From: Elsinoe ampelina
Taxonomy: Eukaryota
DNA length: 64,000 nt
Reading direction: 5' to 3'
NCBI GenBank assembly: GCA_010093995.1
Contig: ML992509.1
Span: 1,139,850-1,203,849, forward strand
Below, in pieces: positions 1 to 64,000 of the stretch. The notes under the pieces were generated by a model, which was not told the origin of the DNA, ran no database searches, and saw only the letters and a list, made by a program, of their open reading frames with translations. Positions within the stretch are counted from its first letter, which is position 1, and each line of letters opens with the position of its first letter. The translations under genes and the position numbers were made by a program.

Positions 1-287
1 TGCCTATTACGTTAGCTAGTTATAGTACTCTATAGCTTATTCCTTGCTATCCTCGATTATTACGACAGGTGCGTCCTACTATAGTAGTACTACGAAGAGT
101 AGGGGCGTCTTAATAGAGAGTATAATATGCTTATTAATACCTGTGTTATATTACTACACTATAATTATGCCTTTCTACTAACATTCTAGCTGTTAAAGGG
201 GGCTCTAGTTCCTATATCTACGTGTTTATATAGGTCTTTTACTCTACGCAAGTTAAATTACTAGGTATTTATCTAGCTAGAGAAACG
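1..287 (-). mobile_element. RIP-degraded LINE (Tad1-like) ORF2 fragment, linker between RT and RNase H
   Basis: The minus strand, after reverting RIP (TpA to CpA/TpG), reads approximately ETPLPFVAPPWWDAPVVTIEDSKEQAIEHHN. This is the PPW motif that precedes RNase H in fungal LINEs. It continues off the window edge. Confidence 0.55.
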
Positions 288-750
288 TGTTACGAACTAG
301 TAGGACAGCTAGAACGCGGGGACGTTAGGACTAATTAAGCTACCGAGATTATTACGTGACCTAGCCCGACGTTTACCTAGTTCTCTATCTTCTCTAGTAG
401 CTCTACCCTAGGGACTATAGAGCACGTAGGTTACCGGCGGACATATACTCTATATTGCCTCCGACTCTCGCTATAGAGCATATAGAGTACATAGAGTACG
501 TAGTAAAGAACATATATATATAGGAGTAGTCCTTACCTTATGTAAGTACTATAGTTAACCTTGTCTAGATAGCGAACACTAGTATTACTAAGGCTAGCCT
601 TTATAATACTATCTAATTATACTTTATTATCTATAAGACATACCTTCTCCAACTCTTACCTTAGTACTATACTACTATAGAAGTAGAACTACCTCGTTCT
701 TAGCTTAGCTTAGACTACTAGCGTAAGCTATATTTAGACGGTTTATAACA
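288..750 (+). repeat. 5' LTR of Gypsy copy 1 (463 bp)
   Basis: TGTTACGAAC...GTTTATAACA; homologous to 6799-7263 and, in reverse, to 41970-42432 and 48531-48993. Confidence 0.95.
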
Positions 751-3700
751 TTTTAACTACTCTTACTATAGCATAGCACGCTACGAGGTTAATAAGTAAC
801 TCTTGCTCTAAGTTATTATTAGTATCTTTAATCGCTAGTAAGCTAGGAAAGCTTACTATTAACGACATGTCTACTACTAGTTTAACCTCGGGCAAATATA
901 GAAGGTCTTTTAGTATAGAAGGACAAAGCAAGCCTAAGTTAGAGGTAGAACTCTTCTATAGGGACTATACCTACTTAAGGCGCTTTCTTATTTAACTTAA
1001 AGCCTTCTTCGCCCTAGAGGGGGACAAGTACGTAAACGACGTAGCAAAGGTCCTCTATACCGAGATACACCTTAAAGGCGCTACCTTCGGGTGGTTCGAG
1101 CCTTATATAAGTAGCTACCTAGATAGATAACTAGGCCTAGATATAAAGGCTATCTTTAAGAGCTTTAACATCTTTTAGGCAAAGATTAAACAAGTCTTTA
1201 ACGTATCTAATAAGGAACGCGTCGCCGCGACGAAGATCTAACAATTATAATAACGTAGGTCTATAGCCTAGTACTATTCCTAGTTCTAATAACTCGTAAT
1301 GTACCTAGACTAGGACGATAGTGCTAAACACTTAGTATTCTACTAAGGACTAAGTAACTCGGTCAAAGACTAAATAATACCTAAGCTACCTAATAGCCTT
1401 TAGAAACTAGTAGACACTACAATTGCTATCGATAATAGACTTTATAAACGACATATAGAACGTCGTAGAGGATATAAGGTAAATACTAGATATATACGTT
1501 TCTCTCGAAACTATAGAGACTCTATAGAACTTAATGCTATATACGAAGGCTACCTCTTATAGATACGAGGCTATAGCCGTAGAGGAAAGTTCCTTAGTAG
1601 AAAAGAGAGAGAGAAGTATAGACGAGATAATCTATGTTTTAAGTGTAAAAGACCTAGGCATCGAGCTAGGGACTACCGACAAGGGGCGCTAGCTAATAGA
1701 TTATATATAATAGTTACTAGGCTAGTAGAAAAAAAGGCTAACACTACTATAGAAGACCTAACGACCTTTAGCGTAGGTAAGGAAACATAGAAGGAGTCTA
1801 TAATAACTCGAGAGGTAGTAGAATCCTCTCTAGATGTTATACTTAATATCTCTACGACTAATAGCAAATAATAAAGCTAACACGTAACGCTATTATAGAT
1901 AGCATATTATAATAACTCTTGTTATATTTACTTATTAGACAAGTAGGGATCTAGTTAGTTCCTATATAAGCTATCTAAGCGTAGGTAACTAACGAAATAG
2001 CTAGACTAGAAACCCGACCTAGAAGAGCTCCCTATAATTAGTAGTAATAGTAACTAACCTTAGAAGGTAGTTAGCGACAATTACTAATATACGATTATCG
2101 AGACAAAGTATTAGGACGTAAGTGCTATATAATAACATAGTAGCCTTACCTTTAGCTCTTATAGCGAACTATAAGAAAAGGTATATCATGTGTCGCTCTA
2201 GAAATATATAAATCTAGATTGCGAATAGTACTATACTATCTACTTATACGATATACTTAGAGAAGATACTATTAGTCTTAAATATACTACGGACTTCTCG
2301 GTAATCGAAATAGGTAGTACTATTCCCTATAGCTAAGTAAGAGAATATACTTAGTATAGCCTTACTAACTGTAACTATACTAGGGGTAGTAGCGACGAAG
2401 AGGAATATAACGAAGAATACACCGAACAACTATAATATAATAACATAGATAAGAACTTATCTAATAACAATAATAACGACGACGATATACTACTACTAGG
2501 CGGACGACTTAAAGCATACCTTATAGGGATATAGAGGAATTATATAATAATATACACCTACTACTAGAATAGGACACAACAAGACGAATCTATATAACCT
2601 ATTTTTGTCTTTAATACTAACGCCTAGCTATACCTAGAAGAAATAGTTATACTAATATAGGTGTGTAACACTACTTAGTGCAACTAGTAGAGAATTATTA
2701 GACTTTATAGTTACTAAGGGACTTAGGCGCTAGAAGTTTACCTTACTATATTAAATAGCGACAAAACACGACTTACCTAATAGATATAGAACTAATAGTA
2801 GATACGTGTAGAAAGAGATTAGCTACTTATCTAAGGAGCTATAATAACAAAAAACTAGCTAGTTATCGCCTAATAAGGCAAGATAACAACACTAGCTAAA
2901 GCCTTAATATAATAAAGATCTATATATTAAACTACTTTATACTAGAAGTCGAAATATAAGAGAGTAAGGTAAGAGCAATAATAGATTTAGGAGCTAACTA
3001 TAGCTACGTCTCTATAATAGTTACTAATAGGCTTAAACCTTATTAACACTAGAAGGAGTTACCTTACCTACTTACTATAGTAGATAGAACCCCTATAGAG
3101 AAGGACAGGAAAGTTACTTAGGAACTATAAAACGTTATAATTAAAATCGAAACATATATAGAAAAACGATCGATTAATATAGTAGACATATAGTATAATA
3201 TAGTACTTAGTATAGACTAGCTATAACAATATAACCTAGACGTAGACTAGATTAAAGGAACACTTAAATTCTCTAAGTATAATTATAAAACGTAGGGAGC
3301 ACGATTAGCTCCGCGGATACTAACTATAAGAATAGTATAGGTACAACTAATAGTTAGAGCTATCGCTAGCGTAAGCGATTAAGTACTTCCGCCGGAATAT
3401 AAAGACTTTAAGGACTTATTTAAAGAAAAGAAAGGCATCGCGGCCTTACTCTAACATAAACTATAGAATTATAAAATACCTTTTAAAGAAGGTAAATCCC
3501 TAATACACTATTAAGGTCTTATACTACTATCGAAATAAGAGAAGAATGTCCTTAAGAACTACATCGACAAGTACTTACTTAAAGGATTTATATAACTATT
3601 AAAATTACCTATTACGCACGGAGTGCTTTTTACACCTAAAAAGGATAGGACGTTACGAATATATATTAATTACTAGAAACTTAATACACTTACTAGAAAG

Positions 3701-6199
3701 AATTGCTATTCCCTACTAAGGATTAACGAACTTTAAGACTAACTACTTAGAGCTAAATAGTTTACTATAATTGACATTAGGGACGCCTATTATTAAGTAT
3801 AAATAAAGGAGAGTAAGGAGTAGAAGATAGCTTTTAGAATGTAATAGGGTCTATATAAGTACCTCGTTATACTCTTTAGGTTAACTAATACTCCCGTAAC
3901 CTTCTAAGAGTTAATTAATAATACTCTACGAGAATACCTTAATAACTTTATCTTAGCATATTTAGACAATATTATTATTTTCTTAAAGATGTATAATAAA
4001 CATATAAGACATGTTTGTAAAGTACTATAGAAACTAAAAGAGAAAGACCTACTAGTAAAACTCTCTAAGTACAAGTTCTATAAGTATAAGATACAATTTC
4101 TAGACTATATTATATCTACTAATAGTATCGGACCTAATCTAAGGAAGATTAAGTTAGTAAATAACTAGCTAGAACCTATAATAGTTAAGGAGGTTTAAGC
4201 GCTACTAGAGTTCTTTAACTACTACTATAAGTTTATTAAAGGATTCTCTAAGGTAGCTACGCTAATATCTAACCTTACGAAAAAGAAAACTAGCTTTATC
4301 TTTAATAAGAGATGTAGGTAGGCCTTTAAGAAGCTAAAGCTTAGACTTATAATAGTACCTATCCTAGTACTCTTTAACCTAGACCGATAAGTACTACTAG
4401 AAATAGATACCTTAGACTTTACGATAGAAGTATATCTAGCGTAGAAGGACGTAGAAGAACAACGCTACCTAATTATATACTACTTACGAAAAATAACTAG
4501 ACCTAAACTTAACTATAATATATACAATAAGGAATTACTTGCAATTATAGAAGTATTCCGCGAATAAAGAGTATACCTAGAAGGGACAACCTTACCTATA
4601 TAAGTCTATACTAACTATAAGAACCTTCTATATTAGACAACAACTAAGGTTCTTAATAGACAATAGGTTTAATAGTTAGAAACACTTATAAGCTATAACT
4701 TCTAGATCTACTATGTTAAGTAATTAGAGAATAGTAGAGTAGACGCTCTTAGCTACTAGCCGGATTACTTAAAAAATATAACAATAATAGAAGCCTCTAT
4801 ACTAAAGTAGCAGGACAGCGCTTTAGTCTATAAGCACCCGAAGGTAGAGTAGTTATATAGCCTTACCTAGGAGCTTATATAAGAACAGAAAAAAGAAGTT
4901 ATTTAAATATACTATAATAACCTAATAGTAGAACATAGCGGGATTAATAAGACTATTAAACTTATTATATAAAACTACCTTTAGAAAAGACTCTAAAACG
5001 ATATTAAGACGTATGTCGCTATATATAATACATGCTATAAGTCTAAACACTCTTAACATAAACTATATAGCCTACTATAACCCTTACTACCACTAGACAA
5101 ACTATAGCAATTAGTTACGATAGACTTTATAGAACCTCTACCGCTATTAGAAGAACTCCTTACAGGTGCAAAGTACAATAGTATTCTAGTTCTAGTAGAT
5201 AGATTTACGAAGTATTACTATTTCGTACTATATAAGACAATAGTAACTACCGAGGATATAGCCTTTGCCTTTCTCTAAACAATTGTTTTATAACATAGAG
5301 TACTACGAGACCTAATAACTAACAGGGATAAGCTATTTACGTTATAATTCTAGTAATCATTTATAGACCTACTAGGAGTTAAATATAAGCTATTAACCTC
5401 CTTTTACCTATAAATAGACAGATAAACTAAACGGGTAAATCAAGTACTAGAGTAGTACCTACGCTACTACCTAAACTATAAGTAAGACTTATAGGTAACA
5501 CTATTACTACTCGTAGAGCTTGCTATTAATAATAGAAAGTTAGCAAATAGAGTTTTACTATTCTATATAAACTATAAAATACACTCGGATCTATACTATA
5601 ATATACTCGGAATTACACGACTAGCTATACTAAGATATAGCATTTATATTATAAAGAATAGTAGGGTTTACTAACCGGAAGAGAATTATAGGACTAATTC
5701 TATAGGAGGGGGAGAAGGTTTACCTCCTTAGTAAAAACATTAAAACGAAACAACCGAGTAAGAAACTTAACTATACTAAACTAAGACCCTTTAAGATCCT
5801 AGAAAAGAAAAATAAAAACGTATATAAACTAGAACTACCTAGATATATAAGGATCTACCTAGTCTTTTATATATTACTATTAGAGAAAGCACTATAGGAC
5901 GTAGTACCTAGACCTATTAAACTAGATAAAGAAATATAGGAGCTACGATATAAGATTAAAAGGGTTTTACGTTATAAATTTATAAGGGAAAAACGTTACT
6001 ATCTTATCTACTAGAAAGGACATTAGTATAGTAAGACAATATAGGAACTAGAGAAACACCTTACCTTATAAGTAATCCTAGATTACTAAACTAAAAACCT
6101 ATCCTAAGTAAACTAACTAGGTAGGCTAGACACTACTAACACTAAACAAAAACAAGAACGCCTAAAGAAGACTACTTAGCTAATAGAAGTACTCTAATC

Positions 6200-6724
6200 G
6201 TCGCTAAACAAGGAACTCTAATTAGAGTTAGGCATAAATAATTACTAATCCTATAGTAGGACAGGATCCACCGACAATAGTATTTCCTCTTACTCTAGAA
6301 CTTAAATACGAGTTTCCTCTAGGGAAATTACTTTCTTTACCTTATTCTCTAGTTTCTATATTACTTCGCGTAGGTAAAGCTTATCGCCTATAGCTCTTTA
6401 ATAAGCCTCTTTTGCCTTTTTATAAGCTTCTTTAGCTTCCTTTCTAGTAGCCTTAGCTATAACTAATTCCTTTCGTAAACAAATATACTTAGACTAGAGA
6501 CGCTACTATTCTAATTTTGTTACCTAAATATTATAACTCGAGTAGTTACTTACAATATACTAGCTATAGATACCTAACTAAATATAGACCTTATAGTCTA
6601 GCCCCTTCGATTTACAACAAGAATAAGCCTATAGTATATTAGTTCTAAATAGTTTAATAAACTCTAAGAGATTCTTTCGTATAGATATACTAGATTTACT
6701 ATGCCTTTAACAACTAGGAGGCAT
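6200..6724 (-). pseudogene. Extra antisense ORF in Gypsy 3' region (Cys-cluster plus coiled coil), RIP-destroyed
   Basis: ATG at 6724. The reading frame is colinear with copy 2 (42507 onward, + strand). RIP reversion gives a CSRC-x6-C...CGQC-x4-CSGC pattern followed by an A/E/K-rich helix. The 3' end is approximate. Confidence 0.55.
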
Positions 6725-6798
6725 ATTTAGTATATAGCGTATAAAGACGAAGAAGGATACTTACTTATTAGGACAACTCGATTAAAGGAGAAGAGTAA

Positions 6799-7263
6799 TA
6801 TTATAAACTAGTAGGATAAGCTAGAGCGTAGAGATGTTAGGACCAATTAAACTACTAAGGTTATTACGTAACCTAGTCTAATATTTACTTAGTTCTCTAT
6901 CTTCTCTAGTAGCTCTACTCTAGAAACTATAGAGCGTATAGGATTACTAGCGGACATGTACTCTATCTTCTCTAGTAGCTCTACTACGGAGTATATAGAG
7001 CATATAGAGTACGTAGTAAAGAACACATATATATAGGAATAGTTCTTACCTTATATAAGTACTATAGTTAACCTTGTCTAGATAGCGAACACTAGTATTA
7101 CTAAGGCTGGCCTTTATAATACTATCTAATTGTACTTTATTATCTATAAGATATACCTTCTCTAACTCTTACCTTAGTACTATACTACTATAGAAGTAGA
7201 ACTACCTTATTCTTAGCTTAGCTTAGACTACTAACATAGGCTGTATTTAGACAGTTCGTGACA
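6799..7263 (+). repeat. 3' LTR of Gypsy copy 1 (465 bp, variant type)
   Basis: TATTATAAACTAG (RIP form of TGTTACGAACTAG)...GTTCGTGACA. It carries an internal duplication of CTCTATCTTCTCTAGTAGCTCTAC that the other three LTRs lack. Confidence 0.95.
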
Positions 7264-10200
7264 CATTCTTAGCTTATTAAAGTTATTAAAAGCGCCGGAG
7301 ATGTCGGTATAGAGTAGAGTAGTAATAGAGTTATTAGAGTCCTTAAAGGCGACATGTATTTATTCGAGTAGGAGGTAGAGCGTGTATTCCGTGCCGTTTT
7401 TATAGCGTTCTCTAATATATGTTTATAGCAACAGTTAATGTGTCTCGACCTAATAGGAGAGGCAGGTTGCTACTACTAGTTCTATAACCTTACTAAGCGT
7501 CTTAAGTAGCGCTATAGGCCGGTACGCCTTTAGAATAGTATAGTTGCTTTTACCTAGCTTTCGGAGTACTACTATTAGTAATTCCTTCTAGATCCTCGAA
7601 TAATATTCTAATGTTAAATACTAGTTTATTACTCGTGTAAGTAGAGAGGCAATTAGCTCCTTTACCTACTAGATAGCTCTATATAGGATACTATCTATAC
7701 CTAGTACCTTATTTAGTTTAGTCTTCGCAATTGTATAGAGTACTTCCCTAAGTGTAATAGGCTTAAGAGATACTCGGGGGAGATACGTTATGTCGTCTAT
7801 CTACTCTCCTACGTTAGGGAGGGTAGGGAAGAAGCTATCCTTAAGTATTCTTACTTTTGCCTCTAGCTCCTTTACTATTCTCTCTCTTATGTTATGTAAC
7901 GTAGGTATAAACCCTCCGGCTTTCTAACTACGCGTCCTAACCTACTAGTTTAGCTTCTAAATTGTATCTACATTCTCTATATACTATTAGATAGCCTCCT
8001 AGTATAGCTTTATTAGCTCTCTCTTAAGCTCTTTTACTTTTCTATTCCTTACGAATCTATAGTTCTCCTAGTTATTAGAATCTCTTATCTATTACTAGCG
8101 CCGATAGAGGCGTTCTACCCGGCGGATAATTTCCTTATACTCTAGAGTAAATCTCGGCCTTATAAAGGGTATAATCTAGGTCTCCGGGACAGTGTTCTCC
8201 GCTGCTGCCTAAAACGCGCTCTCGACTCTCTATAAGAGCGATTCGACATTCTATAGCCTAATCCGGCGCTAGTATTCTTAGGGAAGTAGTAAATGCTTTT
8301 ATAGCTCCTTAAGAAACTTCTCTAGTTTAGCCTTCTTCTAGCTCTATTATATACGTATAGAAGGGGAAGGTAGCTAGAGCCTTAACGTAGTTAAAATTAG
8401 CCTATAGTCGATATTCTAGTCTATATTATTATAGATAATATAGCTCTCGAGTCTCTACTAGGTTTGCTACGTATATAGGGTAAGGTCGATAGTTATAAAT
8501 TTATCCCTCTTATTCTATATAATTTTACTACGTCGGACTAGATTGTCTATTAGGTGCCTATCTATTAGCTGTTTTATGTGCCGGCCGGCCTAGTCGGCAG
8601 TAATGCTATCTCCGCTCTATAGCGAGTAGTAGGCGTTAAAGTCCCTAACTATAAGGTGTTTAGTAGCAAAGTCGAGGTATTAGTCTAGTTCTTCGAGAGA
8701 GTATAGGCTATCTCTATAACGGTACACATTATAGATCTAGATAGAGTAATCTATACCTCCTTCTTTAAATCGTATCTAAAGGGATTAGACTCTATCTATC
8801 CTATTATATACTATCTAGTTCGCTACCGGAATTAACTTATATATAAAAAGGCATACTATAGGCTTATCTACCGGAGAGAGAATTATTTTATAGTATCCGA
8901 GTTATAGGTAGTACGTAGTTATAGAATCCCTATATAGATTAAGCTATAGCTCCTAGACGGTAATAATCGAGTAGTAAAGGTTCTATTAGTTCCTAAATAG
9001 CTTAGCTATTGCTACGCGTAACTTTCTTATATTATACTATAATATTATAAGGTTTAGGTGTACCCTTATTAACTAGCGTTAGTAGCTAGGCTCCCTATCG
9101 GTGTTAGGACATATATTAGTAGTGCTAAGTAAGTATTATAGTTATTTATAGCTAATCTTCGGGACGTACTATTAGTAGTAGATAAGGAGTATATAGAGCT
9201 CTCTTCTTCTATTATTCTAGCGTCGAGATTAGCGTACTTCTATTAATAAAGTAACTTCTTTAATAAGCCGTTGTTATTAGCTTACGTTATTACTACCCTA
9301 AGGCTCCTTACTAGTCGTTTATCCCCGGCTCTTACTTCCCTTTATAGTAGTAGCTAAGTCGCTACTAGCCTTAGGTTCTTAATGTCTATATAGTTCTTCT
9401 ACACCTTAATCTTCTTTCCTGTCTAGTGTATTATAGACTATGCCCTATAGTTAGCCGAGACTTCTATTAGTATATTTCTCCTCCTTACTATAGTTACCTT
9501 ATCTAGCGCCTATATCTTTTATACTCTACTTATATATAATTTTATAGGGATCCTTAGAGTAGCTACCTTTACTGTTTTTAGTCTTATAGTAAGGTCTAGC
9601 TCTAAATTGCCTAATTTGTCGATTGTTATTACTATTAGTTCCGTTCCTATACTAGTTAATAGCGTAGTTAGCGTAGAGGAGAGAGAGGAGTAGTTTAAGG
9701 GAGAAGTATATGTCGGCTAAAAGAAGAGAGAGTTAGCTTTCTACTACAATATATATGCTACCTCTTTCTGTCTATATAGGTAGCTTAGGTGCTAGGTAAC
9801 GTATTTACCTTTATAGGAGAAGTACTTAACTTAGCTCTCCTTTAGGTAAGAGAGGCCTTTACTATATACTTCTCTATAGGTGCTATAAAGCTAAAGTTCT
9901 TCCGTGTAGAATGTGCTAATATAGTTATAATTCTAGTATTAGAAGTACTATTAGAGCCTATAGTTACAATTGTATTAGACTATTAGGAGGTACTCTCCCT
10001 TCTACCTTAATTACTATTAAATAAGTATATTAGCTATCTCTAGAGATTTATATTTAATAACGATTAAGCCTTGTTTCTAGTTCTTCTTTAGCTACTTAAG
10101 CTAGCCTATAAATACGACTCTTAGGCTAGGGACATTTATAGTATTTATATTAGTAATTTCTCTTTTTATTCGTAGCTATAGGTAGAAATAACTGTCTATA

Positions 10201-11100
10201 ATAGAGAAACTATAGAATACTACTCTAAAGGTGTTAATATGTACTCTCGCGTCTTTCTCTACTATAGCTATCTATCTTATGTCTTTTTTAGTACGGTCTT
10301 TCTTCTCTACTATTTCTATAATAACTTTAATGTTGCCTAATCTAAGCTATTAAGCAGCTACGACGCGTAGTAGTTCCTAATCTCTATTAGTTCTAATTGT
10401 CTAATTAATAGCGCCTTAGAGTATTATTCTCTATTTCTATGCTATACGTCTTATAGCCTAGATAGGCGTAGTTAGCTTTAGTATTTTAACTATTAGGCGC
10501 CTTTCTATAGAGTATAACGTCTCTATCCTTTAACTAGATAGCGTAATATAGAAGCTTAGTAGAGTAGTAGCGGAGGATATATTTGTTTTAGTAACTTTAG
10601 CCTATATCTACCTATTCTATTTCTTAATAGCCTTATAGTAGGTAGTACTACTACTACTATCTTAGAATATTATACCCTTATTATAGTATACGCTTTTAAC
10701 TACGGCAGCGACTTTCTTTACCTTAGTGCTAGTTTCCTAGGACGTAACAACGAGCTAGTTAAGCTTTGTGTTTATAGCCTAGAGGTTAGGCCTAGCTATT
10801 ACTTTGTTTAAGAGGTTATTAATGTTATTTAAGAAGCCTATAAGCTTTAATAGCGGCATTAACTTCTTGTAGGACTCTAAAAGGGCTGTTACTAATGCAA
10901 TTACGGTCCTGATAATAATTGCGTGCTTGTGTGTGGAAGGTGCAGAATCTGTTAATTTTAGCTAAGCCGGACCTACCGACAGCGGCGACGACAGCGCCAT
11001 AATCAATCCGGTATTAAAAGATGCAGATGATCAAGGCGTGTCGATTGCCGATGAAATGACGCGTGTGGCGATGATATTCGTTGAGTTATTCCAAGAATAA
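7264..11100 (-). mobile_element. Tad1-like LINE (ORF1 with Zn knuckles; ORF2 AP endonuclease plus start of RT), RIP-inactivated
   Basis: Minus strand after RIP reversion: ORF1 ATG ~11000 with CCHC knuckles ~9770-9960; endonuclease motifs LQYN, IQEPW (~8940) and GDFNAHHSLW (~8620-8650); RT motifs KAYRPIALL (~7510) and DISGAFD (~7290), cut at the Gypsy LTR. The 5' boundary is approximate. Confidence 0.9.
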
Positions 11101-11478
11101 GATCTGAGCAAAAAGTGGTGTTTTTCAGGACTGCCTCCGATGCTGAATGAAGTCGACCCGCGGCAGGACTTCGGCAATGCTCGCGACATCATCATGGTAC
11201 ATACAGGAGGACATGTATTTTATTGTCATCAGATTCATCTATGGATATATAATCTGCATCCTGCCTACAGCTACGCGCTGAGATTGGCAGTCCAATTGGC
11301 AATTTCGTCGAACTAGAAAGACGATGGATGATGACCCGTGTCACTCCGTCGTGTGCATCTGTGGTGATTTGATCAGAGAATCACTGCACATCTTGCGGAC
11401 AGCAGACTACACATGTTCAACAGGATCCTGAATGCACCAGCTCCTTGCAAATCAAAGCGCACAGCTGCCATTAGGTTG

Positions 11479-12200
11479 TCAATCTTCGCCTTTTCTCTCT
11501 CTTTGCCACGCAGTCATGAGCTGAACAAGGTCATGCCTGCCATCCATCTTTGCATAGTCAAAGGCATCTCTATCGTCCCAGCGATTCCGTGTAGTCGGAT
11601 CCGCGCCCCTCTGTAAGAGGAACTCGACCATTGCAGTACCATCTTCCAAAGTAGCCATGGTGCGTACGGCGTAGTTTAGTGGAGTCCCATAGTATTCGGG
11701 CAGTGGTTGATCGACCGGAGTATCGAGAGCATTCACGCTAATTCCCATCTCATCGAGCAGGTAAGTCACGGTCTCGATGGAAGCTCTTGCAGCTGCCCAG
11801 TGCAGCGTCCGAAGTCCCATAGGGGCTCCTCTCGCCTGGAGAAGCTTGAACATGCCAAGGCTACATCTCCCAGCGATGCCATCCAGCAGAGGCGGATCAT
11901 GCTGGAGCGGTCGCCCTATTGCCTTGCTTGGATCGGCGCCATGAGCCAGCCATCGCAAGAGCGCCTCGTCGTAGCCAACATTTTGGAGTATCGACGGTCT
12001 GCAGTCGCCTTCATTTGGCGTATTGATGTCCCACCCACGAGACACGAGCCATTAGAGCAGCTCTAGGGCCTCTCTGGGTGCAGTATGTATTGCTCGTCCG
12101 ACTGTGCGATGGTGCGAAAGATCACGCTCCCTCCCTCTCTCGCCTGCATGCACCTCGGATTGCATGATCACAGAATGCTAGTCGGCGGACGACCTGGTCG
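11479..12200 (-). pseudogene. Ankyrin-repeat protein, probably pseudogenised at its 5' end
   Basis: ORF 11479-12045 has ankyrin repeats (TLHWAAARASIETVTYLL; GTPLNYAV...MVEFLLQRGADP). The frame extends upstream as ALELL*WLVSRGWDIN, with an in-frame TAA (plausibly from CAA) and no ATG after it until M57 of the ORF. Confidence 0.65.
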
Positions 12201-12479
12201 GAAGACCTACCAGCAAGGCTGCTGTGTCATTCCCGCCTACGACCCGCTGGCGAGACTGGTAGTAACTTCTCGATGGGATCTATGCTGCCACAGAGCGCAT
12301 GTCGAGACACTGGATGATTTGTGATTGCTTGTTCGGGATGGATCAAGTAGTAATTGTCACATGTCATGCGTCGTAATTTTTACCTACCAGAATCAATACT
12401 TTTTACATCTGCTCAACCCCCGATGTGCCAATTCCCTGCCCGACCTGGTAGGACCCTCCTCTGCAAATCCTACCAGGCT

Positions 12480-13444
12480 TTACAAATTAAACAGCTTCCT
12501 CAACTCAGCGGCTGTATCATCCGGGCTCTTGACACTGTGCCCCACCGTGCGAGAGTCCTGGAAGATCTCCCAGTCGTTGCCGCCCTCGTAGCACTTGTCG
12601 CCAAAGAAGTGTATTGTGGTATAATCCACGCCACCTGGTAGTTTCTTTTCGTTTTCCACGTGCTGTAGAGCATAGGTTTTGTCCCAACCTCTCGGGAAGA
12701 CGTCAAAGGAAATCTGACCGCCAATAGAGTAGCTGTCGGGTGTCAGTCAGCGCAAATCCTACCAGAACATTGGCACTGGTAGTGAACTCACGTTAGGCCT
12801 GCGTCCGGGAAAGCCTTTTTGATGTCCGCCACAAACTTCTTCCTGATACCATGTTCCAGATCAAACTTCTCGTACTCGTTCCTCTCCTCTATGCTCGCGT
12901 TCCTGCCGATTGGGCTGACGTTGATCATGCCGTTCCTGAACTCAATGAATGTGCCCCTCTTCTTCGGAATGTCGAGGTCCGCAATGTAATGTAGGATGAA
13001 TTTGACTAGCTCTTGGTACTTCTTCTCGCCGATCCATTGGATGAAGGAGGAGGATGCGAGGGGAACACCCATGCGGTATGCGGTGAGACCATTCTCGGCG
13101 AAGCAGAAGTCGAAGAGGGAGGTTACAGGTATCGAGGGCTTGCCTAGCTGTTCTTGCTGCTTGACGAGGTCGGATCCACCTACGAAACCAATTGCGACTT
13201 TGTGACGGAGTTGAGAAAGGAGTTCGAGCATTTCAGGGGAGACAGTCTATGAATAGTCAAGACATGATCGATTTGTATAGACATGTGCGCGAGCTCGATA
13301 CCGAGTCGCGATCGAAGACTTGCTCCTTGATCCACTTACCTGCCTCGCGGGCGTGAGTGTGCCATCGACGTCGAAGAGACAGATGGTGTTCTTGACGGGG
13401 CGACGGTCCAGTGCTGGAATGACTGCGGCCGCTGCAGCTGCCAT
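12480..13444 (-). CDS. SEC53: Phosphomannomutase (HAD family), 3 exons
   Basis: [62 protein letters not shown] introns ~13247-13339 and ~12734-12791. Confidence 0.97.
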
Positions 13445-14033
13445 GATTGCAATTGACGACGTGAAATTGCTAAAAGGACAGGTACACTAGGTGAAAAGCG
13501 CTTGCGAGGTCGGGAGTTCTGGTAGTACAGATGTATTGATTGTTGTTGTTGTGGGAAGGGGGAAGGGCATCTGCGAGCAAGGAGAAGCTTCGGTGGAAGC
13601 TACCGACCATACAAAGGTACTACCAGCTTTAGGCCTGACAGTCCAGGCACGAGCAATGACATGGTATTATTGGAATTCTAGTGGCATTGTTATGCAGTCT
13701 ATTGTAGATTGCTACAAAGCTGTGAAAACCGGACTGTGCTCAATGGCTCCGTTTGTAGTTTTATAGGTATCGGGAGTGTCAAGGCAGGCAAAATCAGGGG
13801 TTCACATTCATGCCACCCAAGGGAACGGGTATAAAGTCGACCACGCAGTTCTCGCTCTACTGACGACTCTAACGGCAATCTCATTGCTCTCTCGTTTCAT
13901 ACCTCGATATGCTGACGCCGTATGCGCTACTTGCTATGCTGCTAGCTGCTCGTGCAAAACATGTTTCCGAACTTTTCCATCTTCGCTTTGACTCCTCATC
14001 GTTCTATCATTGGTCGTTACAAGGTATTGCCAC

Positions 14034-15723
14034 TTAATTAGGGCTCTCAATCGGGTCAAGGGTAGAGCCGGCAAGGATAGTAGCCCTATGATAGTGTCAG
14101 CTTCGGTCTGCTATGCTCCTTCGGCTTGACGTACCATCCGATCAAACGCCAATGCTTCTCAATCCTACGACTCAATGCTACCTTCTCGTTGACCTCTGTG
14201 CATGCCGGGCTGGTAAGTTGCAGACGTGCAGCATCAGCCTTGACACCGATGACCTTTGCTCCGGTGGCGGTAGATCCGATGTTGACCATAAGAATCTCGT
14301 TCTTCGAAAGCTTGGCCACCTTTGCTTGTTTGCCATCTGCTGTCTTTACACCTAGCAGACGTCTGAGCAGGAAGTAGTTGACCTCGATCTCGGTATAGAT
14401 CGAGGGGAGCTTGCCACGGAGACCGAGGACAAAACCAACCAGGCGATCTGCACGGCAAAGTGTAGGATCGACCCGCGTACCGACACCTGATCAATATTAG
14501 AAGGATATAGGCGCGACCAAAAGAAGAAGCTTACCAATCAGACCGCCGGGAACAGCAAACTTGAGATCGTTGTTCTCGGCGAATAGAGATACAATTCTGC
14601 TGAAGATGGGCCTGCATTGGATCTTGCCTTGCTCATCCTTGCTCACAATACCAGGTCTGATCTCGATCTCGTCACCCAACTTGAGCACACCAGTAAGAAT
14701 ACTACCACCTGCCACACCTCCCTTCAGCTCATCAATCTCAGCACCAGGCTTGTTTACATCGAAGGATCGAATGACGATCATGTGAGGAGTGGCGGTAAAA
14801 TCTCTGGGAGGTACGGGGATTTTCGAAACCAGATACTCGTTGACGGCGTCGATGTTGAATTTGAGCTGAGCAGAAATTGGGACAATGGGGCTGCCGTCTG
14901 CTACTGTGCCGCGGATGAATTTGAGGATAGATTCGTGATGTTGCAGGGCTGCCTCTTCCCGCATGAGATCGACCTTGTTCTGCAGAATGATGATGTGATT
15001 GAGCTTCATGATCTCAATGGCGGCCAAATGCTCAGATGTTTGAGGTTGTGGGCAGGTTTCGTTTCCGGCAATCAAGAGAAGAGCAGCGTCCATGACTGCA
15101 GCTCCTGACAACATGGTGCTAGGAAATCATTAGTGAGACGTTTGCGGCACCAGAGAGTAGTTTATCCACCTCATGAGAATATCGTGACCAGGACAATCGA
15201 CGAAAGAAACGTGTCGAAGCAGTCGGTACTTCCCCGAGCATCCATCCCTCTCGCATGGCGGGTCTACTTCCTTGTCGCTCTTGAAGCTGCGGTAGCATGT
15301 CGGGCGCGGGCATTCAGGGTTGTCACATTTGTAGATCTTCGCATTGGCATAGCCAAGCTTGATTGTAATGTTCCTCTCCAGCTCAGTCTTGAATCTGACC
15401 GTCTGTACCCCTGAAATTGCCTTGACCACCGTAGATTTTCCGTGAGCGACATGGCCAATTGTACCGATGTTGATGGTCGCTTGTCTTGAGATGATTTCTG
15501 GCGATAGGGGTGTGAGTTTGCTCATATCAATCGTCGAAGGGTCGGGCTGTTCTGGCAGCACAGGCTTTTTAATTTCAGGCACGACTGGTGCGCTCTTCTT
15601 CAGCGCTGACTTTGGCTGCTTGGTCTCAACCACCTCATTCTCTGATTCCGAATCTTGCTGAGGGTCAAGACCAGGAGATCCTGGAGGGGAGTCTTCTTCC
15701 GAGAGATTGCCGTTGCTCGCCAT
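14034..15723 (-). CDS. GCD11: Translation initiation factor eIF2 gamma subunit, multi-exon
   Basis: [61 protein letters not shown]; introns ~15119-15168, ~14488-14533 and ~14086-14133. Confidence 0.98.
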
Positions 15724-16099
15724 GATAGCGGTTTCGCGCAGCGCTTATGAGAGTTCTGGCTTCTGGTTGACTGTAGTTGTCCTTGCTTTCGATGCGTCTA
15801 ACCCTGCTTCTCGTCTTTTGTGCGATGCAGTAATACTGTACTCGGGCAAGGTCGAATATCTCAGCTTATGACTCCTTGGACTGACGCTGGCGGGGACAAA
15901 TGCGAATGCCTTGACGCACAAAATTCCGACCGACTGAGGTCGACATGACAGCCAATCATCATATTTCTTGGCGGTGCCCCGCTGCCCGACACACCGACCC
16001 CTCTGCATAGAACAGACACACCGCCTGGCAGAAATTATTCTGATATGGAATTATTCTTCGCGTTTGCTCGACATTTGGAAATAGCAGAGAGTGGCAAAC

Positions 16100-17580
16100 A
16101 TGTCGACCCAAACAGAGACTGCTGCGGCGCAACAGCCAGAAAGAACTAGTCAAGTCCGTATTCAATTAAGCACGCAAAGCCCAGAAATCGAATTACCCGA
16201 AAGCACAGGGCCAATCTTAGTATCGACTGGTGAGCATCAGGATCGGTGCTTTGGGCCGAATCATTTACTTTGCATGCAGTATATTGATACTATGCAGAAT
16301 TACGCAGATATCAGCTATCGACTCTTGTCAATCGGCTACTATCGACCACGAAGCCTGTTCCATTCGAGTTCCTCATCAATGGTCAATTCCTTCGATCATC
16401 TATCGACGACTATTTGACCGAGAATGGCATCTCTGCCGAGACGACCTTGCAAGTTGAGTATGTCAAGGCTCAGATACCGCCACAACACGTCGCTTCATTC
16501 CAGCATGACGACTGGGTATCTTCGATAGACGTGCTCTCTTCCACTCCGCAGGCAGGCCTTCTCCCAGACTCACCCCTCGACGCTTCATCATCCCGTCTCC
16601 TCTCAGCATCCTACGACGGACTGTTACGAACGTGGTCATCAGCAGGTACTTTGATCTCGACCTCGCCGCTCGCGCACACCGGTCCCATCAAGTCCGCCAG
16701 ATTCATCTCCACCGACATGATTGCCTCCTCCGGCCTCGACCGCACAGTCCGCCTCTGGAACTACCAATCCGACGCCTTCACCCCCTTCCTCGACCTTTAT
16801 AATCACACCGCCAGCGTCGATCGCCTCGCCATCCACCCAAGCAGCAACAAAATCCTCTCCGCCTCCTCCGACGCCACCCTCTCCCTCTTCTCCACCTCCC
16901 CCTCCTCCCTCCCTCCCGCACCCTCAAACCTCCTCCCCCTACCCTCCTCTAAACGCCGCAAAACCTCCCATTCCCACCGCGACGTCCCCACTCGTGGCGC
17001 CCTCTCGACCCTGAAATCCCACTCCTCCCCCGTCTCCGACGTCGCCTTCTCCCCTACAGATGCAACAGTAGCTTACTCCACATCCCACGACCACTCGCTC
17101 AAAACATGGGACCTCACCACCTCGATATGCGTCGACACCCGACCTACATCCCACGCTCTGCTCTCCGTCCTCCCACTCAAATCTTTCGGCTTGGTCGCAG
17201 CAGGCACGTCAGCGAGACACATCAGCCTCATCGACCCGCGGGCCGGGGCGCAGCGCGTCGTCGCCGGCGTGCTGAGGGGGCACACGAACGCCGTTGTAGC
17301 GCTGGCTGATAACCCTGGGAGTGAGTACGGGATTGTGTCCGCGGGACATGACGGGCAGGTGAGAGGGTGGGATGTGCGCACCGCGATGTCGGGAGCGGGG
17401 CAAGGCGGGGAGGAGGGCAAGGGAGGGGAGGCGGTGTTTGTGCTGAGTCGGGAGGGGGATGAGGTGAAGAGGAAGGTGGGTGGGGAGGGGGCGAAGGTTT
17501 TTGACGTCAAGTGGGATGCGGAGTGGGGGTTGGTGAGCGCGGGGGAGGATAAGAGGGTGCAGGTGCATAGAGAGCGGTAG
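16100..17580 (+). CDS. YTM1: Ribosome biogenesis WD40 protein Ytm1/WDR12
   Basis: N-terminal NLE/UBL-type segment (PFEFLINGQFLRSSIDDYLTENGISAETTLQVEY), HDDWVSS and WD40 repeats, AAGTSARHISLIDPR, LRGHTNAV; intron(s) from ~16230. Confidence 0.93.
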
Positions 17581-17736
17581 AGAGAAATTTAATGTTGTCT
17601 TAACTCCAGGGAATGCGCAGGGAGAAAGAAATGTGTGATCGTGATTCATCCATGCATGCTAAACGCTAACTCTCAACCCAACCGCCCACCATGTCCCTTC
17701 TCCCCACCTGCCCCAATCCTGCCAGCGTATCCCTCC

Positions 17737-20700
17737 CTACCTCCCGTACTCCAAACTAGGAATCACCACGGGTCCATACTTCACACTCCCCGCATTACCC
17801 CCATCAGCCTGCTGCACCAAAAAATCCGCCGCCAAACTCAACCTCCCACTCTGCGCCTTGCCCTCGCCATCAGGACTACCTCCAGGCCCGAAATGGCCTT
17901 GCACCACTTCCGGATCATACGCCACCATTGCGACATAGTTCCTTCTCCCCATCAGCCGCTTCATGTCCCTCGGCCGTCCGTCGGGGTCGGCGACGAAGAT
18001 CTCCATCATGTCTTCCTTTGTGTCGGTCGCGGGGCTGGGCGCAGTGGAGACGTAGCTGCTCCGCCTTCCGTTCTGGGGGATGTAGATTGGTTGCTTTGGG
18101 TTGGTATTGAGGAGGCGGAGGACCATGCCGGGAGGCGGGGCGTTGACGATCGCTGAAGAAATGAGTTGGTACATGGTCTTGTGGTCGCCGGGGTGTTGCG
18201 GATCGTGGAGGATACCGGCGCCGGCGCAGTTGACGCTGCCGGAGAGAAAGGTCATGCGGAGGGATTTGTTGTGCGCGATGCCTTGGAGGGTGCGAATGAT
18301 GTAGGTGCGTTCAAGGTCTTTGGACTCGTGGGTCCAGAGGTCGCGGAGTTCGTCGAGGACGTCGAACTCGCCAAAGGGAGAGAGCATGCCGGACATGAGA
18401 CCGGATTTGCCAACGGCTTTTTTGACAGAGTGGAAACCGTCGTTGACGACTTCTTTGGCTCCGACGATGCCTGCGACCGAGGACGTGACTTTGCCGAGCA
18501 TGTTGAACGTGCCAGTCACGGCTTTCTTGCCTTGAGTGACGGTGTTGGCGATTTGATTGGCGGAGTGAAGACGGGGATATACGAGTGGGACTGGGAACAT
18601 CCATATACAATGCTGGACCGAAGGAGGCAGGATTGCGACCTTCGGAAAGAGTCCCTGATACGTCGGACCTGCCATAACTTGGTTCATGGTGCGCTCTGAT
18701 CGAGTGTCTGGGCCGACCACAACGACAGCGGGACCGAGGTATTTGAGGAAATGCCAACCTGTTCCGGTGATGGTGAAGAGGTCAAGGTCGTTCGATACGT
18801 TGCGAAGAATCTCGTGTGTCGTGTGATGTTGGAAGAGCAAGTACATTTCTGTACCGATGCGACCAATGTTCTTGAACATGTGGGATTGTTGCATGTAGTC
18901 AGGGTAGGAGCCGTAGCCATCAAAGCTGATATAGATTAGTATAAAATCAGTATGATGACATACCAAACTTACATATCATGATCGTCAAGCGTTAATATAT
19001 GGGGTATCTGTGCAAAAGCCTCTCGCAGATGAGGCTGATCAAAATGACTGGTGTAAAAATGGAAAAAGGCATGGATGACATCTTCCTCATGCTTGGGCGT
19101 CCAAGGAGCGTTCTTGCGATTCTCCTTGCCACTCAAAGTCGTCCACTGTTTCAGCATGGCGACATCTGACCACAGTCGATCAGCGTATATTTGACCTCCC
19201 AGACCTAGTTGGGCGTGGAATCCCCCACACTCTTGGTGCTTCTGGAGGACGTCTTTCCACATTAAGCTGACACCGCCGACCTTGGTCCTCTCGGCAGCAC
19301 TGACACTAAGAGCAAAATCGTTGCCAGAGTGGGTGATGAAGCGCCAGTTGGTTTCGTGACGGCCGGCAACCAAGAACTCGTAGCGTGTGCAACCCATATG
19401 AGAGGTGATCGCGTAGGTCCACTTGGCGGCGTGCTCCTCCATTAGTAAGTCGATGTCATATCTATAGAAGAGGAATTTCTTGTGGCTGTAAATGGGGTTT
19501 GCTTTGAGTTGCCTCGGGTTTGGCGAAAGGTCTGTACTCTGGTGGATGTGGACAGTGGGTGGCTGAGGCGCCTCGGAAATTATGAGAATCGACCCTAGCC
19601 ATAAGCTACGTTCGAGATCGACGTTCGTGTATCTGAGATACGGGCCAAAGTAAACGCCGTTGCTCGCTTGTATCTTATAGAGGTCGACACCGGCTGATGG
19701 TGGAGGACCAGTGAACACACTGGCGGTCGGACTTGCGACGCCTGCAAGACTGTCTTGATAAGGTCGGTGATGCTGTGGAAAAGCCGAATTGGGATATGCT
19801 GAGCCTGGATAGGCTGATTGCGGATAGGCAGGTGAAGCAAGAGGCTTGCCAGGAAAATGCGAGTAGGCCGGAGATGCAAGTGTCTGTGCATATCCTGCAG
19901 CAGGTGACATTGGCTCCTGCATGGCCAAGGGGAGGGCTCCTTTTGGAAACTCCCACTGGGTAGATTGCGTTGCCAAGTGGATGTAGTAGTACTGACCAGA
20001 GTTCGGATCGACATGTGCAAGCCATCCTTCCGGTAGCGGCGGCGGTGATGATGCCGAGGGACCAGCGACCTGTGACTGACCAACGTTGACTGGTGCGAGA
20101 CCTGCCGCTGCTGGGTGTGATGGTGTCAACGCATTCTGGTCGTTGGAATATGCGGGATGGGTGGTTTGGCGAGGTGGTTCTTGTGCCTGCCCCGCAGCCT
20201 GTGCTTGAGCCCGAGCCTGGGCTTGGGCATGAGCTTGCGCCTGAGCTTGCGAGATTGGTATGGCTTGTCCAGCTACAGAAGGTTGCTGTCTCTTCTCATC
20301 TGGATACCCCTGTGCCGTTGTCGCACCGGCTGCCTGGTATGGACCTGCAGTGTATGGAGGAGGCTCATCTGTAATGTTCAAACCCTGCATGGCTTGGCCC
20401 GACAGCACTTGTTGGTGAGCTGGACTCGTCGACTGCGGCTGATGTCCAATCGTTGCCGTCTGCTGGGGAGAGTACTGCCCGATTGGGGGAGGTTGCGGCG
20501 AATGAGATTGCTGAGGCATGTGCTGCTGAGGTGGAGTATATAAAGCTTGTGGAGGATACATCTGCGGCTGTGGAGTCGTCTGACTTGGTCTTGCCGCGGC
20601 CGTGTAGGGACTAGCTCCTTGAGCTGCAGCACCAGTCTGTGCGTATATGCTCGAAGTGGTTGGCGGAGAAGCTCCTGGTAGACGACCTGTTGCTGGGACA

Positions 20701-21263
20701 CCGTCAACAGGAGTCTCGGGAGGTGGCGGAGAGCCTCGCTCGGCTCTAGTTGTGTAGGTAGATGCGTTCGTGGTCATTCGGTTGACACCATGTGGGTCCG
20801 GCGCGCTAAGCTGGCTCGCAGTGGTATCTACCGGTCTAGGCAAATAATCTGCGGGTGTAGGTATGGCAGTCCCTCCAGCTCCTGGCCCAGAGGTTGGATA
20901 TGCAGGTCCTCTCTCATCTTTTAAAGGTGTGTCAGGACCTGGCGAGTCCGGCAACGGCTTTGGTGTACCACCACTCCTACCGCCTGAAGCTGCATATCCT
21001 GAGACGGAAGGTCTGTTGGGATCATCTGCACTGAATCTCTTCCTGCCCGAGCTCGAGTTCGAGCCAGGCGTAGTTGTCCGGACGGCGCCTGCAGACTGAT
21101 CTGGCGGTCCTTGTATGAAGGCAGATTGCGATTGAGGTGCAGGAGAGTTGGCTTTGCTTATGCGCAACGGGCCGACAGTCGGTGAATCAGGCGCATCGCC
21201 AGCGATTGGTGGGGGAGGATAGTAATTGTCGTGAGGACGACCGCCGTACCTGTCGCTGTCCAT
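17737..21263 (-). CDS. Pro/Gln-rich WW-domain protein with PhoD-like phosphatase domain, 2 exons
   Basis: WW domain LPEGWLAHVDPNSGQYYYIHLATQSTQWEFP. C-terminal half has GGQIYAD, DDHD|I..DGYGSYP (split by an intron ~18930-18973), DTRSER and RMTFLSG. Several metal ligands look degenerate. Confidence 0.8.
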
Positions 21264-22880
21264 GTTTCAGGATGTATAGACAGTACGGGCGGCTAGTGTT
21301 GCTGGGTCTGCCAGCGCAAACAGACTCGCGGTGAGGTTGAAAGTGAGTTTCTATGAAACGAGGCAGAAATGCCCCGCGCCAGCTGCCGGAGTGTTTGGAG
21401 ATGTTTCGAATGCTTCGGAGATGTATTTTCGTCGAGAACTGTGCGACCTTTTGATCTTCGTTCTACAGCGCACACAGTCGTCCGTCTGTCCACGTAACTG
21501 TTCTGTGCGCTAACAGACGAGAGCGCGGTCGCTGGTTGGGTCTGGTGGCAGGCAGCGCGATGCTTGAAGATGCCGTAAGCGCCCAAATGACATGGCTGCC
21601 GGGCGTCTAGGGCCTGTGATTGGTCAGGGCATTAGTTTGGGCAGCTTGGAAGGGTCAAAAGGCCCATTCGCTGCGCCGCAGCATTTGAACCAGATCCAAT
21701 CGAAAGCTGGCGTTTACCACTGAGATTCAATAGACATGCTATAGCGAAGAAGCGCTCGTGCAAGCGTGCGGCGCAAGACAATGTGCGCTTCTTCCATCAC
21801 ATCTACTCTCCTTTCTGTCGCTCGGAGGAGAGATGCGGCGCCAACGAAGCTAGGCTGCATTGGGGAGGATGGTGGGGTCTAAATTTGTAGCACCTTGCGC
21901 AGACGAGAAAGTCACCATGCTGCTTAAACCACAAGTCCCGTCGAATTCGTCCTGGGCGTAGCAGCAGGCGACAAGAGCGTACATTGTTGTATTGATTGTA
22001 CGCCATAACCGCGCAAACTCACCAGGTCCACAAATGTCGAATTCGTTGCCAGTGAACGGCAACGTCGTGGAACATCACAAGTGGCCGCGACGCCACATGC
22101 TGTAAACCAACGGCGCAGATGTTGGAAGACTTTACAAGACCATCGAGAATACCATGGGGACCGGCTGATCGTGGAGCTGTTTGCTCGGAAGACACTTCGC
22201 ACTACCGTCCCTGACCGACCTTGAATTGTGTTTACGTGCAGCAACGATGCCCTGCTTTGGACTGTGCACAGCCATATTGATTAACCACGCCGACCAATGC
22301 TCGGGTATGCAAATTGCACAAGGGGACAAAGGAATGCGGCCACTTACAGCAATCAGGGAACAGCAGGGATCCCACGCTCGCACGAGGGACACGACAGGCA
22401 TTAACGATGGGCAGATTGCACATGATCTTCCAACTGCCTGAACATCAATAATCTATTGAGAGACCGTATGCACAGCATGCTTGGTCGAAATGCTCGTTCT
22501 GATGTGCGGGAGATCGGCGACCATCGTGACGTATTAATGAGCGCATCGGCCAAGGATGAGATGCAGCGAGATGCAGCAAGATGCGCTCTTGTCCATTCTT
22601 GGTCTTCAATCCACTGGACCACCGACAACATGCGTTACCAAGCAATCTGTTTAGATGGCCGATTCCACTCGATTGTGCAAGGTAAGAGCGAGTCTATGAT
22701 TGAAGCCAAGATGTTTTTATCGACACCGCCCGAACGGCGCAGTCGGATTCTACTCAGCTCGGACAGGTTATAACCACAGGGGCATTCTGTTCAGGTAATA
22801 TGATCAACCAAACAGTGGCTTCTCTCATTTCTCTTTGACATTGAGCTTCAACAGCGAGCCTTAATCACGATCCTGCAGTC

Positions 22881-24184
22881 ATGTTACTCTCTACCTCGTC
22901 AGTACTGCTCTTTGCTGGCCTTGGTGCCGCTCAGAATGCTCTCGTCGACTTCATCACCTCTCAGCCTGACCTGAGCTTCCTCGCCGATGTTCTCACGATT
23001 GTCCCAGAGCTGGTGACTACCCTTGGTAGCGCAAATAACATCACCATCTTCGCGCCGACCAACACCGCCTTCGAGGCTATTCCTCCCGACACTGCTGAGG
23101 GTCTTGCCATCTCAACAAGAGATCCCAACGGTACTTCAACTCTGCTCAACTACCATGTGCTTCGTGGGGGCTTTCCGTCCTCTGCGTTCACCGAGACTCC
23201 TCTCTACTACCCGACCCTCTTCGACAACCGCTCCATCATCTTCGATACTGCCCGTACCAACGTCACTGGTGGCCAGAATGTTGGTCTGTTCAGGAACGGA
23301 ACGCAGTTTCAAGTGATTAGTGGAGAGCTCCAGACAAGCAATGTGATCGAGGCTGTAAGTTCAAGAGCATGAAGCAGTAACATACCGACTGACAGCAACA
23401 CCAGGATTTGACTCTCGGAAGCGTCACCGTGCACAAGATTGACGAGGTACTCACCATTCCTCTCAATGCTTCCGACACAGCTGAGCGTCTCAATGCTACC
23501 GCCGCGCTTGGGGCTTTGACCCTCACTGGTCTTGCCGATTCTCTTGACATTGTCCCTGACCTCACCCTCTTCATCCCCGTCAACGAGGCTTTTCAGGCTG
23601 CGGCTTCTGCATTCGAAGGCGCCAGTGTTGAGACCCTCAGAGACGTCCTTCAGTACCATGCTATTACCGGCAACGTCATCTTCAGCTCGGAGATCACCAA
23701 CACCACTGCTCAGGCGAGCAACGGTGGCACTCTGACCTTTTCCGTCATCGACGATGAGATCTATGTCAACACGGCGAGGGTTCTAATTCCCAATGTCCTG
23801 TTGTCCGATGGTGTCGCCCACGTGATCGACACTGTGCTCAATCCGGCGAACACCAACGTCGACAGAGAAGAGCTTAATGATGATGACACTCCCACACCGG
23901 CCTTTTCAGGTGCCAGCCCAACTGGCGGTGTGCCTTTCACCTCGGCTGTACCAGCAGCCACTACTCTCAACACCGTTCCACCTCTCGCAACAACTGCCAG
24001 CGCCGTCAATTCGACACTTACAGCGTCCGGCACCGGAGTCGGAGGTGCTACCAGGGGTTCATCTGGGACTTCTTCAGCTCCTATTTCATCCTTCACCGGC
24101 GCAGCCGCCATGCCGACGATGGTCGGCGGTGGTGCTCTGTTCGCTGGTGTCGCTCTTGCCGGCGCGTGGGAGCTGGGTTTCTAA
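22881..24184 (+). CDS. Secreted fasciclin (two FAS1 domains), likely GPI-anchored
   Basis: Signal peptide; ITIFAPTNTAF, LLNYHVL, VHKIDEVL, LTLFIPVNEAF, LQYHAI, GVAHVIDTVL; S/T-rich tail and hydrophobic C-terminus; intron from ~23355. Confidence 0.92.
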
Positions 24185-24594
24185 TTAAGACGTTCAAGGC
24201 TTGGAAAGACTTGAGCATGATCGAGAAATAATCTTAATATTGCATGAGTTATGGCAGTGCGAAGCAGCGCCACGGATGGGGAAAAAGCCTTTTCACGGCT
24301 GGGACCTTTAGCGACCTCTTGTGAGGTCTACATTCGACAGCATATCGTACAATGAAATGTTTCTTTCCGCGAATGTTGAAACTAGGGTATGGACCAAGGC
24401 GGCCAAAAATAGGGGTCCGAGTGGGGCTTTTTCGGATGTGAAAGTCAAAAGCCGAACAGCTGTCATCGTGTCTTCTTCACAGCTCAAAGCCTGAACGCGC
24501 AAGGCAGTCAATCATAACTTTGCGCGAGGCTGCTTCTCTCCTTTATATCTTCCTCCATTCCTCCCAGACAGCTTGATTGCTTGTCTCCCTCATC

Positions 24595-26011
24595 ATGGAC
24601 TTCCTTCGCCGCTTGGCCGGCTTCCTCGACCGACCCGGCTTTCCATGGAAGTCTCTCATCATCACTTTCAGCATTGGCGAATACCTTCTGGAAAACTATC
24701 TCGCTTACCGACAATACCGTGTCCTCCAAGGCAAGAAAGTCCCCAAGCAGCTGGAAAACGAGGTCGATCAAAAGACCTTTGACAAGAGTCAGGATTATGG
24801 ACGCGCAAAAGCAAAGTACGGTTTCATCTCCGGCTTGATCAACCAGATCAAGTCGCTGGCTATCATCCACTACGACGTCTACCCGAAATTCTGGGCCATC
24901 ACTGGTGTCATCGCTACTCCATTCCTGCCTGCGCGGTTCCAAGGCGAGATCGCACACTCCCTTGTCTTCGTCTTTGCTTCGTCTTTCCTGGAAACAATCA
25001 TTGGCCTGCCGCTCTCGTACTACTACCACTTTGTGCTTGAAGAAAAGTATGGCTTCAACAAGCAGACGATTAAGCTATGGGTCACGGATATGCTCAAAGG
25101 ACAAGCTCTCGCAATCGCATTTGGCGTTCCGCTTGGTTGGGGCTTCCTAAAGATAATCCAAAAGACAGGCGATCAGTTCTTCTACTACCTTTGGATGTTT
25201 GCTCTCGCCGTGCAGCTCTTTGCTATCACCATCTACCCGATCGCTATCGTACCCCTTTTCAACAAGCTCGAGCCTCTCAAGCCTGGCCCACTCAAGGAAG
25301 CTGTCGAGGCTCTTGCCGATCGACTCAAGTTTCCCCTTTCCGAGCTTCAAGTCATCGATGGCAGCAAGCGTAGCGCTCACAGCAATGCTTACTTCACTGG
25401 TCTACCATGGAAGAAGAAGATTGTCATCTACGACACTCTGCTTGAGAAGTCTTCGGACAAGGAGGTTGAGGCTATCCTGGCACACGAGCTCGGTCACTGG
25501 AAGAGGGGACACACTACGAGACTGCTTGCCATCTCTCAATTCCACCTCTTCTTCATGTTCACACTCTTCTCGGTCTTCATCCGCAATCAGTCCCTGTACC
25601 ACGCTTTTGGCTTCCACAAAGAGCAGCCTATCATGATAGGTTTCCTGCTGTTCAACGAGGTTCTGTCGCCGACGGATGCTTTGGTCAAGCTCGGCATGAA
25701 CATCATGACCCGCAGTATGGAATTTGAAGCTGGTAAGCTTGCCCCCTGACCGTTTTCGAGATCTCCATTAACATTTGTCAGACGAATTCTCGTTCAAGCT
25801 CGGCTATGCCAACGAGCTCGCCAGCTCCCTCATCAAGCTTCAAATCCAGAACCTGTCAAGCATGGACGCAGACTGGATGTATTCCAGCTTCCACTACTCG
25901 CATCCCATCCTGACAGAACGATTAAAAGCCATTGGCTGGGTCAGCAAGGAGAAGGTCGGAGACAAGAAGGTGACCTCAAATGGCCAGGCGGGAGCAAAGT
26001 CTGAATTGTAG
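24595..26011 (+). CDS. STE24: CAAX prenyl protease 1 (peptidase M48A)
   Basis: Multiple TM helices; DGSKRSAHSNAYFTG, AILAHELGHW (HExxH), EFEA|DEF, HYSHPILTERL; intron ~25733-25781. Confidence 0.97.
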
Positions 26012-26103
26012 TATAAGCAGATAGCGTTCGGTCGGGTATCAATGCATCTATGCCTGCCACGAATCACCGTCAAATACTACCAGGATATCGATTCTTCCCA
26101 TAT

Positions 26104-27051
26104 CTATTCCGAATCCAAGTCCATCTCCTCCCTCTTCACCCTCTTCATCCCATGATTCGCCCTCTGCGCATCCTTCACCCTCCGCTTCTTCTCCGCCTTC
26201 CTCCTCTCCCTCTGTTCCTTCGTCAATGGCTTCCTCTCTCCTCCCTCCTCCTCATCCCCCTCCTCACGCTTCACCCTCACCTGCCCCCCTCTCCCCTCCT
26301 CCGTCTCCCTCACCACCGGCTCCACCCCTCCCTCCTTGACCACAGGCATACTCCTCTCCCCCACCTCCCCCTCCACCACCTCCTGCTCCCCCTGCCAAGC
26401 CTCCAAATCCATCCAGCTCTTATCCGGCTTCTCATCCTCCTCGTCCTCATCGTGTCCATCCCTCTCAAGCTTCACCGAACTCCCCCTCCTCTCATCCCGC
26501 CTCTTCAACGCGTGTTGGGAGACACTCTCCTGACTACCCCCTGCCCCTACATCTCCCGCGTCTCCATCGTCAAGTTTCCGCTTCTTCAGCACCCCTCTCA
26601 CCGGCGTGCCATCTGATCTCGCTAGCCCTCGTGAGGCGCTGGGGCCGATACCACTTAGTCCCACGCCCTCTCGTAGCCGTCGGCGCAGCACGTCGCCGTC
26701 GAAAACGAAACTATCTTCTTGTTGTCCGTACCCTTGGTCTTCGTGGGCGTTGCTCCCGTCTTTCCTTGCCAACAATTCCAAAGTCAAAAGGTCGTCGGGG
26801 GAGAGGGAGAGATTCTCCCCTTTTAAGCCGGCGAGGACGCGGCGTAGGTTTGTGATTTGCAGGTTGCCGTTCGGGCCGGAGGAGGGGTGGAAGTTGACGC
26901 CGGCGGGTGTGAGGAGGGCGTCTGGGTGGTGGTGTGGGGTTGTGCGGAGGGAGGAGAGGTAGGATTCCAGGCGGGAGAGGGCCAGAGAAGGGGCGATGGG
27001 GAGGGTGCGGTGGGTGTGGACCGGTGGGTGGGAGGGGAGGAGGGAGGTCAT
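26104..27051 (-). CDS. Conserved fungal protein, RNA polymerase I subunit A14-like, with charged C-terminus
   Basis: 315-aa ORF; N-terminal LESYL...HHHPDALLTPAG...ITNLRRVLAGLKGENL resembles filamentous-fungal RPA14-family proteins (from memory); K/R/E-rich tail with NLS-like motifs. Confidence 0.55.
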   Translation of the reverse strand: MTSLLPSHPPVHTHRTLPIAPSLALSRLESYLSSLRTTPHHHPDALLTPAGVNFHPSSGPNGNLQITNLRRVLAGLKGENLSLSPDDLLTLELLARKDGSNAHEDQGYGQQEDSFVFDGDVLRRRLREGVGLSGIGPSASRGLARSDGTPVRGVLKKRKLDDGDAGDVGAGGSQESVSQHALKRRDERRGSSVKLERDGHDEDEEDEKPDKSWMDLEAWQGEQEVVEGEVGERSMPVVKEGGVEPVVRETEEGRGGQVRVKREEGDEEEGGERKPLTKEQRERRKAEKKRRVKDAQRANHGMKRVKREEMDLDSE

Positions 27052-27373
27052 GGTTGGTTCTCAGGACTGGGTCAAGCGGGGATTTGGCCAGGTCGGAGAG
27101 GGAGAGATGAAGAGCCTAGCTGAGAGGGAAGGACCAGGACTCATGCCAGTGTATCAGGGCGCAGGAGGGTCGTAGTGAGCGGACTGGTGTTGCAATGCAG
27201 TGATCGAAGAGTAGCAATCACCGCGGGCTCGCATCCAAAAATTTTGAGCTCGGGCCACGCGTTCGTCGATCTTCTCGATATCTGCATGTCGGACCTCACA
27301 TGCACTCATTCAGCTCCAACTACGACTCAATCACGTCCAGACGCTCATCCCAGCATCGTATCGGCAGCTCAAG

Positions 27374-27875
27374 ATGCTTTGCCTACGATGCTCTCGCCTC
27401 GCGCGCTCCTCGCCGCTCACCAACCTCTCCAGTCTCCGCGCCGCACTCCCAAGCACAGCACCGCGGATATCAAGGTACATCCCTCCCTACCCCCGCCCCA
27501 TGCCCCTTTACTTCTCCTCTCTCCCCTTCCATCTCTCCTTAGAGTCAGTCACTAAACCCCTCCAGCCCCCCCGTCCGCCGAAGCCTCACAATCTCCACCC
27601 TCCCCCGCCCCACCCTCTCGTCTCCACGACTAGAATCCTCCACATCCCCCATCCTCTCCACCCTCCAATCAACCTCATCCACAAGCACACCCCCCCCCTC
27701 GTCGTCAGGGCTAGGCTCCCTGCTGCTCACTCGTGGCGCGAAAAGAGATACATACGACCCTTCCCACCTGGTACGGAAGCGTAGACATGGGTTCTTGGCC
27801 AGGTTGAGGACGAGGAAGGGGAGGAATACGATCAATCGACGCAGGACTAGGGGAAGGAGGAATTTGAGTCATTGA
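27374..27875 (+). CDS. Mitochondrial ribosomal protein bL34m
   Basis: Exon 1 is an R/S/L-rich presequence; intron ~27474-27565. Exon 2 ends [44 protein letters not shown], the L34 signature, which is not in the ORF track. Confidence 0.92.
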
Positions 27876-28375
27876 GTGGATTGTAATCCTGATTCGACAC
27901 CAAGAATGGGCACGTTGAAAGAGGGTTGGAGCAGGGCAGAAAGGAAGGGCCGCGGGAGTAGGGATGTGGGCGAGGAGAAAGGGACACGCACTACGCTGGT
28001 CGGACAATGAAGGGAGGCACGGTCTAGAGGACCAGAGGAGTCTATGATGGGAATGCGGCGACGCAGAGCAGACACGGTCGGAAACGGAGGTACACTTGCG
28101 ATGCTCCGAGGGCGAAAGCAGCGCAAGACATGCTGCAAAAAGTCCTGGATCGGTTCCGCCTGATGATCGAACTCGCGGCCAAAGGGACCTACCAGACATT
28201 AAACAAATACTGTACATTGTCACCGGCACCACCCAATTGAAACACATCAAACCAAATTTGGAGATGCAGATTATACCACTACTCCACATCGTGCTCACAG
28301 AAGCTCAGTGCCACGGCGCAAAATGCAAGTCATTCATAATCCATCGAACCCATCCCTCCATATATCCATCTACCT

Positions 28376-31300
28376 CTAGCTAGGTCTCAACGGCACCCAC
28401 CCCTCAACCCCACCATCCCCCTCCTGCTCCTCATCCATTAAATTCCCCCCTTGTCCACCGCTCCCCTTCGCCGTGGCCAAAACCTGCACCCCACCCATCC
28501 TCTCCCCTTTGCTCATTTCTCTTACAGGCCCCTTCCCCTGCTCCCTCTGATCGGCCTCATCCCTCGCCCGTTCCCCGCCGCCCTGACTCCCCATCCTAGC
28601 CGGTATGCGTGGCGGTGCCTTCTTCGCTTCTTGCTGAGAAGGCAGAGGGACTTTTTTGAAACTACCAGTGTTGCGGAGGAGGGACTCCCTGTTTTGCGCA
28701 CGGGCTGCCTGGGCAGAGGGTTGCGCGGGAACGGTCTCGGTGGTGGTTGATTTGAGTTCTTGACTGAGGGTGGAGGGTTTGTCGGGGAAGTCGGGCTTGG
28801 GTTTGGAGTCTGAAGGTGGCGCTGTACCAGAGGGCGTGCGGGTGGCGGGAAGAGATCGCGCACCGGAGGGGATGCGGGCTGTGGATGGGATACGAGCCCC
28901 AGCGGATGGCGGGGCTTGTTCTCCTGTCGTGCTGGGAGATTGTGTTTGTGGTGGCGCTTTTGTCAGGAGACTCCGCCGGCTGGGTGGTGGTGAGGGTTGA
29001 GCTTTGCTTTGGGAGGATACGGATCTGATGCCGGCAATCGGATCTGGTTGAGAAGCCATTGGTAGAGCTGGAGATGCAGCACTACCGACGCTGTCAGACC
29101 TGAGTACTTGGGGCTTTCTGGGTATCGAAGGTGGTTTCTTCACCAAAGTAGATGGCTTTGACACTGTGGTGGCTTCTGAGAATGTAGACGCCCTCGAAGG
29201 CAAAGGTGGGGGGGCATCATCGTCGTCTGGTGCAGGTTTAGCCCCATTTCGCACTTGTGCAGCGTCCAGTTGTCCTTGATACGGAGGCGGAAGATTACGT
29301 CGACGTGGCGACTCCAAGCTACGGGTCGAATTCGAACGTGCTGGAATCCTACGAGCTGGTGGTGGCGCAGGCTTTGGCGAGGGAGACGGCCGCTCCACCT
29401 TCACCCAGTCAGGCTCAGCGCTAGGGGTGAATGGATTGGAAGGGCGTTGTGGATTCGGCGCAAATCCTTCAGCTGGTACTTTGATCATTGATCTAACAGG
29501 TAGTCCTCCATCAAGCCACCACTTCCTCTTGTCGGACGAAGGCGGTGGTAGACCGGGCTCGATCGACTCGTAGTCGAGCAGGTCTTCGTCATCAGAAGTC
29601 AGGGGAGCTGGCTCGGTGGTACCGTTTGCTACTGCACCCCTGCGCTTCTGATACAGGGCATCACTGATGCGCTGCTTGGCAGCAGAGTCGACCACGCTGA
29701 TGATGCATTGAAATGTGGCATATACGGGTCGATGATCGGAGAAGCGAAGAGGCGCAACTTCGTAATCGATCTGCCGTAGATTGTCGCCTTTGGATAAGAT
29801 ACGGTCACACCAAGCAGGAATCCGTGCCTTCTCGCTCGTGTCGTATTCGTCTGTGCCATTATTGAACTTGTAGGTCGGCAGGAAGGTGATCCTTGCTTCT
29901 GAGTAGTGCGGGAAGGTCTTTCCGTGCATCATTTGGAGATGCAGCTGATCGTTTTCGTACAGCGTCTCTAGATCGCCGGCTTTGATCAACGATCTGGTCC
30001 TTTCGTTACTCATACCGATGCGATAGTTGAAGTCCCCAAGCCAAATGATCGAGTCGTGGTCTTCAATACTCCTATTTCGTTGAAACCTGAGACCATGACT
30101 GATAGTCCGGTAGTCCTGGTTTCTTTCTTCGTAATTGGCGAAGCCAGCAGCGAGATGTGCAGTCACCAGACAGATTGAGGTATTAGCGTAATCCATGCGA
30201 ATTGCAACAGCTCCCTTGTTCCCTGCAATGCCTGACATCCCAGTCTACGATTGATCAGCCCCACCTCGTTTCTTTTATTTTCACCAACTTACCTTTTTCA
30301 AGCTACCCTCGACATTCTTGATGAAGGGCAAAATGCTCGCCTTGACAAAGACAGACAGCGAGGCTCCTACTAATTGGCCTCCACGAAGCAGGACATATTC
30401 CTCATCGCCTAGCTGCTGCGAGACCTCATTCAAAGTATCCTTGACGGCGCGCTCCCAAGCCAGCCGCCGATTCGGGTCCGTTGACATGATTTGTTGTGGG
30501 CTGAGCTCCACAATCTCCTGGAAAGCGACTGCAACAATCACGGGCTGGTCTCCCTTTGACTGGACATTCGGACATAACCAAGGCGACAGATCTTCCGAAA
30601 GACCTTGTTGTTTGCCGTTCAAGTTGAAAGTCCCAGCCAGGATGCGGACCTTTTTGTTCTTGGTGTACTCGCCAGTCCTTCTCGTGAGCTCTGCAGATAC
30701 CCAATCATTGATCGGATCGAAGAGATGGACGGGAGCCTGTCCCATCAGTCGGCCGAGAAGCATGTCAATGGTGTTTTGGCGGCCTTTGTCCTCGAAATTG
30801 TTGATGTACAGCCGAGTCGCGCTCTTGCGCACATCTGCGAGAGCACCAGCGAGCGACATCTTGCCGGACCTGGTGAATGACGACTTGAGAGCTCCCGTCC
30901 CTGCGTAGATCTTGGAGAGAGCATCACCGTTGTCCGCCCACAAGGTGCTGTGTCGTAGCCAGAAATCGGCGGACGATCGTCTCTCGCCTCTATGACGGAC
31001 GAACTCTTCCAAAGCCAGTTGACTGATGATTGTTTGCACGACATTCGTACGGTCGAGGCAATCCAAGCAATTCGTCCGGAAGATCCCCTCTTGTTGCAAT
31101 ATGGTGACTGGTCGTCTAAGAATCTTCTTCTCTCGTCTATCGCCAGCTTTTGGTTCCTCCTCAACTTCTTCGGCTAGGAAGTAGACAAAGGCATCTGCCG
31201 AGTCTTGCAACCAGTGTTTAATGCTCTGTGCAGCATCATAGCCCTGACCTCGGGTCTCTGCGTGGAAGTCGTAATCTGTCTGGCGCAACAGCTCATGAGC

Positions 31301-32551
31301 CCCTGACCCATTCTTTTCGTCCGCCCGCTCGTTCAAAGGACTGTTCTGCACATGGTAGCGGTATCTGCTGGAAAGCTCCAATTCACCAGGCTTGTCATTC
31401 CCTAGCAGGTTGACAATATGAGTTGTGCCGTAAAAGTTCTCCATCTCATTGAAGTGCTTGTCGAATGCTGGTTGGGTCGCTTCGGCGGATCTCGTGAGCT
31501 GGATCTTTTGCTGACCAGGTGTGAAGCCGGCGGTCTGCTCCCAGAATACCGGTACACTACCTCTGATCTGGACGTAAGAGAAGGACATGCCTGTTGGTGC
31601 CCAAAATATGGACTCGGTCTCGACAAAGTTGGCGACATTGCCGTCGTCGTCGATACCTCTTGCGTTGAAACGTGTCCCAGCTCTGCGGCATGATAGCCGG
31701 GATATGAGGGTTATCGTCGATGGCATCCCGGAAAAGTTGGTAGATATTGGTGCAGATGCAGCTGGGACGGTCAAAGTCATTGCGAAACCACGAATCGCCG
31801 AGGTCAATATTCTGCTCTCATCGAGCGCCATCCTCTCATGGTCGGATAGTCTTGAGCGGAAGCTGACTAAAGGTTGAATCATGAATGCATTCCATAGAAA
31901 ACCTCGATCCAGACTGTCCAATGCAATCGATGGTGAGTCAGCTGGTCGGTCTTGTAATCGCCTCGTGAGATCAAAGTCTGCACTATAGTAGAAGCTGCCG
32001 CCACTGAGCAGCTTCTTGAGGGCGAGGCATGGATGTTCCAGCGGTCCTTGACCATGTCGAGTATCGTATCCATCCTCATCCACATAGTCAGTGTTGTATC
32101 GATTTACATCGCCGAGGTAGAAGTCATGGTCGGATCGGTTGATGCAATCTGATGAGATTAGTGCATGGTCCTAATGGTGGAGACCAGGCTACGCACGAAA
32201 CTCGACAGACGTGATCTGCTGCACATTTTCACCAGGTCTGACTGTTGCGACTCGATTGGCACCATTCACGACGCAGAGGAATATGTCGCCGCCGACAGTG
32301 ACCAGACCGAGGGTGCCGTGAATAGCCAGTGAGGTCAGAGAGCGGAAGTCGGAAAGGTCGGCCTGTGCTATCGAAGAGAAGTCGACCATGCATTGTGATG
32401 GCGAGCCATTCTGAATGCTATTCGTGTTCAATGCCGGTATTCGTGGATCTTGAGTATCAGATTTGTTGTGGCGGAAGGTCAAGACATGGTCGTTGGTAGC
32501 GAGGGCGACGGCGCGATGAGGATAGTCCCTCAGCAGCACGCGTATCGTCAT
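28376..32551 (-). CDS. Synaptojanin-like polyphosphoinositide phosphatase (Sac1 domain, 5-phosphatase, Pro-rich tail), INP52/INP53 family
   Basis: RAGTRFNARGIDDDGNVANFVETE, RTNCLDCLDRTN (Sac1 CX5R), GNKGAV, WLGDFNYRI, PAWCDRIL, SDHRPV; introns ~32149-32194 and ~30246-30292. Confidence 0.96.
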
Positions 32552-33369
32552 GCCAGTATGTTATCTCGTGCCAATGAGATCCAATGAAGTTTCCATCACT
32601 CGGGATGTAAATCATAAGATGTCGTTGATGTGGCGCAAATGTCAAAAGACGTAGGTTGGATGTTGCAGGCTGCCCGTTTTTGACTTTCCTCAGCATCGAG
32701 CGTTGAACTGCGTCACACATGAAAGAGCACGAATATGCTACAGTAATTTCGAATCAAACTGAGCATCCATGAGTTGCTGGACAATGGCACCGAATTGACG
32801 GTCGAGCAAGAACGATCTCACTAATCTTAAACATATAGCCACCCGCGTGCCCGATCAGGACTGGGAAGGATGAGGTACCGCCACAATCCATTACGTTCGA
32901 GAAAGAAGCACAAAGGCCAACAAAGGCTGACAATAGACCTCCGATCGGTTCAAATCACTCTTTGAGAGCTGAGACGAAATCACAGGCAGCATGGGAAGCT
33001 CAAGTATACCAATGCCTTTTCAAACGACAGACAGAAACATGATCATACTTTAGAAACTAAGGCGTATTGAGCTGGTTGTCTTGATACCCAGATCGTCCTG
33101 GTCGCATACCTCGCCAAGGCTCGAGAAGTTTCCTCGATACGATAGGTATTCCCGAGCTTGTTATTGCTGCTGATATCCAAGCTATCGATGACAGCCGCCT
33201 GCTCCTGGTGTTCGCTCGCACTGTTCAAGACGACGCAGATCTTGAACTCAACGTCCTACCAGCGCCGTCCCATCTCGAGCAGCAGATTGTGCTCATTGCT
33301 TACATCGCTAAGTATATCAATGGCCTCCATCTGGCGATTCTGTCGGCTATTGGGGATCAGGGTGATCCG

Positions 33370-33490
33370 TATTATAATAGAAGACTAGTATAGCTTCTCT
33401 AGTACTAAAGAACTAGTACTAATAAGTTAGCCTACGTATAGTAGATAATCGGTTATTATAACTCTCTGATCCGATTTGCTAGTTACAACA
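33370..33490 (+). mobile_element. Solo LTR of the same Copia family as 37777-50383 (internally deleted, RIP-mutated)
   Basis: Reverse-complement match to the LTR at 50242-50383 (TATTATAATAGAAGACTAG...GATCCGATTTGCTAGTTACAACA), lacking about 20 bp; flanks ATCCG/GGGTT give no TSD. Confidence 0.9.
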
Positions 33491-33678
33491 GGGTTGACCT
33501 CGGTCCTTCCCTCCTGCGAAGTCGGCAGCAAATCAACAAACAGAGCTTGCTGGTTGTCATTTGATCATGCTTCTGCCCAGCTGGAGATCTTTTCGCTGAG
33601 GTGATCCCAAGATGAACACTGACGTTGGCGCAATTGCACGAGTTGTCCCTTTTCTCAATCCCAGCACAATTCCGTGCA

Positions 33679-34684
33679 ATGACCTTCGACCGAATAGGAA
33701 CCGTTAAGGCGGTCAAGAGGCATTATGATCTGCTCGCAAGGGCGGCATACTTGCCCGCCTCAGACATCATCTCACCACCACAGGACGGTTGGGGCGATGA
33801 CGACATCGACACTGCTTTCTTGCGCGACCTAGGGAGGAGCGAGGAAGTGATAGATCTGGTGCGACATCTGCCATATATCAAAAATGAACCGAAGGACGAC
33901 TTTTGGCCTATCTATCTGGAGAGTAGATGCGTGAGCTACCTAAAAAATGGTGTTCCCATGCGAAATGTGCCTGAAGTCAAAAGACGTGTCGCAGACCCGA
34001 ATTTAGGCGATTATGGTCTGATGCCTTTCGACCAAAAGCCGCCTCCGGAATTCGTGTGCCTCTCCCTCGACATTCATGGAATCTCCTGGCTCGTGGACAC
34101 TGCGAAAGGGCTGCTGTACCCCGATGCAGGGATCTTCTACGACCATGCGATTGACGCCGAAACTGCTGAGAGAGAGCCATGGCGGAGTAGCAGGGCACGG
34201 GAGATCATCTCGTATTTTGACGAGGTTTATGGTCAGATTGAGTCTCTTGCTTTGATACCAGTTCCCCGAGGTGGAAACCAATTCCCCTCGATCCTGGGCA
34301 ATACCAAAGGGGAATTCGTGAGTTCTCATCAGGGAGCTAAATACAACTAAGGCACTGATTCGAGGTCAGAGTTCGCTGAAACGTGTCTACAAAAACCATG
34401 GATGGCCATCCAATTTCGATCGAGAGGCTTGCATCACAGAACTCAGAACTGCATATCCGGAAGCTCTGCGCAAGATCTGGGACAAGGCGGAAAATGCCCC
34501 TTCCGATCAGCAGTCGTCACCTTCTGGAGACGAAGATGACCCCGATGACTCAGACTTTGAGATTGATTCAGAAGACGAAGCAGACTCTGTCGTCGAGGAT
34601 GCGGGCTTGCGCGATGACGAAGACATGGACAGTGACGAAGTAGAAAAACTACTGGAAGAAGCTGGAAGTGACCGTGATCTATAG
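33679..34684 (+). CDS. Cytosolic hypothetical protein, possible SUKH/SMI1-KNR4-like fold, acidic tail
   Basis: ATG 33679; intron 34318-34369 joins to SSLKRVYKNHGWPSNFDREAC and a D/E-rich tail ending at TAG 34684. Motifs PPQDGW, EVIDLVRHLPYI, PPEFVCLSLDIHGISWLVDTAKGLLY, ISYFDEV; no signal peptide. The gene model is solid; the fold is inferred. Confidence 0.75.
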
Positions 34685-34710
34685 CACTGCATCTCAAAAG
34701 TCCACAACAA

Positions 34711-36828
34711 CTACCCGCTGGTTCCAGCACAATACCAATATCCTGGCCATATCTGAGTATCACAATTCTCTCCATTGGCTCCAAGCACAGGATTTAAAGC
34801 ATAGAATCGTGACGTTTCTAGCCCGTTGTCTGTCGCTAGCTTCCAGCAATAGTCTCCAGCCTGAGCCTGGATAAATTTGTTGCAGTTTGCTGGAATGTTG
34901 GATTGTGTTTGGGTAGGCTTTGGTAACGCTGCTGTTGAGCTTGGGAGACTGGTAATTGTGGGATCGGCTGGTGGCGACGAAACGCCAACACAGTAGAAGT
35001 ACCCTGGCCAGATCTGTGTGTCACAATTTTCACCATTGGAGCCCAAGACCGAGTTCCACTTGTAGAACAGTGACGGCTCAATGCGGGCATCGCTCGCGAG
35101 CTTACCACAGTAGTCACCAGACTCTGCCTCAGTCCATTTGTTACAATCCGTTGCAATACCACTCTGAGTTTGTGTGGGCCTCGGAGACGACGGACCAGAG
35201 GTCGCCGATCCAGAAGTCGTAGCAGTGACCGTCCGAGTCGTTTGCGTGGGCATGGTATCACCCCCACTCACACCGACGCAATAGAAGTAACTCAGCCAGA
35301 TTTGGGTGTCGCAATTCTCTCCTCTCTCTCCAAGGACAGGATTCAACTCGTATAGTCTCGTGGTGAGAATAGAGGCATCATTCGCGATTTTCCAGCAGGA
35401 CGCTACCGTCGAGTTGGCCATAACGTAGCGATTACAGCCCGGGGCTATCCCTTCCTGGATGAGTTTAGGCGGTGTCGACGGGTTTTCAATGATGGGTAAG
35501 GACGCTGTAGAGCCAGGTCCTCCTCGCACGGACCGTTGCCGTCTTGAGGCAAGGACGCCGCTGGGGGAGGATCCCAAGAACCACCGGGGCGGCTACACAG
35601 AAATTAGTATGACAAAGACACTGGATGCGGGGGTCTCGTACCTGATGCAAATCTCTTGACCTTCTCTCAAGAAATCACAAGCCCCCATGATGTTGGGGTT
35701 CCAGACGGCGAGTTGTGCGGCGTTGACAGTCGTGTTCACATTCGATATCCGTCGAGCAATGCTCTCACTGCACAGTGTCAACGCATCTGTCGTTTAGCAA
35801 AAGTAGCCTCCTTACCAGGTCGCTCCACTCTCAACTTTTAGCAGATTGCATTGCAGTGGTACGCACACAGGCGTTTCGGAATAACATTCCAAAGATCCGG
35901 TCACCTTCAGCAGCTCCCCTGTCGCTACTTGGTATTGACGAGCCAACTCGTTACAAGCCTCGAAGGGTATCCAACTGTTTGCCACTAATACATCGACCTC
36001 GCGTGATGAACACGCCGTAGGGGTCGCTGTCGCTACGTTCGTAGTAGGCGTGATAACCCCGTCCCCAAGTGTGGCAGTTGGATACACTGGGAGTGCTCTC
36101 GTTCGTATGTCACCTAGTGTGGTTTGACAGACGTCCTCAATATCCTGCAACTGCGCCACCAAGTAATCCGAGTAATCGGTGTCTGGCAGGAAGTCCGACA
36201 TCACCCTTGCGTGAAGCAGCTTGACGAAGCAATCCGAGCAGAGAAGATCGTCGCTGTACAAATTTGCCATACGTCTGTCCGATGAACTGACGTTACCAGG
36301 AATTATACATTGTGGAAGACTGGGATTTGCTGTACAGTCGGCTTGAACCACGTCGGAACCGGTCCATTCGTACGAATCGATCAGACACCAGCGGTCCGAT
36401 GACTGTAGGCATGCAATATTGAGACCGTCTAAGAATCTGGCACTGATCGTTTGTGCCGGAACATATCGACCTCCCATTCTAAGCTCCTGATCGACGCAGT
36501 CGCTGTCTACTGTTTCCTGCCAGGACTGAGCACTTGCTGTGCAAGAAGATGTGCACAGAGTCGATGCATCCGATGGTTCCCACCAGACCTCATCGACCTT
36601 CACTGTCCATTGGAAGAGATCTTGGTCGCACGCTACGGTGGTGTTCCTTTCATCCCTTATCAGCAGATACATGTATTGGATGGTTAGTGCTTACAATGCA
36701 GCGATACATTGCGTGCTGATGCTCAGTATCTCTGAAAGTGCTTCGGGATCAACGAGAGGCCATAATTGAAATGATGATGCGGAAGATGACAACGCCGCTA
36801 GCAGAACAAGCCGACCACAGGCCTTCAT
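34711..36828 (-). CDS. Secreted multi-LysM (CBM50) protein, about 5 fungal-type LysM domains, 4 exons
   Basis: Signal peptide MKACGRLVLLAALSSSASS; Cys-rich N-terminal domain; LysMs including QLAVWNPNIMGACDFL...ICISPPGG and three C-terminal repeats ending NPVLG..GENCDTQIW.GY.YC; GT-AG introns. Confidence 0.93.
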
Positions 36829-37022
36829 ATTGGTCGATGTGCAGGCAGCTCGGGACCAGTGATATGAGGGAAGAAGTAGCATTGGAGCAGAGAATCATCA
36901 AGCCATATTTGATCTGCTTCAAACGCAGCTGCTGTGTCGATCACCCTAGGTCAATCGGCACAGTCGTTTCGTCCTCGTGTAGGCGCTCGTGGCGAGCCAT
37001 CCTTAGCGATCAATCATATCTA

Positions 37023-37636
37023 GGGCGCGTTCGGTGGAGCTTGAAAACGGCCTCTTTTGGCGTGATTTAAGGCCGGTGGATTGAAAAAGAGGCTGCGCGT
37101 TCGGTGGAGGCTCTTTTTTAGCACTAACTCTTTGAAAAAGAGGTGCCTCTTCGCGTAATTGCCCTTATCCGGTATAGCTAGCCTCTTTCTCGAGTGTTTG
37201 CTCTAACCCTCCTTTTTTAAGAGAGGCTATACTCTCCGTGCTCTCTATGCTCTTATAAACCATCTTATCCATGGATAAATAACTCCTTTAAGCTGTAATT
37301 AAAGGTGCTAGTGCTACTACTGCTACTGCCGGTGATTAGTATAATGACTGCTAGCCTTCTAGAGTGAGGCTAGAAGGATCTATCACCTCTGTTAACAGTA
37401 AAAGATTAACAAAGGAGGTGTTACTAGATGCTTGCTAATTGCACTACTTAACTTAATTATAGCCTTTAAGCTTTATGCCTTTAGTAGAGAAGTTACAAAG
37501 AGATAAGCTACTAAAGGCTAGCTACTAAACGCACTATTAAAGAATCTCTTTTATAATAGTAACCTCTTAAATCGACGCTAAAAAAGCTAAATCGGCCTCT
37601 TTTTAAAAGAGTAACCTCCTCTAACTAAACGCGCCC
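37023..37636. mobile_element. PIF/Harbinger-like non-autonomous element (MITE), 614 bp
   Basis: TIRs GGGCGCGTTCGGT and ACTAAACGCGCCC (RIP-altered); 3-bp TSD CTA at 37020-37022 and 37637-37639; subterminal repeats GCGCGTTCGGTGGAG and AAAAGAGG. Confidence 0.8.
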
Positions 37637-37776
37637 CTAGTAGTCTATCTTTAGACTATTATGCACTTAGAACTATAGTTCTTAGCTTTACTATAACGAC
37701 GAGCCTCTATAGATCTTCACCGGAGCACTTTAACTCTATTAGGCAGGTATAGAGTAGCTAAAAGACATGCTAATTG

Positions 37777-40700
37777 TATTGTAACTAGCAAATTAGATCG
37801 AGAGATATATATATTATTTAGAGAGTTACAATAACTAATTTATCTACTATACGTACGCTGACTTATTAGTGCTAGTTCTTTAGTACTAGAGAAGCTATAC
37901 TAGCCTTCTATTATAACACTCTCTCTCTAATATAGATTATTAAAACTAGAGAACTATCCTATTATATATAAGTAAAGTAATTAGCTTATTACTTTATCTC
38001 TTTATAATTACTTATAATTGTTAGTATTAGCTAATTATTAGTAAGAATTTACTATTAGTTTAGCTTATAATTGCTAGTAATAATAGTAACTATTAATAAT
38101 AGCTAGGTAGCTATTATTTATATAAATAGACTAGCTTATAAGTCTTAATTAAAGAGATATAAGTATCTAACTAGCCTCTTTATAATTTCTNNNNNNNNNN
38201 NNNNNNNNNNNNNNNNNNNNNNNNNNNNNNNNNNNNNNNNNNNNNNNNNNNNNNNNNNNNNNNNNNNNNNNNNNNNNNNNNNNNNNNNNNNNNNNNNNNN
38301 NNNNNNNNNNNNNNNNNNNNNNNNNNNNNNNNNNNNNNNNNNNNNNNNNNNNNNNNNNNNNNNNNNNNNNNNNNNNNNNNNNNNNNNNNNNNNNNNNNNN
38401 NNNNNNNNNNGTTACCTAGTACTTCTAATGTTAATTATAATACTACTATAAGACTAATTACTTATCTTAATACTCTTAGTAAGTAGCTATAAAGTATTAA
38501 TAGTACAAGCTAATATTAATAGCCTAGTTAACTTAGACTTTAACTTAATAGTTAGCCGATATAATCTAGAATACTCTCCTTAGGCTTAGGATAATTAGTT
38601 ATTATAACTATACTAACTTATATTCTATCTAGAGGTCTATAGTAGTCTAGGCCTTTAGTATCTATAGTATACACCTAGTAGTTACTAATTCTATTCTAGT
38701 TAAGAATCTAACTAAGTAAGTTAACCTTACTAGATCTACTAACTACTTTACTACTTTAATAGCTTCTAGTGCTACTAGTAGAGTAGTCTACTATAGTACT
38801 AATTACTATACTAAGTATTAGGGATCTAACCCTAGTAATAATTAGAGTAAGGATAGGGGTAGTAAGTTTAGTAAGTATATTACTTTACCTAGTTAGCTTA
38901 ATAAGGCCTATACTTACTATACTTATAGTAACTAATATACTAGATGTTCCTTAGCTAACTATACTCTAACTCTAAGGCCTATTAGCTCTCCTAAACCTAT
39001 AAGGACTCTAAGTAGCTTAAGGGTTATTACCTAGCCTATTCTATATAGCCTAATATACCTACTAATAGAGCTCCTAAGGTCTATCTCTTTTAGTAGTACT
39101 TTACCTTAAAGGTTCTTAATAAGGGCCTATATACTAGAGGCATTATTAGGTATAGTTAATACCTTAATAACTTATACTAACTCTTACTACTTTATAGTAG
39201 TCCCTATAAACTTTATAGATCCTACTAACCTAACTACTACTAAGGTTTATAACTTAGCTACTATAGTAATAAACTATATAGTAGAGCTTATAAGAATTAT
39301 AGCTACTAGCTACCCTAGTTAGCTTTCTCCTATTTATACCTTTATACTAGGCCTAGCACTAATAAGGCATAGTAGGTCTAGATCTAACACCTCTATAAGG
39401 TCTACTAGTAGTAATAAGGGAAGAGGTTCTCCTTCTATAAAGAAGTAATTAAAGGTAAAAGATAGATAGGAGTTATTAAAGGTAATAATAGTACTAAGTA
39501 GTAGATATAGCTTAGGTATAAGTAGCTAGTAATAGAGTTATAATAGCTTTTTCTTTCTCTCTTCTTAATAATAAAGTAATTTACTTTAAGCTTTAGATAA
39601 ATAAGATAGCTTAATAAGTAGTAGTAGTATAAATAACATACTAAAAATAATAATATATATAAAATCTAAATAAGTATATAGTATAGATATATACTAAGTA
39701 ATTAGCCTTTACTAATTAATTAAGAATCTTATTAAGAGACTTAGGCTTTATAAGTATATTAGCTAATTACTAAGTTATATTAATATACTTAAGCTTAATT
39801 ACTCTAAGTTTATACTACTCTCTATAGTAATAATTCCTTAGATTAATATACTTAGATCTCCTTAAGTTAGTATAATCTCTTATAAGTTTAATAGCTAATT
39901 TATTATTAATAAAGACTATAGTTAGGCTAAGGTAAATATTAGTAAGTAGCCTAAGTTTAATAATAAGATTTCTTAACTAATTAATCTCTCTATAGGTCTT
40001 AGTAAGGGCAAGGTATTTAGCCTTAGTGCTTAATAATATAATAATCTTCTATAGCCTTAACTTCTAAATAACTAGTACACTAAGTATATAAATAATAGTA
40101 CTAGATATAGATCTTATAGTTAATCCGTCTCTAGTAAAGTCTAAGTTAGAGTAGGCCTTAATTATATTAACTAATAGTCTATTAGTCTTCTTAAAGGTAA
40201 GGCCCTTTATAATAGTTCTATTAATATACCTCTAGATCTATTTAGCTATAACTATATAAGCTATAGTTAGATTCTAAAGGAACTTAGCTAGGTAATTAGT
40301 AGTATAGCTAATATTAGGCCTTATATTATTAGCTAGATATTATAATTTACTAATAATCCTATTAAATGTCTTATAGTATTAAGCATTAACTTAGCTATTA
40401 GTTAGTTTATANNNNNNNNNNNNNNNNNNNNNNNNNNNNNNNNNNNNNNNNNNNNNNNNNNNNNNNNNNNNNNNNNNNNNNNNNNNNNNNNNNNNNNNNN
40501 NNNNNNNNNNNNNNNNNNNNNNNNNNNNNNNNNNNNNNNNNNNNNNNNNNNNNNNNNNNNNNNNNNNNNNNNNNNNNNNNNNNNNNNNNNNNNNNNNNNN
40601 NNNNNNNNNNNNNNNNNNNNNNNNNNNNNNNNNNNNNNNNNNNNNNNNNNNNNNNNNNNNNNNNNNNNNNNNNNNNNNNNNNNNNNNNNNNNNNNNNNNN

Positions 40701-43700
40701 NNNNNNNNNNNNNNNNNNNNNNNNNNNNNNNNNNNNNNNNNNNNNNNNNNNNNNNNNNNNNNNNNNNNNNNNNNNNNNNNNNNNNNNNNNNNNNNNNNNN
40801 NNNNNNNNNNNNNNNNNNNNNNNNNNNNNNNNNNNNNNNNNNNNNNNNNNNNNNNNNNNNNNNNNNNNNNNNNNNNNNNNNNNNNNNNNNNNNNNNNNNN
40901 NNNNNNNNNNNNNNNNNNNNNNNNNNNNNNNNNNNNNNNNNNNNNNNNNNNNNNNNNNNNNNNNNNNNNNNNNNNNNNNNNNNNNNNNNNNNNNNNNNNN
41001 NNNNNNNNNNNNNNNNNNNNNNNNNNNNNNNNNNNNNNNNNNNNNNNNNNNNNNNNNNNNNNNNNNNNNNNNNNNNNNNNNNNNNNNNNNNNNNNNNNNT
41101 AGTTTACTAATAACTTTAGGTAGTAGTATTATAAGGTCTTTACTCTTATAATTAGTAATAATAAGTTACTTCCCCTGTTTATTAACAGGTTAAGGATCTA
41201 GTTTAGGATGTTAGTATTACTCCTCTTATTCTTTAATAGGGGTAGATAATTGTTGTTTATATCTAGGGATTAAAGGGTAGTTAGATATTAGTTGTTTAGC
41301 TTAAGTAGTTTATAGATTCTTATAACTAAAGAGTAGTTAATTATAGCTATAGCCTTAATTATAATTACTACTAAATGTCTACTCCCCCTAAAGCTATAAA
41401 GCCTTAGGTTGTTATATCTATAAGATATATAGCTATTTAATAACTTATATTACCTAGTCTTTATAGACTATATTCTTATTAAATGTTATATAGGGTAATA
41501 TAATAATCTTTCCCTTCTAGGCTTACTAAGCATAATACTAATAGAGTATCTAGATAAGGTAATTAGTTATTAAGTTATTCTATATACTAATATACTAACT
41601 AAGTAGTACTCTAGCTTAGAATTTATATAATTTAGAAANNNNNNNNNNNNNNNNNNNNNNNNNNNNNNNNNNNNNNNNNNNNNNNNNNNNNNNNNNNNNN
41701 NNNNNNNNNNNNNNNNNNNNNNNNNNNNNNNNNNNGTGTTTAGTAATAATAGTAAGTATATATAATTATAAAGCTTAATAATTAACTTCTTACCTTTACT
41801 ATTAGTTAGAGTAAGCCTAACTATACTAACCTCTATATTAAGTAGCTTCTTTATGCTAATAGCCTATTTAAATTTAAGAACACCTTTATATACCTTAATT
41901 GTTAAGAACTATAACCTGTCTTTAATAAAGTGCCTTAATATACTAGAGTTATAGATTGCTCTATTCTTATGTCACGAACTGTCTAAATATAGCCTACACT
42001 AGTAGTCTAAGCTAAGCTAAGAACGAGGTAGTTCTACTTCTATAGTAGTATAGCACTAAGGTAAGAGTCGGAGAAGGTATATCTTATAGATAATAAAGTA
42101 TAATTAGATAGTATTATAAAGGCTAGCCTTAGCAATACTAGTGTTTACTATCTAGATAAGGTTAACTATAGTACTTACATAAGGTAAGGACTACTCCTAT
42201 ATATATATGTCCTTTACTATATACTCTATGTGCTCTATATGCTCCGTAGCAAGAGTTAGAGGCAATATAGAGTATATGTCCGCTAGTAACCTACGTACTC
42301 TATAGTCCCCGGGGTAGAGCTACTAGAGAAGATAGAGAACTAGGTAAATGTCGGGCTAGATTATATAATAACCTTAGTAGTTTAATTGGTCCTAACATCT
42401 CTACGCTTTAGCTATCCTACTAGTTCGTAACATTACTCTCCTTCCTTAATCGAGTTGTCCTAACGAGTAAGTATCCTTCTTTGTCCTTGCGCGCTATATA
42501 CTAAATATGCCTCCTAGTCGTTAAAGGTATAGTAAATCTAGTATATCTATACGAAAGAACCTCTCGGAGTTTATTAAATTATTTAGGACTAATATGCTAT
42601 AGGCTTACTCTCGTTATAGGTCGAAAGAGCTAGACTATAAAGTCTATATTTAGTTAGGTATTTATAGCTAGTATGTTATAAGTAACTACTTAGGTTATAA
42701 TATTTAAGTAATAAAATCGAAATAGTAGCGTCTCTAGTCTAAGTATATTCGTTTACAAAAGGAATTAGTTATAGCTAAGGCTACTAGAAAGAAAGCTAAA
42801 GAAGCTTATAAAAAGGCAAAAGAGGCTTATTAAAGAGCTATAGGCGATAAGCTTTATCTACGCGAAGAGATATAAAAGTTAGAGGACAAGGCGGAGAAAG
42901 TAATCTCTCTAGAAGAGACTCGTACTTAAGTCTTAGAGTAGGAGGAAATACTATTGTTAGTGGATCCTGTCCTACCGTAGGACTAGTAATTATTTATACT
43001 TAACTCTAATTAGAGTTCCTTACTTAGTAACAATTAAGGTGCTTCTATTAGGGTAGCGATCTTTCTTAGGCATTCTTGTTTTTGTTTAGTGTTTAGAGTA
43101 CTAGGTCCGTCTAGTTAGTTTGCTTAGAATAGGTTCTCGATCTAGTAATCTAGGATTACTTACGAGGTAAGGTGCTCCTCTAGTTCCTATATTACTTCGC
43201 TATACTAATGTCCCTTCTAGTAAATAAGATAGTAGCGTTTTTCTTTTATAAGTTTATAACGTAAAATCCTTTCGATCTTATACCGTAGCTTCTATGTTTC
43301 TTTATCTAGTTCGATAGGTCTAGGTATAGTATTCTATAGTGCTTTCTCTAGTAGTAATATATAAAAGACTAGATAGATCCTTATATGTCTTAGTAGTTCT
43401 AGTTTATATACGTTCTTGTTTTTCTTTTCTAGGATCTTAAAGAGTCTTAGTTTAGTATAGTTAAGTTTCTTACTTAGTCGTTTCGTTTTAATGTTTTTAC
43501 TAAGGAGGTAAACTTTCTCTCTCTCCTATAGAATTAGTCCTGCAATTCTCTTCTAGTTAGCAAATTCGGCTATTCTTTATAATATAAATACTATATTATA
43601 GTATAGCTAGTTATATAGTTTCTTAATATTAGCTACTAGTATATTAGCGTCCTTAGATATTAGCTTAATTCCGAGTATGTCGTAGTATAGATCCGGGTGT

Positions 43701-46700
43701 ATTCTATAGTTTACGTAGAATAGTAAAACTCTATTTGCTAATTTTCTATTGTTAATAGCAAGCTCCGCGAGTAGTAATAGTGTCGCCTATAAGTCTTACT
43801 TATAGTTTAGGTAGCATCGTAGGTACTACTCTAGTACTTAATTTACCCGTTTAGTTTGTCCGTCTATTTATAGATAAAAGAAGGTTAATAGCTTATGTTT
43901 GACTCCTAGTAGGTCTATAAATAATTGCTAGAATTGTGACGTAAATAGCTTATCCCTATTAGTTATTAGGTCTCGTAGTACTCTATATTATAAAACAATT
44001 GTTTAGAGGAAGGTAAAGGCTATATCCTTAGTAGTTACTATTATCTTATATAGTACAAAGTAGTAATACTTTATAAACCTATCTACTAGAACTAGAATGC
44101 TATTATACTTTACACCTATAAGAGGTTCTTCTAATAGTAGTAAAGGTTCTATAAAGTCTATCGTGACCGATTACTATAGTTTATCTAGTAGTAGTAGGGG
44201 TTATAATAGGCTATATAGCTTATGTCGTAAGTGCTTAGACTTATAGCATATATCGTATATAGTAATATACGTCTTAACATCGTTTCGGAGTCTCTTCTAT
44301 AGGTAGTTTTATATAATAAGTTTAATAGTCTTATCGATTCTACTATGCTCTACTATTAGGTTATTATAGTATATTCGAATAACTTCTTTCTTCTATTCTT
44401 GCGTAAGCTCCTAGGTAAGGCTATATAACTACTCTACCTTTAGGTGCTTATAGACTAGAGCGCCGTCTTACTACTTTAGTATAGAGGCCTCTATTATTGT
44501 TATATTCTTTAAATAATCTAGTTGTCGGCTAAGAGTGTCTACTTTACTATTCTTTAATCCCTTAATATAGTAGATCTAAAAGTTATAGCTTATAAGTGTT
44601 TCTAACTATCGAACTTGTTATCTATTAAGAACCTTAGTTATTGTCTAATATAATAGGTTCTTATAGTTAGTATAGACTTATATAGGTAAGGTTATTCCTT
44701 CTAGGTATACTCTCTATTCGTAGAATGCCTTTATAATTGTAAGTAACTCCTTGTCGTGTATGTCGTAGTTAAGTTTAGGTCTAGTTATTTTTTATAAGTA
44801 GTATACAATTAGGTAGCGTTATTCTTCCGCGTCCTTCTATACTAGAAACACTTCTATCGTAAAGTCTAAGGCATCTATTTCTAGTAGTACTTATTAGTCT
44901 AGGTTAAAGAGTGCTAGGATAGGTGCTATTATAAGTCTAAGCTTTAGCTTCTTAAAGGCCTACCTACATTTCTTATTAAAGACAAATCTAGTTTCTTTCT
45001 TTATAAGGTTAGATATTAGCGTAGCTACCTTAGAGAATCCTTTAATAAACTTATAGTAGTAGTTAAAGAACTCTAGTAGCGCTTAAACCTCCCTAACCGT
45101 AGTAGGTTCTAGCTAGTCGTTTACTAACTTAATCTTTCTCGAGTTAGGTCTAATACTGTTAGTAGATATAATATAGCCTAGAAATTATATCTTATGTTTA
45201 TAAAACTCGTACTTAGAGAGCTTTACTAGTAGGTCTTTTTCTTTTAGTTTCTATAGCACTTTATAAATATGTCCTATATATTTATCGTACGTCTTTAAGA
45301 AGATAATAATATTGTCTAAATATACTAAGACAAAGTTATTAAGGTATTCTCGTAGAGTGTTATTAATTAACTCTTAGAAGGTTATAGGAGCGTTAGTTAA
45401 CCTAAAGAGTATAACGAGGTACTTATATAGACTCTATTACGTTCTAAAAGCTATCTTCTACTCCTTACTCTCCTTTATTCGTACTTAATAATAGGCGTCT
45501 CTAATGTCGATTATAGTAAACTATTTAGCTCTAAGTAGTCGGTCTTAAAGTTCGTCGATCCTTAGTAGAGGATAGCGATTCTTCCTAGTAAGTGTATTAA
45601 GTTTCTAGTAATTAATACATATTTATAACGTCCTATCCTTTTTAGGTGCAAAAAGCACTTCGTGCGTAATAGGTGATTTTAATAGTTATATAAATTCTTT
45701 AAGTAAGTACTTATCGATGTAGTTCTTAAGGACGTTCTTCTCTTATTTCGATAGTAGTATAAGACCTTAATAGTATGTTAGGGATTTACTCTCTTTAAAG
45801 AGTATTTTATAATTCTATAGTTTATGTTAGAGTAAGGCTATAATACCTTCTCTTTCTTTAAACAAGTCCTTAAAGTCTTTATATTCTAGCGGAAGTGCTT
45901 AATTACTTATACTAGCGATAGCTCTAACTATTAGTTGTACCTATACTATTCTTATAGTTAGTATCCGCGGAGCTAATTATACTCCCTATATTCTATAATT
46001 ATACTTAGGGAATTCGAGTGTTTCTTTAATCTAGTCTACGTCTAGGTTATGTTATTAAAGCTAGTCTATGCTAAGTACTATATTATACTACATGTCTACT
46101 ATATCGATCGATCGTTTTTCTATATATGTTTCGATTTTAATTATAACATTTTATAGTTCCTAAGTAACTTTCCCGTCCTTCTCTATAGAGGTTCTATTCG
46201 CTATAGTAAGTAGGTAAGGTAACTCCTTCTAGTGCTAATAAGGTTTAAGCTAATTAGTAACTATTATAGAGATATAGCTATAGTTAGCTCCTAAATCTAT
46301 TATTGCTCTTACCTTACTCTCTTATATTTCGACTTCTAGTATAAAGTAGTTTAATATATAGATCTTTATTATATTAAGGCTTTAGCTAGTGTTATTGTCT
46401 TGCCTTATTAGGCGACAACTAGCTAGTTTTTTATCATTATAGCTCCTTAGATAAGTAGCTAATCCCTTCCTACACGTATCTACTATTAGTACTATATCTA
46501 TTAGGTAAGTTATATTTTGTCGCTGTTTAATATAGTAAGGTAAACTTCTAGCGCCTAAGTCCCTTAGTAACTATAAAGTCTAATAATTCTCTACTAGTTA
46601 TACTAAGTAGTGTTATACACCTATATTAGTATAACTATTCCTTCCGGGTATAGCTAGGCATTAGTATTAAAGACGAAAACAAGTTATATAGATTCGTCTT

Positions 46701-49700
46701 ATAGTGTCCTATTCTAGTAGTAGGTGTATATTATTATATAATTCCTCTATATCTCTATAAGGTATACTTTAAGTCGTCTACCTAGTAGTAGTATATTATT
46801 GTTATTGTTGTTATTATTAGATAAGTTCTTATCTATATTATTACGTTGTAGTTATTCGGTGTATTCTTCGTTATATTTCTCTTCGTTGCTACTGCCCCTA
46901 GTATAGTTATAGTTAGTAAAGCTACACTAAGTATATTCTCTTACTTAGCTATAGGGGATAGTACTACCTATTTCGATTACCGAGAAGTCTATAGTATATT
47001 TAAGACTAATAGCGTCTTCTCCGAGTATGTCGTATAAGTAGATAGTATAGTACTATTTACAATTTAGATTTATACATTTCTAGAGCGACATATAATATGC
47101 CTTTCCTTGTAGTACGCTATAAGAGCTAAAGGTAAGGCTACTATATTGTCGCGTAGCACTTGTGTCCTAATACTTCGTCTCGATAATCGTATATTAGTAA
47201 TTGTCGCTAACTACCTTCTAAGGTTAGTTACTATTACTACTAATTATAGGGAGCTCTTCTAGGTTAGGTTCCTAGTCTAGCTATTTTGTTAGTTACCTAC
47301 GCTTAGATAGCTTATATAGGAACTAACTAGATCCTTGCTTATCTAATAAGTGAATATAACAAGAGTTATTATAATATACTATCTATAATAGTGTCGCGTG
47401 TTAGCTTTGTTATTTACTATTAGTTATAGAGATATTAAGTATAATATCCGGAGAGAATTCTACTACCTCTCGAGTTATCGTAGACTTCTTCTATATTTCC
47501 TTACCTACGCTAAAGGTTGTTAGGTCTTCTATAGTAGTATTAGCCTTTTTCTCTACTAGCCTAGCAACTATTATATATAATCTATTAGCTAGCGCCCCTT
47601 ATTAGTAGTCTCTAGCTCGATACTTAGGTCTTTTACACTTAAAATATAAGTTGTCTTATCTATACTTCTCTCTCTCTTTTCTACTAAGGAACTTTCCTCT
47701 ATAGCCGTAGCCTTATGCCTATAAGAGGTAGCCTTCGCGTATAGTATTAAGCTCTATAGAGTCTCTATAGTTTCGGGAGGAACGCGTATATCTAGTGTTT
47801 ACCTTATATCCTCTATAACGTTCTATACGTCGTTTGTAAAGTCTATTATTAATAGTAATTATAGTGTCTACTAGTTCCTAAAGGCTATCGGGTAGCTTAG
47901 GTATTATTTAGTCTTTAACTAAGTCGCTTAGTCCTTAATAGAATACTAAGTGTTTAGTACTATTATTCTAGTCTAGATATATTATAAGTTATTAGAACTA
48001 GGAATAGTACTAGGCTATAGACCTACGTTGTTATAGTTATTAGATCTTTGTTATAGTAATACGTTCCTTATTAGATACGTTAAAGACTTACTTAATCTTT
48101 GCCTAGAAGATACTAAAGCTCTTAAAGATAGCCTTTATATCTAGGCCTAGTTATCTATCTAGGTAGCTACTTATATAAGGCTCGAACTACCCGAAGGCGG
48201 CGCCTTTAAGGTGTATCCCGGCGTAAAGGACCTTTGCTACGTCGTTAGCGTACTTATCTCTCTCTAGAGTAAAGAAGGCTTTAAGTTAAATAAGGAAGCG
48301 CCTTAAGTAGGCGTAGTTCCTATAGAAGAGTTCTACCTCTAACTTAGGCCTACTCTGTCCTTCTATACTAAAAGACCTTCTATATTCGCCCGAGGTTAAA
48401 CTAGTAGTAGATATGTCGTTAATAGTAAGCTTTCCTAGCTTACTAGCGATTGAAGATGCTAATAGTAACTTAGAGTAAGAGTTACTTATTAACCTCGTAG
48501 CGTGCTATACTATAGTAAGAGTAGTTAAAATGTTATAAACTGTCTAAACATAGCCTATACTAGTAGTCTAAGCTAAGCTAAGAACGAGGTAGTTCTACTT
48601 CTATAGTAGTATAGTACTAAGGTAAGAGTTAGAGAAGGTATATCTTATAGATAATAAAGTATAATTAGATAGTATTACGAAGGCTAGCCTTAGTAATACT
48701 AGTGTTCGCTATCTAGACGAGGTTAACTATAGTACTTATATAAGGTAAGGACTACTCCTATATATATATATTCTTTACTATATACTCTATATACTCTATA
48801 CGCTCTATAGCGAGAGTCGGGGGCAATATAGAGTACACGTCCGCTAGTAACCTATGTACTCTATAGTCCCTAGGGTAGAGCCGCTAGAGAAGATAGAGAA
48901 CTAAGTAAACGTCGGGCTAGGTTACGTAATAACCTTAGTAGTTTAATTAGTCCTAACGTCCTTACGCTTTAGCTGTCCTACTAGTTCGTAATATCTTACT
49001 ATAGGTTAAGAATAATAATATAGATACTACTACTACTCTATAGACTAGTATAATAATATTAATATTAGTGTTAGAGTATTTATCTAATTTACCTACCTTA
49101 GTAGGTTCTCTAGATTCTTTAATAGCTATTTAACCTTTAACTTTCTTAGTCTTTAACTTATTACTTTTACCTTTAGCCTTTATACCTTTATTATTTAATC
49201 TATCTTTATTATCTTTTTTGCTTTAACTCTTTAGTACTTTCTTAGAGTACTACTTAAAGTAATTTATATTAGAGTAGACATAATAAGTATACTAAGTATA
49301 TTAATCCTTAATATAACTAGCTACTCTATAAATAGGGTTTAGATTAGTTTTTCTATTATATAGAGGCTTCTATATTCTAAGAGAGCCTATTATCTCTTTA
49401 AGACTCTTCTTATAGTTAAGGCTAGATCTCTAGCTCCTTAACTATTTAGTAGTCTCTATTCCTATAATAAATATAGTCTTAATATAGTATAGAGAGAGCC
49501 TAAACTTATCTAGTTTAGTACTAATAGTACTTACTCTTTGCTCTATAGTAATAGTATATTAATAATAGTACTTTATAAAATCTTTATAGTACCTTTAGGT
49601 ATTATAACTTATTATAATTACTTTATTAAGGTTATAGATAGCTATATATAGCTTATATGAAATAATAGGTTTAAATGTAGCTTTAATAGTGTCTAGAAGT

Positions 49701-50383
49701 TTCTTTAAAGTCTTCTAAGTTATACTATAGTAAGGTCTAATAGATTTATAAATCCTTATTATAATAACACTATAAGTAATTCTATTATTCTTATACTAGG
49801 TCTTGTTCCTAACCTTATAGACTACCTTAGTACCTTTACTAGTATCTAGGGCTAGTTCTTTAGGCTTTATAACTACTAGTATCTAGTTAATATTATAAAT
49901 TATATATCTAAGTATATTCTTTTTAAGGAGGGCTACCTTAAGGGTTAATCTCTAAGTATTATAGTTACTTTCTCTCTTAAGAATCTAAGTCTTAAGCATT
50001 TTTGCTAATCTAGACATAATAATAGTAATTAGCTAAAGGCCTATTAATTTAATTAATGTAATTAGCTTATTTAAGCCGTTTAAGCTGTTTAATTAAAGGG
50101 TTAATACGGGCTACTATAAGTGTTTATCTTAATATAGCTAGTCTAGAATTTAGTATAGGCGGCTTAGTAATTCTTTTAATAATAATACGCTTAATTTGCT
50201 ATAGCTTTAAGTGCTTTTATAGAAGCGCTAGGCTTATAACCTGTTATAACTAGCAAATCGGATCGAGAGACGTGTGTATTATTTAGAGAGTTACAATAAC
50301 TAATTTATCTACTGTGCGTGCGCTGACTCATTAGTGCCAGTTCTTCAGTACCAGAGAAGCTGTACTAGCCTTCCATTACAACA
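37777..50383 (-). mobile_element. Ty1/Copia LTR retrotransposon, RIP-inactivated, interrupted by a nested Gypsy and three assembly gaps
   Basis: 142-bp LTRs at 37777-37918 and 50242-50383; TSD AATTG on both sides. PBS GGTTATAAGCC is the RIP form of GGTTATGAGCC (half-tRNAiMet type). RIP-reverted protease YDSGASRHF (~41950), RT NNTRPDI (~40320), RNase H SKHIDLRNH...ADILTKP (~39750-39860). N gaps at 38191-38410, 40412-41099 and 41639-41735. Confidence 0.93.
41970..48993 (-). mobile_element. Ty3/Gypsy chromovirus-type element (copy 2), full length, nested in Copia
   Basis: Reverse-complement homologue of 288-7263; 463-bp LTRs at 41970-42432 (3') and 48531-48993 (5'); perfect TSD TCTTA at 41965-41969 and 48994-48998; inserted just upstream of the Copia protease motif. 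Confidence 0.97.
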
Positions 50384-50818
50384 AATTGTCCAAGGGTCCA
50401 CTTCCACGGCGCGGGTCTTGGCAGGCACAGACACCACCTTCAGCTCCGCTACCAGGTTTATCTCCAAACCATGCTGGATCTGCAGACACATGTGTGCATC
50501 GAGCCACACCTGCCTCAAAGGGGACAATGATCACGAAATTGCAATCTCCTCGGCAGTCGCTGCGCGCTTCGGTAGGCTAGTCTGGAACCACCTCTCCGGC
50601 AACGACAATCTCGGTGGAACCGGTCAAGGTATGAGCACGAATGCAATTCGTTGAGACGCGCAACGCACTACGGCGCATAGGAGGCCGGCCTCGCTCGAGA
50701 TATGTGATATCCTAGGTCCTTCTCCCTGCTGGCCATTTCCCTTCAAAACTGTCATTTCACTGTCCGTTCTCAGATCAAGGCCTTCCTGTGATCTCAATCA
50801 CTTCGTTTTCCGATCACC

Positions 50819-53800
50819 ATGAATCGTTCTTTCAAGGTGACGGTGCTTCTCTTTCTGCTTACTCCCTTGCTAGGCAGGGGAAGCTGTCAGTCCTTCTTCA
50901 ACGTCAACTCTGCGTTCGCACTCCTGTCCACCGACCTTGCGGCCGAAACTTTGGACCTTCCGATTGGAACGTGCAATGCTCGAACCCCATGTCCCAACGG
51001 AGCTTGCTGTAGCGGTGTAAGTGCAGATGAATCGTGCTTCGAGGCCGCCGCCACTCATGCTCTGTCAGGTCTCAGGTCTATGCGGCTATTCACCATCCGA
51101 ATGTGGAGCTGGCAACTGTACATCAAATTGCAATGCTAAAGCTGAGTGCGGCGAGTTTGGTACTCCTGGCAAGCAGAATTGCCCTTTGGGCGTATGCTGC
51201 TCCAAGTTCGGGTTGGTTCCTTCCACGAATGGCCGCTCCTCCAGTCATTGAGTCAACATGCTAATCTGTGCTCTTGGCAGTTTTTGCGGCTCTACGAAGG
51301 ACTTTTGCGATATTGATGCCGGCTGCCAGGGCGGCTTCGGAGGCTGTGGTGATGTGCAACGTCCAACATGTAGTAAAGACGCTGGTTCCGTGAGCGGTCG
51401 GTCGATTGGGTATTATGAGACCTGGGCGAACACACGACCCTGCAGCAGTGTCTCTCCCGAGGACTTGAACGTCGATGGTCTGACCCACGTTAATTTCGCT
51501 TTTGTATTTTTCGATCCTGGCACTTTCCAGATTATCCCCATGGACAGCAACGCTGGCAGCCTGTTAAGTCGATTCACCGCCATCAAAGAGAGAAAGCCGG
51601 GTCTACAGACATGGGTCAGCGTCGGAGGATGGTCCTTCAATGATCGTGAGCCACCAACTACTACGTTTGTCATCTTGGCTTACGCTTTTCACAGCCGGTC
51701 CTTACCAGAAAGCGTTCAGCGACATGGCTATGACAGCTGCAAATCGACGACGGTTTATCGATGGACTCATTACCTTCATGGAGACCTACGGTTTTGATGG
51801 CATGGACCTGGACTGGGAATATCCCACTGCTGGTTGGTTTGCGCTAATCGACGACACTCACATTATGTGACTGATGCCTCCTAGACGATCGCGGTGGGAG
51901 ACCAGAAGACCAGGAGAACTTTGTCCTGCTTTCTGAAGATATTAGGAAAGCGTTCGGGACAAAGTACGGCTATAGTATTACTCTGCCCGCATCTTACTGG
52001 TACCTTCAGCACTTCAGGCTTGCAGAACACCAGAAATATGTCAACTGGTTCAACCTGATGTCATACGACTTGCATGGCGTCTGGGATGCAGCATCTAAGT
52101 TTATTGGTCCTTACGTGGCGCCTCACACAAATATTACCGAGATCGATCAAGGCCTTGATCTACTCTGGAGGGCTGGTGTCAAGCCGGAAAATGTGGTCTT
52201 AGGACAGGGCCGTGAGTCTTATTAGTAATCAGATCGCTTGGGCTAATTAGCACAGTCTATGGCCGCTCCTTCACACTAAGTGACCCTACCTGTAACGTAT
52301 CGGATGGAAAATGTACATTCACAGGTGGGGCTAAGCCAGGAGCATGCTCGCAGGCTTCAGGTATCCTGAATCTGCAAGAGATTATTGACATCATCGACGA
52401 GAAAGGGCTCGAGCCGACCTATGATGAGCCGAGTGGGGTTAAATGTATGGCCTCGCGGTCAATACTCACAACTTGATGCTGATTGTACTACAGGGATCAA
52501 TTGGGATAACGATCAGTGGGTCTCATACGACGACGAGCAGACTCTTAACCAGAAGAGAGAGTTTGCCAACTCCAGATGTCTTGGTGGCATGATGCTATGG
52601 GCATTGGATCAAGTTGACCAACAGAAGAGCTACGCAAGGCCCCCCGGAATGACGGAAGATGAAGCGGCCGAGTCCGAGTATGTGGCTCAAGATGAAGCCG
52701 CAAAGGGAGTCTGCTATACCACGTTCTGCGATGAGGGCTGCCGGAATGGAGATCACGAAGTCTCACAGATGAATGGGCAACCTGGCGCAATTTCGACCAT
52801 GGAGCGATGTGCCGCAGGCCAATACCGCAGGCTCTGCTGCAGCAAAGGCTCCACAATGGGCGAATGTCGTTGGCGTGGCTTTAGGGGTCTCGGTCTATCC
52901 TGCCTCGGAGGTTGCGCTGAAGGCGAGATCCAGATCTCTCAAAATACGAACCATCGATCCGATAAGGAAGATCAGTCATGTACTGGTGGTACGCAAAGCT
53001 ATTGCTGTTCCAGATTCAAACCACCTCTCTCTCGAGAACAAGTGGAAGAAAAGTTCGAGGACGAGGCCGCGGACGCTGCACTCGGTGCGGCAATAGACGT
53101 GGGGACCGAATTGGCAGCCAAGGCATTTTGTCGGGCGGCCATAACAGCTGCGCTGACTCCCCTTGGTTTCATCCCCTTCATTGGTATGTCTTCCCGTGCT
53201 GATGATCAGAGGTATCAACAAATGACTCTCCACAGGTTGGATTCTTCGCTTGGCAGCACAAGCAGCGGTGCCTACTCTAGCTAACGTGTGCGCCAAGGGT
53301 ATCGCGAAGGGCGGTAAGTCGGCATTCAAGTTCAAGGGTAAGGACTACGAGGTCAAGCTCGACAAACCGCTCGACGTGAAGAACGACCGCCCGCCGCAAA
53401 GGGATCGCGATCGACCAGAGTCCAGAGATGAGAAGTGTAATAAGCCGAAGCTCGCCAAGCGACTGAGAGCTCAGACCAATACGGAATACGCATCGCGGGA
53501 CCCAGTCTTCAGAACCTCTACCAAGACCTGTGATGGAACCAACTGGGAACAAGCCTGCCTCAACTACAAGTCTGTTATAGACAAGGGAAGAGTACGAGCG
53601 CTCATGACCTGCCCTGGGACAACTGTTCTTGGCGACATCCGACCGTGGGTCCGGACTTGGAACCGTCAACATGACAACGCATGGGTCGCCAGGATCGGGC
53701 TAGACTGCGAACGTGATGAATGGCCGCCTGCGAGGATCATGCAGGGTCAGGGCCAGCAATGGATTCGCCTGATTCCAGCAGGACAGAACTCGGGAGCCGG

Positions 53801-54446
53801 CCGGCTGATTAGAGGGGTGTGTCCAGACAAGGAGGCTGAGAGAGAAGTTGGTCGAAGTCCAGCCCGCCAAGTACAAGATGAAGGTGGATGCCGCGATCGT
53901 GCCACCTACGTCGTGACGGTCACAACACAAGTTACCAAGCAGCTCCTCTCAATCGAGTTCCGTGGCGTCAATGCTGGCGGCGACTATGGTATCAGCGCCA
54001 ATCCGTGCTGGCCGAGAGGTATTGCGGAACCTGGATTCGCTCTTCTGACCGACGACGACTATTACGATGACGTGCCGATCGCAGTGTTATCAACCACATC
54101 TCTGTATGCAAACCCTCCTATGCGAAGACGCCGAGCGAAACGGGGTTCCTTCTTCGATATGGAAGAGGTTCCTTTGTTGGACGGACCTGCAGCTTCCAAC
54201 ACCACCGATGTTGCAGCAGAAGAAACTTGGGACGGAGTGGTGGATATCCCGTGTGAAGAAGATAATTGCATCAAGGAGATGGAGGAGTTGGGTATACTCT
54301 CTTTGCCTCATGCAAATACTGGACTGAAGACTCCCAAGACAGTAGATGCAGTGCAGACGTCCTCCGCATCTTGGTCCACTGTCCGGACCATAGCGATGGC
54401 TTCAGCGACTGTGACAGGGGCTGTCGGAGTAGCCACAATGGTGTAA
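50819..54446 (+). CDS. Subgroup-C (killer-toxin-like) GH18 chitinase with CBM18/hevein domains and a C-terminal NucA/NucB-like nuclease motif; 8 exons, about 1,090 aa
   Basis: Signal peptide; [14 protein letters not shown] and [14 protein letters not shown] hevein repeats; GYYETW, THVNFAF, SVGGW, intact [27 protein letters not shown]; Cys-rich repeats; hydrophobic segment; CERDEWPPA...QNSGAG. All seven GT-AG introns splice to an open frame. Confidence 0.93.

Positions 54447-64000: not shown

Follow-up and report, generated by a model that had tools for sequence, protein, structure and literature searches.

A predicted SUKH-fold gene, convergent with a LysM gene in Elsinoe ampelina, as a possible immunity-type member of a LysM-chitinase cassette

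The window (the whole 64,000-nt stretch of DNA from the grapevine fungus Elsinoe ampelina that was analyzed) carries a gene, tail-to-tail with a multi-LysM gene, whose product is predicted to have a SUKH-like fold and is best read, at a probability of about 0.4, as an immunity-type member of a LysM-chitinase-nuclease cassette. Whether the gene is a functional member of the cassette at all we regard as evenly balanced, and that its product is the cognate antitoxin of this chitinase's nuclease-like tail as doubtful. The firm part of the analysis, and apparently a new one, is that predicted models assign a fold to a large family of fungal proteins so far unannotated: a literature search (subscription papers lay mostly outside its coverage) found no description of the family or of a SUKH-LysM-chitinase link. 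The features discussed are collected in Table 1.

TABLE 1 Features of the SUKH-like locus and its surroundings, in window coordinates
Feature	Position	Strand	Evidence
Lone copy of the LTR of the element below, RIP-like mutated, ~190 bp upstream of the SUKH-like ATG	33370..33490	-	
SUKH-like gene, exon 1 (213 aa), predicted SUKH core inside	33679..34317	+	
SUKH-like gene, intron (52 nt, phase 0, GT..AG: GTGAGT...TCAG)	34318..34369	+	Spliced contigs
SUKH-like gene, exon 2 (104 aa): Y..HGWP..F.REAC helix pair, then 68-aa acidic low-complexity tail, stop	34370..34684	+	
Gap between convergent stop codons (26 bp)	34685..34710	.	Crossed by spliced contigs
Multi-LysM gene, four exons, no catalytic domain found	34711..36828	-	Pfam LysM E 6.7e-7; spliced joints
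LTR element, AT-rich, RIP-like mutated, between the LysM and chitinase genes	37777..50383	.	
CBM18-GH18 chitinase (1,086 aa), secreted, transcribed divergently from the LysM gene; no LysM domain found	50819..54446	+	
C-terminal NucB-like domain of the chitinase, between dibasic sites (AKR ... RRRRAKR), ERDE and QNSG motifs	53463..54143	+	
Rival candidate for the immunity gene: intronless, from a second Ascomycota family that is likewise unnamed, 2 kb downstream of the chitinase	56484..57167	+	

Structure of the SUKH-like gene

That the SUKH-like gene is real is practically certain. A preliminary description had placed a gene at 33679..34684 on the plus strand; these coordinates stand, but the span holds two exons and a 52-nt intron rather than one ORF. 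Contigs from four of the seven listed runs were aligned to the window; none of these runs is recorded as RNA, and the spliced joints themselves are the transcript evidence. The joint 34317/34370 was present in all four runs examined, which come from three studies. The splice is independently supported because relatives carry the motif Y..GWP..F.REEC directly after the region corresponding to exon 1, and here that motif is encoded by exon 2. Given the spliced joints, the alternative of one unspliced ORF at 33679-34350, the form seen in P0003, was discarded. Both stretches singled out at the outset, PPEFVCLSLDIHGISWLVDTAKGLLY and AREIISYFDEV, lie in exon 1, and the D/E-rich tail lies in exon 2 (30 D/E versus 4 K/R over the last 68 aa). 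The reported absence of a signal peptide agrees with a crude hydropathy maximum of 1.12, compared to 2.75 for the chitinase. The distance from stop to stop between this gene and the LysM gene is 26 bp, as first given. It had been concluded that the 3' UTRs of the two genes must overlap; contigs of all four runs do span the gap, but they come without strand or transcript ends, and such an overlap is likely.

Between the window and other isolates, 9 of the 17 listed allelic differences are silent and 8 change a residue, too few to interpret. The window itself is fungal, with gene-rich parts of ~50% GC and interspersed AT-rich blocks.

An unannotated fungal family with a predicted SUKH-like fold

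Judged by sequence, the protein belongs to a large, unannotated and multi-copy family of Pezizomycotina. A phmmer search of 1.84 billion representatives at E 0.001 returned 283 matches to the window protein; among the 150 listed, named relatives include Elsinoe, Clonostachys, Hypoxylon, Apodospora, Histoplasma and Blastomyces, and nearly all carry the label hypothetical or unnamed. The Atlas gave 30 clusters with no Pfam family in common, the best three (0.95-0.96) being from Ascomycota. One relative (P0010) is a paralogue from the same species, 32% identical to the window protein; there is no second copy within the window, and at least one paralogue probably lies elsewhere in the genome. Together with this divergent paralogue, the tandem double domain seen in 12 of the 160 family proteins examined is a trait that resembles bacterial SUKH families. 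The proteins with two diverged domain copies each are P0004, P0006, P0007, P0009, P0012-P0014, P0017, P0050, P0054, P0079 and P0155; an acidic linker often lies between the copies, and one such protein is from Clonostachys rosea.

AlphaFold2 models of the exon-1 product (60 alignment rows) and of full-length P0010 (76 rows) reached a pLDDT of 88.3 and 88.5, respectively. Both models place their helices and strands in the same order, and this order agrees with the SUKH core as published: four helices and six strands, with a beta-hairpin plus a beta-meander forming a split sheet (PMC3113570). In a VIA-align comparison of the exon-1 model with 48,161 representative chains, ranks 1 to 7 were taken by seven SUKH-classed structures: Knr4 (Z 6.4, rmsd 3.8, 152 aligned), FBXO3 (Z 5.7), Syd (4.6), PSPTO_5518 (2pag; 4.2), YobK (4.1), Listeria 2icg (4.1) and BF1740 (3d5p; 4.0), the next row scoring 2.9. 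We take 2pag and 2icg to belong to SUKH. Membership of Knr4, FBXO3, Syd, YobK and 3D5P is published (PMC3113570, PMC3482391). The seven structures share at most 40% mutual identity, and their alignments cover 110-165 residues. For the P0010 model, FBXO3 and Knr4 occupied ranks 1-2 (Z 6.1; up to 6.9 against Knr4) and the remaining rows were short helical matches. Every one of these SUKH scores (Z 4.0-6.9, with rmsd 3.8-6.0 and 6-13% identity) is under the caution level of 8. Foldseek, named at the outset as a check, likewise put the same SUKH set first for both models, but no row reached E 0.001. Among Atlas clusters, two of the three nearest that bear a Pfam family are bacterial SMI1_KNR4 (0.77 and 0.76), which is a lead only.

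Sequence profiles see no such link. Neither exon matched a Pfam family at E 0.1; at E 1, no SUKH family appeared for 76 family members among the 25 of 31 families shown, and NCBIfam returned nothing relevant for 60 members. The window protein matched neither F-box nor SUKH-4, and no F-box was found in the 23 longer relatives scanned. Searches of PDB sequences with the protein and with the family profile gave nothing significant, nor did the viral fold library at E 0.001. No relative emerged from a plasmid tblastn or from pattern scans of prokaryotic and viral contigs; these were narrow searches from which bacterial absence does not follow. The SUKH-type fold proposed in the preliminary description is thus supported by structure searches on two models, and we consider it highly probable that the window protein has it. 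From the structural ranks and the lack of a Pfam match, the domain is SUKH-like by predicted fold and yet not a member of SMI1_KNR4 (PF09346).

Conservation within the family partly bears out the proposed SUKH motif P..hhsh..D..G...hhD...G.h. Over 60 family rows, P122 (57/60), L128 (58/60), D140 (55/58) and G144 (53/58) are widely kept, G134 is kept in 36/58 and F180 in 34/40, but D131, the first D of the motif, occurs in 6/60 rows. The acidic tail had been suggested to mimic DNA. This idea is unsupported because the tail is not conserved: a strongly acidic tail (a 20-aa stretch with at least 50% D/E) occurs in only 7 of 41 complete members, and it is nearly absent from a LysM-linked relative, L002, described below, whose protein ends a few residues past the domain.

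A cassette parted by an LTR insertion

The element between the LysM and chitinase genes has LTRs of ~140 bp (37777-37918 and 50242-50383, 88% alike), is bounded by a perfect 5-bp target duplication (AATTG at 37772-37776 and 50384-50388), and contains three N gaps and, nested within it, a pair of 300-bp repeats. With the element removed, the LysM and chitinase genes diverge from starts separated by 1.38 kb, and the distance from the SUKH-like stop to the chitinase start falls from 16.1 to 3.5 kb. The SUKH-like, LysM and chitinase genes sat together before the LTR insertion. This insertion accounts for most of the 16 kb that separate the SUKH-like gene from the chitinase, and the link to the chitinase cluster is therefore stronger than was first seen. 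No target duplication was seen at the lone LTR copy upstream of the SUKH-like gene. This copy and the left LTR of the element form an inverted repeat (80 nt, 94%) around the SUKH-like/LysM pair, through which the pair could be inverted.

Over the 221 aa searched, the chitinase matches an NCBI protein named from Elsinoe ampelina at 100% identity, and Pfam found CBM18 and GH18 only (P0164). The sequence suggests a subgroup C-I type, because the protein is CBM18-GH18 without LysM (PMC8042737). Its tail is NucB-like below the usual level of recognition: PF14040 matched at E 0.004-0.012 (16.6-18.2 bits, under the cutoff of 23.8), and the tail had no match among PDB sequences. The ERDE and QNSG motifs of the tail, whose D, E and N are invariant in all three sequences compared, resemble DRDE and DNRG, which are essential in Bacillus NucB (PMC5758888). 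The window domain differs from both relatives at one position, which may be the equivalent of NucB His53 and may matter for activity. Dibasic sites such as those flanking the domain are cleaved by Kex2-type proteases. The NucB family is distinct from the Anabaena-type Tox-NucA that is paired with SUKH, although both are beta-beta-alpha nucleases (PMC3113570, PMC3482391, PMC5758888). Complex prediction for tail residues 755-975 and the SUKH-like domain, run without alignments or controls, scored 0.04 versus a mark of 0.34 and speaks neither for nor against binding.

In this strain the cassette is worn: besides the LTR insertion and the changed residue in the chitinase tail, the LysM gene is out of frame in the window (its exons total 1,973 nt), with a break near 35.5 kb. 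Around position 35500, run X1 agrees with the window, and the other three runs carry another allele that differs in length at this point; the frame break may therefore be strain specific.

Neighborhoods of relatives

To what extent relatives keep similar company was judged from one metagenome scan, which gave 12 homologue loci, nine of them distinct (L005, L008 and L010 repeat others; L003, L004, L006 and L007 are interrelated at 74-86% DNA identity). Flanks measured 0.5-10 kb a side, with 10 kb on both sides only at L004 and L009. When all 12 loci were searched by tblastn with the window LysM, GH18, tail and 56484 frames, L002 was the sole match, and none of the 12 had a GH18 or NucB-like match. 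On this 1,430-nt contig (GC 0.59) a family member on the plus strand and a LysM frame on the minus strand have their stops 173 bp apart; the LysM frame is 57% identical to the window LysM over 107 aa and the SUKH-like protein 36% identical to the window protein. The contig is too short to reveal a chitinase. In a tree of 64 rows the window and L002 proteins are not sisters and fall in different subclades (a quick search with 23 of 61 inner branches open, used solely for this placement). The tail-to-tail pairing with LysM thus recurs in one of nine distinct loci. The rough chance of one LysM neighbor among eight loci is 0.4-2.5%, at 5-31 LysM genes per 10,000, the upper count being from PMC4392113 and the rest assumed.

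The other eight distinct loci, over their 0.5-10 kb of flank, have no LysM, GH18 or NucB-like neighbor. When 93 frames in eight loci were scanned with Pfam (L006 was read by eye), P450s, transporters, oxidoreductases, an F-box-like frame and a CHAT protein came up, with no LysM or GH18. General enrichment of the family beside toxin genes, as first predicted, was accordingly not borne out, and most family members stand outside such cassettes within these flanks. A 1,460-aa CHAT-domain frame (L012:1809-6188, minus strand) lies ~4 kb from a distant family member.

Proposed role and alternatives

In bacteria, SUKH proteins are proposed to neutralize toxins, and their genes adjoin those of HNH-fold nuclease toxins (PMC3113570). 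By analogy, in a cassette in which the SUKH-like gene converges on the LysM gene and is followed by the divergent CBM18-GH18 chitinase with its NucB-like tail, the SUKH-like protein would be the cytosolic, inward-facing member of three. The chitinase would be secreted and bind fungal walls, and its nuclease-like domain, released at the dibasic sites, would attack competitor cells. The SUKH-like protein would bind and neutralize a toxin domain re-entering the producer, whether its own or a related one from other fungi. The antitoxin hypothesis, a reasonable one, has two supports: the cluster as reconstructed here and a single independent linkage. A broader reading is tentative: an undescribed bacterial-style polymorphic toxin system in filamentous fungi, in which chitinases would deliver C-terminal NucB-like DNases and the SUKH-fold family would supply both cognate immunity beside the cassette and scattered or tandem poly-immunity copies against other strains.

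The strongest competitor, though we think it unlikely, is a SUKH-fold protein without a toxin role: a fast-evolving protein-binding adaptor of the Knr4/FBXO3 kind that moves among accessory regions and adjoins LysM genes because both gather in transposon-rich islands. The eight of nine loci without toxin-cluster neighbors, where members stand beside P450, transporter, oxidoreductase or unknown genes, speak for it, as does the fact that the best fold matches are eukaryotic Knr4 and FBXO3, which are adaptors rather than antitoxins (PMC3113570). The lone LTR copy next to the SUKH-like gene and the F-box-like frame directly upstream of a family member (L003:234-1841, plus strand, ~0.5 kb away on the same strand) point the same way. 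However, a second fungus (L002) has the same tail-to-tail arrangement with a LysM gene of closely similar type, and eukaryotic adaptors are described as vertically inherited and without expansions (PMC3113570), whereas the SUKH-like family is multi-copy, divergent and in part tandem.

Less probable still is an orphan immunity protein that neutralizes toxins of other fungi, the chitinase tail being inactive or covered by the product of the gene at 56484-57167. Most family members stand alone, and supernumerary SUKH genes in bacteria have been proposed to guard against non-self toxins (PMC3113570); the decay of the cassette by LTR insertion, LysM frameshift and a changed residue in the nuclease-like domain would fit as well. 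The 56484 gene, directly downstream of the chitinase, is likewise unnamed and without a Pfam match (Atlas 0.92; cytosolic-type). It was rejected as a member of the SUKH-like family at an hhalign probability of 0.1%.

Least probable, and quite unlikely, is that the SUKH likeness reflects a common alpha/beta arrangement in an unrelated family: Z of 4-7 at rmsd 3.8-6.0 and 6-13% identity with no profile match would allow it, but ranks 1-7, ahead of everything else, all go to SUKH entries that are at most 40% identical to one another and align over 110-165 residues. The second model (P0010) agrees, and the succession of helices and strands fits the published core.

Relation to known systems

With the bacterial SUKH families (SUKH-1/SMI1_KNR4, PF09346, such as Bacillus subtilis YobK, 2PRV; Syd, 3FFV; PMC3113570), the fungal family shares the predicted split-sheet core with flanking helices, the P-x-x-hh-x-L ... 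G ... hhD ... G meander with an FF helix after it, the occurrence of multi-copy and tandem forms, and, in the window, adjacency to a candidate nuclease of beta-beta-alpha type. It differs in being eukaryotic and intron bearing, in having no Pfam or NCBIfam SUKH match, in an extra N-terminal helix (PP..GW, LRHLPY) and a C-terminal GWP..F.REEC helix pair, and in that the gene is convergent with LysM and not directly downstream of a toxin gene. The eukaryotic SUKH proteins (yeast Knr4/Smi1, FBXO3, PGs2 and fungal F-box-SUKH-4) include its best structural matches (Knr4 Z 6.1-6.9; FBXO3 Z 5.7-6.1) and are cytosolic too, but identity is 6-13%, there is no F-box in the window protein or the longer relatives scanned, and in place of one conserved orthologue there is an expanded, diverged family. 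Fungal SUKH proteins have been listed as Knr4/FBXO3-type and F-box-SUKH-4 fusions, and the supplementary lists of that study could include the window family (PMC3113570). Immunity domains are reported to have been transferred to ascomycetes (PMC3482391).

Pezizomycotina also have zymocin-like nuclear killer-toxin clusters (Heneghan et al., bioRxiv 10.1101/2024.10.25.620242). These resemble the cassette in that a chitinase of subgroup C type occurs together with a LysM-only gene and a candidate immunity gene whose product is not secreted, and in being mobile and repeat associated. Theirs, however, are C-II chitinases, mostly with LysM; the gamma-toxin has a gene of its own, and the immunity gene is of the VLE type. 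In the window the chitinase lacks LysM, the NucB-like tail fused to it is the candidate toxin, and the candidate for immunity is the SUKH-like protein. No separate gamma-toxin gene was noticed among window ORFs of at least 100 aa. The available text of that study reports no such clusters in Dothideomycetes, names no SUKH, SMI1 or NucA in its main text, and states that immunity genes for most fungal chitinase-toxin groups are unidentified; the accessible part of an mGem by Heneghan et al. (PMC13556262) has nothing further on SUKH. GH18-NucA/NucB fusions do occur on yeast killer-type elements: ORF2 of the Debaryomyces hansenii VLE pDH5A, a ChtBD1-GH18-NucA/NucB fragment, has the domain order of the window chitinase, but it lies on a cytoplasmic yeast element for which no killer activity was found, and the available text does not mention SUKH, SMI1 or Knr4 (PMC8472843). 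Trichoderma tal6/tac6 pairs likewise consist of a chitinase gene of subgroup C and a LysM-only neighbor, but no third, SUKH-like gene appears in the part of the account available (PMC4392113).

Eukaryotic SUKH proteins have been viewed as conserved adaptors that left toxin immunity behind. If the immunity-type reading is true, an expanded family alongside toxin-tailed chitinases would return SUKH immunity to eukaryotic conflict, and hundreds of hypothetical mold proteins would be given a fold and a role open to testing. The SUKH-like family would also be a candidate for the missing immunity genes of fungal chitinase-toxin clusters.

Downstream genes and repeats

Beyond the chitinase, the same accessory stretch carries, 5 kb downstream, a gene for a RALF-like secreted peptide (59321-59638, plus strand; Pfam RALF E 1.8e-18), a mimic of plant peptide hormones. 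Short diverged direct repeats (54699-54800 and 60557-60657, 5.86 kb apart) bracket the 56484 and RALF-like genes, and a 300-bp element with perfect 33-nt inverted ends at 58082-58381 is probably a MITE.
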